NCBI GenBank assembly: GCA_965223425.1
Contig: OZ245003.1
Coordinates: forward strand, 1,120,001 to 1,184,000
Direction of reading: 5' to 3'
DNA: 64,000 nucleotides
Source of the DNA: Nitrosopumilus sp.
GTDB taxonomy: Archaea > Thermoproteota > Nitrososphaeria > Nitrososphaerales > Nitrosopumilaceae
Shown: positions 1 through 64,000 of the stretch, piece by piece
Layout: every line of letters starts with the position of its first letter
How positions within the stretch are numbered: the stretch's first letter is position 1
Made by a program: the position numbers and the translations under genes
The notes under the pieces: model-generated
What the model saw: the letters and a program-made list of their open reading frames with translations, nothing else
Database searches by the model: none
What the model was told of the DNA's origin: nothing

Positions 1-259
1 TTTTTGTGCGGTTTTTTCAGTTACACATGCATGATCTCCATTTGAGCGAATTACATGCACACGATTCTCGTTACACTGTATGTCCTCAGGCTCCGCCGTT
101 TTTGATTTGCTACAACGGGGGGGAGATAATCAGAATACGATAAGAGAGCAAAGGAGACACACAACACAAGTACGGCAAGCAGTGGCAATCCTAAAATGGA
201 TTTTCCATTCATTGAGGAATCTAAAAATTTAACTCATTAAAGCGATCCTACTGATCCGG

Positions 260-393
260 TCTTCCCAGAAGTACCAGGTTTCCTTCTGAACTGTAACCCG
301 TAATTCGTGATTCTACAGATTTTGGGCGTGTGTGATTCTTTGTAGTAGAAAGTTTCTCCTCTTGGTAATCTCTACGAAGTACTTCTGGGAAGA
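260..393. mobile_element. Putative MITE (~134 bp)
   Basis: Perfect 15-bp inverted repeat TCTTCCCAGAAGTAC (260-274) / GTACTTCTGGGAAGA (379-393); no ORF; no clear TSD. Confidence 0.5.
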
Positions 394-427
394 TTGAAAA
401 ATAAGTAAACTATTAAAGTATTATTCG

Positions 428-1075
428 TTGTCTAAACATATGTCCGATCCACAATCTGAATTAGATATTTTTAACAGAATATCAACAGAGCAAATTATTG
501 AATTGGGTAATTATTTTGATGACAGTATTTTATCCCCCTCTCCTAATTTATCTAAATTAAAGAAGATTTTAGACAAGGATTTTGAAATAAGTAGTGTTAA
601 AGAATTAATATCCATATTTTACAACTTTGCCATAAGTAAACGCAATCCAGATAAAATTTTTAAAATTATCACCACTTCAAAATTAGATGAAGACAAAAAG
701 AAAATGTTAAAAGAAATTGTTCAAAAAATTCATGATAAAATTAATTTGGATGATGTGTCTATCAGCCTAACCGCTAATTTTCTTCATACATTTGGACATG
801 CACATATTCATGGTTTTAAGACGGTCACAGAATTTAGACCAATTTCTAATGGAAGGGAGGGAATTAAAAAAATCATTCCTTCTTTAGTTGTAAGTATCAA
901 TACCCATGAATCAGATAATGGTGTTGATAATGTGATTAACTTTCAATTAACTCTAAAAGATGCTAAAAAACTAATTGAGGAATTAAATAGTGGCTCTGAT
1001 TTATTAAAAACTGAAATACAAGATTTCCGTAATAAATTTGGTGAAGATATAATTGATCGAAAATATTTGGGATGA
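428..1075 (+). CDS. Hypothetical protein, COMM-domain-like (helical N-terminus plus beta-beta-beta-alpha C-terminus)
   Basis: 215-aa ORF (ATG alternative at 440). C-terminus HIHGFKTVTEFRPI...IPSLVVSINT...VINFQLTLKDAKKLIEEL resembles the COMM pattern. ORF is confident; fold is inferred. Confidence 0.6.
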   Translation: MSKHMSDPQSELDIFNRISTEQIIELGNYFDDSILSPSPNLSKLKKILDKDFEISSVKELISIFYNFAISKRNPDKIFKIITTSKLDEDKKKMLKEIVQKIHDKINLDDVSISLTANFLHTFGHAHIHGFKTVTEFRPISNGREGIKKIIPSLVVSINTHESDNGVDNVINFQLTLKDAKKLIEELNSGSDLLKTEIQDFRNKFGEDIIDRKYLG

Positions 1076-1508
1076 GTTGGAAGAAAAAACAACATTTAAA
1101 CAAAAAAATAAAGACATTAAACCATGGGATTTGGATAAGAGAGAATTTAATTTACATGATCTGCATATTTGGATCGAGGAGGACAGTAGACAAAACTTGA
1201 ATTGTTTTTATGATTTTGCTAAGGAAAGAAATGAATTACAAAACATTTCAACATCTAATGAACCAACAGACAATGAAAACATAAAAAATAAAAATGCCTT
1301 TGAGGATTTTGTAAAAACCAATTTGGAAAATCCTCAATTTAAAAATAAGTTTGTGGCATTTGTTGATGGAGAATTTCAAAATAGTGGAGATAAAAGAAAT
1401 GCGTTAATTGAAAAAATGTATGATAAATTTGGTAATGTAGACATGTATGTAGACAAAGTCACAGACCAAAAGAAAGTTGTTCTAATTGATACTCCTGAAT
1501 TTAATTGA
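1053..1508 (+). CDS. DUF5678-like protein with N-terminal extension
   Basis: C-terminal FKNKFVAFVDGEFQNSGDKRNALIEKMYDKFGNVDMYVDKV fits DUF5678; overlaps the upstream gene by 23 nt; lies directly upstream of an aspartyl protease gene, a typical context. Confidence 0.7.
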   Translation: MIENIWDELEEKTTFKQKNKDIKPWDLDKREFNLHDLHIWIEEDSRQNLNCFYDFAKERNELQNISTSNEPTDNENIKNKNAFEDFVKTNLENPQFKNKFVAFVDGEFQNSGDKRNALIEKMYDKFGNVDMYVDKVTDQKKVVLIDTPEFN

Positions 1509-1912
1509 CATTGAAATTTAGACATAACAAGGTAGACAATCCTAGCTCTTTGGTTCTAGATCTAACTGTGTGGAACAAATTTGGAAAATCTTCCCCAGAA
1601 AAAGGAAAAATAGATACTGGTGCAAGTCATACAGTGATACCAGATTACCTTGTCAATACTTTACATCTAAAAAAGACAAGAGAAACAGTTGTAAAAACTG
1701 TGAGTGGAATGGAATCAACACATTACAATTATTTTGTCAGTATTCAAATTGGCAACATAAAGTTTGATAGATTTGAAGTGGTCGCAATGCCAAAAGAATA
1801 TGTTCTTTTAGGCAGAGATTTAATTAATTTATGGAAGTTAGAAATAGATGGAGAATTTGAGACATATTCAATAGAACCTTGGTCAACAAATCCTGATGAT
1901 GTTAAAGAGTAA
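1505..1912 (+). CDS. Retropepsin-like (clan AA) aspartyl protease
   Basis: IDTGAS catalytic motif and LLGRD motif; TTG start overlaps the upstream TGA. Confidence 0.9.
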   Translation: MTLKFRHNKVDNPSSLVLDLTVWNKFGKSSPEKGKIDTGASHTVIPDYLVNTLHLKKTRETVVKTVSGMESTHYNYFVSIQIGNIKFDRFEVVAMPKEYVLLGRDLINLWKLEIDGEFETYSIEPWSTNPDDVKE

Positions 1913-2388
1913 AAACGATTAGTTGAGACTTGGGCATAATGATTTGCAAGAATAAATCCAAATGATTAACAACAAAGCACTTTCTTTACAATCTAGGAAT
2001 CTCGTCATAATCACAGGACTTCTCCCATAAGAAATCATTTCCCAGTCTACGAACCTTTCTGTGTGCCTTTCCGAATCAGGATAGTTACACTTTGTATATT
2101 TTGATAATGAGACCTCAATGGAATCTGAGTGATACCCACATCCCTAAGAAAGAAAAGGTGTCAGACCTACCAGTACAACTTCCTAGTTTGTTGCATAACT
2201 TGGATCCTAGGCACGAAATTTACCCAACTTTTGACTGGATTAGGCGTGTTATGCAACAAACTACGGCGAATCGTGTCCTTTAAGCATCGCATCTGCCATC
2301 CCAAACAGCTGTCTGAATGAAACGTCGAGGACTGTTCTCAGTACGGCTATCATCGACCTTGCCAATCCGAACCTGTGCTGGCATGACC

Positions 2389-3463
2389 GGGGTTGTTGCC
2401 AAATTCACATCTAAGCTGCCACCACCACAATATTCTGCCTTGCTGCACACTCCAAACGGTTTAACACCTCAAGGTTCCATCCTATTGTCTTGCACAGTCC
2501 AAACCGCCTTCTTGTGGATGTCTTTCTGAACCTGCACAGCAACCGGTGACCTTCTGTCTCCTCTGCTCCAAATATTCCCTCTATCATGCCTCGTTTCTTG
2601 TAGATCTCCACGTCAAACAGTCCTGCGGCCTTTTTCCTGAACTTTTTTGTTCTGTTCACGGCATTGCCCCTCTGCTTTATGTTCGGGGTCATGCCGGCAC
2701 CAAAGACAAGCTTGCAGTTCCTATCAGAATCATACCCCCTGTCTGCATTGAACCTGCCTGCAAAGGCAATGCCTGTCTTTTTGATCTTCTTTAGCAGCGA
2801 GGCAAAGACTGTAGTGTCTGCCATCCTGTTGGATGTGATGCGGCAGGAGAGTATGACCTGCAGGCCCAGTACCGAGGCCACGTGCCATTTCAGGTATTTC
2901 TTTTGACGCTTTGCCTCCTGTTGTGCCTGTTTCTGGCCTTTTTTTTGCACTCTTTCATACCTGTCAGTGGCAACGCCGCTGCTGTCTGATGCCAGCGTGA
3001 GATCAGAGGCATCAAATCCTGCAAGGCACGATGCTGCCGTGCAGGCAATGATATCTTCAAGCCATGCAACAGGAATCTTTTGCATGAACTTGGAGACAGT
3101 AGTGTGATCAGGTACGGGTTCGTCCCACGGCAGCTTAAGCTTGGATACAAGGTTCTCCATATCCCGGTATGTGTAGTTTAGACATACCATGAGTATGCAG
3201 ATGCATGCCAGCTTGTTCCTGCTGTGAACCCGGTTGCGTCCAGGACCGGACTGTCTGTCCCGGACAGGACACGGATTTTTCACAATCAAAGAAACTATAT
3301 GGGACGTGAGAAAATCCAGTTCTTGGGTGTGGGCCTCGTGATAGTACTTCCAGTACTGATCACGTCTCTTATGATCACTCATTAGAGAACTCACATCCTC
3401 TCTGATCAATATGTGTACAAAATCACAAAATTAGATCATGGGGGTGAATTTGGCAACAACCCC
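2389..3463 (-). mobile_element. Intact IS5-family insertion sequence
   Basis: Perfect 20-bp TIR GGGGTTGTTGCCAAATTCAC (2389-2408 / 3444-3463); 9-bp TSD GGCATGACC (2380-2388, 3464-3472). Confidence 0.92.
2411..3382 (-). CDS. IS5-family DDE transposase
   Basis: VPDHTT, DSSG, KWHV, ADRGYDS and R-x-x-IE-x-x-F motifs; ATG at 3382 (open frame extends to 3409). Confidence 0.9.
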   Translation of the reverse strand: MSDHKRRDQYWKYYHEAHTQELDFLTSHIVSLIVKNPCPVRDRQSGPGRNRVHSRNKLACICILMVCLNYTYRDMENLVSKLKLPWDEPVPDHTTVSKFMQKIPVAWLEDIIACTAASCLAGFDASDLTLASDSSGVATDRYERVQKKGQKQAQQEAKRQKKYLKWHVASVLGLQVILSCRITSNRMADTTVFASLLKKIKKTGIAFAGRFNADRGYDSDRNCKLVFGAGMTPNIKQRGNAVNRTKKFRKKAAGLFDVEIYKKRGMIEGIFGAEETEGHRLLCRFRKTSTRRRFGLCKTIGWNLEVLNRLECAARQNIVVVAA

Positions 3464-4449
3464 GGCATGACCTCTTGCGGTACATGCAGAGGAGACGATG
3501 TCCCTCTGCCTCCTCTACTGTCAGTAACTAACTTTCCCTGCGCACACCTTGGGCACATGCAGAGGAGACGATGTCCCTCTGTCTCCTCTGCCCCGAAGAT
3601 CCCCTCGATGAGTTCCCTGCCTGTACGTCTCCTCGTCAAAGAGCTGCGCTGCCCGCCTCCTGTGGAACTTGCCGCGGTTTGTTGCACCCCTTCTCTGCTT
3701 TTGATGTGTAGGGGATCATTCTCATCCCAAAGACCGTCTTGCAGTTCTTGCCAGAGTCGTATCTCATGTCAGCGCACAGTACGGAACCCACCAGCGGCAT
3801 GATTCGTCGACGCACATGCGCGCAGTCTGGGCAAGTATCAGATCCATCCATCCTGTCCTGATGCGCTGAAGGTACCTGGCAATCGTGGTGTGGTCAGGCA
3901 CCGGCTTCCTCCAAGGCAGGTCCCGGTGCGGCACCAGGTTCTGCATGTACCGGTACGTGGCATTCAGCATGACTGTCAGCATGCACACGCAATGCATCTT
4001 GGCATCAGAGCGGACTGCCTTGCGCCCCCCGGTGTTGTTTCTTGCCGGCGGGGAGGGGAGGAGGAGGAGGGGTTGTTTTTGATCAAAAAACTAATTTGTC
4101 TGTCAGGAATCTTAGTTCCTGTGTGTGCCAGATGGTAACTTTTCCAGTAACCATCTTTTCGTTTATTCATTGAAGGGGCACACACACTCCTGATCCAAAT
4201 GCGGCGCTGTCAAAAAGACGTAATTTGGCACTCAGAGGGAATTACGCAACAACTTCTGATCATTGGCCAATTCAAAATACGTGGTAGGTTTTAGGTGTGT
4301 TGTGCAACAATAGGAGGAGGAGGGAAGTGAACTACTTTTAGGATCCCACACATCTGAAGATCGTGCAATATCTTAATGAATGGTGGATATAGTTGATCTC
4401 TTCAAAAGGGAGGGCATAAATTCTAGATTCTAAATAAAAAAATGAAACT

Positions 4450-5202
4450 ATGAGTGGTGAAACTGAAAGTACTTTCTCAAACTTTGGTGTTTATGTCATT
4501 AGTGAGGATCTTGAACTATCGCTTCCCAACACAACGATCAAAATTCAACGAATAGGGGAAAATGCTTTTTCATATTTTAGAAAAGACTCTGAAGGAAAAA
4601 TTGTAGAAAAAATGATTCCTGCAAAATCAAATGAAATCCAAATTGAGATGGCCCCTATACGGCCATTAAATCATCCAGCCAGACGAACTGGTTATGTTTT
4701 TTTGAAATTTGATAAAGAAATCTATCTTAGGGAGAATTCTGCTGCAAGTATTTTTGTTCATTGTCCAATTGAGGTTGGAATTTTTTTAATTGATGGATCT
4801 AATCGCGAATCTTTGGACTGGGTTACCTGTAACCCCATAAATTCTAGATTTGGCCTTTATGGCTCTCCTGACACCGGCACATTATGCAAATATGCCCAAG
4901 TATCATTGGCTACTGACTACAGTGACTCTGTTCCATATGTTGAAGGTGTCATGAAAATTATTATTGAAAATACTCTAAAAACTGGCCAAACAGTCAGTAA
5001 AGTGATTTTTCCAATCACTGACAACTCACTATATTATGAAGAATCAAAAACAATAGTTGATGGTATCAAAGTTACTCTTCGAAAGAGAGCAGCAGTCAGT
5101 ATTGCAGATATCAAAACTGATCCTGTTGATACGGACTGGACTAAATCCCCTACATGGGAAGACACCACTGTTAGTACCGCCATGGAGATGAGATTAGAAT
5201 AA
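4450..5202 (+). CDS. DUF432-domain protein
   Basis: PIEVGIF and LYGSPDTGTLCKY motifs; coupled to mscS as commonly seen in archaea. Confidence 0.8.
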   Translation: MSGETESTFSNFGVYVISEDLELSLPNTTIKIQRIGENAFSYFRKDSEGKIVEKMIPAKSNEIQIEMAPIRPLNHPARRTGYVFLKFDKEIYLRENSAASIFVHCPIEVGIFLIDGSNRESLDWVTCNPINSRFGLYGSPDTGTLCKYAQVSLATDYSDSVPYVEGVMKIIIENTLKTGQTVSKVIFPITDNSLYYEESKTIVDGIKVTLRKRAAVSIADIKTDPVDTDWTKSPTWEDTTVSTAMEMRLE

Positions 5203-6026
5203 TGCCCTTAGAATTCCTTCAGAGTTTATCTGGCATGCAAATTGTTGGTACTCTGACTGTTCTCTCATTGTTGATTGGAGGAATTATCATGGCAATAGGC
5301 GTCATTGTTGCCAAAATTGCCAAACTATTGTTTTACAAATATTATGCGCCAACATTACCAAAAGATACTGCACAAAATCTCAGCAAATTAATTTACTTTG
5401 GAATAATAATACTCTCCTTTTTGGCATTCACATCAAGTCAGGGAATTGATCTATCTGGGTTGATGGTTGCAGGAGGAATCTTTGCCGTAGTGATTGGATT
5501 TGCAACACAATCAGTTGTTTCTAATTTAATTTCAGGTATTTTCCTTATTGTTGAAAAACCAGCAAAACATGGAGATACAATCCATCTGCCTGATATGGGA
5601 ATTTATGGAACCCTGTTAGATATTGGAACCTTTTCTAGCAGGGTTAGAAAGTTTGATGGAACCATAATTCGAATTCCTAACGAAAAATTCTTTACATCCA
5701 ATATTCGCTCGCTTACTGTTTCAGTCGTTCGAAGGGCAAAAGTATCGGTAGGAATTTCCTACAAAACTGACATTGAAAATGCAATATCTGTAATTAAAAA
5801 AGAGATTGAACTTAGCATGCCTTTTGTGCTTCGTGTTCCAGAACCTGAATTCTGGGTAAATGAACTTGGTGATTCAAGTGTAAATATTCAGGTGCTAGTA
5901 TGGCATCCTAAGGATGATTGGAGTCAGGCACAGCCCATCTTGCTTACTACAATAAAACGTGCATTAGACAGGGCCGGAATAGAGATCCCGTTCCCACAGC
6001 GTGTTGTTTGGGAAGCAAAAGACTAG
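5202..6026 (+). CDS. mscS: Small-conductance mechanosensitive channel (MscS family)
   Basis: Three TM helices, IGFATQSVVSNLISG, IRIPNEKF, GIEIPFPQR. Confidence 0.95.
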   Translation: MPLEFLQSLSGMQIVGTLTVLSLLIGGIIMAIGVIVAKIAKLLFYKYYAPTLPKDTAQNLSKLIYFGIIILSFLAFTSSQGIDLSGLMVAGGIFAVVIGFATQSVVSNLISGIFLIVEKPAKHGDTIHLPDMGIYGTLLDIGTFSSRVRKFDGTIIRIPNEKFFTSNIRSLTVSVVRRAKVSVGISYKTDIENAISVIKKEIELSMPFVLRVPEPEFWVNELGDSSVNIQVLVWHPKDDWSQAQPILLTTIKRALDRAGIEIPFPQRVVWEAKD

Positions 6027-6027
6027 T

Positions 6028-6324
6028 TTATGCAGTATTTGCGGCAACCTGTTTTTTCTCGCGTCTCTTCTTAATCAGGCTAAACATTATCATTCCAACG
6101 TTGATAATTGAAATAATTTCAATCAAGTCTACTCCGTACAAGAACCAATCAATAACTGGATGAACTCTTGATACAATCCCTGCCTCCAACATAATGTCTG
6201 CATTCCAAACCATGTGTGGAATTTGAATGAATTGTATTATTGCGATGACAATAACACTTCCTAGAATTTTATTCTCATACCATTTCCAAAATTTATTCCA
6301 TGCGTTCATGGTATCATTTGGCAA
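6028..6324 (-). CDS. Small membrane protein
   Basis: 98 aa with two hydrophobic segments and a basic C-terminal tail. Confidence 0.75.
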   Translation of the reverse strand: MPNDTMNAWNKFWKWYENKILGSVIVIAIIQFIQIPHMVWNADIMLEAGIVSRVHPVIDWFLYGVDLIEIISIINVGMIMFSLIKKRREKKQVAANTA

Positions 6325-6422
6325 TTAATTCTATTAAACGCTCTGAAAATTAGATTCAACTAATTAGACCCTCCTAATTTTTTTAGGTGTAAAAACAATT
6401 AGTTAAAACTAATTAGTACAAA

Positions 6423-7817
6423 CTAATTTTCAGCTTTAATGTTTTCTTTTTTCATCCAGACTGTTCTGTCTTTGTGATCAATTAATTCAACATTCATTTC
6501 ATTTAGATCATCACGAACTTTATCTGCATCTTCAAATTGTTTTTCTTTTCTAAGCTGTTCTCTGCTTTGAATTAAATTATCTATTTCTTGTTTTTCATTT
6601 TCAGTCATTTCCGGAATGACCAATCCTAAAATTTCTGACATTCTCTTAAATTCTTTTTTAATTAACTGTGCATCCTCTCTCCCAAGCTTTTCTTCAGCTG
6701 CTAGTCTGTTGGCTTCTTTAACAAGTTGGAAAAATGCAGATAATGCAAGATGTGTGTTAAAATCGCCTTCTAATGCAGTATCAAACTTTGTTCCTGCTTT
6801 TTCAATAGTTTTGTTAACCTCTTCATGATTTTTGCTATCTGCATGAATTAGTTCATAATAGCATGTTTCAACCTGTCTCCATTTTATGAGATTCTCTTTT
6901 AGTAATTCTTCAGAATAGTCAATTGGTTTTGAATAGTGCCCTGACAAACAAAATAATCTAATGATGTTGGGGCCCCAGTTTTCTAATACATGACTGACTG
7001 ATTTTATATTTCCAAGTGATTTTGACATCTTTTCTCCGTTAATTGTTACCATCCCTACATGCATCCAAACTTTTGCAAATGGTGAATTTGCATATGATTC
7101 AGACTGAGCTATTTCATTTTCGTGATGCGGGAAAATCAAGTCTCTTCCCCCACCGTGAATATCAAAATTTTCTCCAAGATACTTTATGCTCATTGCAGAA
7201 CACTCAATATGCCATCCTGGCCTACCTTTGCCCCATGGACTATCCCATACAGGTTCGGCATCTGAGAACTTCCACAATGCAAAATCTAATGGATCGTTTT
7301 TTGATTCATCTATCTCAATTCTAGCTCCTGATTGCAGTCCGTCTATCCTCTTTTTTGACAGCTTTCCGTATTCCGAAAATTTTGATACTGAGAAATAAAC
7401 TCCATTTTTTGAAGCATATGCCGATTCTTTGTCAATTAATTTTTCAATGAACTTGATAATATCTTCTATATGCTCTGTAGCTTTTGGATAGTTTGTCGCA
7501 CGTTTTACATTTAACCCATCAAAGTCTTTAAAATAGTTATCAATGTATCTGCTGCTAATCGCTTCTGCAGTTGTGTTTTCTGTTTTTGCACGATTAATTA
7601 TTTTGTCATCTACGTCCGTAAAGTTTTGTATGAATTCAACCTCTGTCCCTTTTTCTTCCAAGTATTTTCTTAATACGTCAAAAACTATGATGGTTCTGGC
7701 ATGACCAATATGTGACTCGTCATACACGGTTACTCCGCAAAGGTAAATTCTGACTTTTTTTGAAATATCTAGCATCTGTTCAGAATTTGTTAGCGTATCT
7801 TGAAGGTTCATGTTCAT
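6423..7817 (-). CDS. cysS: Cysteine--tRNA ligase
   Basis: YLCGVTVYD, HIGH, PGWHIECSAM, KMSKS. Confidence 0.98.
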   Translation of the reverse strand: MNMNLQDTLTNSEQMLDISKKVRIYLCGVTVYDESHIGHARTIIVFDVLRKYLEEKGTEVEFIQNFTDVDDKIINRAKTENTTAEAISSRYIDNYFKDFDGLNVKRATNYPKATEHIEDIIKFIEKLIDKESAYASKNGVYFSVSKFSEYGKLSKKRIDGLQSGARIEIDESKNDPLDFALWKFSDAEPVWDSPWGKGRPGWHIECSAMSIKYLGENFDIHGGGRDLIFPHHENEIAQSESYANSPFAKVWMHVGMVTINGEKMSKSLGNIKSVSHVLENWGPNIIRLFCLSGHYSKPIDYSEELLKENLIKWRQVETCYYELIHADSKNHEEVNKTIEKAGTKFDTALEGDFNTHLALSAFFQLVKEANRLAAEEKLGREDAQLIKKEFKRMSEILGLVIPEMTENEKQEIDNLIQSREQLRKEKQFEDADKVRDDLNEMNVELIDHKDRTVWMKKENIKAEN

Positions 7818-8605
7818 TCTCTATCTGGTTTATGTGATGGCAATCTTTTATGTTCGCTGTTTTTGTTCAGCCCCGCTATTTTTTCCACAACTGTCTTTTC
7901 AATTTGATTAATTTTTGCCGTTTCCCCCACTGATAATTTTTTGTCAAATAGGCAATACAGAATCGGATCCATTTCTTCATAGGACATGCCTAACTCATCT
8001 TCTGCCCCGTGGTTTTTCCATAGGTGAGGGCTGCTCTTTTTTGAGATGACATTATCTGGCACTCCAAGGTGTTTTGCCATTTCTCTTACCTGTAATTTGT
8101 ATAACGAGATAATTGGGGTAAGATCTGATGCGCCATCTCCAAATTTTGTAAAATATCCAATCAGATGCTCACTTTTATCACTGGAACCTAGAACTAGATA
8201 GTCTTTGATGTTGGCATAATAATACAAAATATTGGTTCTAATTCTTGCACGAAGATTTCCTTTAGCTTTCTCATTTGGCTCAAGATACATGGAATATTCA
8301 TTTACAATTGGTTTGACATCAATTAACTTGTATTCTATTCCTGTTAATGCAATCATTTTGAGTGCGTCTTCAGTTTCCGTTTTTGGCGTGATTGACGTGT
8401 CTGGCATTATTAATGCCAGTGTATTTTCTTTTAGTTTTGTCTTGCATAGATACGCTAAAACTGCCGAATCAATTCCTCCACTTAATCCTAAAATGACTCC
8501 TTTGGACTGATTTTTTTCTATTTGTTCTAGCAGAAACTTTTCAATTGTATTTGTAATTTCTGAATAGTCCTGATCTTTGATTTTATTAATGATATCTTGA
8601 TTCAA
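7814..8605 (-). CDS. nadE: NH3-dependent NAD+ synthetase
   Basis: GLSGGIDS PP-loop, GNLRARIR, GYFTKFGDG. Confidence 0.97.
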   Translation of the reverse strand: MNQDIINKIKDQDYSEITNTIEKFLLEQIEKNQSKGVILGLSGGIDSAVLAYLCKTKLKENTLALIMPDTSITPKTETEDALKMIALTGIEYKLIDVKPIVNEYSMYLEPNEKAKGNLRARIRTNILYYYANIKDYLVLGSSDKSEHLIGYFTKFGDGASDLTPIISLYKLQVREMAKHLGVPDNVISKKSSPHLWKNHGAEDELGMSYEEMDPILYCLFDKKLSVGETAKINQIEKTVVEKIAGLNKNSEHKRLPSHKPDRE

Positions 8606-8659
8606 TAATTGATTTGTAGAATATACGAATAAAAATTATACCTAATATCGGATTTGAAT

Positions 8660-8920
8660 TATGGGGTCTGGGAAGCAAAAGTCTTTCTTAACATTGAAGA
8701 TCCTGCAGGAAACATAACGCGATTGGGATGCAATCACACAGTTCAGGTCATCTATTCCAAATACCGTGTTGTGCCTGTCTGGTATGTTGGCGCATGCCAG
8801 CATATTTCTCGCACCGTTTATGACATCTTGATGTGTGCCGGAGTTGTTTATCATCATCTGCGTCTCTGCTTGGTTTTTTGCCTGGGCAGCAAAATCACGG
8901 GGCCATGCCTCGGACTTTAG
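8660..8920. mobile_element. GC-richer foreign remnant, probably an IS fragment
   Basis: Abrupt composition shift between two AT-rich genes; only short unconvincing ORFs; family not recognised. Confidence 0.3.
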
Positions 8921-8921
8921 A

Positions 8922-9641
8922 TTAATCGTGGTTTGTTATGTCATCATAGTGTTTAATTGATTTTTGTAAGGTATCACTTGATATCATCCCATCAGTAATG
9001 ATTTTTTCATATAGTTCAGGATAAATAAATTCACGTTTAGAGTATTCAATAATTTTCTCATAATCTTCCTGAAAATAATGTGGGATTTCATCTGAACCTG
9101 ACGTGGATTTTGTAGGAAAATCATACGCAAATGCTAGCACATCATGCTTGAGACCCTTAGTTTTAAAATTATTCAGCGGCAAATGTATTTGAAGAAAATC
9201 AATCACTTCAGGTTTATTTATGAGCCATTGGTGAAGCCATTTTTCCTCCTCAATATTGTGATGAATCATTCTACCATACAGAAAAAATAAATCAAATCGA
9301 AGGATATTGTGTCCTATTATTTTGAGTCTGTCGTCGCCTGTGCCCCGTTGCAAATCCACTACAACATTGTAGAATTTTTGTAATAGTTCTTTTTCTCCCA
9401 TCTCCCATTCTTTTAGTCTGAATGTGTGGCCATTGTTAATTTTGTATGTAATGAGGATAGTTTTTCCATCAAATGGGGTGAGGCCTCCTCGCTCAAACCT
9501 CCAAAACTGATCCTTGTCTTCAGAATTCTTATGCAGTACACCTGAATCAATTGCCTCTTTTGTTTTGAAATACTCTTCTTTTGTGAATTGCGGAGCAGTT
9601 TCAATATCTAAAAAAAGATTTGGCATAAATAACATTGGCAT
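8922..9641 (-). CDS. Stand-alone DEDD/PolB-type 3'-5' exonuclease-like protein
   Basis: ExoI FLDIET, ExoII GHNILRFD, ExoIII-like IIEYSKRE. Confidence 0.8.
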   Translation of the reverse strand: MPMLFMPNLFLDIETAPQFTKEEYFKTKEAIDSGVLHKNSEDKDQFWRFERGGLTPFDGKTILITYKINNGHTFRLKEWEMGEKELLQKFYNVVVDLQRGTGDDRLKIIGHNILRFDLFFLYGRMIHHNIEEEKWLHQWLINKPEVIDFLQIHLPLNNFKTKGLKHDVLAFAYDFPTKSTSGSDEIPHYFQEDYEKIIEYSKREFIYPELYEKIITDGMISSDTLQKSIKHYDDITNHD

Positions 9642-9977
9642 GCTAAGAAATTAACATATCTCATGTTTGGGGCATATAATTCAAAAAATAGCTCCTTTTT
9701 AGGTTAATATGAAAATTGGGGAGTATGATCTTGACGAGAAAGATTCAACCAACGTAAATGCAATTATTTCAGATTTTCTCAATTTTACATGTAAAGTTAT
9801 CGATGGGATTGCAATTGGTGCTGGCTTTGCTTAAATTTTGAATTTCACACATGAAATTTGCGCAATTTTTCTGTTTTTTACTATTGCAAGATACAAGTAA
9901 CAGCAACAGTATTTCAGTCCGGCTTTGACACCCTTTTATTTATTCTACAGTGTTTTCTGGAGGTATTTTTTTTATGA

Positions 9978-10280
9978 TTAAATGTCAACATAAATACCGT
10001 CATCCCTTGCCTCTACAGAATATGTTTCTAATTTAACATCTTTGAGATAGTCTGTCAGTTCCCCTGTTTTGATATTGTAGTGCCAAAAATGTAATGGGCA
10101 TTCCACAATATCTCCCTCAAGTTTTCCAGGAGCAATTGAACCGTCTTGATGAACACAAAGATCATCTAGTGCATGATATCCGTCTTGATTGAATACTGCA
10201 ATTTGTTTTCCATCAATTTTGAAAGCTTTGCCTTTGCCTGCAGCAACTTCCCCTTTTTCGGCAATCTTTTTCCAAGTCAA
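9978..10280 (-). CDS. Rieske [2Fe-2S] ferredoxin
   Basis: CVHQ and CPLH motifs. Confidence 0.93.
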   Translation of the reverse strand: MTWKKIAEKGEVAAGKGKAFKIDGKQIAVFNQDGYHALDDLCVHQDGSIAPGKLEGDIVECPLHFWHYNIKTGELTDYLKDVKLETYSVEARDDGIYVDI

Positions 10281-10355
10281 TAATTTAGCGATATCTTTGT
10301 CATTTATTTACATTCGCATGATAGAATTTTATAGTCTTCTTCATGGGTTTGATCG

Positions 10356-11597
10356 TTGAGTAAAGTAAAGACTAGTCAAAAATTGATCAAGAAAGGCAAA
10401 TTATCTTATGAATGGGCTAGATCCCATATGCAAATTCTAGACAATACTGTTAATCGCTTTAAAAAATCTAAGCCCCTCAAGGGCGTAACACTTGGATTCT
10501 GTCTGCATATTACAAAAGAAACCTCTGTCTTACTAATGGGTGCCAAAGAATTGGGCGCAACCGTTGCATGTTGTGGTGGCAATCCGTTAACAACTCAAGA
10601 TGACATTGCAGCATTTTTGGCTTCTCAAGGAATTCATGTTTATTCTTGGCATGGACAATCTGTCAAAGAATATGATTGGTGTATTGATCAAGTATTGAAA
10701 CACAAACCAATAATTCTGACAGATGATGGGGCCGATATGAACATCAAGGCTCATTTTGATAAGAGATTTAAGAACATGAAAATTCTTGGAGCAACTGAAG
10801 AAACCACTGCCGGTGTTACTCGAATCAGAGCAGTAGAAAACCAGGGAAAACTCCGCTATCCTGTAATTCTAGTGAATGAGGCATATACAAAACACATGTT
10901 TGATAACCAATATGGAACCGGGCAAAGCACCATTGATGGCTATCTTCGGGCTATGAATTTGCTTATGGCCTCAAAACGTGTTGTTGTAGTTGGTTATGGT
11001 TGGGTCGGTCGTGGTGTTGCATCAAGATGCCATGGGATGGGCTCCAAAGTAATTGTCACTGAAATAGATCCTATTAAAGCACTAGAAGCTCACATGGATG
11101 GTTTTGAAGTAATGCCGATGTCACAGGCCTCCAAAACTGGTGACATTTTCATTACATGTACTGGAATGACGAGTGTAATTAGAAAAGAGCACATATTACA
11201 AATGAAAGGTGGCGCAATCATGGGAAATGTCGGCCACTTTGATGTTGAAATTGATAGTGAATTCTTACTCAGGCAGTCAAAATCTGTTAAAGAAGTAAGA
11301 CCCAGTCTTGATGAATGCACTTTGAAAAACGGAAAGAAAGTGTATTTGATTGGTCAGGGCCGACTTGCAAACTTGGTTGCAGCAGAAGGACATCCGCCGG
11401 AAGTTATGGCCCAATCATTTTCAAATCAAATTTTATCTGTTTTGTACATTCTCAAAAATCACAAAAAAATGGGAAATAAAATTATCAATGTTCCTGAAGA
11501 AATCGATAGACAAGTGGCAGTTGATGCATTAAGAGCGATGGATGTTAAAATAGACAAACTGACACCAGAGCAGGTAAAATACGCTAATAGCTGGTAA
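10356..11597 (+). CDS. ahcY: Adenosylhomocysteinase
   Basis: EETTAG, KHMFDNQYGTG, GYGWVGRG, AEGHP. Confidence 0.98.
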   Translation: MSKVKTSQKLIKKGKLSYEWARSHMQILDNTVNRFKKSKPLKGVTLGFCLHITKETSVLLMGAKELGATVACCGGNPLTTQDDIAAFLASQGIHVYSWHGQSVKEYDWCIDQVLKHKPIILTDDGADMNIKAHFDKRFKNMKILGATEETTAGVTRIRAVENQGKLRYPVILVNEAYTKHMFDNQYGTGQSTIDGYLRAMNLLMASKRVVVVGYGWVGRGVASRCHGMGSKVIVTEIDPIKALEAHMDGFEVMPMSQASKTGDIFITCTGMTSVIRKEHILQMKGGAIMGNVGHFDVEIDSEFLLRQSKSVKEVRPSLDECTLKNGKKVYLIGQGRLANLVAAEGHPPEVMAQSFSNQILSVLYILKNHKKMGNKIINVPEEIDRQVAVDALRAMDVKIDKLTPEQVKYANSW

Positions 11598-11626
11598 ATT
11601 AAGATCATTTTCACAATTTTCTCTAC

Positions 11627-11715
11627 TAGATCTAGTACACAATTAACACAATTTGATTACCTTTTCAGAATTTATTCATAGCATGATCAAATCACGGCAT
11701 GCTGTACTAAACACC
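11627..11715 (+). repeat. 89-bp inverted repeat, left copy (MITE-like island boundary)
   Basis: Near-identical to the reverse complement of 16347-16435. Confidence 0.9.
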
Positions 11716-11904
11716 ATGTTTTTTGCTTTTCAAAGCGAGTCTTTACGTCCTTCTTTTACCCAGTCTGGAAGATCCTTATGATGTCAGGTAAGAGGCGAGC
11801 TGATTTTGGAATCGAATGGCAGAATTTTGCATCTAAAACCACTAAATATTGTAATCATCAGATTTTTAAAATCCGATACCCATATTCTGGCAGATGTGCA
11901 ATAA

Positions 11905-12486
11905 ATGTCAATGATTGATGAGAAAATCGAGCAGTTCAACGATGTAGATAGATTTATTTTGTTACTGCTAGGTGCAAAAAATTCTGAATCCGTACCTGGC
12001 CCCATACATTTTCAAAAAGAAATGTATTTGCTTCAAAATCTATTTCCAAAATTAGCAGATGAGACTGATTACGACGCATACCTTCTTGAACCACACAGTG
12101 AGATTGTAGCCGACGAGGCAGAGCAGTTAGAATCTGCTGGATTAATAAGAGCAAAGACAGGAAATCTTGAGTTAACTTCAGATGGAAAAAAAGTCTTCAA
12201 CATATTAAAAAAGAGATCGAGTAAAGAAGAGACTAGAAAAATTGAAGAGTTCAAAGAACTTCTCAATGACTTGACCAAGGATGAGCTTTTGGCCTTCATA
12301 TATTTCTCTTACCCGTCCCAAGACGAACTTGAAAAGGAATCTATCGAGTACAAGGATCTTCTGCCAAAGCGAAAAAAACTTGCGATATCTATGTATCAAA
12401 GGGGCAAGATTAGTGCCCAAAAGGCAGCACAGATAGCAGGAGAGCATCTAGAAGATTTTCTTAAGGAATTAAAAAACGTGGCGTAG
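11905..12486 (+). CDS. Putative antitoxin: SocA/Panacea-like winged-helix domain fused to UPF0175-like C-terminus
   Basis: HFQKEMYLL...YDAYLLEPHS (QK..YL / GP.S-like) and LAISMYQRGKISAQKAAQIAG; immediately upstream of a PIN gene. Confidence 0.75.
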   Translation: MSMIDEKIEQFNDVDRFILLLLGAKNSESVPGPIHFQKEMYLLQNLFPKLADETDYDAYLLEPHSEIVADEAEQLESAGLIRAKTGNLELTSDGKKVFNILKKRSSKEETRKIEEFKELLNDLTKDELLAFIYFSYPSQDELEKESIEYKDLLPKRKKLAISMYQRGKISAQKAAQIAGEHLEDFLKELKNVA

Positions 12487-12742
12487 ATGAAAATTTTTGA
12501 TGCTACAGCGGTAATTGCATTTCTAAACGACATGAACTACTCAGATGGGATAATGGAACTCTCAAAACATTATGAGATAATTATTCCCAAAGGTGTTGCC
12601 GATGAGATTAAAAAATCCCCCGGAAAAGAGATGTTGCAAGATTTAGTAAAACAAAAGGCAATAAAGATTGGTACGTAGTGAATTGGATTAACAATCGCTC
12701 ACAAAACAGACAACATTATTCAACCACAAGATCTAGATCCCA

Positions 12743-13801
12743 GTGTATGGCAGAATCCGCATGAAATACAACAATTCTGCAATACCGGCAGACAGAAGGT
12801 TCCTGTCCGGCGTCTCCAGTGCGCGCCTGCGCAGCATGCAAAAAAAGGAGACAGATCCCAGGGCCGCAGCAAGGCTGCTGGCATATGCCATGCGCAAGGA
12901 GGGCATGTCCATACGCCGGATATGCAGGGCCCTCAACAGGTCATACTCTACAGTACGGGGCTGGCTTGTGCGCGCCGCACAGCTTGGCACCTGCGGCAGG
13001 TACGACATCAAAAACAAAGGCGCGCCAAACAAGCTCGATCCGGAACAGACAAAGCAGCTGCGCGCAGACCTGCTGGCAGGCCCGCGCAGTTGCGGCTTTG
13101 AGTCCGGAGTGTGGACGGCACCGCTGCTGGCCGCACACATCAGAAAAAAGTTCGGCGTGCAGTATGCCACTGTCAGCATATATGACATACTGCACAGGAT
13201 GGGCTTTTCGTGCAGAAAGCCGCGTCCAAAGCACCCAAAATCAGCCTCAGAATCAGAGAAAAAAGAGTTTAAAAAAAAAGCAGGGGAGATAATCCAGAGT
13301 CATCCAGACCATACGGTGATTACAGTTGATGAGGCCTCCTTTATCATTGGATGGAATACCAAGAACGGGTGGTACCTCAAGGGCAAGCCCGTCACCACTC
13401 CAGTCAGCCTGTCGCGCAAAAGGTTCTACTCGTTTGGGGCGCTGTACGACGGCGGCTTTGACTGCAGGTTCTATGCCAAGGCCAACAGCTACAGCTTTGT
13501 GGACATGCTCGGACACCTGCATCTCAAGCACGGCAAGATCATCGTCTTTCTTGATAACGCATCATACCACAAGTCAAAGATGGTCAATGATTTTGTCGAC
13601 TCGTATGACGGCGACATAGTCCTTGTTTACTTGCCCGTGTACACCCCGGAGCTGAATACCACGGAGGGGCAGTGGAGGCTGTTAAGAAGGGCCACTGCAA
13701 ACGTGATGTATGAAAGCACAAAGGTGATGAAGGAATCCATATGGACAATGCTGGATAGACGTGAGGTCAAGATAACAAGAATGAGCGGTTATTTATCCTA
13801 G
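12743..13801 (+). CDS. IS630-family transposase (element ~12674-13809)
   Basis: HTH, VDEASF, LDNASYH, YTPELNTTE; inverted ends ACGTAGTGA / TCACTACGT. Confidence 0.92.
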   Translation: MYGRIRMKYNNSAIPADRRFLSGVSSARLRSMQKKETDPRAAARLLAYAMRKEGMSIRRICRALNRSYSTVRGWLVRAAQLGTCGRYDIKNKGAPNKLDPEQTKQLRADLLAGPRSCGFESGVWTAPLLAAHIRKKFGVQYATVSIYDILHRMGFSCRKPRPKHPKSASESEKKEFKKKAGEIIQSHPDHTVITVDEASFIIGWNTKNGWYLKGKPVTTPVSLSRKRFYSFGALYDGGFDCRFYAKANSYSFVDMLGHLHLKHGKIIVFLDNASYHKSKMVNDFVDSYDGDIVLVYLPVYTPELNTTEGQWRLLRRATANVMYESTKVMKESIWTMLDRREVKITRMSGYLS

Positions 13802-13809
13802 TCACTACG

Positions 13810-14657
13810 TCACCGCCCCTGCTGGGCCGTATTGCATAAAACGTATCGCCACTGGCCGAATTGTAAAATATCCACACCCAGACCAGGACTCCGTCGAGTC
13901 GTATGGATGTCTCATCGATGTTGAGTACGGCCGCACCTCTTATTTTTTCCAGTATCCTCATGCTTGGATTCTCCAGATTCGTGCCCACATACCGCACTAT
14001 GTTGTGGATTGTGCCAGTAGATATTGGAACTCCCATATTCGTGATTCTTTGGGCGTTTAGTCTGCATGGCATTCGATCCATGTGGTTGGTCACTATCTCA
14101 GATATTATGTTGTGGCCATAATTTCCATATCCGGGCAGACAGGCATCGCCCTGTATTCCTGCCTTGCCGCATTGGTTGCACGTACACGTGTGTATTGTGT
14201 GTCGTGTGGTAACTGGTTTTGGTACGGGAATCTCCGTAATGTCGCGTACGTTCGTATCTGTCACGTCAAGCTCGGAGGCGCCGCAGTTGGGACACGTTTT
14301 GGGCATGTGCTCGGTGAATTCTGTTGGTTTGGGCCTGCTAGTGGTTCCCTTGTGGCCGGTTTGTGCGCCCTGCTTGCGGGGCGATTTTTCATCGGTGTCT
14401 TTTTCGTAGTTGCGCGTACGCTGTCGGGTCAGGGTGTTATGGGAAGGTGGTGTGTTGGGATTATCATAATATGCCACTATGCGCTCAAGTGCCTTTATTC
14501 TGGATTCATACTTGTTTGTCATCTCCCCATACTTGGATTCATACTTGTTTGTCATCTCCTCATACTTGTTTGCCATCTTTTCTATTGTCTGCTTTTGAAT
14601 CAGATTTTCTGTGCGGAGCTGCTTGTACATTTTCTTGTAGTCGCGCGTATCCTTCAA
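13810..14657 (-). pseudogene. IS66-family transposase, 3'-truncated
   Basis: Coiled coil, NTPPS, GAQTGHKG, CPNC/CNQC zinc finger, IDETSI, WVW; ends at the IS630 junction. Confidence 0.88.
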
Positions 14658-14878
14658 TATGACAGGTAAACCGAACTGGTATTTAGCTTGAGATGGTGAT
14701 CAAAAATTGATCCATTGGGGGAAAATTAGGCATGACGTGAACAGATACAAAGATTGTTAAAGTCGATCAATCAAAGGTAGATCAAATTCTAAACGAACAT
14801 CCACAGCTTCATAGAGGAGAATGCGAAGTCATAGAATTCATGCAATCATATTCAGGAAGAAATAATGCTTGTATAGTA

Positions 14879-14975
14879 GACCTTATGCGTAATCGACTAA
14901 AAATTCAAAATCAAATTGGTTTACTAAGGCAAAAATTATCTCGCAATATTAGTTTGATCGATTATGCATAAGGTC
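14879..14975. mobile_element. 97-bp MITE inside the PIN gene
   Basis: TIR GACCTTATGC(G/A)TAATCGA matching at 17/18; 5-bp TSD TAGTA (14874-14878, 14976-14980). Confidence 0.92.
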
Positions 14976-15144
14976 TAGTATCTGATGATTCAAAAGCTCG
15001 AAAGATTTTTCAAATGCTTAACTTCAAGTGGACCGAAAAACTATTGGATATTATGAAAGAGAAGGGAATAATCGACAAGCAAACTCATGCTTCTAAAAGT
15101 AGCAAGCTTCAAAACGCGGCATTTTATTCAAGGAGAAGAAAATT

Positions 15145-16312
15145 ATGACGACATATTTGCAAATCGAGACTCTTTCAAATGACAACAAAAAGTCGCTCTT
15201 TAGGAGTCAGAGGATAAAACTGAACGGTAAGAAGGCAGTGACTCCTCTAAAGGCACTGGATCCTACAAAATTCCGCTCTGATGTTTCTCTGAACAAGAAG
15301 GCATTTGGATTCAATGAAATCTATAGAGTGTTAAACTCGGATAAGATATCTTTGTTGCAAAAAGACTCGTACGAACATGACCGTTTCTCAAAAACACTGT
15401 CAAATATGGTTAGAAAAAGCCAATTAAATGACCTTAATGTCTGTCTAGTAAAGTTTTCTTCAAAGAGATCAACCGTTTCCACTCAAAAAAGAGATAGAAT
15501 TTCTAACTGATGTGGCACACAGCTTTTCTGATATTACTCCAATGCCAATTGTTGATATCAAGATAAACAGTTCCAATTTTTCAAGATATCTGAATTATCT
15601 ACAACTGTGTTATGATACAATAGAAGAGCTGAATAACAAACCCATTATGGGAATGCTTCCCAACATGCCACGAGAACTGTATCCAAAGCTTTTAGAATTT
15701 TATATTAAAAACCGAATCTCTTCATTTTGTTTTGATTTCAATGGACAGACACCAGACCACCTTAAGCTTCGTCCTGTAATGAGGTATCTCAACACAAAAG
15801 AACTTCTAAGCAAGACATTGATTTATGGAGTCAATGCAAAACCGGGAAGAGTGTTGAAAAACACTAACGTGATTCCTTCCAAAGATTTTATCGCCTACGG
15901 TTTTGGATTGGACATTCTTGGTGAAAGTCACATAGGAGCAAAAGGTTCAAAAGTATTCTTTGAAAAGATGAAAGTGGCAATAGGCAAACAGCAGGAAAAC
16001 AAGAAAAGAATCTTCATTAAATCTGATTATGGTTACTATAAAACAAATGTAAAGGAAGAAGTTTTCGGTCTTTATCCAAGTGACACAAAAATAAAATTAG
16101 ATGACATATTGCACGATTCACAACAAACTTGGCAGAAACTTTTCAATATGGAGCAACAATCAATAGAAACAGGCAGAATAAGAAAAAGACTTGAATCATT
16201 AGACAGGAACGAGACGATTCTAACTTATATTAAGAAAAAAACACAAATCAAAAAAGAACTCAAGCATCTTGAATCAGAACCTAAGAATATTTCACAGCAA
16301 ATGCTAATTTAA
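15145..16312 (+). pseudogene. TGT (tRNA-guanine transglycosylase)-like barrel protein, frameshifted near 15470-15490
   Basis: The 121-aa and 266-aa ORFs join via FPLKKEIEFLTDVAH. N-terminus FRSQRIKLNGKKAVTP and C-terminal LFNMEQQ..E..RIR helix resemble TGT; no CxCxxC zinc site. Confidence 0.55.
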
Positions 16313-16346
16313 TTGAAACATAGATGGCAGGCACACACACACCCTA

Positions 16347-16435
16347 GGTGTTTAGTACGGCATGCCGTGATTTGGATCATGCTGTGAATAAATTCTGAAA
16401 AAGTAATCAAATTGTGTTATTGTGCACTAGATCTA
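16347..16435 (-). repeat. 89-bp inverted repeat, right copy
   Basis: Reverse complement of 11627-11715 with few differences. Confidence 0.9.
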
Positions 16436-16481
16436 TGGTCTAAAACTTCTTAACCCCATTACTGTTCCTGACTATTGTCTG

Positions 16482-18137
16482 ATGAACAGAAAAGCCATCA
16501 TTACTAGTGCTTTACCTTACGCAAATGGAGAAATTCATTTGGGGCATGTTGCATCTACGTACTTGCCTGCAGATGTCACCACTAGATTCTTGAAACTAAA
16601 TGGAGTGGAGGCTTACTATGTTTGCGCATCTGATGATTTTGGAACGCCTATCTTAATTCAATCAGAAAAAGAGGGAAAAACACCTGCTGATTATGTTGCT
16701 CATTGGAACAAGCGTGACTTGGAAGATTTTACCTCGTTTAACATTGGATTTGATTATTTCTACAAGACCAGCTCTCCTGAAAACATTGCATTTGTTCAAG
16801 ACGTTTTCAAAAAACTAAACGATGCAGGTCATATCTATGAACAAGAAATCATTCAGTTCTATTGTAATAATGATAAAAAATTCTTACCTGACAGATATGT
16901 AAAAGGCACATGTCCCTACTGTAAAGCCGAAGACCAGTACTCTGATCTTTGTGAAAGCTGCGGCCGTGTCCCTGAAGAAATTACTGATCCAAAGTGTTCG
17001 CTTTGTGGCCGGCCTCCCACAAAAGAGAAGACCAATCATTATTTCTTTAAATTAAAAAATTTTGGTGATTCATTATCTAAATGGTTAGATGAAAACGACC
17101 ATCTCCAAAAAGATGTAAAAAAATATGTTCAGAACTGGATAACCTCTGGATTAATTGATTGGGATGTAACCCGTGATATTTCTTGGGGTGTGCCTGTGCC
17201 ACTTGACAATGCCAAAGACAAAGTATTCTATGGGTGGTTTGATAATCATTTAGCATACATTTCAACTGCAATAAAATTCCTAAATGATAAGGGAATTGAT
17301 GGAAAAGAGTTCTGGAATTCTGCTGACATTTATCACTTTATTGGAAAAGATATTGCGTATCATCACTACCTTTTCTTGCCTGCAATGAGATTGGGAATTA
17401 ATAGTGAATACAAATTACCTGATTACATCCCAACACGAGGACATCTTACCTTACAATCGAAGAAAATTTCTAAAAGCAGAAATTGGTATATTGGTCTGAA
17501 AGAATTTCTTGAATACTATCCTGCAGATTATCTTCGATATTACCTAGTATCAATTAACCCGTATTCCCAAGATGACTTGAATTTTGATTGGAATGACTTT
17601 ACCACTAGAATTAATTCAGAATTAATTGGAAATCTTGGAAATTTTATTAACCGTGCGTTGGGATTTACCAAAAAAGCGTTTGACGGTAAGGTTCCAGAGT
17701 CTGAGTCTTATGACGATAAAGATTCTGAGGCAGAACAAAAAATCAAAAGTTTTGCAGATGATGTGGGTTCACTCATGGAGCAAAACCATCTAGACAGGGC
17801 ATTAAAGAAGATAATGGAATTCTCATCGTACTTTAACCAATACTTTCAACACAAAGAGCCATGGAAAAAGGGCCCTGGCACTGCAAGCTGTGTATTTCTT
17901 TCAGTTAACGCTGCCAGAAGCTTGGCAATTGCCATTTTCCCATTTCTTCCAGAGTCTGCTCAGAAAATTTGGGATCAGTTGGGACTAGATGGAAATACCG
18001 GTGAATCATCTTGGAATGAGATATCTGTTTTGGGAATTTCTTCTAATCACGTCTTGGGCGAGGCTGCCCCTTTGTTTACAAAAGTTGAAGAGTCTGACAT
18101 TGAAAAATATAAAAAACAATTAGGCCCTTCTGAGTGA
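16482..18137 (+). CDS. metG: Methionine--tRNA ligase
   Basis: TSALPYANG, HLGH, zinc knuckle, KISKS. Confidence 0.98.
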   Translation: MNRKAIITSALPYANGEIHLGHVASTYLPADVTTRFLKLNGVEAYYVCASDDFGTPILIQSEKEGKTPADYVAHWNKRDLEDFTSFNIGFDYFYKTSSPENIAFVQDVFKKLNDAGHIYEQEIIQFYCNNDKKFLPDRYVKGTCPYCKAEDQYSDLCESCGRVPEEITDPKCSLCGRPPTKEKTNHYFFKLKNFGDSLSKWLDENDHLQKDVKKYVQNWITSGLIDWDVTRDISWGVPVPLDNAKDKVFYGWFDNHLAYISTAIKFLNDKGIDGKEFWNSADIYHFIGKDIAYHHYLFLPAMRLGINSEYKLPDYIPTRGHLTLQSKKISKSRNWYIGLKEFLEYYPADYLRYYLVSINPYSQDDLNFDWNDFTTRINSELIGNLGNFINRALGFTKKAFDGKVPESESYDDKDSEAEQKIKSFADDVGSLMEQNHLDRALKKIMEFSSYFNQYFQHKEPWKKGPGTASCVFLSVNAARSLAIAIFPFLPESAQKIWDQLGLDGNTGESSWNEISVLGISSNHVLGEAAPLFTKVEESDIEKYKKQLGPSE

Positions 18138-18892
18138 AAATGAAACCAATTCCGCGAGTTTCCACTAGAGGATACTACAACCTATCTACCGGAAAAACAG
18201 TCAAAAATAACCTGTATCATCTGTATCCCAAAAAATATTTTGAGACACTGATTGGTTCCAAAGAAATCACAATAATGATTCATGGTTTACAGAATGATAA
18301 TGCTGGTGCAGTTGCCAAAACTGTTTTGGCAAGAAACCGATTACGTAAATTAGGATATGCACATCCTGTAGTCGGGTTTAGCTATGATTCAAACACTACT
18401 GGTGCCCACTTAATCACACATGCAAAACACGCGCTTGCCGTAGGTCAGATAATTGCAAAGAAAAATGGTCGAAACCTTGGACGATTCATCGGAGACTTCA
18501 AAAATATCAGTCCCAAAACAAAAATTCGTTTAATGGGACACTCGTTGGGCTCTCAAGTAATTTTAAGCGCCGTTAATTATCTTGCAAAAAGGAAACAAAA
18601 TAAAGGAATTTTAGAGAGTGTTTATTTTTTTGGTGCATCCATAACTGCAGACATGCCCTCATCTAAAAAATATGGAAAGCTTCTGCAAACTGTTGTCAAT
18701 AAAAAAATCGTGAATTACTACGCTCCGACAGATGAAGTACTTTATTGGGCAAACATGGCGAATTACGTTCAAGGTCCATTGGGTCTTAAGGGTGCAACTG
18801 GGAAACCGGTTAGCAAATACCGTCAAAAATTAGTTAGACCAGAAAATCATAGGTTTGCTAGTTATGCTTTGACATTAGACTCGTTTCCATAG
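18134..18892 (+). CDS. Alpha/beta-hydrolase (DUF726/DUF900-like)
   Basis: IHGL oxyanion motif, GHSLG nucleophile elbow, C-terminal NH..Y. Confidence 0.85.
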   Translation: MKMKPIPRVSTRGYYNLSTGKTVKNNLYHLYPKKYFETLIGSKEITIMIHGLQNDNAGAVAKTVLARNRLRKLGYAHPVVGFSYDSNTTGAHLITHAKHALAVGQIIAKKNGRNLGRFIGDFKNISPKTKIRLMGHSLGSQVILSAVNYLAKRKQNKGILESVYFFGASITADMPSSKKYGKLLQTVVNKKIVNYYAPTDEVLYWANMANYVQGPLGLKGATGKPVSKYRQKLVRPENHRFASYALTLDSFP

Positions 18893-19112
18893 ACTGCTTT
18901 ATGCATGTTGGTGTGGTATAATTTGCGCACTAGTGTTTTATATTATAATGAAATTCATACTTTATGAAATCTAGGATACCGTCTAAACGAAGATCTGTGC
19001 TGTACCGTCTTCAAGTTTTAGATGAAACGTCTGAAAACCCTGCAGATCTTTCTGAGCATCCTTTTAGCTGTCACTAGCATGGTTTTTAGAACCTAATTTT
19101 CATCTGTCAGTA

Positions 19113-20039
19113 TTGACAAAGTCCATAAATTTTGTAGTTTTAGGCAAGCAAGACATCGCAAATGATTTTGGCAAAAAAGGCACCGTGACTGATCTTTCTC
19201 TGTATGACAGAAAGGAATCTGATATTATCAGAACTTGGGTGACTCCAAGTGGGTTTCCTGATAAAATACAACCGTTGTTTCAAGCAATCAATTTAGCAGA
19301 ATATGTGATATTTCATGTAGATAAATTAGATAGATTTACTGGTGAGCAAATCATTGCGCTTGACTCGTTGAAAAAAGAAAAAGGGATTCTTTCTCATACT
19401 TTTGATGTGGATGAATCGAAATTAGATGCAATGATCAAAGGAACTGTTGTTGAGAAATATGCCAAAGTTGATCAGGGCAAAATCAGGGAAGAGGCAGACA
19501 GACTGGAGCCTATCACCCCAAATGGCGGTGATTCCCCTGAGATGGCAATTGATCATTGTTTTGATGTTAAAGGTGTTGGAACTGTAATCTTGGGCAAGAT
19601 AACCAATGGAAAAATAAGACAATACGATAACCTAAAACTGTATCCTGCAGGAATTGACGTATTGGTAAAGTCAATCCAAATGCATGATGATCCTGTCGAA
19701 GAATCCAATTGCCCTGCCAGGGTCGGACTGGCCGTAAAAGGCGCAAAGCCTGATCAGGTTGGACGCGGCGATGTAATATCTGGGGAAGGGGCAGTGGATG
19801 TAAAAACAGAGATTGAGCTTGACTTTCAAAAAAACCCGTTTTACAAGAGTGAAATTGCAGAAGACCAAGGCTGTCTGGTAAATGTTGGATTGCAAGTCAA
19901 AGCCGCCAAGTTCTCATCAATTTCCCCACTGAGACTAACGTTTGAAAAACCAGCTGTGTGCAAAAAAGGCCGGGTTGCCGTAATTTTAAAACCAGAATCT
20001 CCAACTATCAGAATTCTTGGAAGCGGTGCCATCCAATAG
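19113..20039 (+). CDS. EF-Tu/SelB-like translation factor-related protein with degenerate G domain
   Basis: IDHCFDVKGVGTVILG and VKSIQMHD beta-barrel motifs; no P-loop. Confidence 0.85.
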   Translation: MTKSINFVVLGKQDIANDFGKKGTVTDLSLYDRKESDIIRTWVTPSGFPDKIQPLFQAINLAEYVIFHVDKLDRFTGEQIIALDSLKKEKGILSHTFDVDESKLDAMIKGTVVEKYAKVDQGKIREEADRLEPITPNGGDSPEMAIDHCFDVKGVGTVILGKITNGKIRQYDNLKLYPAGIDVLVKSIQMHDDPVEESNCPARVGLAVKGAKPDQVGRGDVISGEGAVDVKTEIELDFQKNPFYKSEIAEDQGCLVNVGLQVKAAKFSSISPLRLTFEKPAVCKKGRVAVILKPESPTIRILGSGAIQ

Positions 20040-20069
20040 ACTAAATAAAATCAAAATCCGCAATCCATT

Positions 20070-20600
20070 ATGCGTGGACTGATGATGGGCAGGATCCAGC
20101 CTTTTTCCTTGGGTCATCTGGATTTAGCAAGACAGATTCTTGAACAATGTGACAAAGTTATTGTTGCCATCACCAGCTTCCGGTTCAACTACCTGGAGAA
20201 AGATCCTTTCACTTCAGGCAAAAGAACTGGGATGATTCACAGCTCACTCAAAGAGCCGTCCATTGATCTGGATGGATGTTTTGTAATCCTTGTTGAAAAT
20301 CAGTCCAATGCTGCAACTTGGGCATCATGCCTAAAATCAGTACTGCCTCATTTTGATAAAGTGTATGGCAAAAGCAACTATGTCTTGATGCTGCTTGCCG
20401 ATTCCGGAATTGCAGTAGTCAGGCTCACGTTTTTGGAAAGGAATCAATTCGGCGCAACAAAAACTCGCTTCATGATAGTCGCAGATGAAGAATGGAAGCA
20501 CTCTGTCCCAAATACCGTTTATGAATTTTCCACAAAAATTAATGCTAAAAACCTACTAAAAGTAATTTCTAAATCTGATGCAAATCCCACTGAACACTGA
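20070..20600 (+). CDS. Nicotinamide-nucleotide adenylyltransferase, degenerate
   Basis: GRIQPFSLGH (canonical GRFQPFHxGH), DPFTSGKR; several conserved residues altered. Confidence 0.8.
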   Translation: MRGLMMGRIQPFSLGHLDLARQILEQCDKVIVAITSFRFNYLEKDPFTSGKRTGMIHSSLKEPSIDLDGCFVILVENQSNAATWASCLKSVLPHFDKVYGKSNYVLMLLADSGIAVVRLTFLERNQFGATKTRFMIVADEEWKHSVPNTVYEFSTKINAKNLLKVISKSDANPTEH

Positions 20601-20719
20601 TGGAACCAATACGAGCTTGTCCCCTTTGTCCTGAATGTGGCTCAAAGAAGTTCATTAGATTGCCTGGCAAAAAGATCACTGTAAAATGCCGCTCATGTGA
20701 CACAATCATCGAAATCTAA
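20600..20719 (+). CDS. 39-aa zinc-ribbon microprotein
   Basis: MEPIRACPLCPECGSKKFIRLPGKKITVKCRSCDTIIEI; ATG overlaps the upstream stop. Confidence 0.7.
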   Translation: MEPIRACPLCPECGSKKFIRLPGKKITVKCRSCDTIIEI

Positions 20720-20764
20720 ATTACATGTCTGATATTTGTAACATTCCTGTCATAATCATGGCAG

Positions 20765-20843
20765 GAAACTGAAACAACAAATGATGGAGAGATTAAATGT
20801 AGAGTTTAGATATGAGAAAGTTCTACAAGTGGACTCAAAATAA
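20765..20843 (+). mobile_element. Short IS6-like transposase remnant
   Basis: MMERLNVEFR..EKV-like text similar to the remnants at 21380 and 58000. Confidence 0.45.
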
Positions 20844-21140
20844 GATTCTGCCACACGAAATCATCTCTTATCCTACTGTGGGCCATCCTCAATGTACTTT
20901 GCTGAATGAGGACGTTTCTGATTTGCATTGCATCTTCTTATGCTTTCTTTGCGTTAACTCATGATTCTGTGTACGATATTCTTCAGAGTTTGTTAGCATG
21001 TGCCAGATTCCCTCAAGCATCATCTACCTTGCAGTAACAGTAGCAGATACCTTTGCCTTTTGTCTTCCCCTTCTTTTTGCAATTCTTGAATAAAATGATT
21101 CCATCCTTGGATCAAATCGTATCGCAGTATTTGCAGCCTT
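20844..21140 (-). mobile_element. IS110-family 3' remnant
   Basis: Minus strand AANTAIRFDPRMESFYSRIAKRRGRQKAKVSA...IWHMLTNSEEY. Confidence 0.75.
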
Positions 21141-21145
21141 TTTTC

Positions 21146-21620
21146 AGTAATGGATGATGAGACAAGATTCTGGATTGCACAGGAAGTTGGGAATAGAAAG
21201 GAATGTCACAACGCAAGAGAATTACTACAAAAGGCAAAGCAAGTTACAGGAACTAAACCAAAGGTGTTCATTACTGACAGTCTAGGAAGTTATGCAGAAT
21301 CTTATCGCAAAGAATTTTGGACAGTAAAGAGAGCAAACAGAACTTTGCACATTTGTTATATCCATCGACAAGGGATATGAACAATAACAAAATGAAGCGT
21401 CTTAACGGTTAGTTTCGAGATAGAAAGAAAGTTGTCAGAGGTATCAAAAAGGATGCTACTGTAATCATTGATGGTTATCAAATTTATCACAATTGCGTCA
21501 GATCACATGTGGTGGTGCTAGATGGCAAGACACCTGCCGAAGCCTGTGGTATTTGCGTGCAAGGAGAGAATAAATGGAAAACCATGATTCAGAACGCAAG
21601 CAGAAGATAAAGAAAGTAGC
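21146..21620 (+). pseudogene. IS6-like DDE transposase remnant
   Basis: MDDETRFWIA, FITDSLGSY, NNNKMKRLNG, IYHNCVRSH, TPAEACG with stops and frameshifts. Confidence 0.8.
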
Positions 21621-21729
21621 CAAACTAGGTGTGAAATGTGCTTGGTTAATGGTAGATTATTTAATCTAAGAAGATAAGTTATTTTTTTAACAAGATATGT
21701 TATTAATAGATAAAAAATATTATTAAAAT

Positions 21730-22134
21730 ATGAAAGATCCTCAAATTGCATATAAAGAAAGATTAGAGAATATTTTGAAGCTGACTACTGATGAACAGTA
21801 TATGAGTTGTTTCCAAATAACTAGAAATCTTACAAATTTTAGCTGGACGATGGAATTGAAAGATGAAGTATTCATAAGTGAAGTGCTTGAAGCACTTTTT
21901 AAACAGATGGGAAATTTAATTGAGACATATAAAATACCACAAGAAATTAGAGAAGACATAAAAATACAATTATCAGTACTCATGAAAAAATTAATTGAAA
22001 CATATCCTAAAACCAGTCCATCCGATTTATATGAATCATTAAAAGAATTGAGATATGCAGCTACTTACCATCAATTTAATGTATGGCAAAAATATTCAGA
22101 AAAATATCCTGGTGGATTAGGAATGAATGAATAA
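21730..22134 (+). CDS. Hypothetical helical protein
   Basis: 134-aa AT-rich ORF ending 2 nt before the next gene. Confidence 0.75.
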   Translation: MKDPQIAYKERLENILKLTTDEQYMSCFQITRNLTNFSWTMELKDEVFISEVLEALFKQMGNLIETYKIPQEIREDIKIQLSVLMKKLIETYPKTSPSDLYESLKELRYAATYHQFNVWQKYSEKYPGGLGMNE

Positions 22135-22136
22135 TT

Positions 22137-22442
22137 ATGACAACCATTTTGGAAACTAAAAAGAAAGAGAATAAACAGGAAATGCAAAATGCTTGGATAG
22201 AATTCGTAGAAACTAATCAAAAAAGTCCAGAGGAAGCACATAGAATTATCATATTCACAATGCACAAACAACAGAAAGTTATTGATCGTTTATTACAAGA
22301 CAACAAAACTTTATGGAAACAGCTTCAAAAATATAAAACAACTCAAGAATTAATTTCGGAAGGACAACCACAAAGTTCAACATATAGAATCGTTAAAAAA
22401 ATTTGGGATAATAAAGAAGATGAGTTCTGGGACACTTTTTGA
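22137..22442 (+). CDS. Putative antitoxin (DUF2281-like C-terminal W..EDE.W motif)
   Basis: KKIWDNKEDEFWDTF tail; overlaps the toxin start by 23 nt. Confidence 0.7.
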   Translation: MTTILETKKKENKQEMQNAWIEFVETNQKSPEEAHRIIIFTMHKQQKVIDRLLQDNKTLWKQLQKYKTTQELISEGQPQSSTYRIVKKIWDNKEDEFWDTF

Positions 22443-22773
22443 ACCACAAGAGATTATTTTAACAGAGATAGTTTTTCCTAATCAACAACTTAAAAAAAGA
22501 CCTGTATTGGTGATTTCAGAATTTTCCAAAAACACATCCGAAAATATTTTTGTTTGCTTACCAATAACTTCATCTCTTTATGATGATCCATTTGCAATTA
22601 AAATTAATAATTCAGATACTCAAGAAGGATTTTTTCCTAAACCAAGTCAAGTTTTATGCCAATACTATTTTACAGAATTAAAAAGTGACATAGATAGAAA
22701 AATAGGGAAAATAACCCCACAATTTTATCAAAAAGTAAAGACAAAGATTCGTACTGAAATTTTAGATGTTTGA
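22420..22773 (+). CDS. PemK/MazF-family endoribonuclease toxin
   Basis: FP...KKRPVLVIS, CLPITS, RKIGKI. Confidence 0.9.
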   Translation: MSSGTLFEPQEIILTEIVFPNQQLKKRPVLVISEFSKNTSENIFVCLPITSSLYDDPFAIKINNSDTQEGFFPKPSQVLCQYYFTELKSDIDRKIGKITPQFYQKVKTKIRTEILDV

Positions 22774-22898
22774 TTTAGTATGGTACTGCTCAAACCCACG
22801 CCCGACGATTTTTGACATCTACAAGATCTGACGATAAGTTGACAGACGTTATACGAAATCTTTTCTGTATCTTGTGATATTTCATTACTGTTGGGCCT

Positions 22899-23054
22899 CA
22901 TGCTAACAAACTCTGAAGAGTATCGTACACAGAATCATGAGTTGACGCAAAGAAGCATGAGACGATGCAATACAAATCAGAAACGTCCTGATTCAGCAAA
23001 GCATACTGAGAATGGCCCACAGTAAGATAAGAGATGATTTCGTATGGGAGAACC
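22899..23054 (+). repeat. Second copy of the IS110 3' end, inverted relative to 20844-21000
   Basis: About 155-bp reverse-complement match with scattered mismatches; encodes MLTNSEEYRTQNHELTQRSMRRC. Confidence 0.85.
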
Positions 23055-23235
23055 CAAACAGATATTCTTTATGAAGAATCTGACAGTCATTGGATTTGTC
23101 AAGGATCGGTGATCAAAGACGCTTTGACTGACTCTTGTTGGTGATCTTTGAACTTTTTACAAGATTGTGGCTGAAAACTTGGAAAGGCTCTTTTAACCAT
23201 TACGCATAAAACAGGGAAATAACACTGCCCATAGC

Positions 23236-24234
23236 ATGGCAAAAACGTGGAAAGATAACGATATCAGCCTTGACTCAATTAAGGATCAAACAATTGCCGT
23301 ACTAGGCTATGGAATCCAAGGTGATGCGCAAGCCAACAACATGAAAGACTCTGGCTTAAATGTGATAATTGGTCTTAAAGAAGGAGGCAACAGCTGGAAA
23401 AAGGCATCAGCAGACGGTCACAAAGTGATGTCAGTTGCAGATGCAACCAAACAAGCAGACATTATCCACGTATTGATCCCCGACATGATTCAAGGCCAGG
23501 TATACAAGGATGAAATCAGACCAAATCTTTCTGAAGGACAAGCACTGTCATTTTCTCACGCAGCTGCAATATACTGGAAATGGATTGAAGCGCCAAGCAA
23601 TGTTGATCTTATCATGGTTGCCCCAAAAGGACCCGGTTCTAAAGTTAGAGAAACATATCTTGACAGTTTTGGAACTCCTTCAATTGTTGCAGTTGAGCAA
23701 GACTTTACGGGAAAAGCTTGGGATAGGACGCTGGGAATTGCAAAAGCAATTGGAAGCGCAAGAGCTGGATTGATTCAAACTACTTTCAAAGAGGAAGTGG
23801 AAACTGATTGGTTCGGCGAACAGGCAGACCTCTGTGGCGGTGCAGCTTCCATGGTAACAAACGCATTTGAAACCCTAGTTGAAGCAGGATACCAACCAGA
23901 AATAGCATATTTTGAAGTCTTGCATGAACTCAAACTCATTGTAGATATGATTCAAAGATATGGAATTAATGGAATGTGGAGACGCGTTAGCGAAACTGCC
24001 AGATATGGGGGGCTAACTCGCGGTCCAATGGTTATGGATGCCGCAAGCAAAGGGAACATGAAAAAAGTTCTAACCATGATTCAAGATGGGACATTCAACA
24101 AAGAGTGGATCTCTGAATATCAGAAAAGCGGCAAAGACGCATTTGATAAATACATGAAACAGTATGACGAACACCAAATTGAAAAAGTTGGCAAAGAAAT
24201 GCGTAAGATGATGTGGCCTGATTCCACAGAATAG
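23236..24234 (+). CDS. ilvC: Ketol-acid reductoisomerase
   Basis: GYGIQGDAQA, APKGPG, ETDWFGEQ, SETARYG. Confidence 0.98.
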   Translation: MAKTWKDNDISLDSIKDQTIAVLGYGIQGDAQANNMKDSGLNVIIGLKEGGNSWKKASADGHKVMSVADATKQADIIHVLIPDMIQGQVYKDEIRPNLSEGQALSFSHAAAIYWKWIEAPSNVDLIMVAPKGPGSKVRETYLDSFGTPSIVAVEQDFTGKAWDRTLGIAKAIGSARAGLIQTTFKEEVETDWFGEQADLCGGAASMVTNAFETLVEAGYQPEIAYFEVLHELKLIVDMIQRYGINGMWRRVSETARYGGLTRGPMVMDAASKGNMKKVLTMIQDGTFNKEWISEYQKSGKDAFDKYMKQYDEHQIEKVGKEMRKMMWPDSTE

Positions 24235-24250
24235 TTCCTTTTCCTAGATT

Positions 24251-26483
24251 TTATTTCTCAATTACTGTATCTGCAAGACATGCTGTACCGCGATTTGTTT
24301 GGTAGCTTCCGGCATGATCGCCTATTGGTACTGCACGCAAGTCTTTGGGGTCTATGCCTGTCTGAACGGCAGATGCTCTTTTTGTTTTTTTACTGCTCCA
24401 TACAAAAAAGCCTGCGGCAATAGCAGCACCAATCCCTGCCATTACATACATTATTAGAACTTGCATGTCATTTTCATTTCCTCCTGGCGGCGCGTTGCTT
24501 TGTATCGTAAACATCTCCACTTTTCCAAGATGCTCTTCATTGACATATCCTTCAATGACTATGGTTGCGTCGTCTTGCGACTCTATGGACTGGATGAGAT
24601 ATCTTTCTCCATCTATGGCAAACTCCTCTTGCATGTCTCTGTCCTGGCATAATCCCAAGTAAACTGTACATATCCCCATAGAGTAATTTGTTATCACATT
24701 TCCTGAAAACCCATATCGCTTTGTCTCGACCATTTGTGCGGTAGGATCAAACATAGACTCCCATTTTGATAGTGACAATTCAGAGATTCCACTGGCGTCT
24801 ATTAATTTCATATCCAAAATCTTCATTGCGTTGCTATCTGAAAGATACTCCGACGTTTTTGGCAGGGTTGCATCAAAGATGGATTTCGGGGAATTGATGT
24901 CGTAGAATCCGTATTCCGTCTCCATTGGAATTTCTCCTGAGATTGAAAACCCTCGCCATTGTGAATCAAGAGTAGCAGAGTCCTCAACAAAGTGACCCCG
25001 CATGGTGGGACGCAAAACAACCTTGTATTCTATTCCAACTGATTCTTCTTTAGGCATAGCAACTGCAGAATACTCTCCTGATATGTCAGTCACTTTGGCA
25101 AATGATTTTTCTTGCAATTCAGAATTTATCAAATCAACTAGAATGCCAGCATTCTCTGAATTTATGTCAAATGTTACCTTTTGTTGTACGTCTCCAACTA
25201 TAGTGTCAATCAAAAGTTTTTGAGAGTGAGCGACCTTCTACAGATAAACTTCATCGCATCAAGCTTGGGACGGGCTGTCCTGAAATATTCTGACATTGCA
25301 TGGCGCATGTGCACAACCGTAGCGTAATATTCAGATACCGACACGTCCCGTTTTGCCTGATGCCAGTACTCCTCAACTACACTGAGCTCAGGCGTTGCAG
25401 TCGGAAGCCATATTGTCCTGACATCGGGGTTGCCTGCAAGAAACTCTTTTACAATCCTTGCCTTGTGCTGCGGCGCGTTGTCCATGATGATTGTCACCTT
25501 GCCAAAATGACTTGTCATCTCCTTGATGTATTGCAGAACCGTCTCCTTGTCAAACCTGTCATATGTCCTAAAGAACTGCCTGCCGTCTGTCGCAATGGAG
25601 CCGTATGCCACCACCCTGCCGTGCCGTCCCTTGTATGTCGTTGTGATTGGCTCCCCTTTTGGTGACCAGTACTTTGCGCCACTTGCAGGATCGTCGATGA
25701 ATACCGATTCGTCAAAAACGACAGTTGTAAAACCCCTCAATTCCAGGCGTGAAATCCGCCTTTTTGCATTGTGTTGCCACCTTTTGATTTTGTCAATTTC
25801 TGCCCTGCTGATGTGGATGCGCTGAGCCGTCTTGGCAGACATTCCAAGCTTGTGCATTATCTTTCTGATGCTGGTTATGTGGTATTTTACTTTGAATCTT
25901 TTTTGTATGTCGCTTTTGAGTCTTTTTGGCGTAATAATGCCGCTGCTGTTTGTATCTGATACAACCTTTGCAATCTTGTCCAACCGAACCTTTGGCGGCC
26001 TGCCTGTCTTTGGAAGATCCCGGAGGGCGTCTATGCCGCCCTTCTCCTCCTTGAAGCGTTCCACCCAGAAGGACACCCAGTTGGGGCACTGCATGAGCGA
26101 GTCTGCCACATGTTGAATGCTTTCATTGTTCATGCACACCATGTTTACGGCCGCCATTCTGATCTTGACACGAGGGTTCTTCTCCCTCTTGTACGCTTTC
26201 TTCAGGTCTTCGGATTTTACTGTGGGCATTGCAATGCGTGGTGCGGCGTGATCAAAATGTATTTCTGTCTAACATATTTGATCTCAAGAACTTTTGCTCT
26301 AGACTATAGTTCTGCCAATTTAGAATCTTTATCGTATTGGATTGTCACAACTCGTGTAAACTGAAAAGTTGGTACAAACTCTTCAGTGTCTTTTGCAATC
26401 ACTGCATCAAGCTGAGCAGCATATGCTGGATACATCGATGTTGTAACAACTAGTACCACTAGAATTGCAACATACTTTGACAT
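24251..26483 (-). pseudogene. Secreted, C-terminally anchored surface protein disrupted by IS630
   Basis: 5' part 26483-26307 (signal peptide MSKYVAILVVLVVTTSMYPAYA) joins in frame (LAEL/VGDVQQ) to 25198-24251, which has a C-terminal TM helix. Confidence 0.88.
25201..26306 (-). mobile_element. IS630-family element; transposase at 25210-26229
   Basis: TA duplication (25199-25200, 26307-26308); imperfect TIR with CAAAAGTT(T/C)TTGAGA core; FDES, MDNAPQH, PELSVVE motifs. Confidence 0.93.
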
Positions 26484-26581
26484 ATCTTGTCTTGTGTTTT
26501 TTAATATAAAATTAAAACAAGAAATTATCTTTTTTGAGAAAACGTCTGTGTTTTTTTATATTATCTCTGAGTCATTATTTT

Positions 26582-26888
26582 ATGCAAAAAAAAATTACGT
26601 GTAATTTGCACAGGAGTATGTCTTGCAACGTTGGTCGTCCTTATCCCTCCCGCGTTTGCACAATACGACATCATCCCTGACAGGGGATTGTACCAAGAAA
26701 TGGAAAAATCCAAAAACAAAGTGGACATTGCAACAAAGGAAGGCGCTACTGGTTCTGGCGTTCCTATATTTACTGTAGATGGAATATTGGGAGCATCACT
26801 GCTTTCTGCTGGCATATTTGGGGGAACTGCTGCAACGTTTTTCATTCGAGGCAGAAAAGGCAGATATGCTGCAATGGGGAGGGGATAA
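26582..26888 (+). CDS. Small exported/membrane protein with apparent frameshift in an A9 run
   Basis: Removing one A gives MQKKLRVICTGVCLATLVVLIPPAFAQ joined to ORF 26631-26888; poly-T follows the stop. Confidence 0.6.
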
Positions 26889-26996
26889 CCCTCTTTTTTT
26901 ACGCATAAATTTTGTGTAGATATTTAAAGAAAATTATTTTTATCAAAAATAACAAAAAGTGGAAATCTTAAGTACGATTTTGACGTATATAATATA

Positions 26997-27506
26997 ATGC
27001 CAAACCAGTTCTCCCAGTTATTGTGCATTGACACAATAAGAAACGCAAACAACCATTTAGAACCAGGCCAACGAACTATGCTTGCATGTGAGAACAAATC
27101 ACCCCAGTCTGCAGTAAAAGCCGCATTAACAATTCTAAAGGATCATGATTATGCGTTATGGATTGAGCTTCATGAGCATAACTTGGCTGAAAAAATTATT
27201 AGAATCTATTCTGATCCAACAAAGCGTCGTATCTTATTGCAAATAGACAAGCCAACTACAAAAGAAGAATTGCTTAAAAAATGTGATGCCTCACTGTCTT
27301 CTGGATACCGAAAGTTCAACGAGTTGTTACTGGATGGTTTTATCCTGCCAGTCGGATACACTAGAGCTGCAAAACGAATGCGTCTATATGACAAAATAAT
27401 CTCAAAGGCAGAGTTTAGCGTATCTGCAAAAATAAGCCAGATACGACTTCAGGTAAACCTGTCACGCCTGCCAAAACCACACATAGGAGAGACAATCTAT
27501 CCATGA
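26997..27506 (+). CDS. Winged-helix transcriptional regulator-like protein
   Basis: SDPTKRRILL...SLSSGYRKFNELLLDGFI. Confidence 0.75.
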   Translation: MPNQFSQLLCIDTIRNANNHLEPGQRTMLACENKSPQSAVKAALTILKDHDYALWIELHEHNLAEKIIRIYSDPTKRRILLQIDKPTTKEELLKKCDASLSSGYRKFNELLLDGFILPVGYTRAAKRMRLYDKIISKAEFSVSAKISQIRLQVNLSRLPKPHIGETIYP

Positions 27507-28078
27507 CTGCGATGGAGACTCTCCTTGCCAATCCTTTTGAAGAGGCGTTTACAGGTTTTGTGTGCAATGATGATATCAAGAAAATTAAAAGCCACCTCTT
27601 TGAGCAATATCATATCACACTGCCTTCCTCATTGAAAGACTTCCAAAAATTTGAATCTATCACAGAACAGGTTCTGGGCAATGACAGTGTTCCTACAATC
27701 AAAAAAACATTTGATCACATCTGCCATCTTGAATCTGGCAACATAATGGAGATTAAAGACGAATCTCTAAAAAACTCAATCCTGTCTTCCTTTGAGAATC
27801 CAACTAAAAAAGAGATTCTAGATATTGCGTTTGACTACCCCTTGACAGTTTGGGAGATTGCATCAAGAGTAAAATTCGGCTCATTTTCCATTCCTGAAAA
27901 CATCTCTTATCTGATTTCACACGGATTACTTGCCACAAATGACTCAGAATCTGAACCAAACAAAAAATATTATTCAACAATAGATGAATTCTCGATCAGG
28001 ATTGAGGATAAGGAGTTTCATATGTACGTCACTATCAACGAGATTGCCAATGAAAATCCGTTAAAAACAATTTCTTGA
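27503..28078 (+). CDS. Winged-helix transcriptional regulator-like protein
   Basis: ILSSFENPTKKEIL...ISYLISHGLL...KYYS; ATGA-coupled to the upstream paralog-like gene. Confidence 0.7.
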   Translation: MTAMETLLANPFEEAFTGFVCNDDIKKIKSHLFEQYHITLPSSLKDFQKFESITEQVLGNDSVPTIKKTFDHICHLESGNIMEIKDESLKNSILSSFENPTKKEILDIAFDYPLTVWEIASRVKFGSFSIPENISYLISHGLLATNDSESEPNKKYYSTIDEFSIRIEDKEFHMYVTINEIANENPLKTIS

Positions 28079-28082
28079 TTTC

Positions 28083-28505
28083 CTATATTTTTCTTAGTTT
28101 GGATACGCCAGTTGTTATGTGATCAATGATTGTTGGCAGTGGTGTCCCAGGACCAAACACATGGTTCACTCCTCCCTTAATCAAATCTTTATGGTCTATT
28201 TCAGGAATCACTCCTCCCCCAACAACTAGTACGTCATCAAGCCCTTTCTTTTTTACTGCCTTGACTACTCTTGGAAACAATGTTCCATGTGCGCCATTTA
28301 GCAAACTCATTGCGATTGCATCAACGTCCTCGTCTTCTGCAATCTGTGCTACTCTTTCTGGTGTTGCAAAAAGTCCTGAATAGATTACCTCCATTCCTGC
28401 ATCTCTAAACGCCCTACAAAGTACCAATGCCCCCCTGTCATGACCATCTAGTCCTAATTTGGCAACAAGAATTTTGATACTTCGTGATGCAGCTTTTTGC
28501 TTCAT
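28083..28505 (-). CDS. Methylmalonyl-CoA mutase small (B12-binding) subunit
   Basis: DGHDRG cobalamin motif, GGVIP. Confidence 0.96.
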   Translation of the reverse strand: MKQKAASRSIKILVAKLGLDGHDRGALVLCRAFRDAGMEVIYSGLFATPERVAQIAEDEDVDAIAMSLLNGAHGTLFPRVVKAVKKKGLDDVLVVGGGVIPEIDHKDLIKGGVNHVFGPGTPLPTIIDHITTGVSKLRKI

Positions 28506-28606
28506 AATATCAATAACTATTTGGTATATTTTAAAGGCTTTTTCTGATTTTTGAATTTATGCTTTAATAGAAAATCTACTTAAAGCGTCTTTAACGTGCC
28601 TATAAC

Positions 28607-31108
28607 GTGGATATTGCCCCGATTAGTTATGACCTGACCTTTGAGCCAGATCTTAAAAAATTCACGTTTGAAGGAATCGAGTCAGTTTCAGCAAATTGCA
28701 AAAAATCTACAAATACAATAACCATGAATTGTGCTGAACTAAAAATAAAATCCTGTCAAGTAAAATCTTCTGGAAAAATCATCAAATCCACTCCTAAAAC
28801 AAGTGAAAAAAAAGAAGAATTACAAATCAAACTAAGTGAAAAAATTAAGGGCAAAGTCACCATACATTTGGAGTTTCAAGGAATCCTAAATGATAGACTA
28901 CTTGGCTTTTATCGCAGTCAATACAAACAAGGTGGAAGAACAAAATATCTTGCAACAACACAGTTTGAAGCAGCAGATGCCAGACGTGCATTTCCTTGTT
29001 GGGATGAACCTGAAGCAAAAGCAACATTTGGAATTTCAATAATTGCAGACAACAAATTTACCGCAATTTCTAACATGCCAGTAAAATCAAAGAAAAAGAC
29101 TGGAAACAAAACACTTTACACATTTGGAAGGACTCCGATTGTTTCAACATATCTGATCTACCTTGGTGTTGGCGAATTTGAATATCTCGCTGGAAAGATT
29201 GGCAAAATACAGATTAGAGTTGTAACAACAAAGGGAAACAAGTCAAAAGGAAGGTTTTCATTAGAATTAGGAAAAAAGCTTCTTACTTCTTATGAAAAAT
29301 ATTTTGGAATAAGATACCCATTGCCAAAACTTGACCTGATTGCTGTTCCTGATTTTGCAGCAGGTGCTATGGAAAATTGGGGCGCCATAACTTTTAGAGA
29401 AACAATTTTACTTTACGATCCTAAAACATCTTCTACCAGAACTAAGCAGTTTATCGCCGAAGTAATCTCACATGAAATTGCACATCAGTGGTTTGGAAAT
29501 CTTGTTACCATGAAATGGTGGAATGACTTGTGGTTAAATGAAAGCTTTGCCACCTTTATGGCAACCAAATTCGTTGACAAATTCTATCCTGAATGGGATT
29601 TGTGGAATCAGTTTGTCGAGGATGCAATGAATGTTGCAATGGGACTTGATTCATTAAAGACCACTCACCCAATTGATGTGAAAGTAAACTCCCCTGCAGA
29701 AATTAGAGAGATTTTTGATGCAATTTCATACGATAAAGGTGGCTGTGTATTGCGAATGCTTGAGCACTATGTGGGCGAACCTAATTTTAGAAAGGGCCTC
29801 AAAAAATATCTCTCCGATTTCAAATACAGAAATGCTGAAGGAGTTGATTTGTGGAATGCAATTGGCAAAGCATCAAAAATGCCTGTTACGTCTATGATAA
29901 ACACGTGGCTCAAACAACCTGGATTTCCGCTAGTTGAGATTAATCAAGATGGAAACGTTTTGAAACTTGAGCAAAAACGCTACTTGCTTGAACCTGATAG
30001 AAAATTCGGCAAAGGTTTGTGGTCCATCCCATTATCCTTGGGTTTAGACAGTGAGATTTCCAAAAAACTGTTCTCTAAAAAATCAATGTCAACAAAACTT
30101 CCAAAAGACACGATAGGTTTTGTTGCAAACTATGGGCGAAAAGGGTTTTACCGTGTAAAATATGATGAAGGAATTTTACTTGATTTGAAGATGCTTGTAG
30201 ATGAAAAACGCATTCCACCTATTGATAGATGGGCAATCCAAAATGATTTGTTTTCTCTTTGTGTTTCTGGAGATGAAAAAGTTAGGAACTATCTTGATTT
30301 TTCAGATGCATATTTTGATGAAGACAGCTATCTTGCATCAGTTAATGTTGCGCATAATCTGGCTTCGTTATATTTTCGCGTTTTTGATGAAAAATTTGTA
30401 GATAAAGTTCATGACTATGCAATCAATTACTTTAGAAAAATTTTGTCTAATTTGGGATGGGAACCTAAAAAATCAGATAAACACACTGATGCACTACTAC
30501 GCTCTTTTATAATTTCCACATTGGGAAAAATGGATGATGAGGAAGTTACTAAAGAATCTCTTAAACGATATTCCAAATTCTTAAAATCTCCCGGCTCTTT
30601 GCCTCCTGATCTGGTGGAGCCAATATGTTCAATTGCGGCATGGAATGGAAATGCAAAAACTTATTCTGAATTGACAAAACTATACAAAAATGCAAAAACT
30701 ACGGAGGAGAAACTTCGTTTCTTAGGTGCCATGTGTGGGTTCAAAGACAAAAAACTTCTCATAAAGTCCCTTGACTTTTCTCAAACCTCAGAGGTTCGCT
30801 CACAAAACATGCAATTGCCAATAATGAAAGTTGCCGCAAATCCTTATGGTGACAAAGTATTGTGGCCATGGCTTAAGAAAAATTGGAAGAAGCTAAACAA
30901 AAAAGTTGGGCATGGTAATCCTTTGTTTAATAGAATCGTGGCCAGCATTTCTTCTGTAGCTGACGATTCAATGGAAGAAGAAATTAAGCAGTTTTTCAAA
31001 AAGAATCCCACTCCTGGAACAGAACGTACACAAGCACAAACCCTTGAACGAATACGAATAAGCTCAAAATTGCTTAGAAATATGAGAAAAGAGTTCAGAC
31101 ATGGCTAA
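28607..31108 (+). CDS. M1-family aminopeptidase
   Basis: GAMEN and HEIAH-x18-E motifs. Confidence 0.97.
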   Translation: MDIAPISYDLTFEPDLKKFTFEGIESVSANCKKSTNTITMNCAELKIKSCQVKSSGKIIKSTPKTSEKKEELQIKLSEKIKGKVTIHLEFQGILNDRLLGFYRSQYKQGGRTKYLATTQFEAADARRAFPCWDEPEAKATFGISIIADNKFTAISNMPVKSKKKTGNKTLYTFGRTPIVSTYLIYLGVGEFEYLAGKIGKIQIRVVTTKGNKSKGRFSLELGKKLLTSYEKYFGIRYPLPKLDLIAVPDFAAGAMENWGAITFRETILLYDPKTSSTRTKQFIAEVISHEIAHQWFGNLVTMKWWNDLWLNESFATFMATKFVDKFYPEWDLWNQFVEDAMNVAMGLDSLKTTHPIDVKVNSPAEIREIFDAISYDKGGCVLRMLEHYVGEPNFRKGLKKYLSDFKYRNAEGVDLWNAIGKASKMPVTSMINTWLKQPGFPLVEINQDGNVLKLEQKRYLLEPDRKFGKGLWSIPLSLGLDSEISKKLFSKKSMSTKLPKDTIGFVANYGRKGFYRVKYDEGILLDLKMLVDEKRIPPIDRWAIQNDLFSLCVSGDEKVRNYLDFSDAYFDEDSYLASVNVAHNLASLYFRVFDEKFVDKVHDYAINYFRKILSNLGWEPKKSDKHTDALLRSFIISTLGKMDDEEVTKESLKRYSKFLKSPGSLPPDLVEPICSIAAWNGNAKTYSELTKLYKNAKTTEEKLRFLGAMCGFKDKKLLIKSLDFSQTSEVRSQNMQLPIMKVAANPYGDKVLWPWLKKNWKKLNKKVGHGNPLFNRIVASISSVADDSMEEEIKQFFKKNPTPGTERTQAQTLERIRISSKLLRNMRKEFRHG

Positions 31109-31508
31109 AAAATTTGGCGCCCCAATTTTCCTTGGGCTAATTACTGTCTTGGCGCTGGTTTTTTTGACTGGCGGAGGAACAGATGATAAAGACATTCTTC
31201 GTCAAACGTTTCAGATAGAGGCAATATACCATGATTCTAGTTATGTTGAGATCTCTTATTTGGATAAATCTGAAAAGACAAATTCCGTTGTTATGGAAAT
31301 TCTTGGAATGGAGGAATCATTTCAAAAGACATTCTCTGACTCGGAATTTATAGAAATTGTACCATTCCCAAACCCCTCCAAATATGGTTGGCCAATACAT
31401 CCTGTAGTTTTTGAAATTGAACATGAAGAGTTGGGCCACATTCAATTAAAAACCGAAATTCATTCTCCTGATGAACCCATCCCCACTGTAATCTATTCTA
31501 GACCCTAG
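31101..31508 (+). CDS. Hypothetical membrane-anchored protein
   Basis: N-terminal TM helix; overlaps the peptidase stop. Confidence 0.8.
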   Translation: MAKKFGAPIFLGLITVLALVFLTGGGTDDKDILRQTFQIEAIYHDSSYVEISYLDKSEKTNSVVMEILGMEESFQKTFSDSEFIEIVPFPNPSKYGWPIHPVVFEIEHEELGHIQLKTEIHSPDEPIPTVIYSRP

Positions 31509-31553
31509 ATCAGAACACAAGATTTTATTGCACCTCTAAAACTTTACAGTATA

Positions 31554-32471
31554 TTGGACTTGCTTGGTGATCTAAAGAAAGGAAAGCGTGGAGCGATTGC
31601 AAAAGCTATAACCATAATTGAAAATGATCCAAAAGAAGCAAAAAAACTCTTGAAGAAAATTTTCAAGAACACTGGAAATTCTATTGTTATTGGCATTACT
31701 GGTCCTGCTGGCGCTGGAAAAAGTTCTTTGATCAACAAAACTGCTGTAAGTCTGAAAAAATTAGGTATAAAACCTGCTGTTTTGGCAGTTGATCCAACTA
31801 GTCATGTTACTGGCGGTGCAATACTGGGCGATAGAGTTAGAATGACTGAATCTACAGATTCTGGAACATACATCCGAAGCATTGCATCCCGCGGCGCAAC
31901 TGGTGCAATATCTAACTCGTTACGAAACAGTATTCGTATTTTAGAATATTCGGGCTTTGATCCAATTATCATTGAAAGCGTTGGAGCCGGGCAGACTGAA
32001 ATTGAAATTTCAAACATTGCAGACATTACAGTTGTAGTGTTTAATCCTCATACTGGTGACAGCATTCAAACAATCAAAGCTGGATTGACTGAAATTGGAG
32101 ATATCTATCTTGTAAACAAAAGTGATCTCAGCGGAACAAATCAACTATTTGATGCAGTAAGGGACCATATTGGAGACTCGGAACGAAACCCGACAATTCT
32201 AAAAACCTCTGTAAAAAAAAATACTGGAATTGCTGTATTTGCAAAAACACTCAAAGAAATGATGAAATCCAAAAAGAAATCTAAAAAAGAAAAAGATCAC
32301 AAGCGACTTGAAGCAGAATTAAAGGATATTGTTTTAAATAACATCCAGGAAAAGATCGATGACGTGTCTGATTCTGATAAATTATTTTCAAAATACCTCA
32401 AAAAACTGCAGACAAAAAGCATCGATCCATTTGAAGCTGGAGATAAAATTACAAAATCTTTGTTAAAGTGA
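31554..32471 (+). CDS. meaB: Methylmalonyl-CoA mutase-associated GTPase
   Basis: GPAGAGKS, GAILGDRVRM, ESVGAGQ, NKSD. Confidence 0.95.
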   Translation: MDLLGDLKKGKRGAIAKAITIIENDPKEAKKLLKKIFKNTGNSIVIGITGPAGAGKSSLINKTAVSLKKLGIKPAVLAVDPTSHVTGGAILGDRVRMTESTDSGTYIRSIASRGATGAISNSLRNSIRILEYSGFDPIIIESVGAGQTEIEISNIADITVVVFNPHTGDSIQTIKAGLTEIGDIYLVNKSDLSGTNQLFDAVRDHIGDSERNPTILKTSVKKNTGIAVFAKTLKEMMKSKKKSKKEKDHKRLEAELKDIVLNNIQEKIDDVSDSDKLFSKYLKKLQTKSIDPFEAGDKITKSLLK

Positions 32472-32475
32472 TACT

Positions 32476-34071
32476 ATGGCAACAAAAAAACAAAAGCAAC
32501 CTGAAAAGAAAATTTTCACTGACTCTAACTTTCCAGTAAAGCGAATCTATCAAAAATCCTCCAGAAAAAAACCAGTCGAAGATGCAGGACAATACCCGTT
32601 CACTCGAGGAATTCACCCTGGAATGTTCCGCGATAGATTTTGGACCATGAGACAATATTCGGGATTCGGTGATGCTAAACTTACCAATGATCGATTCAAA
32701 TTCATGCTTGAAAAGGGGCAGACTGGTCTTAGCATGGCATTTGATCTGCCAACACAAATTGGATATGATTCTGACTCTCCGCAAGCTGAAGGTGAAGTAG
32801 GCAAAGTTGGCGTTTCCATTACATCAATTAAAGACATGATGACTGCCTTTGATGGCATTCCACTAGGCAAAGTTAGTTCCTCAATGACAATTAACTCTAC
32901 TGCATCAACACTGCTTGCATACTATATTGCAGTTGGCAAATCACAGGGATTCAAAAGCCATGAATTGCGAGGAACTACCCAAAATGATATCCTCAAAGAA
33001 TACATTGCAAGAAATACCTACATCTATCCTCCCCAGCCATCAATGCGGTTGATCGGTGATATGATTGGTTATTGTGCAGAAAAAGTGCCTTCTTGGTATC
33101 CCGTGTCAATATCTGGATATCACATGAGAGAGGCCGGTTGCACTGCAACACAGGAAGTTGCGTTCACACTGGCAAATGCTATTGCATACATCCAAACTTG
33201 TCTAGATAAAGGATTAAAGATTGATGACTTTGCACCACGTTTGTCATTTTTCTTTTGTTGCACTATAGAATTCTTTGAAGAAGTTGCAAAGTTTAGAGTT
33301 GCAAGAAAAGTTTACGCTAAAATTCTCAAAGAGATGTTTCATGCAAAAAACCCGCGCTCATTACAGCTAAAATTCCACACTCAAACCAGCGGTGAGTCAT
33401 TAACTGCCCAACAGCCTGATAACAATATTGTTCGTGTTGCAATTCAGACAATGGCTGCAGTTGCCGGCGGTACACAATCTCTTCATACAAACTCCAGAGA
33501 TGAGGCATTGGCACTCCCTACACAAGAATCTGCAAAAATTGCGCTTAGAACGCAGCAAATAGTCGCCCATGAGAGTGGAATTACAAAGACAGCTGATCCA
33601 ATGGCAGGATCTTACTATCTTGAGGAACTATGTGATCAAATTGAGGACGGCGTATGGAAATATCTTAAAAAAATTCAAAAAATGGGCGGCTCTGTCAAAG
33701 CAATAGAAAAAGGATTCTTCCAATCCGAAATAAGAGCAAACGCTTACCGTCTAAAGAAAGAAGCAGATGATGGTGAAAGAATTCTTGTTGGCGTAAACAA
33801 GTATTCTGAAGAAGAAGAGCAACAGCCAGAACTACTTAGAATTGGTGGCAAAGTTGAAACCCAGCAAAAGAAAGCACTCAAGGCATTACGCTCATCTAGG
33901 GACAAAAAGAAATGGGAAAAAGCGTTATCTGCAATGCAAAGCGCAGCTGATACTGATGAAAACCTAATGCCGTACATAGTTACTGCCGCAAAGGCATTTG
34001 CCACCACCGGTGAAATTAGTAGTGCTTTCAGAGAGGTGTTTGGCGAATATCGCCCAAAAGAAGCATTCTAA
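32476..34071 (+). CDS. Methylmalonyl-CoA mutase large subunit
   Basis: YPFTRG, WTMRQYSGF, GTTQNDILKE, GYHMREAG. Confidence 0.97.
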   Translation: MATKKQKQPEKKIFTDSNFPVKRIYQKSSRKKPVEDAGQYPFTRGIHPGMFRDRFWTMRQYSGFGDAKLTNDRFKFMLEKGQTGLSMAFDLPTQIGYDSDSPQAEGEVGKVGVSITSIKDMMTAFDGIPLGKVSSSMTINSTASTLLAYYIAVGKSQGFKSHELRGTTQNDILKEYIARNTYIYPPQPSMRLIGDMIGYCAEKVPSWYPVSISGYHMREAGCTATQEVAFTLANAIAYIQTCLDKGLKIDDFAPRLSFFFCCTIEFFEEVAKFRVARKVYAKILKEMFHAKNPRSLQLKFHTQTSGESLTAQQPDNNIVRVAIQTMAAVAGGTQSLHTNSRDEALALPTQESAKIALRTQQIVAHESGITKTADPMAGSYYLEELCDQIEDGVWKYLKKIQKMGGSVKAIEKGFFQSEIRANAYRLKKEADDGERILVGVNKYSEEEEQQPELLRIGGKVETQQKKALKALRSSRDKKKWEKALSAMQSAADTDENLMPYIVTAAKAFATTGEISSAFREVFGEYRPKEAF

Positions 34072-34356
34072 AATAAGTAAAGACGAGCGTAATGCATTCT
34101 TAATTAAAGCGATCAGTCATTTAATGCCGGGCACCTCTAAAATGAGATGTGCAATCTAGTTACTGTGGAGAAAAACTTTGGAAAATTCCTAAACCTAAAA
34201 CCATTCTTCGCTGTTTCACTAACTATCTTTTCACTAACTGGCAGGTGAGAAAGAATGTTATCTTAATAATTTCATATAAATTTAGACAACAAATTTTAGA
34301 TAATCTAGTTTTTTTCCTGAAATTAATTAAAATAGGCGTAAAACATGCTATAACTC

Positions 34357-34755
34357 ATGAAGATCGACCATATTGCAATCGCGGTAAACGATGTTGAAGA
34401 ATCTGCCAAAACATATCAACAAGCATTAGGTGCTGATAGTGTAGAATTTGAAACAGTTGAAACTGAAGGTGTCAAAGTTGCGATTATTCATCTAGAAAAT
34501 GGACGTGTTGAGTTAATGCAACCAACAAACGATGATAGCCCAATCAAAAAATTTCTAGAAAAAAAAGGCCAAGGACTACACCACATGGCACTAGAAACTG
34601 GCAACATTGAAGGCGAGGTAGAAAGAATGGAAGGGTGCGGTATTCAGTTCTTAGGAAAAATAAGGCCTGGCTCTGCAGGAACCAAAGTTACTTTCATCCA
34701 TCCAAAATCACTTCATGGCGTATTGGCAGAACTTTGCTCTCATCCTAAAGAATAA
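34357..34755 (+). CDS. mce: Methylmalonyl-CoA epimerase
   Basis: IDHIAIAV, GLHHMAL, FIHPK; adjacent to the mutase. Confidence 0.95.
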   Translation: MKIDHIAIAVNDVEESAKTYQQALGADSVEFETVETEGVKVAIIHLENGRVELMQPTNDDSPIKKFLEKKGQGLHHMALETGNIEGEVERMEGCGIQFLGKIRPGSAGTKVTFIHPKSLHGVLAELCSHPKE

Positions 34756-35313
34756 CTATTCCATCATCTTCAAAGTATCCGAAGCTGTGATAATTCCGAC
34801 AATTTTGGATTTCTTTGAAACAAGAATGCATTTTGAGTATCTAATTAACGGCACAAGCACATTTGCTGGAGTATCAAAATCCACTATTGGTGGGATTGGA
34901 TCCATGGTGTCTGCTAGTTTGGCTTTTTTGAGTTCTGCCTCTCCAATGTCTGCTAGATGCTTTACAATTCCGTCTTCAGATACCACTCCAACAATTTCTG
35001 AATTATTAAAAACAGGAATCTGACTAATTGATAGCTGGTGCATCTTTTTTATTGCATCGTGAAGTGTATTTGCTGGCCTTAGTTTTACAATATCTTTACT
35101 ACAAAAATCCCCCGCAATGTGTGATGATGACTCGCCCTCTAATTTTGCAAGACTCTCAAAAATTTTCTTTGCTGTATCGTAACTTGGTTGACTGCGCCCT
35201 GACTCTATCTGGTTAATCATTGATGTGCTAACTTCTGTCATTGCAGCCAGTTTTTTCTGTGTAATTCCAATTTTTTGTCGTATCTGTTTGATTGAATCAA
35301 TTCTGGGCAACAT
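34756..35313 (-). CDS. Cro/C1 HTH plus CBS-pair transcriptional regulator
   Basis: ITQKKLA...INQIESGRSQPS followed by two CBS domains. Confidence 0.93.
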   Translation of the reverse strand: MLPRIDSIKQIRQKIGITQKKLAAMTEVSTSMINQIESGRSQPSYDTAKKIFESLAKLEGESSSHIAGDFCSKDIVKLRPANTLHDAIKKMHQLSISQIPVFNNSEIVGVVSEDGIVKHLADIGEAELKKAKLADTMDPIPPIVDFDTPANVLVPLIRYSKCILVSKKSKIVGIITASDTLKMME

Positions 35314-35316
35314 CTT

Positions 35317-35709
35317 CTACAATCCTCCTCCGGGAATTTCACCTAACTCTATTTCATATCCACTGGGATCTACAATATACACTGATTTTGATTTCTCCCA
35401 ATCTATGGGGCCGCCATAAAGTATTTCCACATCAAATTCTTTACATTTTCCTGTTATCTCATCAAAATTTGCAACATTGAATCCAAAGTGAGCAATTCCT
35501 CCCTCCGGTGACATATCTGGGACCTCGTACAAGCAAAGCTTGATTGAATCATTGCCAATAATTTTTGATGGCACATCTGTTTTATTTGGATTCTCTTCCT
35601 GCTTTACCTCAAAACCAAAAAGATTTTTGTAAAACTCCACACTTTGCTCCAAATTCTTGACTTTCATATTCACATGATCAATTGATGCAGCCTTGAGAAA
35701 TTCGCCCAC
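35317..35709 (-). CDS. VOC/glyoxalase family protein
   Basis: IDHVN, HFGF, DPSGYEIEL. Confidence 0.92.
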   Translation of the reverse strand: MGEFLKAASIDHVNMKVKNLEQSVEFYKNLFGFEVKQEENPNKTDVPSKIIGNDSIKLCLYEVPDMSPEGGIAHFGFNVANFDEITGKCKEFDVEILYGGPIDWEKSKSVYIVDPSGYEIELGEIPGGGL

Positions 35710-35739
35710 GCATTTCTTGGGATATTATAGATATTTAGT

Positions 35740-38400
35740 CTAGCGTTTTTTCTTTTTGGGCTGCTCAATTGCAGCCTGTGCAGCTGCGACAATTGCGATT
35801 GGAATTCTGTGCGGTGACGCACTAACATAACTAAGACCTGCATCATGGCAAAATTTGATAGATATTGGATCTCCGCCGTGCTCGCCACAAATACCAATCT
35901 CCATATTTGGTCTGGCTTTACGTCCATAATCAATGCCGATCTTCATGAGACTGCCAACACCATTAACGTCAATTGATTGAAATGGGCTTCTTTCAAGTAA
36001 CTCTTTTTCCATGTATTCTGGAAGGAATTTCCCTTCCACATCTTCCCTGCTAAAGCTAAATGTTCCCTGTGTGAGATCATTTGTGCCAAAACTAAAGAAT
36101 TCGGCAGTACTTACAAGCTCATTTGCAGTTAATGCAGCTCTTACCACTTCAATCATAGTTCCAAAGTTGATCTTTAGTTTCATTTTATGCTTTGACTCCA
36201 TCTCTTTTTTGATAGAATCATAAATTTTCTTAATGTGGTTTAGCTCGGCAATACTGCTAATTTGTGGAATCATTATTTGTGGATGGGCATTTACTTTTTT
36301 CCTTGTTAATTCAACTAATGCCTCAAAGACTGCACGAATTTGCATCTCATAAATTTCTGGATATGTTATGCCCACTCTTACCCCCCTGTGCCCCATCATC
36401 GGATTAACTTCGGCAAGCTCTTTTGCTCTTTTCAGAATGATTTTTGCTTCTTTGATCTCGCTGGTTGCTTTCTTTAACTCTAATTTGTGAATCTTTTCAG
36501 ACAATTCTTCAGGATTTGGCAGGAATTCATGTAATGGCGGATCCAGTAGTCTTATTGTTACTTCGTACCCCTCCATTGCATTTAGAATTTCAATAAAATC
36601 ACTCTTTTGTAGCTGGCCTAGTTTTTTTAGAACTTTGGATCTTTCTTCAATGTTTTTGGCCATTATCATGTCTACAAACAAGCCGATTCTGTCTTTTCCA
36701 TTGAACATTCTTTCAGTTCTACACAAGCCAATTCCCTGGCCACCAAACCCTCTTGCGAGTTTTGCACCTTCTGGCGTGTCTGCATTTGCCCTGATTCCAA
36801 TTTTCTTTGCTTTTTGGGCCCATTCCAAAATTTGTTTAAAGTCTGAAGTTATTTTTGGCTCTATTGTTGGAATGTCCCCGATGTATATGATGCCAGAACT
36901 TCCATCAATTGTTATGGCATCTCCTTCTCGAAGCGTGTTTCCATCAACATTACACTGTTTCTCATCGTAATTTATTTTCAAATCGGCGCATCCTACAATG
37001 CATGGCTTGCCCATTCCTCTGGCAACAACTGCAGCATGGGATGTTTTGCCCCCTCTGCTGGTTAGAATTCCTACGGATTCAAAAAACGCTGGAACATCTT
37101 CGGGCTTTGTTTCTTCTCTAATCAGAATCACTTTGACACCATTCTCTCCCATTGCAGTTGCCCTTTTAACATCAAAGACGGCAATTCCGCTTGCCGCACC
37201 AGGCGATGCTGCAATTCCTTTTGCTAGTTGTGTATAGTTTTTGATGGCATTTGGATCAATTGTTCTGTGTAATAACTGTTCTAATTGTTCTGCTTGAAGT
37301 CTAGTTAGCGCCCTGTTTTTATCGATTAATTTTTCTTTGACCATGTCAACTGACGTTTTTACCATTCCAACTGCGTTCATCTTTGCATTTCTTGTTTGAA
37401 GTAAGTAGAACTTGCCTTGCTCAATTGTAAATTCAATATCTTGCGGTTCTTTGTAGTGTTTTTCTAACCTTTCACAAGTTTTTGCCAATTGTTTATATGA
37501 TTCAGGTAGTTCCTTTTTCATTTGGTCTACCTGCCTTCCTGTCCTTACGCCAGCTACAACATCTTCTCCCTGAGCGTTAATCAAATATTCGCCATAAATG
37601 TGGCGTGAACCATCTCCTGGATTTCTTGTAAATACAACACCTGTTGCACTACCATCACCCATGTTGCCAAATGCCATGGAAACAATATTTACTGCAGTAC
37701 CATCTGCGATATCTTTTGTAATGTTGTTTCTCTCTCTGTATACTATTGCCCTTTCCCCCATCCAGCTATCAAAAACTGCTTTTATTGCAAGTTCAACTTG
37801 CTCAGTAGGGTCTGTTGGAAATTTCCTCCCAGCATGCTTGTCACAGATCTGCTTGTATTGCCCCACAATTTTTTTTAAAGATTTTTCATTTAAATCACTG
37901 TCTAGTGTTACATTTTGTTTTTTCTTTGTATCATCTAAAACAACATCAAATTTTTTATCATCAACTCCAAAAACCACCTTTCCAAAAAGTTGGATAAATC
38001 TTCTGTAAGAATCCCATGCAAATCTGGGATTGTTGCTTTTCTCAGCTAAACCTAATACTGTCTGATCGTTTAGTCCTAGATTCAAAATGGTATCCATCAT
38101 ACCTGGCATGGAAATCACCGCTCCTGATCTTACTGATACCAATAATGGATTTAATTTAGAATTCCATTTTTTCCCAGATCTTTTCTCTATTTTTGCAATA
38201 TTTTTTTTGACATCGGCCATCAAAGTTTTTGGTAGTCTTTTGTTATTTTCATAATATTTTTTACATACTTCAGTTGTAATTGTAAATCCTGGTGGTACCG
38301 GTAACTTTAATCTGGTCATTTCACACAGACCTGCCCCTTTCCCACCTAGAATCTTCTTGTTTTTACCGTCGCCTTCGTCAAAAAAGTAAACCTGTTTCAT
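35740..38400 (-). CDS. ppdK: Pyruvate, phosphate dikinase
   Basis: LGGKG, SMPGMMDT, GGKTSHAAVVAR, GLCRTE, GTNDLTQ, ICGEHGG. Confidence 0.98.
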   Translation of the reverse strand: MKQVYFFDEGDGKNKKILGGKGAGLCEMTRLKLPVPPGFTITTEVCKKYYENNKRLPKTLMADVKKNIAKIEKRSGKKWNSKLNPLLVSVRSGAVISMPGMMDTILNLGLNDQTVLGLAEKSNNPRFAWDSYRRFIQLFGKVVFGVDDKKFDVVLDDTKKKQNVTLDSDLNEKSLKKIVGQYKQICDKHAGRKFPTDPTEQVELAIKAVFDSWMGERAIVYRERNNITKDIADGTAVNIVSMAFGNMGDGSATGVVFTRNPGDGSRHIYGEYLINAQGEDVVAGVRTGRQVDQMKKELPESYKQLAKTCERLEKHYKEPQDIEFTIEQGKFYLLQTRNAKMNAVGMVKTSVDMVKEKLIDKNRALTRLQAEQLEQLLHRTIDPNAIKNYTQLAKGIAASPGAASGIAVFDVKRATAMGENGVKVILIREETKPEDVPAFFESVGILTSRGGKTSHAAVVARGMGKPCIVGCADLKINYDEKQCNVDGNTLREGDAITIDGSSGIIYIGDIPTIEPKITSDFKQILEWAQKAKKIGIRANADTPEGAKLARGFGGQGIGLCRTERMFNGKDRIGLFVDMIMAKNIEERSKVLKKLGQLQKSDFIEILNAMEGYEVTIRLLDPPLHEFLPNPEELSEKIHKLELKKATSEIKEAKIILKRAKELAEVNPMMGHRGVRVGITYPEIYEMQIRAVFEALVELTRKKVNAHPQIMIPQISSIAELNHIKKIYDSIKKEMESKHKMKLKINFGTMIEVVRAALTANELVSTAEFFSFGTNDLTQGTFSFSREDVEGKFLPEYMEKELLERSPFQSIDVNGVGSLMKIGIDYGRKARPNMEIGICGEHGGDPISIKFCHDAGLSYVSASPHRIPIAIVAAAQAAIEQPKKKKR

Positions 38401-38559
38401 TTTTACGATTAATCCTTCATTTTTGGATAATTGATTTAATAAAAATCATACATTTCATGCCCAGATTTACATGCTCTTCAAAGAATTAACCTCTTTATGC
38501 TGTTTAGTATGCGGGGTCTGTCCAAATTATTGCAAGCTAGAGACATGATAAATTTTATC

Positions 38560-38677
38560 GGCTCTGGCCACTTTTGGTGATCTAGGTAACTAACTGCCCA
38601 AAAGTGAGCAACATCAGATCCCAAACAACCCTGCTATTTGATTCTGGTGATCTGGATTCCCTAAATTGACTAGAGCC
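38560..38677. mobile_element. Possible degenerate MITE
   Basis: Imperfect TIR GGCTCTGGCCACTTT / AAATTGACTAGAGCC (12/15); an IS5-like end motif CTGTCCAAATT lies just upstream at ~38518. Confidence 0.3.
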
Positions 38678-38873
38678 AAGAATCATTCCAGAGAGTAATT
38701 TTTTCCAAAACCAGCCATGCCAACTATTTGGAGTATTGCGTTCATCTAAGTAATCTTATGTGCCCCGATCAAGGAAATCAGATGATAAGAGTGGTTCTGG
38801 TTCAGAAAACAGAGCCGGTACTGCAAGGATCAGAAATGCAAACAAACACACAACCCCAGATCCGAGGATATGC

Positions 38874-39913
38874 ATGTCAGCTGTCTTTGTCGGCCTGGAT
38901 GTCCACAAGAAGACCATCCAGATGTCAGTCATGGATGAAAACGGCGAGGAACTGCTCAACAAAGAGATAGCAAACACAGCCGAAGACATCAGGTACAACA
39001 TAGGCTGTTTGCACAAGGACTCTAAGCTTGTGATGGAATCCTCGTCTGTTGGAAGGCGCCGTTCTTTCAGACAAGAGACGAGCTAAGCATGGACGTGTCG
39101 CTGTCAAACCCGTACACCACCAAGCTCATAGCAGAGTCCAAAAAGAATACTGACAAGGTGGATGCCAGAATTCTGGCAGACATGCACAGGGGAGGATACA
39201 TAGTATCGTGCCACGTACCCACGTTGCAGAACATGAACAACAGGGACCTGGTGAATTACCGGCACAACCTGGTACGCCACAGGACAGGACTGAAGAACTC
39301 CATACACGGCATACTGCTGCAGAGATCGATTCGGCCTGACGGCAAGCCGTTTTGCGGGCCATGGATTGCGCAGGTTCGAAAGATAAGCGACTATAGGATA
39401 GACTCGTACCTGGACACGATAAACAGCATAAACGACAAGATACTCCAGTCAGATGCAAGGGTGCGCCAGGCAGCAAAGGAGAACGAGGATGCAACTCTGC
39501 TGCAGACCGTTCCGGGTGTCGGGGCATACTCTGCACTGGTCATTGCATGTACAATAGACGGCATAGGAAGGTTCGTCAACTCGCACAAGCTGTGCTCTTA
39601 TGTCGGCGTTGTTCCGTCTGTGAGATCCTCCGGCGAGTCCGTGCACTATGGACACATAACGCACCATGGAAGCAGCATATGCAGGTGGGTTCTGACAGAG
39701 TGCGTCTTGTCGCATGTAAGGTATGCGCCAGAGTCTGACATTTCGATATTCTACAAGAGGCTTGCAAAGAGGAGGGGCAAGGGACGTGCATCAGTGGCTG
39801 CTGCCTCAAAGCTGCTGCGAGTCATTTACCGTATGCTCAAGGAGAGAAGGGCGTTTGTTACAAATTACAGTCAGGATGCCAATTGCGATGAACTCGTTGA
39901 GGGACAGACCTAG
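38874..39913 (+). pseudogene. IS110-family recombinase/transposase, frameshifted near 39050
   Basis: VGLDVHKK, VMESS, NTDKVDA, TVPGVG, GVVPSVRSSG; split into two ORFs. Confidence 0.9.
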
Positions 39914-40248
39914 TAGTCTGTATGCCTCGCCTTGTAATTGCATTATACCCTGATAAAAGAATGGAGAATGATACTGAGGGATTGCCTCTGTGATTGCCTC
40001 GGATGGATAACTGTTCGCCTCTTTGTTGTCTTGGGCCTTTGCGGTCTGGAAATAATCCTAGCTTGTGCCGTACCTGTCAGGATGAAAAATGTTGGGAATT
40101 CTTATAAGGATGGCACATGGATATGAGTTCACCTACTCTGCGTAAACAACACAAATTCCGTAAAATTCGCGCCTATTTGTAAGGGGACGTGAACTCGTAC
40201 TCATCTAACTAGAGAATCTTTATTACAGATGTATTGTAATCCGTCTTA

Positions 40249-40350
40249 TTGTCAAAAGAGATCAAATGCCCGTATTGTAATTCTATATTTGACAACAGTC
40301 CTGACTATAACAGGCACATTGACAAAGTTCACAACAACTCTCTGACTTGA
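40249..40350 (+). CDS. 33-aa C2H2 zinc-finger microprotein
   Basis: TTG start; MSKEIKCPYCNSIFDNSPDYNRHIDKVHNNSLT (C-x2-C-x12-H-x4-H). Confidence 0.65.
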   Translation: MSKEIKCPYCNSIFDNSPDYNRHIDKVHNNSLT

Positions 40351-40511
40351 GATCCATGCTTGTAATTTTTTCAGAAGTTTTCTCTCTGAAATTTTATCTT
40401 TCTGACACTCTCTCTGAAATTAATCCGATTGAATTTGATTTGAGGTGCTTCGTCTCTTATGCTGTCTGATTTCCCTTTCTTTGTATTCACATATAGTGTT
40501 ACCAGAACCAC

Positions 40512-41168
40512 CTAAACCATCGCTCTGGCAAATTCAGATATTGCACTACTCCAATCTTTGGATTTGACAATCCCGCTTGCGACAAGAATTCCTCTGGAAC
40601 CTAGCTCAACTGCTTTTTCTACGTCTTCTCCAGAGACAATTCCTGCACCGCAAAGCAACCTTGTTTTATTCCCTGCACTCTTCACTGCACTTGAGGCTTT
40701 TGTGATCAGTTCAGGTTTCTCTTTTGACACTGCCTTTCCTGAGCCGATTAGCTCTGGAGGCTCTATTGCAATATAATCTGGTTCAAGTTTTGCATATCTT
40801 CGCGCCTCTGCGACATCTTTTACACATACAATTGACATCATTTTCAATTCTTTTAATTTTAAAACTGCCCTCTTGACCTCATTGCTTGAAACCCTGTGTT
40901 CGCTGTGGTTGATCAAGGAACCTCTTACTCTGGATTTTTTTAGCAATTCTGGAATCATAAAACCTGTTGTGCTTCCAACCCCTGAACCATCTATGTGCTG
41001 GGCTAAGATGGGGATTGAACTGCCTGCAACTACTCCGATTAGATGCTGTGGCGGCGCTATTGCAATCTTTACCCTGAATCTTCTGGAAATTCTTTCTGCT
41101 GTTCTTACAAGTTTGATGATCTTATCTCCTGCGACCTCTTCATAATTTTTACAGTTTATTACAAACAT
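40512..41168 (-). CDS. tpiA: Triosephosphate isomerase (archaeal type)
   Basis: INCKNY, NHSEHR, AIEPPELIG, CGAGI. Confidence 0.97.
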   Translation of the reverse strand: MFVINCKNYEEVAGDKIIKLVRTAERISRRFRVKIAIAPPQHLIGVVAGSSIPILAQHIDGSGVGSTTGFMIPELLKKSRVRGSLINHSEHRVSSNEVKRAVLKLKELKMMSIVCVKDVAEARRYAKLEPDYIAIEPPELIGSGKAVSKEKPELITKASSAVKSAGNKTRLLCGAGIVSGEDVEKAVELGSRGILVASGIVKSKDWSSAISEFARAMV

Positions 41169-41208
41169 TCTCTTGGATATTCCTGCACCTATTTAATCTC
41201 TGATTAGA

Positions 41209-41493
41209 TTAATTTTTTTGCAACTGTCTGTCGTACCTTCTCTTCATTCCAAGAACAATCATCATAAGAACAATTGCTGCCAAATTCGTGCCTACGACAA
41301 ACACATCTGATATGATGATTCCATAAATCAGCCACAAGATCGCTCCAGCAGAGATAAAGATCATCAAAAATCTTGAGATATCTTTTAGACTCTTTGTTTT
41401 GTATCCTTTGTATATTTGCTCAACCCACCCGGTTAGAATTAAAATTCCAGCTGCGGTTCCTAATAATGTCAGTAGAATCCCGTCAACTTCCAT
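41209..41493 (-). CDS. SemiSWEET/PQ-loop family membrane protein
   Basis: Three TM helices, QIYKGYKTKSLKDIS, LWLIYG. Confidence 0.85.
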   Translation of the reverse strand: MEVDGILLTLLGTAAGILILTGWVEQIYKGYKTKSLKDISRFLMIFISAGAILWLIYGIIISDVFVVGTNLAAIVLMMIVLGMKRRYDRQLQKN

Positions 41494-41501
41494 ATTTCAC
41501 G

Positions 41502-44060
41502 CTAGTTCCAAAAGAATTCGTCTAATCCTGTTTGTTTTGGTTTTCCCAAAATCGTATCAAAATCCAAATCCATTGATGATGTTATCTGCTCTAAAGTTGA
41601 TTCCATAAACTCCATGTATTTCTTGGAATCGATCTCTTCTTTTTTTGCCAATTCTGCAGGTTTTACACCTGGTTTATTTAGAGTTTTGATGTATGAGATT
41701 CTATCCCCTTTCTTTACCTCTCTTATTGATTCTAATTGTTTTGCAGCTCTGATGTGCTGTGGGATTGTTTTTGTGTATTCTGATGGTGCTTTACTCAGCA
41801 TTACATTGAATGTTAATTCTTCTACCGGTATCTCCCTTGATTCTACTTTTCCCCCACATATTGCAATCTTTTCTGAAATTTCTCTTTTTGCTTTTTCAAA
41901 ATCTTCCACTGTTTGAACTTTGGACAATACGTCAAGCAATTCAAAAAATAATTTTTTAATAAACGGTGGTGTGTGTGATTTTTTTCCTGTTAGACCCTTA
42001 ACATCTACCTTTCCAGTTTTTGTAACACCAAGATAATTTTTCTTTCGATTACTTAGTACACAATATCTGTATACTTTGTCAATTTCTAAATCTACCCCGT
42101 GATCCTTTTTTGCCTGTTCTATCACTCTTTGAACTTGCTCCTCGGTCGGTTTTCTGATAAATAATGAATCAGTGTCCCCATACAAAACTTCAATTCCAGA
42201 TTCTTCACATTTTTTAATTGTCTCTAAGATTGTATGTCTGCCAATAGCAGTTGTTGCCTCTGCTGCAGGAAGAAAATATAGCGGAAATATCTCTGCACCC
42301 ATCACACCATAACTAGCATTCAAAATTACCTTGAGTGCCTGGCTGATTACTGTATATTGCTGTCTTTGTTCATCAGTTAGCGTCTCTTTTTTTGATAAGC
42401 TCTTGTAATAATTTACTCTCAAATCTCTTAATGAACCAATAATTATCGATGTAAGCCCATTTCTCTTTGAACATGCCCAGTGATTCGTTTGTGGAATTGT
42501 ATTTTTTTTGCATTCTTCATGAGGACATCTTACAGTTTCATATGATAGATTTCTCACTTTAATGATACTTGGGTATAGGCTTGCAAAATCCATGACTATG
42601 ACATCAAAGTGAATTCCTTCTTTGGGCTCAATAACAAGGCCTCCTCTGTATTTTTTGTCTTTGATTACTGCATCTGACATTACACCCTCTGATCTTCGTT
42701 GAAGCTCTTCTCTTTTTGGAATCAGACAGTTTCTTTTTCTATGTTCATAGTATAGCAAACTTCTAATCCATTGGGATACCCCCACCCTTGCAATGTCATC
42801 AATTGGCATTCTTCCAATTCTTGCAATAATTACAAGCAGGTTCATCAACAAATCGCTGTTAAAACTGGTCAACTCGTACGTCAACAATGCATCGTTGTAA
42901 CAATAATTTGCAGTCTGATAGAGACTTAGTTCATCAAATTTTAGCCCATAATCGATCTTTTCCTTGCCTAACAGAGCTTTTGACACACTATTTAGTGAAA
43001 AATCTGTGTATTTTTGACTGAATGCGTAGATTTGAAATGAACGATTAGAAAATGCTCTATACAAATCAAGATGAACACCTTTCTTTAGTGTAGCAGAATC
43101 CCTCATCATGTAAAATGGATTTTCTGACTTTTTAATTCCAAGTCTTTCTGCTCTATTGTACAGATACGGCAAATCAAATTCATCTCCGTTGTATGTTACA
43201 ACAAATGGAAATGTTTTGATAATTTCAAACGCATCATGTATCATTTCTTTTTCTTTGTCTAAATCATAAAATACCACCTTAATGCCTTGATCTAACTCAT
43301 TTACTCCTTGTTCTGTTCCCTCTGTTTTGAGCACAAAAATTTGATCAAACCCATCACTTCCTTTGAGTCCAATCGCTGTTACCTTTTTTTCTGCAATTTT
43401 AGGATCTGGAATTCTGCCTACCTCAGCTTCAACTTCGATATCTACGCTTAATCTCTTAATTTTTGGAATAGGCTGGTTTAACAAATCTGCCCATTCTGAA
43501 ATAAATTTCTTAAATTGTTCTGCATCAACCATTGTTTCACTGTCAACCTTGTCCCACAGCAAACTTTTGAGTGCTAACTTAACTTCATCAGAAATTTCCA
43601 AATCATGTGGTTTTATTTTTCCATCTATAGCCTCATAATATTTTCCAACAATTAGTTTTCTGTCATAAAGATAGCTTTCATAATATTTGATATCTGATTC
43701 CCATGTTTCCATTACGTTTCTAATGCTCTTGTCACCTGTGGTGCCTCCAATTGCAAGAGGATCTGCTACTGTTATTTTTGACATGTCAATTTCCTTGTCT
43801 TTGATTAAATCATATTTCTGCACTGTTTTAATCTCAAGAACGTCGTCTCTTTCTTGAAGGAAACTTAATTCATCTGGAGCTAGTCTTGAATAACAATATG
43901 GTTTGTGATTTATTTCATCTTTCCACAAGAACAATTTATGAGATTCTGGCTCATAGAATTTCAAAACTGCTGATTTTGAACTGTTATCATATGTGGCTGA
44001 GACCAACATTGCCGGTGGCATTGATTCGATTTTTTCAGTTTCTGTAACGTTTGCTTGCAT
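41502..44060 (-). CDS. polB: Family-B DNA polymerase (PolB1 type)
   Basis: DIEV, YNGDEFD, DFASLYPS, KVILNASYG, YGDTDS. Confidence 0.98.
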   Translation of the reverse strand: MQANVTETEKIESMPPAMLVSATYDNSSKSAVLKFYEPESHKLFLWKDEINHKPYCYSRLAPDELSFLQERDDVLEIKTVQKYDLIKDKEIDMSKITVADPLAIGGTTGDKSIRNVMETWESDIKYYESYLYDRKLIVGKYYEAIDGKIKPHDLEISDEVKLALKSLLWDKVDSETMVDAEQFKKFISEWADLLNQPIPKIKRLSVDIEVEAEVGRIPDPKIAEKKVTAIGLKGSDGFDQIFVLKTEGTEQGVNELDQGIKVVFYDLDKEKEMIHDAFEIIKTFPFVVTYNGDEFDLPYLYNRAERLGIKKSENPFYMMRDSATLKKGVHLDLYRAFSNRSFQIYAFSQKYTDFSLNSVSKALLGKEKIDYGLKFDELSLYQTANYCYNDALLTYELTSFNSDLLMNLLVIIARIGRMPIDDIARVGVSQWIRSLLYYEHRKRNCLIPKREELQRRSEGVMSDAVIKDKKYRGGLVIEPKEGIHFDVIVMDFASLYPSIIKVRNLSYETVRCPHEECKKNTIPQTNHWACSKRNGLTSIIIGSLRDLRVNYYKSLSKKETLTDEQRQQYTVISQALKVILNASYGVMGAEIFPLYFLPAAEATTAIGRHTILETIKKCEESGIEVLYGDTDSLFIRKPTEEQVQRVIEQAKKDHGVDLEIDKVYRYCVLSNRKKNYLGVTKTGKVDVKGLTGKKSHTPPFIKKLFFELLDVLSKVQTVEDFEKAKREISEKIAICGGKVESREIPVEELTFNVMLSKAPSEYTKTIPQHIRAAKQLESIREVKKGDRISYIKTLNKPGVKPAELAKKEEIDSKKYMEFMESTLEQITSSMDLDFDTILGKPKQTGLDEFFWN

Positions 44061-44064
44061 TTTC

Positions 44065-44592
44065 TCACACAGAACTTTCGTATTTGCTAACTAACTCTTT
44101 TGCCCATCTTGCAATTTTTTCTTTATCTAGCTGAATCACTTCGACTTCTGCTTCTCTTAACAAGCCAAAATTCGTTTCAGGATATGAGTCAAGACAGACA
44201 AATTTTCTAATTCCAATTGTTATTGCCATTTTTGTACATTCTAAGCATGGAACAAACGTTGTATACAGTATTGCTCCTTTTATCCCTGCCTCAATTCCTA
44301 AGATTGCACAATGCAGTATGGCATTAGCTTCTGCATGATTACAAAGACATCTATCAAGTGACGCACCTGATTCAATTTTTCCCTCCATTCTAAGTTGGCA
44401 TCTTTTACATCCCCCCTCAAAACAATTTTTGATTCCGGGAGGGGTTCCATTATATCCGGTTGCCAGTTGTCTATGTTCTCGAACGATGACTGCTCCAACT
44501 TGTCTTGCCATGCAATTTGAACGAAGTTTTGCCAATTCTGCTTGCAACATAAAATATTCATCCCAGTTTGGTCTATCAAAAGAACTGCCCAC
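44065..44592 (-). CDS. dCMP deaminase family protein
   Basis: TGYNGTP, HAEANA, PCLEC. Confidence 0.95.
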   Translation of the reverse strand: MGSSFDRPNWDEYFMLQAELAKLRSNCMARQVGAVIVREHRQLATGYNGTPPGIKNCFEGGCKRCQLRMEGKIESGASLDRCLCNHAEANAILHCAILGIEAGIKGAILYTTFVPCLECTKMAITIGIRKFVCLDSYPETNFGLLREAEVEVIQLDKEKIARWAKELVSKYESSV

Positions 44593-44719
44593 ATCAATCC
44601 TGCTTGTCTGTTCAATATATGGATCGCGTTTTTTGAAATTTTATTTGCGATCAGCATTCAAATTAGTTTATACTAGCATATACACAAACTTCTTTAGTCT
44701 CTCTGCAAAAATCATTCTG

Positions 44720-44908
44720 ATGGCAAGCTATTCAGCTCAAGTAAACGTCATTCATAAAACATTTCAAAATGCTGTAAAAAGAGCAAAAACAAAACAATCG
44801 CTTAACAAAGCGTATAGCGTTCACAAAAAAGCTCATGAACGCATTTTGAAAACACACCTGCGTGAAGAGACTCGAATGATCAACAAGGCCAAGAAAAAAT
44901 TAGGATGA
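44720..44908 (+). CDS. Small basic hypothetical protein (62 aa)
   Basis: ATG at 44720 within the longer ORF; Lys/His-rich helical sequence; T-rich tract downstream. Confidence 0.75.
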   Translation: MASYSAQVNVIHKTFQNAVKRAKTKQSLNKAYSVHKKAHERILKTHLREETRMINKAKKKLG

Positions 44909-45229
44909 GCCTGATTTCACTTTTCCTTTTTTTCTAAAAACGCATATAGTGCTTTTTCTTTTTGCCATTTTTTTATATTCTTTTTTCACTTCCAACCCCA
45001 AATCAGCGATCACCTTTTCTTCTTTTGACAGTTTTTTTGATTTTTCTTCGCGTGTTCGTGTTTTAGACTTGTTTGGCGTTATATTTCACGATTTGCTTTG
45101 AGATTCAAAATTTTACCATTCTTCTTAATTTAAGAAATGGATCTTTTGTGTATGTAGATAGTTGAGTAATAGATAACATTTTGCTATACAAAAGCATAAA
45201 ATCAACAAATTCTGGTTTTTCTTTGTGGA

Positions 45230-46738
45230 ATGACTCAATATATTGAGAAAAAATATGTTCAAAAAAATTCTATAGAAAAACGAGATTATCAAGTAAACCT
45301 TGCAAACCAGGCTATTGATGAGAACTGCGTTGTAGTTTTACCTACCGGTCTTGGAAAAACTGCTGTAGGATTACATGTCATTGCAGAATATCTTTCAAAA
45401 GGAACCGGGGGTATTTTGTTTTTAGCACCTACTCGAGTTTTAGTTAACCAACATTATGAATTTCTAAAAGCAAATCTTACTTTAGATGATATTTCATTAA
45501 TTACTGGAGAAGATTCTGTCCCAAAGCGAACCAAGCTTTGGAATACCAGTATAATTTGCGCGACTCCGGAAATTACCAAAAATGACTTGGACAGACAAAT
45601 TGTATCTCCTGATCAATTCAATCTTGTGATCTTCGATGAAGTGCATAGGACTGTTGGTGATTATGCTTATTCCGGAATTGCAGAACGATTTGGAAATTCC
45701 TCTGTCAGAATTCTTGGAATGACTGCTACCCTTCCAAGTGAAAAAGAAAAAGCAACTGAGATCCTAACAAAACTCAAAATTTCAAGTGTGGTTGAAAGAA
45801 CTGAAGATAGTCCTGATGTAAAACCTTACATTCAAGAAATCAACACTGAATGGATTAACGTAGAGCTTCCCTCCGAATTAAAAGCAATTCAAAAATTATT
45901 GAAATTAGCATTAGACAAACGATATAACATTATAAGAAAAAACGGCATTCGTCTGGCAGAACAGCAATCTCTTTCTGCATTGCTTGGAATTAGGCAGTTT
46001 GTACTAAATCGGAATCGACGTTCTGCCAAGCCCCTCTTTGCTGCCATTAGAATTCATTATGCATTGAATATGCTTGAAGCCCATGGAATCACCCCCTTTC
46101 TAAAATTTTGTGAGCGTGCACAGGCAAAAAAAGGTGCAGGAGTAAAAGAACTCTTTGAGGTTGATCCTAATTTTACAAGAGCATTACATCTCGCTAAAGA
46201 AGCGCAATCCCACGGAATCGAGCATTCAAAGATTCCAAAACTAAAAGAAATAATTGAATCTGTTCCTGGCAAATCTCTAATCTTTACTAGTTATCGAGAT
46301 TCTGTTGACTTGATTTTCAATAAATTAAACGATATGGGAATTTCTGCAGGAATTCTAATTGGTAAAGCAGGTGAAACTGGATTAAAACAAAAGAAACAGA
46401 TTGAGACTGTACAAAAATTCAGAGACGGGCTCTTTCAAGTGCTGGTTGCAACACGTGTTGGCGAGGAGGGATTAGACATTGCCGAAGTAAACCAAGTTAT
46501 TTTTTACGATAACGTGCCAAGCTCCATTCGCTTCATCCAAAGGAGAGGCAGGACTGGACGCAAAAATACTGGTAAACTTGTAGTGCTTATTGCTAAAAAT
46601 ACAATTGATGAAAAATATTATTGGATAGGAAAAAGAAAGACGTCTATTGCAAAATCTATGGGGGCAAAGATGGCCCAAGTTCTTGAAAAAAACCAGGAAT
46701 CTAAATCCCAAAAAACAGGTCTGGATGTTTTTCTCTAG
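45230..46738 (+). CDS. Hef/FANCM-like SF2 helicase without nuclease domain
   Basis: LPTGLGKT, DEVH, TAT, EEGLDI, QRRGRTGR. Confidence 0.93.
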   Translation: MTQYIEKKYVQKNSIEKRDYQVNLANQAIDENCVVVLPTGLGKTAVGLHVIAEYLSKGTGGILFLAPTRVLVNQHYEFLKANLTLDDISLITGEDSVPKRTKLWNTSIICATPEITKNDLDRQIVSPDQFNLVIFDEVHRTVGDYAYSGIAERFGNSSVRILGMTATLPSEKEKATEILTKLKISSVVERTEDSPDVKPYIQEINTEWINVELPSELKAIQKLLKLALDKRYNIIRKNGIRLAEQQSLSALLGIRQFVLNRNRRSAKPLFAAIRIHYALNMLEAHGITPFLKFCERAQAKKGAGVKELFEVDPNFTRALHLAKEAQSHGIEHSKIPKLKEIIESVPGKSLIFTSYRDSVDLIFNKLNDMGISAGILIGKAGETGLKQKKQIETVQKFRDGLFQVLVATRVGEEGLDIAEVNQVIFYDNVPSSIRFIQRRGRTGRKNTGKLVVLIAKNTIDEKYYWIGKRKTSIAKSMGAKMAQVLEKNQESKSQKTGLDVFL

Positions 46739-46913
46739 TCATTGTATTGGTTTGAAATGTAGGTAATTTTTTTGTTTTCTCTGAATCATTTTGTTTTTTT
46801 ATTCTTGGTTCTATGGTGGATACTATCACTTTCAATAATTTGCGTGCAATTCAAACACAATACTTTCCAATTTCTTCAAGACTTTATTATCAATTATAAT
46901 GCGTAATGGCAGC

Positions 46914-49900
46914 TCATGTCTTGCACCTTGTTTTTTTCCTAATCATGTCTGCAGCGTATACTGGCATTGCGACATACATTCCTGCCAAGACGCCGATAGT
47001 CAAGGTGCCAAACAGTATCACCGAAGCATCAGAACCGGGATCTGCCATAGACATTATGCCCAACACGTATACTGCCGGTGTGATTGCAAGCTTTACCGTC
47101 TCCTTGAACAATGGATTTTCTCTTTGCAGATCCGCAATTGTGGGGGAGAACGTATAGTATGCCTTGTTAAAGCCATTCATGAATGTGGCACCAGACGCAG
47201 TAGAGAACAGTGTCTCGTCTCTTACCTCGCGCAGGAACTGGACCTGTGGTGCCAGCTCAGAGCCGTATGTGGCAGTGGCAATGAGGCACCCGCCATCCTC
47301 GATGCTGATTACACATATGCCATCCTGTAGGACGGTGCCTGGACCACACTCCCGTTCTGCTACTGGCTCCATATCTACTGGCTCCATATCTACTGGCTCC
47401 ATATCTACTGACTCTTCAGGTTCTGTTATTGAAGGTTCTGGCAAACCCACTGCCTCATAGATTGTCATGGTGGGATAATTTTTGTGGAACCATTCCTGGT
47501 AAGTTACATCATTATTGTACCTGTCAACGTAGAATTGTGGATCTTCGTTGGCAAAATCGGCCGGTTGGTCTTGCTGGACAGGTGGAGAATCACTCCTATC
47601 TTCTGGCACGGCCGGTTCTGATCCTGTGTCTGTGGCAGGCTCTTCTATTGGAACTTCAAATAACCTCTCATCGATACATGCATCCACGTTGACTGATTTG
47701 CTGTCTGTACTTACACTTCTGCCTTCCTGCGTGAATGCATTCACGCCGATATATCTCTCAGTTTTATGCATGGAACCTGTAAAATTCATGTATCCTGATA
47801 TGGTGCTGTCTGTTGGGGTCGCTTGATTTACACCCAGTTCTGTCGTACGGATGGAAACGGAGATGCCACTAGAACCAGGCCCTGCAATTATGCTGACTGT
47901 GCCGTCATTGCAGTTCCACGATATGGACTTTATGTAGATACTACTCTGCATGTTGCTAACATCAATGTTGATGCGGTTTCCTCCTCCTCCTCCGCCACCA
48001 CCACCACCACCACCACCACTGCCCCCGTTACTGCCACTAGATACTGAGACAGATGGCTGCATGTCTGTAACGTCTTCTGACTTGTCTGTTAGTAGTCTCC
48101 ATTCTTGCGTGCTTGTGTCTATAGGTTGAACTTGGTAAACTGCATAGGTTCTGGGGCGATTCAGATCCCCATTCTCGTCAAGAGAGTAATCACCAAGCGC
48201 ACCGACGGTCTGTGTTGCAACGGTCGGAATGGCATCTACAACAGATGAAAATATCCTGTAGTGTACTGCCTTTATAGAATTGCCAATCAGGTGTACTGCA
48301 TCATAAGCTGAGAATGAATATGTCGCAATGGACAGGCCCTCGCCTCGTATACGTGCAGATAGCTCAGAGTTGATGGGATTGCCCTTGACATCAAAGATGG
48401 TTGCAGTAAGACCCACACGGGCCGCAATTGGGCCTGCAACAGGATCGGTTACTATGGTGTGGCTGTTTGTAACGCCGTCTACGCCATACCACTTGACATC
48501 AAATGCCTTGTGTGCATCAGCGCCACTGTCCATCTCTTTGACTAGATTGACAAACTCCGTCTCAAATCCTACAAACAACACTGCAACTACAGATTTATCA
48601 TGAGGCGAAAGTATCTCAGACAACTTGGCTGCAATGGCTGGATAATCCGGTTCATCAATGTCATATTGTATGGTCGATGCAATGCTGCCCTCGTAATTGG
48701 AATCCCTGGCGGCATCAAGTATGCCGTTGCCATACGTGTCATTTCTGCTTATGATGACAAGATGCGTCTTGCCGTCCTTGTTTATTTGGGATATGATCTC
48801 CGGGGCTTGATAGGCATCTGCTGGCGCCAGGCGGAATATGTTGTCCTGTTTTGCAAGAGAGGGAGCAGTGGATGAATGCGAGACCATGACTGCGTCTGTG
48901 GCATATGTCTCAACGTATGATTTTAGCGCGGCCAAGTCTCTACTGGATGACGGTCCTACAAAATAAGAAACTCCGCTCCTTTCAAGATAGTATCCCGCAC
49001 CAAAGATGTAATCTTCATGTTTTGCCAGCAGAGATCGTTTTAACTGCAGCGAGGCGTCATCAGGTGCTGGTATCATGTACTGCCACCAAGTCTCACCGTT
49101 GGGATCATTTGCCAAGTCGGCATTGATTTCTTCTAGGTCTTTATCAAAAGTGTTCTCCATCAGGCTGATATTTGTGCCAACTATGGTTGCGTCTTCCTCG
49201 TCTGCAACATTTTCTCCAGTAGTGGCATTTATGACAAACAGGTAATATGACTGATCTGGTTTTGTGTCCGATATTGAATCAAAGTAGGATTGGGCTCCAC
49301 TATCTGGATTTAATCTAACGCTTTCATCAAAGTTGGTAATTGAGGTGCTAATTAGTTCTCTGAGTGCCTCCTGATTAACACTGTCCTCTTTGTCATAGAG
49401 TATGTCTTGCATGGCCACATGCGGCCTTGTGCTTGTGATGTTGCCTAGGACCAAACTTATCGGAGTGGTTGGATTTTGCTTGTTAAAGTCAGAAGCTGCA
49501 AATTTCATTGCACTAAAGCGTGCATATTCGTCAGATATGGGGCCAGACAGGTTAAGTAGGGCCCCAATGACGGTGTTTGTGTGTACCAAGCCTAAATCTG
49601 AAACATATGTGCCTATGCGCTCCCATCCATTGGGTTCTATTCCCCACACAGCATAACTTGTCTCCCTCGAGTCGCCTGCATCATTTAGTTCTACATCGCC
49701 CAACGCACCTTTGTAATCTGATGTCACTAATGGAATCTGTCTTTTTATCTCATCAAACCCTGCGCCGTTGGCTGCCTCTATTGCAAGTCCAAGTATTCTT
49801 ACGGTGTCATAGGATGCATATGTGTAGACATTTGGAGTGTCTATAATCCTTGGATCCTCAGATAAGCGCGTCTCTAGCTGTTGGTATCTCTCACTGGTTG

Positions 49901-52900
49901 GATCTGCATCAAATATGCATGACCTAAAGTTGGCATCTACCAGAAATTCAAAGATTGTGGGGTTATCTACAAGGGATTTACTTAGTATGTTGGCATCAGA
50001 ACCTATCCATTGCACAGTACGTAACACCTGATGTTCGCTAGCTTTTAGAATGAAATCTTTGGTTTCGTCAATTCCGATATACAACACTGCTACTTTGTCA
50101 CTGCCATGACTATCCACATATGTTTGCACTTTTTCACTTAGTTGTTGTGCCAGATCCGTAAATGTAGCATCGTAACAGCCGTCCCCGTCACATAACTTAT
50201 AGCTGCTCAGATCGTCTACGGTACCTCCAAGTTCCTTAAACTTTGATACTGCGCTATTGTGCAATCCATTACCAAACGGTCCGTCTCTCCAAACAGAGAT
50301 CAACACTTCTTTTCCATCGGATCCTAGCAGGTTGGCAATTACTGGTCCGTGTAAAGCATCGTCTGGTGCCAAACGAAATACATTGTCTTTCTCTATTGCA
50401 AGTGAGGGGGCAGTAGAGCAACAGCTGAGAAGCAACATGTCATTGACATCCACATAATCTCTTATCTTACTGACGCCGGAACTTGCAGAAGGTCCTGATA
50501 TGAGATTGATATTGTCATCATGAAATGACTCGATCAGATCCAAATAGGTGGCCAAAGGCGCGGCAGTATCTTTAATGTTTACATCTAATCTCCATTGTGC
50601 GTTTTTTTGTTCCAAGTACTCGTTAAAGTCATCTGCGGCAATCTCAGTAGCAACCTGTCTGTGTATGCCTGCCCCGTCATTTCTGCTTACTGGTACAAGT
50701 GCTCCAATGCTGATAATCTCTGTCCACTCCCCGTTGATCATCTTCCATGTGGCATACTGTCCATCAGCTAGATCGCCTGCAGCATTCAGCTCTGTGTTTC
50801 CTACCGCACCAATGTACTGTTTTGCCACATCTGGAAGCGTCTCTTTGATCGTAGTTGCATTGGTACTCTGAGATTCTAGAATCGATAGGCCCAAAAGCCA
50901 TACTGCATCATATTCAAAGTTGGTAAAAACGCTGGGCAGCCTTGCAAATTGGTTTACAAGTCGGTCAAAGTGTTCTCTTATCTCAGTTGTAATTTGACTG
51001 TCTGGTGCTTTTAGCTGAACTGCCACAAGATTCACCGTTGTGGCAAATGATTTTGCTTCTTCGTCATCTGCTACATTGGGAGACACGGTGTTCAGATCTG
51101 CCCCAAACCATCTTACATCATCTAGTATGTCTTGCTTACTGGACAGTTTGATAAACTCTACATTTTCACCAAATCCGATGTACAACACTGCCACCTTATC
51201 TGCGCCGTGCTCGTTGACCTGACTCTGTACGGCAGATGCAAGATCAGTAACAGGCTGAGTCAGGTTTGCACCAAAGTCGTAGCTTATTCTGGTATCTGCC
51301 ACGTTGTTATTGTCAAGACCTCCAAAGGATGTCCTGACTAGCCCCAGCAGATCATTAACCCATATGTTGTTGAGGCCGACAGGGACTACTGCCCTGATGC
51401 CGTCTTCATACATCAGGTTGGCTAGCTTGTTGGCATGATGGGTATGATCTGGGGCCACGCGGAACAAAGAGTCATCTTCTACTGCAAGCTGTGTGGTTAC
51501 GCTACAGCAGCTAACAAGAAGCATGTCGTTTTCATTTGCAAAATTCAGTATGCCTTCTGCTACACTGTCAATGGGAGGGCCGTCTACTATTTTGATGCCT
51601 GTCGAATTCAGTCCGGTTAGCGCCTCCAGTCCTGTACTTGGAGCAGTTGCTGTGTCATGTCTGTCCAGTGACAAGGACCAAGATGCACCTCGTTTTTTGA
51701 GGTACTCGTTAAAATGATTCATTGCAAGATCTGACACTTCACTCAACTCTTTTCCATAACCTGATGCGCCGCCTGTCAGCGGTGCCAAGGAGCCGATGGT
51801 GATGTTGCCTACAAGAGCGTCTTGCCTTTCTGTAAAGTAGTTCCAGTGTCCTGGTTGGAGCGGATATGTCTGGTCATCAAAAGCCTTTACCATAAGGGTA
51901 TTCGTGGCAGGAGTGTAACTATCGAGGAAAAATGGACCGTTGCTTATCACTGCATTACTCTTGTTTGTTATCCAGCTAATCGAAGATTCGTATCTGTCAT
52001 ATGCATATTGTAGATCGTCTGTATCTGTATCGTATACTTGAGATGGAATTGCATTTGTGTCATTAAAACTCTGAAGTGCATCCCTTATCAGATTTGAATC
52101 ACTGCTCTCAAGTAATGAGAGCCAAGGTATGCCCCTCTCGTTTGCCACAGAGTTTGAAAATGCCGCTGTGCCATCTAGTACCACCTTTTCCATTGCGGCA
52201 TAAATCTCCCAAGGAACGCTGCTCCAAAGCGATGCCTTGCCAACGATCTCTGCCTCATCCATGTTCCAATAGTCAATGTATACTTCTATGGCAGTGGCAT
52301 TAAGTACGTGAATTCCCTTGATCCTATCTGTGTCATCTGACACAATCTCTGCACTGTACTTTTTGAGATCCTCGGCATTTTCACTGTCATTGGAACCCCA
52401 TTCTGTTACAAAGTATAGCGAATAGAGAACATCCTTGATGTCCATTGGCTGCCCGTTGTGCCAGTTGCTAAATTCAAAATCAAATGTAACCTTACTTGCA
52501 GACTTGGTCTGAGATGGAACGTTATCCCATGTTTGATTGGCAGGATTCCACATAACTGCATTATTTGGGACGTCTAGCTGCCCGTCCGAACCTCTAGTCT
52601 CTACTTTCCATTCTGTTCTTACCGGAATCAGATCCCCTGTAAATGGATCCCTTGTGGTTGACGGATCCCGTAATATTTCCCAGATGTCCCTGCCGTATGC
52701 ATCACTGAATCCCAGAACTGGATTCCATGAACTTTGGGTAATATGCTTGACGCCTATTGTGATGTTATCATCATTATTATTGTTGGGATCATCATCTTCT
52801 ATGCTCACATTAATTGGGGTAAATCTGTTGGTAATTCCCAACCCTTGTGTGTTTATTATGCCGTTAATGCCCTCTTTTGCTATGTAATTGTCATTTTTAA

Positions 52901-53891
52901 CGGCAAGAAATATTCTTACTGCTTCTTGCACTCCCTCCATACTAGCTTGTCTGACCAGACTTGCTCGTTGTTCCACATTGTCAAAGTCTTCATTATAGAT
53001 CCTCATTGTGATGCTATCTAAGAACTTGTTTTCATAGTTCCAGTATGATGGATTATTGCCTCCGGGCATATTTGAGAACCATGGGGCATAGTATGATGAC
53101 AAACCTACGTTGTCATATTTTATGACCTGCGAGCCACCATATGCTCCAGTGTAAATATGCCATGTGAAATTAACCGGATCTGATCCATAAACCTGCGCAA
53201 ATGCGCCGCGCAGGTCACCAGTTGTTTTTTCAATGGTAAAACCCAATTTCTCCAGCTCGGCTGCAAGAGAGTTGCCAATTAAGAGCCTGATTGGATCATC
53301 GTCCCGTATGAACATTTTAATTTGAATCGGGCTGCCGTCGGCATGCCACTTGCCACCTGTTTTGACTGCCCCCTCTGCTGCAAGTATCTTGCTGATCATT
53401 TCGTCTGCAAGTTGCGGATTGTAATGAATATCAAGTGCATCAAGCTGTCTGTAAACTAGAAGGTAATCCGGATGAGTGGGACCAAAGTTTGAGAGTATTG
53501 CTTGGCCCTGCCCATGAAAGAATTCATCAACAATGGCAGTCCTGTCAACTAGATAGTTCAATGAATATCGAATCTCTTTATGTGAGAAAGGATTGAACTG
53601 GCTTGTACTGTCTGCAGGATTAACAAAGAGGGTGTATTTTATCCCTTCTGCGGAGTTAAAGATCTGAATGTCTGTTGGGGGATTGCCATCATCTGTTATT
53701 ATTTCATTGTAAGGCACAGGATAATTGTAGATATCAAATGTGCCTTTTTGTATTTCTTCTAATGCAGTGTTCTCATCAAGGTGCTGAACAAATGTTATGC
53801 TGTCAACATTGGTACCTTGGTTTGCAAAAGAGTCATTGATGCCAAAAAGAAGCGCTATCACCAATAATAATGGCAGAAAGACATACCACAT
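46914..53891 (-). CDS. Giant surface protein: family-5 solute-binding domain, three type-I solute-binding domains (third with Cache insert), Gly linker, CFI-box anchor
   Basis: Signal peptide; NPF...IRYSLNYLVDR and ISNGPFFL; three IG.L-starting SBP repeats; GGCLIATATYGSELAPQVQFLRE plus C-terminal TM helix. Confidence 0.9.
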   Translation of the reverse strand: MWYVFLPLLLVIALLFGINDSFANQGTNVDSITFVQHLDENTALEEIQKGTFDIYNYPVPYNEIITDDGNPPTDIQIFNSAEGIKYTLFVNPADSTSQFNPFSHKEIRYSLNYLVDRTAIVDEFFHGQGQAILSNFGPTHPDYLLVYRQLDALDIHYNPQLADEMISKILAAEGAVKTGGKWHADGSPIQIKMFIRDDDPIRLLIGNSLAAELEKLGFTIEKTTGDLRGAFAQVYGSDPVNFTWHIYTGAYGGSQVIKYDNVGLSSYYAPWFSNMPGGNNPSYWNYENKFLDSITMRIYNEDFDNVEQRASLVRQASMEGVQEAVRIFLAVKNDNYIAKEGINGIINTQGLGITNRFTPINVSIEDDDPNNNNDDNITIGVKHITQSSWNPVLGFSDAYGRDIWEILRDPSTTRDPFTGDLIPVRTEWKVETRGSDGQLDVPNNAVMWNPANQTWDNVPSQTKSASKVTFDFEFSNWHNGQPMDIKDVLYSLYFVTEWGSNDSENAEDLKKYSAEIVSDDTDRIKGIHVLNATAIEVYIDYWNMDEAEIVGKASLWSSVPWEIYAAMEKVVLDGTAAFSNSVANERGIPWLSLLESSDSNLIRDALQSFNDTNAIPSQVYDTDTDDLQYAYDRYESSISWITNKSNAVISNGPFFLDSYTPATNTLMVKAFDDQTYPLQPGHWNYFTERQDALVGNITIGSLAPLTGGASGYGKELSEVSDLAMNHFNEYLKKRGASWSLSLDRHDTATAPSTGLEALTGLNSTGIKIVDGPPIDSVAEGILNFANENDMLLVSCCSVTTQLAVEDDSLFRVAPDHTHHANKLANLMYEDGIRAVVPVGLNNIWVNDLLGLVRTSFGGLDNNNVADTRISYDFGANLTQPVTDLASAVQSQVNEHGADKVAVLYIGFGENVEFIKLSSKQDILDDVRWFGADLNTVSPNVADDEEAKSFATTVNLVAVQLKAPDSQITTEIREHFDRLVNQFARLPSVFTNFEYDAVWLLGLSILESQSTNATTIKETLPDVAKQYIGAVGNTELNAAGDLADGQYATWKMINGEWTEIISIGALVPVSRNDGAGIHRQVATEIAADDFNEYLEQKNAQWRLDVNIKDTAAPLATYLDLIESFHDDNINLISGPSASSGVSKIRDYVDVNDMLLLSCCSTAPSLAIEKDNVFRLAPDDALHGPVIANLLGSDGKEVLISVWRDGPFGNGLHNSAVSKFKELGGTVDDLSSYKLCDGDGCYDATFTDLAQQLSEKVQTYVDSHGSDKVAVLYIGIDETKDFILKASEHQVLRTVQWIGSDANILSKSLVDNPTIFEFLVDANFRSCIFDADPTSERYQQLETRLSEDPRIIDTPNVYTYASYDTVRILGLAIEAANGAGFDEIKRQIPLVTSDYKGALGDVELNDAGDSRETSYAVWGIEPNGWERIGTYVSDLGLVHTNTVIGALLNLSGPISDEYARFSAMKFAASDFNKQNPTTPISLVLGNITSTRPHVAMQDILYDKEDSVNQEALRELISTSITNFDESVRLNPDSGAQSYFDSISDTKPDQSYYLFVINATTGENVADEEDATIVGTNISLMENTFDKDLEEINADLANDPNGETWWQYMIPAPDDASLQLKRSLLAKHEDYIFGAGYYLERSGVSYFVGPSSSRDLAALKSYVETYATDAVMVSHSSTAPSLAKQDNIFRLAPADAYQAPEIISQINKDGKTHLVIISRNDTYGNGILDAARDSNYEGSIASTIQYDIDEPDYPAIAAKLSEILSPHDKSVVAVLFVGFETEFVNLVKEMDSGADAHKAFDVKWYGVDGVTNSHTIVTDPVAGPIAARVGLTATIFDVKGNPINSELSARIRGEGLSIATYSFSAYDAVHLIGNSIKAVHYRIFSSVVDAIPTVATQTVGALGDYSLDENGDLNRPRTYAVYQVQPIDTSTQEWRLLTDKSEDVTDMQPSVSVSSGSNGGSGGGGGGGGGGGGGNRINIDVSNMQSSIYIKSISWNCNDGTVSIIAGPGSSGISVSIRTTELGVNQATPTDSTISGYMNFTGSMHKTERYIGVNAFTQEGRSVSTDSKSVNVDACIDERLFEVPIEEPATDTGSEPAVPEDRSDSPPVQQDQPADFANEDPQFYVDRYNNDVTYQEWFHKNYPTMTIYEAVGLPEPSITEPEESVDMEPVDMEPVDMEPVAERECGPGTVLQDGICVISIEDGGCLIATATYGSELAPQVQFLREVRDETLFSTASGATFMNGFNKAYYTFSPTIADLQRENPLFKETVKLAITPAVYVLGIMSMADPGSDASVILFGTLTIGVLAGMYVAMPVYAADMIRKKTRCKT
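47362..47410. repeat. 15-bp coding tandem repeat x3 (VDMEP)
   Basis: ACTGGCTCCATATCT repeated three times. Confidence 0.9.
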
Positions 53892-54097
53892 AGGCTTGTT
53901 TTTATATACTAATAATAAAAACCTACAACTATCCTAATCCTTCAACACATGACAACTGATGCAACATAAACAAATGATAAATAATTCTCAGCGATCTTTT
54001 CATAACGCATTCTAGTTCTGCGAATCCTTCCTCAGCCACGCAAAGAATCGCTCTACACAAAACCTGTCTTGCTGTAATTATTTTGTAAATGTCGGTC

Positions 54098-54366
54098 ATG
54101 ATGCCTGATGTGTTGGGATTTTGCCCTACATCAGAAAATACCCAAGTTTCATAGTGTGTTGCAACAAGAATTATACTGTACTGATACGCAAATGATGCCT
54201 GATGTGTTGGGATTTGACATGTCAACAGTTTCATAACCATTTCTAAATTAAGAGAGGATACGCAAATGATGCCTGATGTGTTGGGGTTTGGCCCTACATC
54301 AGAAAATACCCAAGTTTCATAGTGTGTTGCAACAAGAATTACACTGTCCTGATACGCAAATGATGC
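54098..54366. repeat. Interspersed direct-repeat array
   Basis: GATACGCAAATGATGCCTGATGTGTTGGG at 54183 and 54257, partial copies at 54098 and 54351; first and third intervening segments near-identical. Confidence 0.88.
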
Positions 54367-54459
54367 TGCCGTCATCGGTGGATGTTGCCATGAAGTGTAT
54401 GTCCATTCTGGCTTCTTCCAGTGATTCTAGAAACTCTGTTTATTTTTGATTGAGCTTGT

Positions 54460-54738
54460 TCACTTGAAAATCCGTTCTCTTATTTCTGGAATGTGTCTGT
54501 AGACAATGTCTCTTACCTTCATTTGGTCTTCTGCAGTTGGCATTTCTTTTTGTGCACTGAGAATGGCGCCACTCATACCAAGTGCCATTCCCATCACAAT
54601 TCCATAAACAAATTCCTGAGGATTTTCTACTTTTAGCACGTCTTTGTTTTCTTTAATTTCTTCTAGATATGCTGGAATTGTTGATACTGCTCCATTGATT
54701 GTTTGGACTATTAACGTCTCTAATTGTTCTTCACTCAT
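54460..54738 (-). CDS. Hypothetical protein
   Basis: MSEEQLETL...EFVYGIVMGMALG; core-like composition. Confidence 0.8.
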   Translation of the reverse strand: MSEEQLETLIVQTINGAVSTIPAYLEEIKENKDVLKVENPQEFVYGIVMGMALGMSGAILSAQKEMPTAEDQMKVRDIVYRHIPEIRERIFK

Positions 54739-54810
54739 GTCAAGATTTCTGAGATAATTCTTAATAAATTTGCACCTAAGATATTTAATCAAGGCTTTCT
54801 GAGCAGATAC

Positions 54811-55212
54811 ATGTTCTCATTTTTCACTATAAATGAAGCAAACAATGCCCTTCCTGATGTAATAAAAAAATTTGAGTATGCACTATCTAAAAAACAAGAA
54901 ATATCAAAATTAGAAAAACAGATGCAATCGAGTCTTTCTACTATAAACTCTTTTGAAGAATACGTGAATCTCAAGCAGAAACTAAATTCTGCAATTACAA
55001 AATTTTATGAATCAGTAGAAATTCTTGAAAATACCGGAGTGATGGTAAAGAGCATTGAGCAGGGCCTTCTTGATTTTCCGTCAACTAGGTTTGATGAAGA
55101 AGTTTGGTTGTGCTGGAAATACGGTGAAACCGAAATAAAATTTTGGCATGAAAAAGATTCTGGTTTTATGGGCAGAAAGCCCATAGAAACTAGCGACGAG
55201 TCTCTAATTTGA
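54811..55212 (+). CDS. DUF2203-family protein
   Basis: FTINEANNALP, GLLDFP, WLCWKYGE, FWH...GF.GRKPI. Confidence 0.92.
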   Translation: MFSFFTINEANNALPDVIKKFEYALSKKQEISKLEKQMQSSLSTINSFEEYVNLKQKLNSAITKFYESVEILENTGVMVKSIEQGLLDFPSTRFDEEVWLCWKYGETEIKFWHEKDSGFMGRKPIETSDESLI

Positions 55213-55413
55213 AACTTTAATTGTTACGTTGTAATTGGCAGAATTCTGATGATAGGCTCAGTCATGTTCATGTTCTTAAAAAAATCAAAAGATGATTTAG
55301 AAGAAGAAGAACAACGAGAGAAGAAAGAAGACTTTCTTTAACCTTTTCGCCTTTTGGTTCTGTCAAATTAACGAGGCTTTATTTCATGATTTTCTCTTGT
55401 AAAGTGTCGAGAT

Positions 55414-55780
55414 CTATTGAAAATGCAGGTTATCTGTACCGTCTTTTCCTTTCAAAAGTTTTAAAATTTCTTGTAATGAACGTAAAATCATATCATTTTG
55501 TTGTTCTAAATTTTGTAATGCAAAAAATGTATCTTGGGTATTTGCAAACATGACAAATTTTCTCCAATATTCAGAATTTATACGGATTGTATTTAATATC
55601 ACTTCAAGTTTAGAGTCTGAAAAATCAGATGATTTGCATAATTCTTTAATTTTTTTCTCAGATAACGACGATCTCACCATTTCATTCATAAGAACACGTG
55701 TAACATCGCTTATGATTTGTATTTGAGATATTGAAAGACTTTGTTCTTCACTAATCTGTTTTACAGGTTTTCTTTCAGTC
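55414..55780 (-). pseudogene. 5'-truncated helical protein, cut by an IS
   Basis: AT-rich open frame from the IS end to the stop at 55414; the upstream part of the listed ORF is IS sequence. Confidence 0.65.
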
Positions 55781-56773
55781 GGTGCTGTCCAAATTTTTCC
55801 CGGAAATTTCCAGAAAAGCTTATAGATCATGACGAAATCCTGCTGCAAGGCTTTTGGATCACGAGCTTGGCAACACGTCAATGTCAAAACGACGAAAGAA
55901 GGGCAGGAAAAACGGACAGCATGACGCCCACGTCCGAAGGTACAGGATCCAGATGTGCCGGAACTATTCAGCATACGAGAAGAAGAGGAGGAGGGGCAAG
56001 GGCAACAAGATAGTGACGAGGATCAAAAAACTCAAAGAAATGATCCCCGCCGTCTTGAAGGGCGCCTCCAAGGACGAGACATCGGCACTATTGTGTGTGC
56101 TGGACATGGTGCTCCGTAACCACTCGTACAGGGTTCACGTCACGTACATGGAACTGCACCCGGGTACGGTAAACGCCTACGGCCTAAAAAGGACTCCATC
56201 AAAATCGTCACTGCACAACATGGCAAAAGCGCTGTCAGCAGGACCGAGCAGCTCGCAGGACTGCTTCTGGCACAGGCAGGAGACGACGCGTGCGGCACCA
56301 TCATAGGCGACTCGTCTGGGTTCTCCATCATGAATTACGCGGACTGGGATGGGAAAAATGCTTCGTTGGCACAGGGACGACCCGTGCGGGTTTGCAAAGG
56401 CCTACGACCAGCGCTGTTGGTAGAGAACACGTTTTCTGTCATGAAGGAGAGGTTCGGCGCAGTCGCCCGTGCAAGGACGGCATCCATGAGAAGGCTGCAG
56501 CTTGTCCTAAAGTGCATCTGCTACAACCTGGCCGCATAAGACTGCCGTAATGCGGAGAGGGCTTTCCCAGCGTAAGCTGTACTCCTGCTTGCCATTCTTT
56601 GGGACAAGGCAGCACCTGATGATATGGTGTCACCGGTATTCTTCTGGCATGGGCAGCACCTGATGATATGGTGTCACCGGTATTCTTCTGGCATGGGCAG
56701 CACCGCCGTCTTGCCTGTTTTTGCGCAAAAATCACGAAACATGTGATCGAAATCAGTCAATTTGGACAGCATC
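55781..56773 (+). mobile_element. Internally deleted IS5-family element
   Basis: TIR GGTGCTGTCCAAATT / AATTTGGACAGCATC; fragments TPSKSSLH, IGDSSGFS, VENTFSVMKERFG; no TSD seen. Confidence 0.8.
56608..56704. repeat. 44-bp tandem duplication inside the IS
   Basis: GGCAGCACCTGATGATATGGTGTCACCGGTATTCTTCTGGCATG x2 plus a partial copy. Confidence 0.92.
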
Positions 56774-56788
56774 GTGATCGAAGAATGA

Positions 56789-57031
56789 CTAATTAGCAAT
56801 GATTTTTTTCTTACGTTTTTTTAATTCAAATTCAATCTGATCAATTTTCTCTACTAGTCTCTTTTTTTGCTCTTTCAATTTATTTGATTCAAATTCTAAT
56901 GCATTTCTTGTTGAATTTGAGTCTGTTGCAAGACCACAGTAAATCTCTTTTTTAGATTTTGTATTTGGATCATAATATGTGAAATAAAGATATGTTCTTC
57001 CTTTAACGGTCTTAATTGTAGTTCCCACCAT
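56789..57031 (-). CDS. Small putative DNA-binding protein with coiled-coil tail
   Basis: IKTVKGRTYLYFTYYD...EIYCG three-strand motif; divergent from the IS6-like transposase. Confidence 0.65.
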   Translation of the reverse strand: MVGTTIKTVKGRTYLYFTYYDPNTKSKKEIYCGLATDSNSTRNALEFESNKLKEQKKRLVEKIDQIEFELKKRKKKIIAN

Positions 57032-57116
57032 TCTATTTTCTATTTCACATATTTTAACATATACCAAATTTTGGGTATAACTTTATAAAGAGGTTATACC
57101 CTATAAATGGTATAAC

Positions 57117-58242
57117 ATGAATACAAGAGGAAAAAGAGCTCAACAAATTACAGACGAGTAGATTAAGAAATTGACGATTGTTCCTACAAAGTAAAACCTC
57201 AATCCTCAGACAAATGGTATGATGTTGTATCACTGAATCGGGGTTTGTTTGCTCTTGTTCTGCTTCCAAATTTAGAAAAGTTACTTGTAAACATTCCATA
57301 GCATTAGAGATTAGCTTCGAGATTAGAAAGAAAGTAGAGCAAACAAAACAAGAATAGATTATTGTCAAATCAGTCAAAATTAACGATTGCAAATTATGTG
57401 ACTCTGATAATATCATAAAGAAAGGATTACGCAAAAACAAGAACTATTCCATTCAGACATTCCAATGCAAGGACTAAGAGAAAATCCTCAACTAACATAG
57501 GATTTGAGAAGATGAGAGACACATCATAGTCATTACAGCATCAATTAATCTCTATTTCAACGAAGAATCTTTGAGACATGTTGCAGATTCCATGAAACTC
57601 TTTGGTGCCAAGGTAACACATCAAACTATTCACAACTGGATTAAGAAATACATCAGACTCATGGATAATTCCCTTGAATCAATTGCTTCTCAAGTATAGA
57701 ATAAATGATATTGTGATGAAATTTATCTTAAAATCAAGAGTGATAGAAAATATTTCTACACTATGCCTGATTTAGATACTAGAATATGGAGTCTCACCTG
57801 TAGCAGATACCAAATACACCGAAGATGTTAGACCACTATTCAAAAAGATTCAAGAGGTTGCAGGAAAAAAGCCCAAAGTCCTCTATTTTATGGATCTAAG
57901 AATTTCATGGAATCTCACAAAAAGGAATGGTACACAAGATACAAGGAAGAACAAACTCAACACACATGCCGTATTCCCTTCAAAAACGACAGAAATACAA
58001 ACAAAATGGAACAACTCAACGGTGGGATTAGAGATCGGGAAAAAATTATGAAACCTCCGAAAACTGACGATTCACCAATAATTACAGGTCTGCAGATTTA
58101 CCATAACTACATTCGCTCTCATATGGGAATTGATAGACATACGCCAAGTGAGAAAGCTGGGATTAAGGTCGAAGAATTGAATAAATGGATTATAATTATT
58201 CAAAATGCTCAGGTCTTGACACTTTACAAGAGAAAATCATGA
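57117..58242 (+). pseudogene. IS6-like transposase with SWIM and zinc-ribbon domains, degraded
   Basis: VCSC...CKHS SWIM motif, CKLCDS..IIKKGLR, TIHNWIKKY, CDEIY, NTNKMEQLNG, IYHNYIRSH; many stops. Confidence 0.85.
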
Positions 58243-58254
58243 AATACAGCCTAG

Positions 58255-58473
58255 CTAACTCGACATAACCCTCCTTTTTTTATCTCTGCAAACTCCACAG
58301 AAATAATTTTTCTTAAAATCCTCCAACTCTACTTTGAATTCCCTGGTTTGGAAGTATTTTTCTCCAGTCTTTAGTCCTCCCGGCACTTTTTTGCCGCAAT
58401 TATTACAATGGATCTCAACGTCAAATTTTACTATTTTTTCATTTTCTGAAATTTTGCCAATTATCATAGGCAT
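58255..58473 (-). CDS. Small zinc-binding hypothetical protein
   Basis: CNNC and CGVC pairs. Confidence 0.8.
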   Translation of the reverse strand: MPMIIGKISENEKIVKFDVEIHCNNCGKKVPGGLKTGEKYFQTREFKVELEDFKKNYFCGVCRDKKRRVMSS

Positions 58474-58549
58474 ATTTTATTTAATTTTCATATAAACAAT
58501 AGCCAAAAAACAAAACTCATGAATATTATACTGAAAAATTACTACTACT

Positions 58550-59437
58550 TTGATGCTTACAGTTTGGCTGCGTGTAATTCGAGTAAGATTTCTTCTTGCA
58601 TCTGTGATTGCAGTGTCTGTTGGATTGGCAATTAATTGGTGGCAAAATGCTTCAATAGAGCCCTTTGATGCTGTATTGACATTTGCGGGAGTAATGGCGC
58701 TTCATGCAAGTGTTGATCTGCTAAATGATTTTTGGGATTTTAAACGAGGTATTGACACAAAAACCAAGCAAACTAAAATGAGCGGCGGTACCGGAGTGTT
58801 GCCAGAAGGGCTACTCAAACCAACTTCAGTCTACCGTGCAGGAATCATCTTCTTAATAATTGGCTCTATAATTGGAGGATACTTTGTAATGACTGACGGT
58901 ATAATTATTGCAGTAATTTTGGGATTTGCAATTTTGTCCATCTATTTTTATTCAACTAAAATTGTTGATTCTGGTTTAGGTGAATTTTTTGTTGCCGTCA
59001 AGGGCTCCATGATTGTTATTGGAACATATTTTATTCAATCAGGACAAATCACCATAGAGTCTGTTCTTGGCAGTATTGTTGTTGGGGTTTTATCCTCGTT
59101 GGTGCTCTTTATTGCCTCATTTCCCGATCATAATGCTGACAAGTCTAAAGGTCGAAAAACCCTAGTTATTGCAGTAGGAAAAGAAAAAGCTACGAAACTT
59201 TTTTGGATTTTTCCACTGGTGTCATATGCTGCAATAATTGTTGGCGTGTCGGCAAATTTATTCCCCTTGATTTCTTTAATCGCCCTTCTTGGCTTCCCAT
59301 TAATGATGAAATCCGGACTGGGATTGAAGAAAAACTTTGACTCTGTTGACAATCTTGTCCCTTACATGTCTTTGACTTTAAAATTTAGTAGAATTACTGG
59401 TGCCTTGTTTGCAGTTAGCTTTTTGATAGGACTGTAG
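58550..59437 (+). CDS. UbiA-family prenyltransferase (MenA-like)
   Basis: NDFWDFKRGID, FPDHNADKSKGRKTL, multiple TM helices. Confidence 0.93.
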   Translation: MMLTVWLRVIRVRFLLASVIAVSVGLAINWWQNASIEPFDAVLTFAGVMALHASVDLLNDFWDFKRGIDTKTKQTKMSGGTGVLPEGLLKPTSVYRAGIIFLIIGSIIGGYFVMTDGIIIAVILGFAILSIYFYSTKIVDSGLGEFFVAVKGSMIVIGTYFIQSGQITIESVLGSIVVGVLSSLVLFIASFPDHNADKSKGRKTLVIAVGKEKATKLFWIFPLVSYAAIIVGVSANLFPLISLIALLGFPLMMKSGLGLKKNFDSVDNLVPYMSLTLKFSRITGALFAVSFLIGL

Positions 59438-59459
59438 TACGACATAAATTTAGTAATTT

Positions 59460-60581
59460 ATGATAAATTATGTGATTTCGGGATTTGCAACCGCTGAAGG
59501 AACTCAAAAATTTGCCCAAAATTCTGGTATAAATCAAGCCAATTTCAAAGAGTTTGAAAAATTAACTCTGTCTAATGTTGGAATTGGCACTTATCTTGGC
59601 GAACCAAATGATCGTACCGACGAATTAGTAAAAAATGCTATAAAACAATCCGTTGCTTCTGGAGTCAATGTTATAGACACTGCAATAAACTATCGCTCTC
59701 AAAAAGCAGAACGCTCAGTTGGAAAAGCTATCTCTGAACTAACACAAGAAGGAAAAATTTTACGTGATCAGCTGTTTCTTAGTACCAAAAATGGATATGT
59801 CACAAATGATGCTGATGTCCAACAAGGTTTTTGGGAATATGTTAAAGAAGAGTATGCTCAAAAAGGAGTGCTCAAAGAGGGCGATGTCACATCTGGATAT
59901 CATTGCATGACTCTGACTTATCTTTCTGATCAGTTAGACCGTAGTTTGAAAAATCTAGACGTGGAATGTGTTGATTTAATGTACTTACATAACGCAGTCG
60001 AAGGCCAAATCAAAGATGTTTCTAAAGAGCAATTCTTGGAAAACTTAAAATCTGTTTTTGAACTGTATGAACAAAAACGTGATGAAGGCAAAATTAAATT
60101 CTATGGAATGGCAACTTGGGAATGCTTTAGAGTTACAAAAGACAATCCACAATACCTTTCACTGGAAAAAACTGTTGAAATGGCAAAAAAAATTGGAGGA
60201 GAAGAGCATGGATTTAGATTTATTCAGCTGCCATTCAACCTGTATTATGATCAAGCGTTACTTGGAAAAACCCAAACACTTGGAATTGACTCTATGTCAG
60301 TTTTAGAAGCGGCAGCCAGGTTGGGAATTGGAGTATTTACTAGCGTTCCCTTGATGCAAGGAAGGCTGTTGCAGCCCGGCGCCATGCCTGAATTTTTAGA
60401 TTTGAAGCCATCTTTGCGTGCTTTGCAATTCATTCGCTCCTCTCCTGGCGTGTTGGCTCCGCTAATTGGCCAAAAATCCCCCGAGCATGTTTCAGAAAAT
60501 CTTGAAATTATGAGCATTCCTCCAGTGTCTGAAGGTGAATTTTCAGCACTGGTAAAAAAACTTCTTGACACTCATTATTGA
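59460..60581 (+). CDS. Aldo/keto reductase
   Basis: GIGT, IDTAINY, STKNG, DLMYLHN, IQLPFN. Confidence 0.95.
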   Translation: MINYVISGFATAEGTQKFAQNSGINQANFKEFEKLTLSNVGIGTYLGEPNDRTDELVKNAIKQSVASGVNVIDTAINYRSQKAERSVGKAISELTQEGKILRDQLFLSTKNGYVTNDADVQQGFWEYVKEEYAQKGVLKEGDVTSGYHCMTLTYLSDQLDRSLKNLDVECVDLMYLHNAVEGQIKDVSKEQFLENLKSVFELYEQKRDEGKIKFYGMATWECFRVTKDNPQYLSLEKTVEMAKKIGGEEHGFRFIQLPFNLYYDQALLGKTQTLGIDSMSVLEAAARLGIGVFTSVPLMQGRLLQPGAMPEFLDLKPSLRALQFIRSSPGVLAPLIGQKSPEHVSENLEIMSIPPVSEGEFSALVKKLLDTHY

Positions 60582-60629
60582 GTTCAAAATTATATAGAAA
60601 GATAATAAATGAGGTAATCTCAAAGAAGT

Positions 60630-61001
60630 GTGGGTAACTTGTCTGACAAAATTTATGATTATGCAGGTATTTGCAATTCTGTTCTATCACTTGATCCTAA
60701 AATTAGATTTGCAGGGGTAATTAATGAACGTGGACGGTTAGTAGCAGGCGGCATGAAGGAAAATGTTGAGCCTCTGGAAACTGAAAAAGATGACGAAATG
60801 ATTTTCATGGAACTTGCATTACGTGTAAAAATGAGAAAAGAATTTGATAAACAACTTGGCCCTGTGAACTTTGCAATGGCATCACGCAAGCGTGCTCTTG
60901 CAATCAGTGTTGTAGTTAATGATGATATTTTGTATGTGGTCTCAGAACCTGATGCCGATTATGGATCCCTTCCAAAGAAAATTCTTGAAATAATCAATTA
61001 A
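60630..61001 (+). CDS. DUF6659-like (Roadblock/profilin-like) protein
   Basis: IRFAGVINERGRLVAGG...MRKEFDKQLG. Confidence 0.8.
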   Translation: MGNLSDKIYDYAGICNSVLSLDPKIRFAGVINERGRLVAGGMKENVEPLETEKDDEMIFMELALRVKMRKEFDKQLGPVNFAMASRKRALAISVVVNDDILYVVSEPDADYGSLPKKILEIIN

Positions 61002-61257
61002 CACAGTTTTTCACCACATTTAATTAATAAATTCAGTATTTTGTGCCCAGGTTTGTCATATACTTTAGTCCGAGCTCTGTAAAAAATTCATACTTCTAGA
61101 TTTCATGCTCTTCAAAGAAAATAATAACTATTGCTAGTGACAACAGGCTAAATGTTTAATTCTGCCTATAGTTTCATTGTAACTTGGATCCAATTCTTCT
61201 ATATTATGCCGTCGGTTCTGGGAGATTTTGGTGATCAGATCACTCAAATTTACCAGA

Positions 61258-61683
61258 ACCGTGTTTGCATCCCTGATAGAGAAGATCAAAAAGACAGGCA
61301 TTGCATTTTCTGGCAGCGTCAACGCAGACAAGGGATATGACTCTGATGAGAATTTCAGGCTTGTCTTTGATGCCGGCATGACTCCAAACATAAAGCAGGG
61401 AAACAACGCCATAAGCAGCTCAAAGCCATTTCGTAAAAGGGCGGCAGGAATGTTTGGTGCAGGTGTCTACAAAAAACGCGGCATGATAGAGGGGATATTT
61501 GGAACCGAAGAGATAGAGGGTCACCGGTTGCTGTGCAGGTTCAGAAAAAAGTCCACAAGAAGGCGGTTTGGACTGTGCAAGGCGACATGATGGAACCTTG
61601 AGGTGTTAAACCGTCTAGAGTGTGCAGCAAGGCAGAATGTTGTGGTGGTGGCAGCAGCTTGATGTGAATTTGGCGGCAACCCC
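61258..61683 (+). mobile_element. 3' half of an IS5 copy related to 2389-3463
   Basis: TVFASLIEKIKKTGIAF...ADKGYDS...IEGIFG with premature stop; right TIR GTGAATTTGGCGGCAACCCC (61664-61683). Confidence 0.9.
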
Positions 61684-61870
61684 TACAGATCATCAAAATG
61701 CACCAGATCGGATTTGAACTAATGAGATTTTGTGATCTTAAAGTCCCAAAAAAATGGTTTCTCTATAAATTCTCTCTACCACTTTAGGCATAGATACACC
61801 TAAGAAAATTGATCTTTTTGTCAGGGCCTAAAATAGAACTATTTTATAGTCACTTACGTGAAAGTACGGT

Positions 61871-62014
61871 ATGGCTTTGAGAGAAATAGAACCACTAACA
61901 GAAGAAGATTTCACTGCATTGGCTGCTGATATTGATAAAGGTCAAACAGCAGAACAAGAGAAAGCAGTAACTAACGCCCTACATGCACAAGAAGTTCCAA
62001 CAGTAGAATTGTAA
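61871..62014 (+). CDS. 47-aa putative antitoxin
   Basis: MALREIEPLTEEDFTALAADIDKGQTAEQEKAVTNALHAQEVPTVEL; TTTTATA box ~25 nt upstream; stop 1 nt before the GNAT start. Confidence 0.65.
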   Translation: MALREIEPLTEEDFTALAADIDKGQTAEQEKAVTNALHAQEVPTVEL

Positions 62015-62015
62015 A

Positions 62016-62525
62016 TTGGACGTCGATTTTTCACTAGTAAGTAAACATCTCATTACCAACCTTACTCCTGTTGATACGTTTTCTTGTGTTGAGTCAGAAA
62101 TGGAACACTACATCAAACATGAAGCTTTGAATGATCAAAACAATATGCTTGGTAAAACAATGTGTTGGGTTTTAGACAAGAAGATTCTCTTGGGATTTAT
62201 TTCTCTTGCAACATATTCTATAGACAAAAAAGAAATGCCAGAGGATGGTCAGAGACCATATCGATATCAAACAATTCCTTCATTACTTATTGGACAATTT
62301 GCAGCTCACAAAGACTATTCCCACAACGGTTTAGGGGAAATGATGTTGAACTATGCTATCAAAACAGCTTATAATACTAGTATGGATGTGGGTTGTAGAT
62401 TAATTGCGTTACAGCCCCTAAATGAAAGAGCACAAAAATGGTATGAGGATAACACTGCTTTCAAACCTTTGACTAGAAAGTCTGGCAAAAAATCAATTTT
62501 ACATTTTAATTTGTTAAAAAAATAA
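62016..62525 (+). CDS. GNAT acetyltransferase, TacT/AtaT toxin-like
   Basis: FSCVESEMEHYIK, IPSLLIGQFAAHKDYSHNGLG, VGCRLI, A.KWYE. Confidence 0.88.
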   Translation: MDVDFSLVSKHLITNLTPVDTFSCVESEMEHYIKHEALNDQNNMLGKTMCWVLDKKILLGFISLATYSIDKKEMPEDGQRPYRYQTIPSLLIGQFAAHKDYSHNGLGEMMLNYAIKTAYNTSMDVGCRLIALQPLNERAQKWYEDNTAFKPLTRKSGKKSILHFNLLKK

Positions 62526-63334
62526 TTAATTCAAGGTTAATTCTTAACAAAATTATTTTTCATATGTAGTCAATATGCGCTAAACATATTTTGGTGTGCA
62601 AACCTGTCTGCATCCATTTTCATCCCCAAAATAATGGCTGAATTCATATGGATTTGAATCAAAAAGGAGTGTCATTTTGTAGATGAGGCCCAAAAACTAA
62701 CAGTCCCTGTGATTCTGTGACGGAGTAATTTTGAAGTACCTACTTTGAAGAGTATCAAACTAAAACAACAATTCCCTTTGAAGGACTAAATTTAATTTCG
62801 AATTTAACAATCTAAGTTGACTTGGATGATTTTTTACAAAACATTCTCATCTAGGTTCTGGTGATCCTTGACTGCTCAAAGTCTTTTGAATATGTCAATG
62901 GATTTCAGCGAAGAAATAGGCTAATGATTGTTTGGTAATGGCTGATCTAACTGAGGAATGTTCTCTTGTCCCAAACTCTACTGATGAACGCAGAGACGAG
63001 TCAGCATCTGAAGATACTAAACGCATTACTGAAATAACATCTGCTGCGATTACCAAATTAAAGAACAATCTGCAAACTGCTGTATGGTGTCAAATTTCCT
63101 TGCCGGACGTAATTTTTAAAAGACCAATTAACCAGACTGTTCTTTTGCATTTTTGCTCAATCTATAAATAGAATTCATATATGAAAAACTTGTGCCAGTT
63201 GATCCAGTTTGTGGAATTGAACTTGATGAGGACATAGCGCTACTCCATGAACATGATGGTAAAAAATTCTATTTTTGCTGCAATGGATGCAGGAGAATCT
63301 TCGTCAAAAAACCTCGTAAATATAAAAACAATGT

Positions 63335-64000
63335 TTAGATTGGAAAAGCCCCGCACATTCTACAAAATTTTGAATTTTTAACTTCGTGTTTGCAATAAGG
63401 GCAAGCATTTTCTGGGTTTTTATCTATGGGAGATCCAAATAACTCTCTAAAGATTTCATAGTAATGCATTGATTCCCTGCTCCTAATTACAACTCCGTCA
63501 TTTTTTTCAGTAGTGAGTTTTTTTTCAACATATTTTTCTTCCTCTATTAATGAATTGAACAAATTTGTTAGTCCCACGGTTCCTGCGCCTTCCTGCATCG
63601 GTGATTTTTCCCTCCACGCAATTTTTTGTGGAATGCATTTTTCAAACGTTTTCCGTAAAATCCATTTGCCGTGTCTTTTGCCACCTTCGTCTCGTACTTT
63701 TAGATCCACCGGAATTTCTTTGGCCAACTCTACTACTGCTTTGTTTAGAAAGGGCGATTCGACGTTTATCCCTAGCGCCTTTCCTATTTCCTGTGTGGGA
63801 AAGTGCATAACTGAGCAAATTCGTTTTATTTCTTCTTCTAGCTCTTTTTCTGGTTTGTTTGTTAGAAAATTATATCCTGCAAATATCTCATCTGCTCCAT
63901 CCCCCGTGATAATTGCTCTTTCATTATTTTCTTTTGCCCATTTTATTGCCAAATACATTACTACGTTGTTACGAATTTCAATATCGTTGAAATTTTTTAA
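63335..64000 (-). CDS. Asparagine synthase C-terminal-domain protein (partial; starts beyond the window)
   Basis: TGDGADEIFAGY, SPFL, KWILRK, WREK, C-terminal CPYC/CRMC. Confidence 0.9.
   Translation of the reverse strand, partial: LKNFNDIEIRNNVVMYLAIKWAKENNERAIITGDGADEIFAGYNFLTNKPEKELEEEIKRICSVMHFPTQEIGKALGINVESPFLNKAVVELAKEIPVDLKVRDEGGKRHGKWILRKTFEKCIPQKIAWREKSPMQEGAGTVGLTNLFNSLIEEEKYVEKKLTTEKNDGVVIRSRESMHYYEIFRELFGSPIDKNPENACPYCKHEVKNSKFCRMCGAFPI

Follow-up and report, generated by a model that had tools for sequence, protein, structure and literature searches.

We describe a three-gene cassette in a 64,000-nucleotide stretch of a Nitrosopumilus sp. genome (the window), in which the gene for a predicted COMMD-like protein precedes genes for a DUF5678-like protein and a retropepsin-like aspartic protease. 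Our preferred reading, to which we give even chances, is that this is a mobile cassette whose products probably form one complex, with a COMMD-like ring carrying DUF5678 adaptors that would hold or control the protease. The cassette gives concrete conserved partners for prokaryotic COMMD-like proteins, and with them a testable clue to their role. It also provides a handle on the widespread, unstudied DUF5678/retropepsin pair.

Organization of the cassette

The initial annotation described three overlapping AT-rich genes, and this is what we found: ORF calls on the window place them on the plus strand at 440-1075, 1053-1508 and 1505-1912, in a stretch (428-1912) with a GC content of 0.288 (Table 1). 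The ATG of gene 1 is the start used in its relatives, and gene 2 (151 aa) starts at a TTG. Genes 1 and 2 overlap by 23 nt, and genes 2 and 3 by 4 nt. The former overlap is of 8 nt in relatives; the window copy of gene 1 has CGA at the position of their stop codon and is extended by five codons. The start/stop overlaps are kept across cassette loci and, judging from the sequences, translation of the three genes is coupled and they move as a set. The dN/dS values relative to three relatives (0.17-0.38 for gene 1, 0.12-0.30 for gene 2 and 0.08-0.24 for gene 3, with some dS saturated) indicate purifying selection on all three genes. A scan for sigma-70 promoters and terminators, with a model unsuited to an archaeon, gave 10 sites against 10.4 expected and 0 terminators.

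Table 1 Features of the cassette and of its immediate surroundings, in positions of the window
Feature	Position	Strand	Description
MITE copy	259..398		Directly upstream of the cassette; 15-nt terminal inverted repeats
Gene 1	440..1075	+	COMMD-like protein (predicted), 211 aa; alternative TTG start at 428
Gene 2, N-terminal extension	1053..1265	+	Residues 1-71; predicted disordered, fast-evolving
Gene 2, C-terminal domain	1266..1508	+	Residues 72-151; divergent DUF5678-like fold
Gene 3	1505..1912	+	Single-domain retropepsin-like aspartic protease, 135 aa; TTG start
IS5/IS4-family transposase ORF	2411..3409	-	In the downstream IS copy (IS ~2413-3464); 332 aa, DDE_Tnp_1 E 8e-10

Gene 1 has a predicted COMMD fold

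The AlphaFold2 model of gene 1 runs from six helices through three strands to a long helix. The six helices make up an HN-like domain (residues 4-100, pLDDT 71-93), which precedes a COMM-like domain in a protein of about 200 aa, as in COMMD proteins. The latter domain (residues 122-200; E122-136, E142-157, E162-170, H172-200) has the three-stranded antiparallel sheet and extended helix of a C-terminal COMM domain, at a pLDDT of just 51-67 in the monomer model.

COMMD chains head both searches of this model against the PDB, which upholds the proposed COMM-like identity of gene 1. Foldseek returned 16 matches at E <= 0.001, with COMMD or COMMD-like proteins throughout the matches listed and 8f2r, 8p0w, 9q6c and 9q6a at the top (E 4e-6 to 6e-5); the chain 8p0w_F aligned with a TMt of 0.71 and an rmsd of 2.7. 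In the VIA fold search, which is independent of Foldseek, ranks 1-6 were all COMMD or COMMD-like (Z 10.5-6.4). Full-length COMMD alignments covered model residues 1-193 (8f2r_D, Z 10.5; 8p0w_J, 8.4; 8f2u_H, 8.3; 9q6a_A, 7.3), and chains consisting of the COMM domain matched as well (8esd_S, Z 6.7, rmsd 2.8 over 70 residues; 6bp6_B, Z 6.4). The N-domain of COMMD1 (2h2m) had a Z of 3.8.

Similarity at the level of sequence is faint. Identity to eukaryotic COMMDs in the structural alignments is 9-16%, and the Pfam COMM_domain (PF07258) scores below threshold on gene 1 (14.1 bits for a cut-off of 22.4, E 0.05). It is nevertheless the commonest weak match in the gene 1 family, which has 65 representatives, occurring in 8 of 39 members (best E 0.0047), and COMM_HN gives weak matches in three of the 39. 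The family profile aligned in register with COMMD3 and COMMD2 among PDB sequences, at E values of just 0.23-0.31. A search of the gene 1 sequence itself against PDB chains gave a helical match (E 0.51) that we judged to be due to chance. Liu et al. observed that prokaryotic COMMD-like proteins escape sequence methods (PMC13392464), so that a Pfam COMM_domain match does not define the prokaryotic group. The initial annotation had remarked on the missing COMM tryptophan of gene 1; this does not disqualify it, because tryptophans are also scarce or missing in several prokaryotic COMMD-like proteins (PMC13392464). On the evidence of its model, gene 1 is thus a prokaryotic COMMD-like protein. In the solved members of this group, obligate dimers assemble into rings of 8 or 10 subunits (PMC13392464).

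Gene 3 encodes a retropepsin-like protease

The retropepsin annotated at gene 3 has all the features of its class: Pfam matches above cut-off (clan AA; PF13650, PF13975, PF00077), the D-T/S-G-A and G-R-D/N motifs and a single lobe of about 100-135 aa. The strongest match is Asp_protease_2 (E 1.4e-11; 45.3 bits for a cut-off of 24.3), followed by gag-asp_proteas (6.8e-10), RVP (1.9e-7) and Spuma_A9PTase (0.001). The catalytic D37-T-G-A lies at 1613-1624, and the LLGRD motif comprises residues 101-105. D37, G39 and T43 are invariant in an alignment of 12 protease sequences, and G103 and R104 are nearly so. Gene 3 is the sole PF13650 match in the genome. It falls outside the clan_AA_DTGF subfamily, because it scores 28.6 bits on NCBIfam TIGR03698, for a cut-off of 57.35. 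Single-domain retropepsins are active only as homodimers.

Since gene 3 matches retroviral families (RVP, Spuma_A9PTase), and since DUF5678 folds occur in giant-virus proteomes, the cassette might be thought to be what is left of a virus or retroelement, its products being structural proteins and a gag-pro-like protease. The best matches of gene 3 among PDB sequences are indeed foamy-virus proteases, which are weak (E 0.058-0.083). Yet reverse transcriptase, integrase and capsid genes are absent beside the cassette at every locus, and the first 12 kb contain no tRNA gene, making such an origin highly improbable. Two pattern scans of IMG/VR contigs, for the families of gene 1 and gene 2, yielded no confirmed relative.

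Gene 2 combines a variable arm with a divergent DUF5678-like domain

Gene 2 encodes a protein in two parts: the N-terminal arm is variable and predicted to be disordered, and the domain that follows is conserved and of DUF5678 type. Residues 1-71 have a pLDDT below 50, and dN/dS is 0.41-1.29 in the N-terminal half versus 0.05-0.16 in the C-terminal half, with some dS saturated. In the model, the C-terminal domain folds as a helix, a hairpin, a helix and two strands. Ordinary DUF5678 proteins lack the N-terminal extension and mostly have 65-93 aa.

The DUF5678-like label given earlier to this protein stands at the level of profile-profile and fold comparisons, but not for the Pfam model (PF18929), which none of the 18 members of the gene 2 family matches at E <= 10. 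Using hhalign, the family aligned to 26 Pfam-positive DUF5678 proteins with a probability of 91% (E 1.1e-6, 56 columns, residues 85-140), and to a single DUF5678 protein of the same genome with a probability of 18.7% (E 0.0013). DUF5678 proteins took ranks 2 and 4 of a BFVD fold search (TMt 0.62, rmsd 2.5 over 70 residues), and the three ESM Atlas clusters nearest to gene 2 carry PF18929. Among PDB folds, the model had a best E of 0.51 with Foldseek, and the best VIA matches were actin-depolymerising factors (Z 4.6), which we treated as noise. Neither gene 1 nor gene 2 has matches beyond chance in NCBIfam and PADLOC, or any at the curated thresholds of Pfam and NCBIfam.

The three genes are linked across loci and in natural fusions

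The initial annotation predicted that homologs of gene 1 would be linked to the DUF5678/protease pair in other genomes. This is what the neighbourhoods show: in eight of the nine other loci with a gene 1 relative, this is followed by sequence resembling genes 2 and 3 (L003-L007, L040, L041, L043), including L040 and L041, where identity to gene 1 is 40% and 29%. In the remaining locus (L042, 34% identity) the downstream genes are different, so the COMMD-like gene is not always tied to the protease.

A metagenome scan with an 11-sequence alignment of the gene 1 family returned two loci, and several predicted metagenome proteins fuse parts of the cassette. In P0063, a COMMD-like protein (residues 1-204, hhalign 99.5%) is followed by a linker and a DUF5678-like domain (residues 284-359, 99.3%). 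In P0096, which sits on a 1.08-Mb contig, and in P0070, the COMMD-like part (residues 1-187, 99.8%) is joined to a DUF5678-like domain at residues 206-281 (99.2%). These COMMD-like/DUF5678-like fusions thus come in two architectures, each known from single predicted proteins in one or two sequences. A further ORF, P0068, contains the HN part, the DUF5678-like domain and the protease; along with P0012 and P0020, it is clearly a deletion product without the COMM domain. Given the conserved partners, the natural fusions and the one-ORF form of P0068, a ring-plus-protease complex can be directly expressed and tested.

The pairing of DUF5678 with a clan-AA protease, which the initial annotation took as established, does recur in our data: in 14 of the 28 DUF5678 loci scanned, an aspartyl protease recognised by Pfam follows directly downstream, and in one more it lies about 1 kb downstream. 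Such pairs occur widely without a COMMD-like gene. This fact, and the different genes behind the relative in L042, would be expected if the COMMD-like gene were independent of an ordinary pair that happens to lie behind it. But chance neighbourhood does not account for a triplet maintained, with its overlaps, down to 29% identity in gene 1, for fusions of two kinds, or for the long-arm form of gene 2 being seen only in COMMD-like/DUF5678-like/protease triplets. We regard this explanation as close to refuted.

The pairs have neighbours of the conflict type (PIN, VapB, MazE, PemK), and two of the three longer DUF5678 proteins show weak N-terminal ribbon-helix-helix matches (E 0.012-0.019, below cut-off). 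In PADLOC, gene 3 has matches to four PDC-M08B models, with a best E of 9.2e-6. The candidate system PDC-M08 needs both A and B, and none of its models matches gene 1 or gene 2. An equation of PDC-M08 with the DUF5678/protease pair was unsupported, as the 26 DUF5678 proteins match neither PDC-M08A nor any other partner model. A full-text literature search found no publications on the DUF5678/retropepsin pair or on PDC-M08, and we found none linking the pair to prokaryotic COMMD-like proteins. One publication lists small retropepsin proteins at Sulfolobales type III CRISPR loci (PMC3973734).

The cassette lies in a mobile setting

Nowhere in the window, whose overall GC content is 0.390, is GC lower than in the cassette; among 626 sliding windows of 1485 nt just one is equally low, and it overlaps the cassette itself. 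GC is also lower than in the flanks in all five genome loci compared. The MITE-like repeat reported upstream is real (positions ~259-398): its 15-nt terminal inverted repeats, at 260-274 and 379-393, are 100% complementary, and there are 15 further matches in the same genome, with 81-96% identity. As for the reported IS5 debris downstream, an IS5-family element is present, but it includes the long transposase ORF of Table 1, with further fragments after it. A second, direct copy of this IS, with its own ORFs, lies just upstream of the window (L053, 1783-2832), so that the cassette has an IS copy on either side. The direct repeats D1, D2 and D4 between them are 82-94% identical and spaced by about 3630 nt.

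Transposases also adjoin the gene 1 locus in L003, L040 and L042, and a hicA gene lies near L004. Among 401 genomes of the phylum, three were found to have the cassette, and among 60 relatives none did; the carriers found are MAGs of Nitrosopumilus or Nitrosopumilaceae. The copies in L006, L007 and L043 are decayed.

A proposed ring that would hold a protease

How might the three products work together? In our preferred reading, the COMMD-like ring would carry several copies of the DUF5678 domain, attached via the arm of gene 2 or, in the natural fusions, covalently. Each DUF5678 domain may bind one protease monomer, as we suppose for the widespread two-gene DUF5678/retropepsin cassette, and the ring would set the local concentration of the protease, deciding on its dimerisation and cutting. 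The most speculative step is to take the cassette for a selfish or conflict module of a toxin-antitoxin-like or antiviral kind, in which the protease would be the effector and the DUF5678 protein its keeper. We infer this toxin-antitoxin-like or defence role from the mobility of the cassette, its patchy spread, its decay and its neighbours.

The same linkage and fusions would also be expected of a dedicated processing system. Gene 2 would then be a substrate or pro-protein of the protease, cut in its variable N-terminal arm or its conserved C-terminal tail, and the COMMD-like ring would be matured or decorated for a cellular function, e.g., the assembly of a ring complex. The invariant [DE][TS]PE end of gene 2 and the conserved hydrophobic L-I/L-L ends of ordinary DUF5678 proteins fit this idea, as does P0068, where the DUF5678-like domain stands directly before the protease in one chain, like in retroviral polyproteins. 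A housekeeping role, however, fits poorly with a presence in 3 of 401 genomes, IS flanks, low GC and frequent decay, and a cleavage site in the substrate was not identified. We hold a processing system to be rather unlikely.

A bolder version of the preferred reading, in which a ring holds adaptors and protease, is that prokaryotic COMMD-like rings are general oligomerisation platforms heading mobile cassettes with exchangeable effectors, the present one being a ring-gated suicide or defence system based on a protease. The ring would display eight to ten DUF5678 adaptors, each with a retropepsin monomer. A trigger, such as the adaptor's fast-evolving arm being lost or cleaved upon virus infection or stress, would lead to protease dimerisation and to the cutting of cellular or viral targets. 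This extension is speculative and we consider it unlikely. If true, it would suggest that the COMMD fold originally served as a scaffold binding extended partner peptides.

Comparison with known systems

A close known arrangement is the two-gene cassette of DUF5678 (PF18929) and retropepsin (PF13650/PF13975). It has the same gene order and small overlaps, a small partner with the DUF5678 fold and a protease with D-T/S-G-A and G-R-D/N motifs. Here, in contrast, the partner has double the length, including an arm of about 70 aa at the N-terminus, and is too divergent for Pfam, and a COMMD-like gene has been added in front. Gene 3 resembles the retroviral and cellular retropepsins (MEROPS clan AA; HIV-1 PR, spumavirus PR) in being a single-lobed aspartic protease, about 100-135 aa long, that needs dimerisation; Ddi1 and Rickettsia APRc are further proteases of this kind. 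Unlike the retroviral enzymes, it stands alone, outside a Gag-Pol polyprotein and with neither a reverse transcriptase nor an integrase in its vicinity.

As in type II toxin-antitoxin modules, a small upstream gene overlaps that of a downstream enzyme; the cassette is also mobile, patchy and often decayed, and such loci have PIN/VapB, MazE, PemK and HicA genes as neighbours. It differs by its three genes, including one for a ring-type scaffold, and the likeness is one of genes and context. We know of no protease of the retropepsin-like family established as a toxin. The words aspartic or aspartyl protease are absent from Makarova et al. 2009 (PMC2701414).

Prokaryotic COMMD-like proteins were already published by Liu et al. 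(Nat Commun 2026, PMC13392464), with structures from a Flavobacteriaceae bacterium (PDB 9q6a/9q6c), and the authors showed the COMMD ring fold to be older than eukaryotes. They described the function of these proteins as unknown, with no predicted partner among the neighbouring genes, and noted secretion-system neighbours in Myxococcota; the words protease, peptidase and retropepsin are absent from their text (PMC13392464). The archaea named in the main text are Methanobacteriota, Halobacteriales, Thermococcus and Asgard, and a sheet of the supplement, made of accessions and taxids, has 111 archaeal taxids (PMC13392464). The published proteins share with gene 1 a length of about 210 aa, an N-domain of helices ahead of three strands and a long helix, and their occurrence as one gene per genome. 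What differs here is that the gene heads a conserved DUF5678-like/retropepsin cassette and that the carriers found are Nitrosopumilaceae.

In eukaryotes, the CCC complex of Commander contains a ring of COMMD1-10 with CCDC22 and CCDC93. Healy et al. reportedly described this ring in 2023 as a platform binding extended parts of partner proteins. The ring proposed here would instead be a homo-oligomer encoded by one gene, with unrelated partners and in the absence of trafficking machinery, and the disordered arm of gene 2 would take the role of the extended partner segment.

Results

The three open reading frames of the cassette, a COMMD-like gene 1, a DUF5678-like gene 2 and a gene 3 encoding a retropepsin-like aspartic protease, are real genes. 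In pairwise comparison with three relatives, gene 1 had a dN/dS of 0.17-0.38, gene 2 of 0.12-0.30 and gene 3 of 0.08-0.24; dS was saturated in some comparisons. Close relatives start gene 1 at the ATG equivalent to position 440, which gives a protein of 211 aa. The overlap of gene 1 with gene 2 is 23 nt long in the window and 8 nt in four relatives, and the window copy has CGA at the position of the relatives' stop codon. Genes 2 and 3 share 4 nt (TTGA), and most relatives have the same overlap. GC content is 28.8% in this block and 39.0% in the window as a whole. Among 626 sliding windows of 1485 nt a single one is as low, and it overlaps the cassette itself; the cassette also had lower GC than its own locus in all five genome loci with gene 1 relatives.

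Features at and near the cassette (window coordinates)
Feature	Position	Strand	Description	Evidence
MITE	~259-398		15-nt inverted ends; upstream of cassette	inverted-repeat search
Gene 1	428/440-1075	+	COMMD-like	ORF
Gene 2	1053-1508	+	DUF5678-like	ORF
Gene 3	1505-1912	+	retropepsin-like protease	ORF
IS5/IS4-family element ORF	2411-3409		332 aa, DDE_Tnp_1; downstream of cassette	Pfam
IS fragments	~3480-3610		further pieces of the bracketing IS
DUF432 protein	4450-5202	+	first ordinary-GC gene past the IS fragments	Pfam, E 1.1e-28
Second low-GC block	21730-22773	+	~30% GC; three small genes in close succession (134, 101 and 117 aa)
332-aa gene	23236-24234		shortly after second low-GC block

The MITE has 15 further matches within this genome. 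A second, direct copy of the downstream insertion sequence lies just before the window (1783-2832 of L053, a stretch that includes the sequence immediately upstream); segments of this copy and of that at 2413-3464 of the window are 82-94% identical, their spacing is ~3630 nt, and the MITE and the cassette lie between them. With direct copies on either side, the cassette is flanked in the manner of a composite-transposon passenger. There is no tRNA gene in the first 12 kb of the window. Further along, the third protein of the second low-GC block (117 aa) carries a motif that we take to recall MazF/PemK-type toxins.

The COMM-like fold proposed for gene 1 in the initial annotation is recovered in its predicted structure. 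The Pfam COMM_domain match is below threshold (E 0.05, 14.1 bits for a cut-off of 22.4). The AlphaFold2 model, built from 11 sequences, has a mean pLDDT of 68 (71-93 in the helical N-terminal domain, 51-67 in the C-terminal part) and consists of six helices (4-100) followed by three long strands (122-170) and then one long helix (172-200). Foldseek returned 16 PDB matches with E <= 0.001, and all among the matches listed are COMMD chains of human CCC/Commander or the bacterial COMMD-like structures 9q6c/9q6a, with top E values of 4e-6 to 6e-5; isolated COMM domains rank next (TMt up to 0.71, rmsd 2.7). Independently of Foldseek, VIA-align over 48,161 chains had COMMD or COMMD-like chains as its six best matches (Z 10.5, 8.4, 8.3, 7.3, 6.7 and 6.4), followed by the best unrelated chain at Z 5.2. 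Searched with a profile, 1.8 billion representatives yielded 65 relatives; among the 39 full-length ones the commonest weak Pfam match is COMM_domain (8 proteins, best E 0.0047), and COMM_HN is matched weakly by 3. The family profile aligned with COMMD3 and COMMD2 in register among PDB sequences, at E values of only 0.23-0.31. Two distant relatives of ~260 aa, the representative proteins P0079 and P0082, have at the C-terminus a conserved extension of another kind (~90 aa, no Pfam match).

None of 18 gene 2 family members matched Pfam or PADLOC, and PDB fold searches with the gene 2 model gave no match. In this AlphaFold2 model, residues 1-71 have pLDDT <50 and residues 74-148 form a folded domain (helix-hairpin-helix-two strands, pLDDT 79-86). 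Evolution is fast in the N-terminal half (dN/dS 0.41-1.29) and slow in the C-terminal half (0.05-0.16), some dS values being saturated. Profile-profile comparison with 26 DUF5678 proteins that Pfam recognises, taken from genomes of the same class, gave a probability of 91% (E 1.1e-6, 56 columns), and annotated DUF5678 proteins stand at ranks 2 and 4 in BFVD. Among ESM Atlas clusters, the nearest three are assigned PF18929, but with scores of 0.85-0.88 they are leads only. Gene 3 matches Asp_protease_2 (E 1.4e-11), gag-asp_proteas (6.8e-10) and RVP (1.9e-7), and is the sole PF13650 match in the genome; D37, G39 and T43 are invariant, and G103 and R104 nearly so, across 12 sequences.

Gene 1 relatives occur in five GTDB genome loci, all from Nitrosopumilus or Nitrosopumilaceae MAGs, and each of them is followed by gene 2 and gene 3 sequence. 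Two of these loci (L006, L007) have genes 1 and 2 fused by in-frame deletion, and in L007 the gene 3 match is limited to 44 residues. Two metagenome loci hold the full triplet, with gene 1 identities of 40% and 29%. Of 401 genomes scanned in the phylum, three carry gene 1, the window's own among them, and all three belong to one family; gene 1 is absent from 60 close relatives. One scan locus, L043, is a decayed triplet. In the other, L042 (263-1269, minus strand), the gene 1 relative (34% identity) has an rve-type transposase upstream. Behind it, overlapping it by 4 nt, comes an unrelated gene of 197 aa and then one of 100 aa, neither with a Pfam match, suggesting that genes in the tail position behind a COMMD-like gene are exchangeable. 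In all, the gene 2/gene 3 pair follows gene 1 in eight of nine other loci and a different tail does so in one. Flanks vary by locus and include transposases, HicA, ParB_N and a helicase. In different genomes, IS240/rve-type transposases adjoin two triplets (transposases at L003:3089-4234 and L040:750-1889) and a DUF5678/protease pair (L021:2137-3099); two of these three transposases contain a SWIM zinc finger.

Natural fusions, each represented by one or two predicted metagenomic sequences, join the same parts. P0063 (363 aa) consists of a complete COMMD-like protein, a Pro/Ser-rich linker and a DUF5678-like domain; P0096 (286 aa, 1.08-Mb contig) joins the COMM helix almost directly to that domain, a junction shared by its partial cluster mate P0070; and in P0068 (336 aa) a single ORF combines the HN part with the DUF5678-like domain and the protease.

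Of 151 genomes of the class, 28 contain PF18929. In a neighbourhood scan of 28 of 30 loci (L018, from an unpublished genome, was left out), which covered 103 of 108 ORFs with a length of 85 aa or more, a Pfam aspartyl protease lies directly downstream on the same strand in 14 of 28 loci, and ~1 kb downstream in one more (L016). Neighbours of DUF5678 genes include PIN, VapB, MazE, PemK and transposases. The two other DUF5678 genes of the window's genome, both of the ordinary kind and of 72 and 54 aa (L008, G000:C1:245979-246113; L009, G000:C1:2381270-2381362), have no such adjoining protease; one adjoins a weak RusA-like ORF (E 5.4e-5) and the other a long ORF that presumably resembles a transposase. 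Three DUF5678 proteins of ~125 aa (L027:1306-1686, L033:1414-1788, L034:199-576) have an N-terminal extension, with weak ribbon-helix-helix matches in two (RHH_10, E 0.019; RHH_1, E 0.012), an antitoxin-like architecture; no protease is detectable by Pfam behind these three genes.

Discussion

Both the constituents of the cassette and their linkage have good support. Gene fusion and gene coupling point to a joint complex of the three proteins, in which a COMMD-like ring might display DUF5678 adaptors; these adaptors would hold the protease, and the ring could thereby control the dimerisation that the protease needs. From mobility, patchiness, decay and neighbours we infer a possible role in conflict, either toxin-antitoxin-like or in defence.

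A literature search found no paper uniting the COMMD-like family with the DUF5678/protease pair. The pair itself has been catalogued but is unstudied, and the COMMD-like family is published: in Liu et al. 2026 (PMC13392464), prokaryotic COMMD-like proteins were discovered by fold only, with identity <20%, form rings of 8 or 10 subunits, in several cases contain few or no Trp, and have a function given as unknown. The results for gene 1 match that description.

Follow-up and report, generated by a model that had tools for sequence, protein, structure and literature searches.

Organization of the locus

Positions 11905-16312 of the window, the 64,000-nucleotide stretch of Nitrosopumilus sp. DNA analysed here, form a cassette of three genes named A, PIN and X. 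A three-gene system had been described in the initial annotation, and every sequence feature listed there was present. The features are as follows.

10356-11597: adenosylhomocysteinase gene, cassette neighbour on the lower-coordinate side
11627-16441, no strand: whole inserted cassette, 4,815 bp, at the junction of the adenosylhomocysteinase and methionyl-tRNA synthetase genes
11627-11715, + strand: left terminal inverted repeat, 89 nt
11905-12486, + strand: gene A, 193 aa, intact; winged-helix N-domain and UPF0175 C-domain
12487-12670, + strand: PIN toxin gene, piece 1; profile positions 1-62, E 5e-16
12671-14748, no strand: insertion 1, a composite IS block made of the tip of an IS66-family element, an IS630-like element and the rest of the IS66-family element
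about 12673-13810: IS630-like element with 29-nt inverted ends; transposase at 12743-13801, + strand
13811-14748: truncated IS66-family element, 938 bp remaining; transposase at 13767-14657, - strand
14749-14875, + strand: PIN toxin gene, piece 2; profile positions 64-103, E 2e-7
about 14872-14981, no strand: insertion 2, MITE-like, about 105 nt with 29-nt inverted ends; ends uncertain by about 5 nt
14982-15148, + strand: PIN toxin gene, piece 3; profile positions 105-160, E 3e-10; stop overlaps the X start
15145-15510, + strand: N-terminal fragment of gene X, frame 1; homologous to about residue 108, family profile E 2.9e-26
15452-16312, + strand: C-terminal fragment of gene X, +1 frame, open from 15452; family profile E 4.6e-91
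16347-16435, - strand: right terminal inverted repeat, 89 nt
16482-18137: methionyl-tRNA synthetase gene, cassette neighbour on the higher-coordinate side

The two flanking genes are adjacent, with a gap of about 35-155 bp, in eight of nine relatives belonging to other genera of the family, and the cassette is an insertion into this otherwise conserved gene junction. The empty site of the closest relative reads ...CTCTCTAC followed directly by AAAACTTCTTAAG, and the occupied site in the window reads ...TTCTCTAC, the insert and AAAACTTCTTAAC; no target duplication was seen between these two sites. The left and right 89-nt repeats are 93-95% identical, and the genome contains three copies of this repeat, namely the cassette pair and one solo copy. 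That the window copy came in as a cassette with inverted-repeat borders is strongly supported.

The tight coupling of the genes was recovered as originally described. The TAG stop codon of gene A (12484-12486) is followed immediately by the PIN start codon ATG at 12487, and the PIN stop and X start overlap in an ATGA at 15145-15148.

Inactivation of the window copy

Two insertions and one frameshift had been proposed; the IS block and the MITE split the PIN gene, and the shift lies in X. The PIN pieces were matched to a profile of 167 positions made from intact homologues. Judged from these matches, the insertions cut the gene without deleting any part of it, since the three pieces cover the profile positions given above. 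Insertion 1 has a GC content of 50-60%, compared with 35% in its surroundings, and lies between two copies of an 8-bp direct repeat, AAAGATTG (12663-12670 and 14749-14756). Its IS630-like transposase matched DDE_3 (E 5.9e-22), and 19 full-length copies of this element with 96-100% identity, including the one in the window, occur in the genome. The N-terminal 296 aa of the IS66-family transposase remain and matched DDE_Tnp_IS66 (E 6.1e-14) as well as zf-IS66; the right end of the element was confirmed by a second copy in the genome. The MITE is present in 21 genomic copies with 93-99% identity.

Comparison with homologues placed the +1 shift of gene X at about 15463-15475 and not at the A-run further on. 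The C-terminal fragment comprises 266 aa counted from the GTG at 15512 and carries I in place of the nearly invariant N of the RLFN motif. Gene A aligned over its full length with 23 homologues, with H and E at two positions where the family is nearly invariant (W42 and G67), and it is the only intact gene of the cassette. With PIN in three pieces and X frameshifted, the copy was rightly regarded as inactivated. There is strong support for reading the region as a copy, now decayed, of a conserved three-gene module with horizontal mobility, and equally for a later inactivation by insertion of the IS66-family element, an IS630 hop with an adjacent deletion, the MITE and the frameshift.

Occurrence of the three genes in other genomes

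A search for intact homologous operons, proposed as a check in the initial annotation, yielded an intact paralogous trio in the same genome and more elsewhere. In the paralogous trio a 403-aa X gene is divergent from genes for a 219-aa A protein and a 171-aa PIN protein. The latter matched PADLOC PDC-S70 (E 2.6e-11), and the second gene of the cassette is indeed a PIN of the DUF3368/PDC-S70 kind, the DUF3368 type having been suggested at first. PDC-S70 itself is an unvalidated PADLOC candidate.

Of 25 loci that could be tested, 24 had X beside a toxin gene and a gene of the A type, and UPF0175 was found on 24 of the 25 upstream neighbours. A further, separate genome sample showed A and PIN beside X in 10 of 12 loci, two of which duplicate loci of the first set. 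The co-occurrence of X homologues with a PIN/antitoxin-type pair, expected from the original operon claim, was thus borne out in both samples. Among the 25 second genes, 22 belonged to one PIN family and three encoded ParE. The linked trios span several archaeal phyla and one bacterium, show start/stop overlaps and occur in three gene orders, the third on one IMG/VR contig. X is transcribed divergently from A in one clade, and the ParE-linked X genes constitute a single clade (support 100/99) inside it; this nesting indicates an exchange of the toxin with A and X retained. An additional C-terminal tail is present on the A proteins of the ParE-linked clade. It is strongly supported that the three genes are one conserved module, whose toxin is usually PIN and sometimes ParE/RelE.

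An X-like fragment (L029) and a 217-aa fragment (L093) had no A or PIN nearby, and eight strong A-only loci had no full PIN or X left. An intact A accompanied by broken or absent PIN and X, as in the window and these eight loci, is the outcome to be expected should PIN and X both be costly. A-type genes were far commoner than X (63 versus 13 of 301 genomes), which indicates that the N-domain of A is not dedicated to X.

Fold and conserved residues of X

The paralogous 403-aa X protein had no Pfam, NCBIfam or PADLOC match, PADLOC having no model that covers X, and no PDB sequence matched it at E <=10. Its AF2 model (pLDDT 91.2, pTM 0.91) was most similar in VIA-align to ArcTGT (1iq8_A, Z 22.9, 318 residues aligned, rmsd 3.8), followed by bacterial TGT (3unt_A, Z 22.3), QTRT2 (6fv5_A, Z 19.6), DpdA (7ui4_A, Z 15.4) and Cap10 (9ntn_B, Z 14.6). 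The next match and all other or generic TIM barrels had Z values of at most 12.8. Foldseek, also suggested at the outset, gave only TGT-type proteins among its best 50 matches. No alignment column reached 30% cysteine among 119 representatives, so that X has no zinc site, and the zinc-less TGT-like barrel predicted earlier was recovered. The reality of the module and the TGT fold of X are both highly probable.

At the level of sequence X was not recognised as a TGT. The genuine ArcTGT was the sole PF01702 match in this genome, and profile comparison of X with TGT by hhalign gave a probability of 1.2%. The aspartates of the TDSGG, LD and FD motifs appear to be replaced in X, where Y107, P144 and G270 align, in a register inferred from motif and strand order and not from structural superposition; a forced global hhalign alignment gave a different register in mid-protein. 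The base-exchange or glycosylase chemistry originally proposed for X did not gain support, as the canonical aspartates appear replaced and PF01702 and the profiles are blind to the family.

X belongs to a large orphan family, mostly archaeal and of patchy distribution, with 704 cluster representatives at E <=1e-3 and 254 at <=1e-30. The motifs SDITP, CFDFNG and GLDILG, noted initially for their acidic residues, proved to be family-wide, with the aspartates kept in 103, 107 and 109 of the 119 full-length representatives. P33 and N241 were found in all 119, E60 and K388 in 117, and D204 and H273 in 107. Residues E60, D139, D204, N241, D258, D267 and H273 are located at predicted strand ends and are conserved across the representatives; the conservation pattern fits a functional pocket.

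Domains of A and predicted binding to X

The UPF0175 assignment of gene A was upheld by a Pfam match of residues 149-191 above the cut-off (E 9.3e-9, 35.3 bits versus 27.9), and the protein also matched PADLOC PDC-M19A (E 9.1e-6). The SocA/Panacea assignment did not gain support: Pfam SocA_Panacea matched no more than 3 of 25 A proteins, each with a score under the cut-off, and the Pfam search gave no such match in the window protein at E <=1. The resemblance of the N-domain to Panacea is thus weak. By two methods, the solved structure nearest to the N-domain was the C-domain of DarG in the DarTG complex (Z 11.0, 155 residues aligned; Foldseek rank 1, E 0.023). Weak sequence echoes of DarG were also detected (PADLOC DarG, E 0.0023; PDB, E 0.17).

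The A-X complex model scored 0.88 in each of three runs, while the best of three controls scored 0.01. At least 95% of the contacts agreed between runs, and the partner pLDDT was 86. The mark was attained in calibration of the tool by 58 of 80 solved complexes, as against 2 of 110 mismatched pairs; since the A-X model was built from alignments made for this analysis, these counts apply to it only roughly. The modelled interface comprises residues 3-17, 58-60, 71-85 and 104 of A and residues 148-152, 179-194, 206-230 and 397-401 of X. On the strength of this model, the N-domain of A probably binds X.

Comparison with known systems

The overall fold of X, with its barrel-closing hairpin at the N-terminus, is like that of the tRNA-guanine transglycosylases (Tgt, ArcTGT, QTRT1/QTRT2; PF01702), and apparent motif remnants follow in the same order (TP, N.Y, P..E, SDI, G.I, H.F, G.D.F and N(L/V)...E...I.E). 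X differs from them in having no PF01702 match, no zinc-binding cysteines or histidine and no PUA or C-terminal domains, and it has a conserved RLFN..DYGYY hairpin and an extra helix instead of the zinc subdomain. The transglycosylases are housekeeping genes, whereas X is encoded in a toxin-antitoxin cassette. Cap10 of type IV CBASS (PDB 9ntn) is likewise a zinc-less TGT-fold protein of a defence-type operon, and each of the two would act by way of a partner protein bound on the active-site face or close to it, in the case of X according to the model. The preprint on Cap10 (bioRxiv 10.1101/2025.04.06.647259) states that it retains the base-reading residues D73, S74, D122 and K154 and the catalytic Asp/His pair, and that its partners are a QueC-like Cap9 and a CD-NTase. 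X has no such partners, seems to be without those aspartates and resembles Cap10 less than ArcTGT in fold. A further TGT fold outside tRNA metabolism, employed in genome defence or modification, is that of DpdA, which inserts preQ0 into DNA in Dpd systems (PDB 7ui4). DpdA retains the catalytic residues of TGT and is accompanied by DpdB and by genes for preQ0 synthesis; X had no DpdB or preQ0-synthesis neighbours in the inspected loci.

With the UPF0175-COG2405/DUF3368 PIN pair the module shares the UPF0175 C-domain of A, the DUF3368-like PIN toxin and the order of antitoxin and toxin with abutting or overlapping codons. It differs in the extra conserved N-domain of A of about 150 aa, in the third conserved gene X and in the ParE toxin of one clade, although UPF0175 is reported as exclusive to COG2405 in PMC5499597. 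The three-component systems described in that paper consist of an HTH protein, a DUF955 protease and PIN and are other than the A-PIN/ParE-X trio. Like Panacea (DUF4065), the N-domain family of A pairs with varied neighbours, but the SocA_Panacea scores of the A proteins are weak. The tables of the Panacea survey enter a Nitrosopumilus genome as 'noPanA' and contain neither 'transglycosylase' nor 'UPF0175'. In DarTG (PDB 7yk3), the DarG domain closest in fold to the N-domain of A inhibits a nucleic-acid-modifying toxin by binding; A has no macrodomain, and its partner has a TGT fold and not that of an ADP-ribosyltransferase. Tripartite systems such as toxin-antitoxin-chaperone (TAC) systems likewise comprise three conserved genes, of which the toxin is interchangeable and the remainder constant, and by analogy the extra segment of A may engage the third protein as that of the TAC antitoxin does. 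The third protein there is a SecB-like chaperone, compared with the TGT-fold barrel X. No description of the present module was found in print. It is widespread yet undescribed, and combines a two-headed antitoxin, an RNA-cutting toxin and a remodelled relative of tRNA base-swapping enzymes.

Possible function of the module

The best overall explanation, held with slightly less than even confidence, is a tripartite toxin-antitoxin or defence module in which X is a second effector held by A. A would be a bridging antitoxin, with the UPF0175 C-domain neutralising the RNase toxin and the DarG-like (DarT-binding) N-domain clamping the rim of the X barrel at the loops after strands 4-6, beside the conserved pocket. 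X would be an enzyme acting on a nucleobase or nucleotide, and would use a remodelled pocket formed by the seven conserved strand-end residues and the RLFN..DYGYY hairpin and not the canonical TGT aspartates. Loss or titration of A, for example by virus infection or loss of the element, would free both effectors and stop growth. The part of this explanation that makes X a catalytic effector inhibited by A is tentative, if quite possible. The apparent replacement of the canonical aspartates means that X may be a pseudo-enzyme, and its divergent transcription from A in one clade is unusual for a toxin.

It is accordingly conceivable, although rather unlikely, that X is a non-catalytic TGT-fold protein like QTRT2 that senses a signal or stabilises A in analogy to the TAC chaperone. 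X would hold the N-domain of A, and its diversion, for instance by a modified base or by nucleic acid or protein of viral origin, would destabilise A and release the RNase toxin. The lack of conservation of the zinc site and of the canonical aspartates (register inferred), the rank of the non-catalytic paralogue QTRT2 as third-best structural match, the interchangeable toxin beside a constant A N-domain and X, and the in silico support for A-X binding all agree with such a role, and the divergent transcription suits a regulator better than a toxin. However, more than 20 positions are conserved in the 119 representatives, which share <50% identity, and such conservation is less usual in a scaffold than in an active site or ligand pocket; the loss of X together with PIN in the window, where A survives, is also easier to explain if X is costly. 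Improbable is a working 7-deazaguanine/guanine transglycosylase of the ArcTGT/DpdA kind, which would modify host DNA or tRNA with host preQ0 as a self-mark or as protection against the partner RNase. The fold of X is nearest to ArcTGT, TGT and DpdA, production of preQ0 by the host may be presumed from its genuine ArcTGT, two TGT-invariant aspartates (that of SDI and the first of GxDxF) appear to be kept, and an alternative register would put D139 and D315 at the catalytic positions. Against this stand the absence of detectable sequence similarity to PF01702 and of the zinc site, the apparent change of nucleophile, general base and base-reading aspartates to G270, Y107 and P144 in the eight-strand register consistent with secondary-structure prediction, the lack of preQ0 synthesis genes in the cassette or the inspected loci, and a toxin that may be PIN or ParE, contrary to a modification tuned to a single nuclease. 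Least probable of all is that the genes are mere neighbours in defence or junk islands, with X as unrelated cargo beside an ordinary A-PIN pair. Many genomes do have A-type genes without X, and a two-gene pairing of UPF0175 and COG2405 PINs is already known as a prediction (PMC5499597), but the linkage across several archaeal phyla and one bacterium (24 of 25 and 10 of 12 loci), the three gene orders, the start/stop overlaps and the difference in score between the A-X complex model and its controls all speak for one module.

The inactivated copy at 11905-16312

The locus reads as the wreck of a three-gene operon: the genes for the two putative effectors are both disrupted, and that for the antitoxin is still whole. 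Gene A encodes an antitoxin-like protein of two domains, the second gene an RNase-type PIN toxin, and the third gene a protein here called X. The following features were located on and around the broken reading frames.

11905-12486, + strand: gene A, 193 aa, intact
~12673-13810: IS630-like element with 29-nt inverted ends and a DDE_3 transposase (E 5.9e-22), lying between two copies of AAAGATTG
938 bp adjoining the IS630-like element: remnant of an IS66-family element, with the N-terminal 296 aa of a transposase on the - strand
~14872-14981: MITE of ~105 nt with 29-nt inverted ends, separating pieces 2 and 3 of the PIN gene

The TAG stop codon of gene A (12484-12486) abuts the ATG of the PIN gene at 12487, and the PIN stop codon overlaps the start of X in the sequence ATGA (15145-15148). 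From its ATG onwards the PIN gene is now in three pieces. Piece 1 ends in the 8-bp sequence AAAGATTG (12663-12670), which is repeated at 14749-14756 at the start of piece 2. The block from about 12700 to 14700 has a GC content of 50-60%; that of the genome is about 35%. In a profile of 167 positions built from intact homologues, the three pieces cover 1-62, 64-103 and 105-160, so that nothing of the PIN gene has been deleted. In the X gene 121 codons can be read in one frame before the sequence goes on in the +1 frame (open from 15452); when homologues were compared, the frameshift was placed at about 15463-15475. The initial annotation had reconstructed a three-gene operon from these remains, and every detail it observed was confirmed, including the 12486/12487 junction, the ATGA overlap, the two insertions and the frameshift.

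The IS630-like element (1.14 kb) is present in 19 full-length genomic copies of 96-100% identity, the window copy included, which suggests a recent burst. The MITE has 21 genomic copies (93-99% identity). The right end of the IS66-family element was confirmed by a second genomic copy, and its left end was not found within the compared stretch of that copy. The simplest history would be insertion of the IS66-family element with an 8-bp duplication, followed by insertion of IS630 into its tip and an adjacent deletion of the rest.

Gene A of the window has H and E at two near-invariant positions, W42 and G67, and in X (15512-16312) the near-invariant N of the RLFN motif is replaced by I. These substitutions would fit relaxed selection after inactivation.

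The intact paralogue and the X family

Intact homologous operons were sought and were found in the same genome as well as at further loci. The source genome, at 2.64 Mb, is bigger than every listed genome of the same genus (1.4-2.5 Mb). Its paralogous trio consists of a 403-aa X divergent from a 219-aa A, which is overlapped by a 171-aa PIN; the paralogous A matched UPF0175 with 37.5 bits (E 1.9e-9).

A word-indexed search yielded 36 relatives of X, none with a Pfam domain. When 1.84 billion cluster representatives were searched with an X profile, 704 matched at E <=1e-3 and 254 at E <=1e-30. The listed members are standalone proteins, mostly of 360-430 aa. The family goes unrecognised in Pfam, NCBIfam and PADLOC: Pfam gave no match with the X fragments of the window or with the paralogous X, and with 31 family members it gave only scattered chance matches (E of at least 0.014). 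A protein atlas yielded only unnamed archaeal clusters and one lead (0.83), a cluster in which 14% of the members carry PF01702.

The X family is mainly archaeal. The 30 loci from a scan of species genomes belonged to Nitrososphaeria, Bathyarchaeia, Methanoperedens/ANME-2, Nano-/Woesearchaeota, Thermoplasmatota and one Terriglobia bacterium. The distribution within the class of the window was patchy: X occurred in 13 of 301 genomes, and 5 of these were among the 67 others of the window's own genus. The X tree was at odds with the organismal lineages, as the bacterial copy is nested in Bathyarchaeia and the genus of the window has two distant types; this mismatch indicates horizontal transfer. 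The only locus from the viral collection (L096, an IMG/VR contig, 3971-6258) is a trio with its genes ordered X, A, PIN, on a predicted viral contig of 32 kb. The module is therefore not typically virus-borne.

Fold of X

The AlphaFold2 model of the paralogous X had a pLDDT of 91.2 and a pTM of 0.91. When it was compared with about 48,000 chains by VIA-align, ArcTGT was the top match (Z 22.9, 318 residues aligned, rmsd 3.8), followed by bacterial Tgt (Z 22.3), QTRT2 (19.6), DpdA (15.4) and Cap10 (14.6), whereas unrelated TIM barrels scored 12.8 or less. In Foldseek the best 50 matches were all TGT-type entries, the top one at E 1.7e-8. It is well supported by this predicted model that X is a (beta/alpha)8 barrel of the TGT type with an N-terminal closing hairpin, and both the ArcTGT Z score and the 50 Foldseek matches bear out the proposal of the initial annotation that the third protein is a TGT-like barrel.

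Sequence searches gave the opposite picture. With PF01702 the genuine ArcTGT was the sole match in the whole genome, and X was unmatched. None of 31 family members matched a TGT Pfam model at E <=0.1, hhalign of X against the ArcTGT alignment gave an insignificant probability of 1.2%, and a profile search of PDB sequences with X returned nothing at E <=10. Judged by sequence, X is not a TGT.

The ArcTGT alignment has the invariant residues C262, C264, C267 and H290, which form the zinc site (CxCxxC...H) after strand 8. In an alignment of 119 full-length X representatives every cysteine column stayed below 30%, so that X has no zinc site, as the initial annotation had suggested.

To obtain a register, the predicted strands of X were matched with the ArcTGT motifs, strand for strand. 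The resulting pairs (X and ArcTGT, respectively) were TP and TP, NEIY and NAY, SDI and SDI, IMGxIP and GPIQGG, DFxG and LGSP, HxFNV and HLFGAG, GFDSxG and GCDxFD, and FNV...E and HNL...E. In this inferred register the catalytic Asp of TGT (FD), the Asp of TDSGG and the base-reading Asp of LD would fall on G270, Y107 and P144. When hhalign was forced into a global alignment, the register came out differently in the middle of X. Conservation among the 119 representatives was high at P33 and N241 (119 each), E60 and K388 (117), D258 (110), D267 (109), D204 and H273 (107), and D139 (103). An RLFN..DYGYY hairpin is conserved where TGT has the zinc module. This set of conserved residues resembles a functional pocket of a novel type.

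Gene A and the toxins

UPF0175 (PF03683) was detected in the A protein of the window with 35.3 bits, compared with a Pfam gathering score of 27.9 (E 9.3e-9), and this part of the earlier domain assignment stood. Of 25 testable X-adjacent genes, 24 encode a C-terminal UPF0175 domain at E <=0.01; the sole exception (locus L029) adjoins a truncated X-like ORF. Membership of SocA/Panacea, which had been assigned as well, was not supported: SocA_Panacea (PF13274, DUF4065) gave no match with the A protein of the window at E <=1, and the 3 of 25 homologues that did match reached 17.9-19.4 bits (E 0.002-0.006), under the gathering score of 25.7. A distant relationship to SocA/Panacea is possible. Residues ~13-175 of A are highly conserved. 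The closest fold of the N-domain was the DarT-binding C-domain of DarG (Z 11.0, 155 residues aligned), which Foldseek as a second method also placed at rank 1 (E 0.023).

Among the 25 second genes, 3 encode ParE-family toxins (31.9-44.4 bits, above the cut-off) and 11 gave Pfam PIN or DUF3368 matches, which were weak and mostly under the cut-offs. The remaining 11 matched a profile of 12 Pfam-positive PINs (the same 11 and that of the paralogue) at E <=4e-24. Four acidic columns of this profile are invariant or near-invariant. Together with the window pieces that span the profile, these results uphold the earlier identification of the second gene as a DUF3368-type PIN. The paralogous PIN matched the PADLOC model PDC-S70 (E 2.6e-11). 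In a second sample of 12 further loci, 2 of which duplicate loci of the first set, A and PIN were present in 10; the others were one contig end and one fragment.

Three gene orders were found. One is A-toxin-X, the order of the window; in another X is divergent from A-toxin; the third, X-A-toxin, comes from the one IMG/VR contig. The ParE-linked X genes form one clade within the clade of divergent order. At three loci with ParE-family toxins (L010, L011 and L012) the UPF0175 proteins have an extra C-terminal tail of ~35 aa. In a published survey UPF0175 is reported solely with COG2405 PINs (PMC5499597). From the nested position of the ParE clade and the extended tails of A it follows that the toxin was swapped while A and X were retained.

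Two-domain proteins of the A type occurred in 63 of 301 genomes of the class, compared with 13 of 301 for X, which ruled out that the N-domain of A is confined to X-bearing genomes. Eight strong A-only loci (L099, L100 and L103-L108) had neither X nor a full PIN, and PIN stumps were present in 2 of them. They adjoin genes for AAA ATPase, AbiEii, CARF/Csa3-like proteins and transposases, and these stand-alone A-type proteins look like orphan antitoxins in places resembling defence islands. The source genome itself has such a copy at G000:C1:1983297-1983728 and four weaker ones. A 386-aa gene beside an A-only copy was considered as a relative of X and was rejected on testing. As A is far commoner than X and also occurs in A-only loci, the dependence is one-sided: X needs A, and A can do without X. 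Such a pattern is that of a promiscuous antitoxin domain.

Predicted complex of A and X

Modelling of A together with X gave a score of 0.88 in all three runs, while the best of three controls reached 0.01. The mark of the tool was reached by 58 of 80 solved complexes and by 2 of 110 mismatched pairs, a calibration that is only approximately valid here because own alignments were used. At least 95% of the contacts were shared between the A-X runs, with a partner pLDDT of 86. The contacts on A lie in the N-domain (3-17, 58-60, 71-85 and 104); X contributes the loops and helices that follow strands 4-6 (148-152, 179-194 and 206-230) and the last helix. According to the models, A probably binds X.

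Function and significance of the module

The locus reads as a putative tripartite toxin-antitoxin or defence module. It is very likely that the module is real and that X has the TGT fold. A would bridge the two effectors, the RNase toxin via its UPF0175 end and X via its DarG-like end, and X would be the other effector, its TGT pocket having been remodelled. The mobile cassette and the patchy distribution of X are the context for this predicted defence role. That X is an enzyme inhibited by A is a serious candidate reading, although it falls somewhat short of an even chance; the divergent transcription of X from A in one clade was counted as limiting the effector reading.

In the main competing explanation X would have no catalytic role and would serve to sense for A or to stabilise it. 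The predicted A-X interface would suit it, the conserved pocket residues would suit it less, and on the whole it appears doubtful. A canonical transglycosylase would account for the barrel, but with G270, Y107 and P144 predicted in place of the three Asp residues it is improbable, more so than a sensor or stabiliser. That A, PIN and X are merely neighbours, as the A-only loci might suggest, is a still more improbable view beside the trios found in three gene orders. Taken further, the reading of X as an effector held by A would make X the founder of a new TGT-superfamily branch with enzymatic activity, and one of two effectors in an archaeal abortive-infection system, a combination that we consider rather unlikely as a whole. 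In this proposal the rebuilt active site of Glu60, Asp204, Asn241 and His273, where a Tyr-rich hairpin takes over the position of the zinc module, would attack a nucleobase of RNA, of DNA or of a nucleotide, and a single bridging antitoxin would hold the RNase on one domain and the base-modifying enzyme on the other. In a bolder variant X would sense 7-deazaguanine-modified viral DNA and then fire the module.

TGT-fold enzymes were long taken for tRNA housekeeping enzymes, until DpdA and Cap10 revealed their recruitment to genome defence. DpdA is such a TGT-fold protein in genome defence. Cap10 is a TGT-fold defence protein that is zinc-less like X and binds a protein partner (bioRxiv 10.1101/2025.04.06.647259). 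UPF0175 with a COG2405 PIN is a known predicted toxin-antitoxin pair (PMC5499597), and PDC-S70 is an unvalidated PADLOC candidate which is described as enriched in archaea in a recent survey (PMC12988326). In the literature searched, including two supplementary files of the Panacea paper, no TGT-fold protein tied to the UPF0175/PIN pair was found. The text and these two files of the Panacea paper contain neither 'transglycosylase' nor 'UPF0175', and neither 'TGT' nor 'transglycosylase' occurs in the main text of the survey on archaeal immunity. We accordingly regard the trio as a variant of the known UPF0175/PIN kind that includes a new TGT-superfamily branch.

X would be the third and a much more divergent defence-linked recruitment of the TGT fold after DpdA and Cap10, linked to a toxin-antitoxin pair whose PDC-S70 PIN is among the commonest candidate defence genes of archaea. 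Loci of the PDC-S70 type, so far single-gene candidates, would become a machine of three proteins that is open to testing; the predicted interface between A and X, a small set of residues and intact natural copies are offered for it. The outcome may be a new nucleobase chemistry or a new kind of antitoxin control. Since archaeal immunity is poorly charted, an archaeal module of such reach merits bench work.

The cassette as an insertion

The cassette is bounded by 89-nt inverted repeats (11627-11715 and 16347-16435), which are 93-95% alike. It is flanked by the genes for adenosylhomocysteinase and methionyl-tRNA synthetase, which are direct neighbours in 8 of the 9 relatives compared; these relatives represent nine further genera in the family. 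The empty junction of the closest relative reads ...CTCTCTAC|AAAACTTCTTAAG, and the same words enclose 4,815 bp (11627-16441) in the window. No target-site duplication was found at either end or in comparison with the empty site. A recombinase gene was not seen in the cassette, and neither a tRNA gene nor an Rfam family was present within or beside it. The repeat was also absent beside a related colinear cassette of a same-genus genome, within a flank of ~1.5 kb.

The repeat includes the 12-bp palindrome ACGGCATGCCGT and may be a recombination or operator site common to toxin-antitoxin cassettes. A third, solo copy of the repeat was located elsewhere in the genome (locus L003, 1501-1589; G000:C1:2474783-2474871). 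This solo copy has a 60-aa ribbon-helix-helix-like ORF on one side and an AbiEi antitoxin gene on the other, and is followed by a tandem duplicate of ~56 nt.
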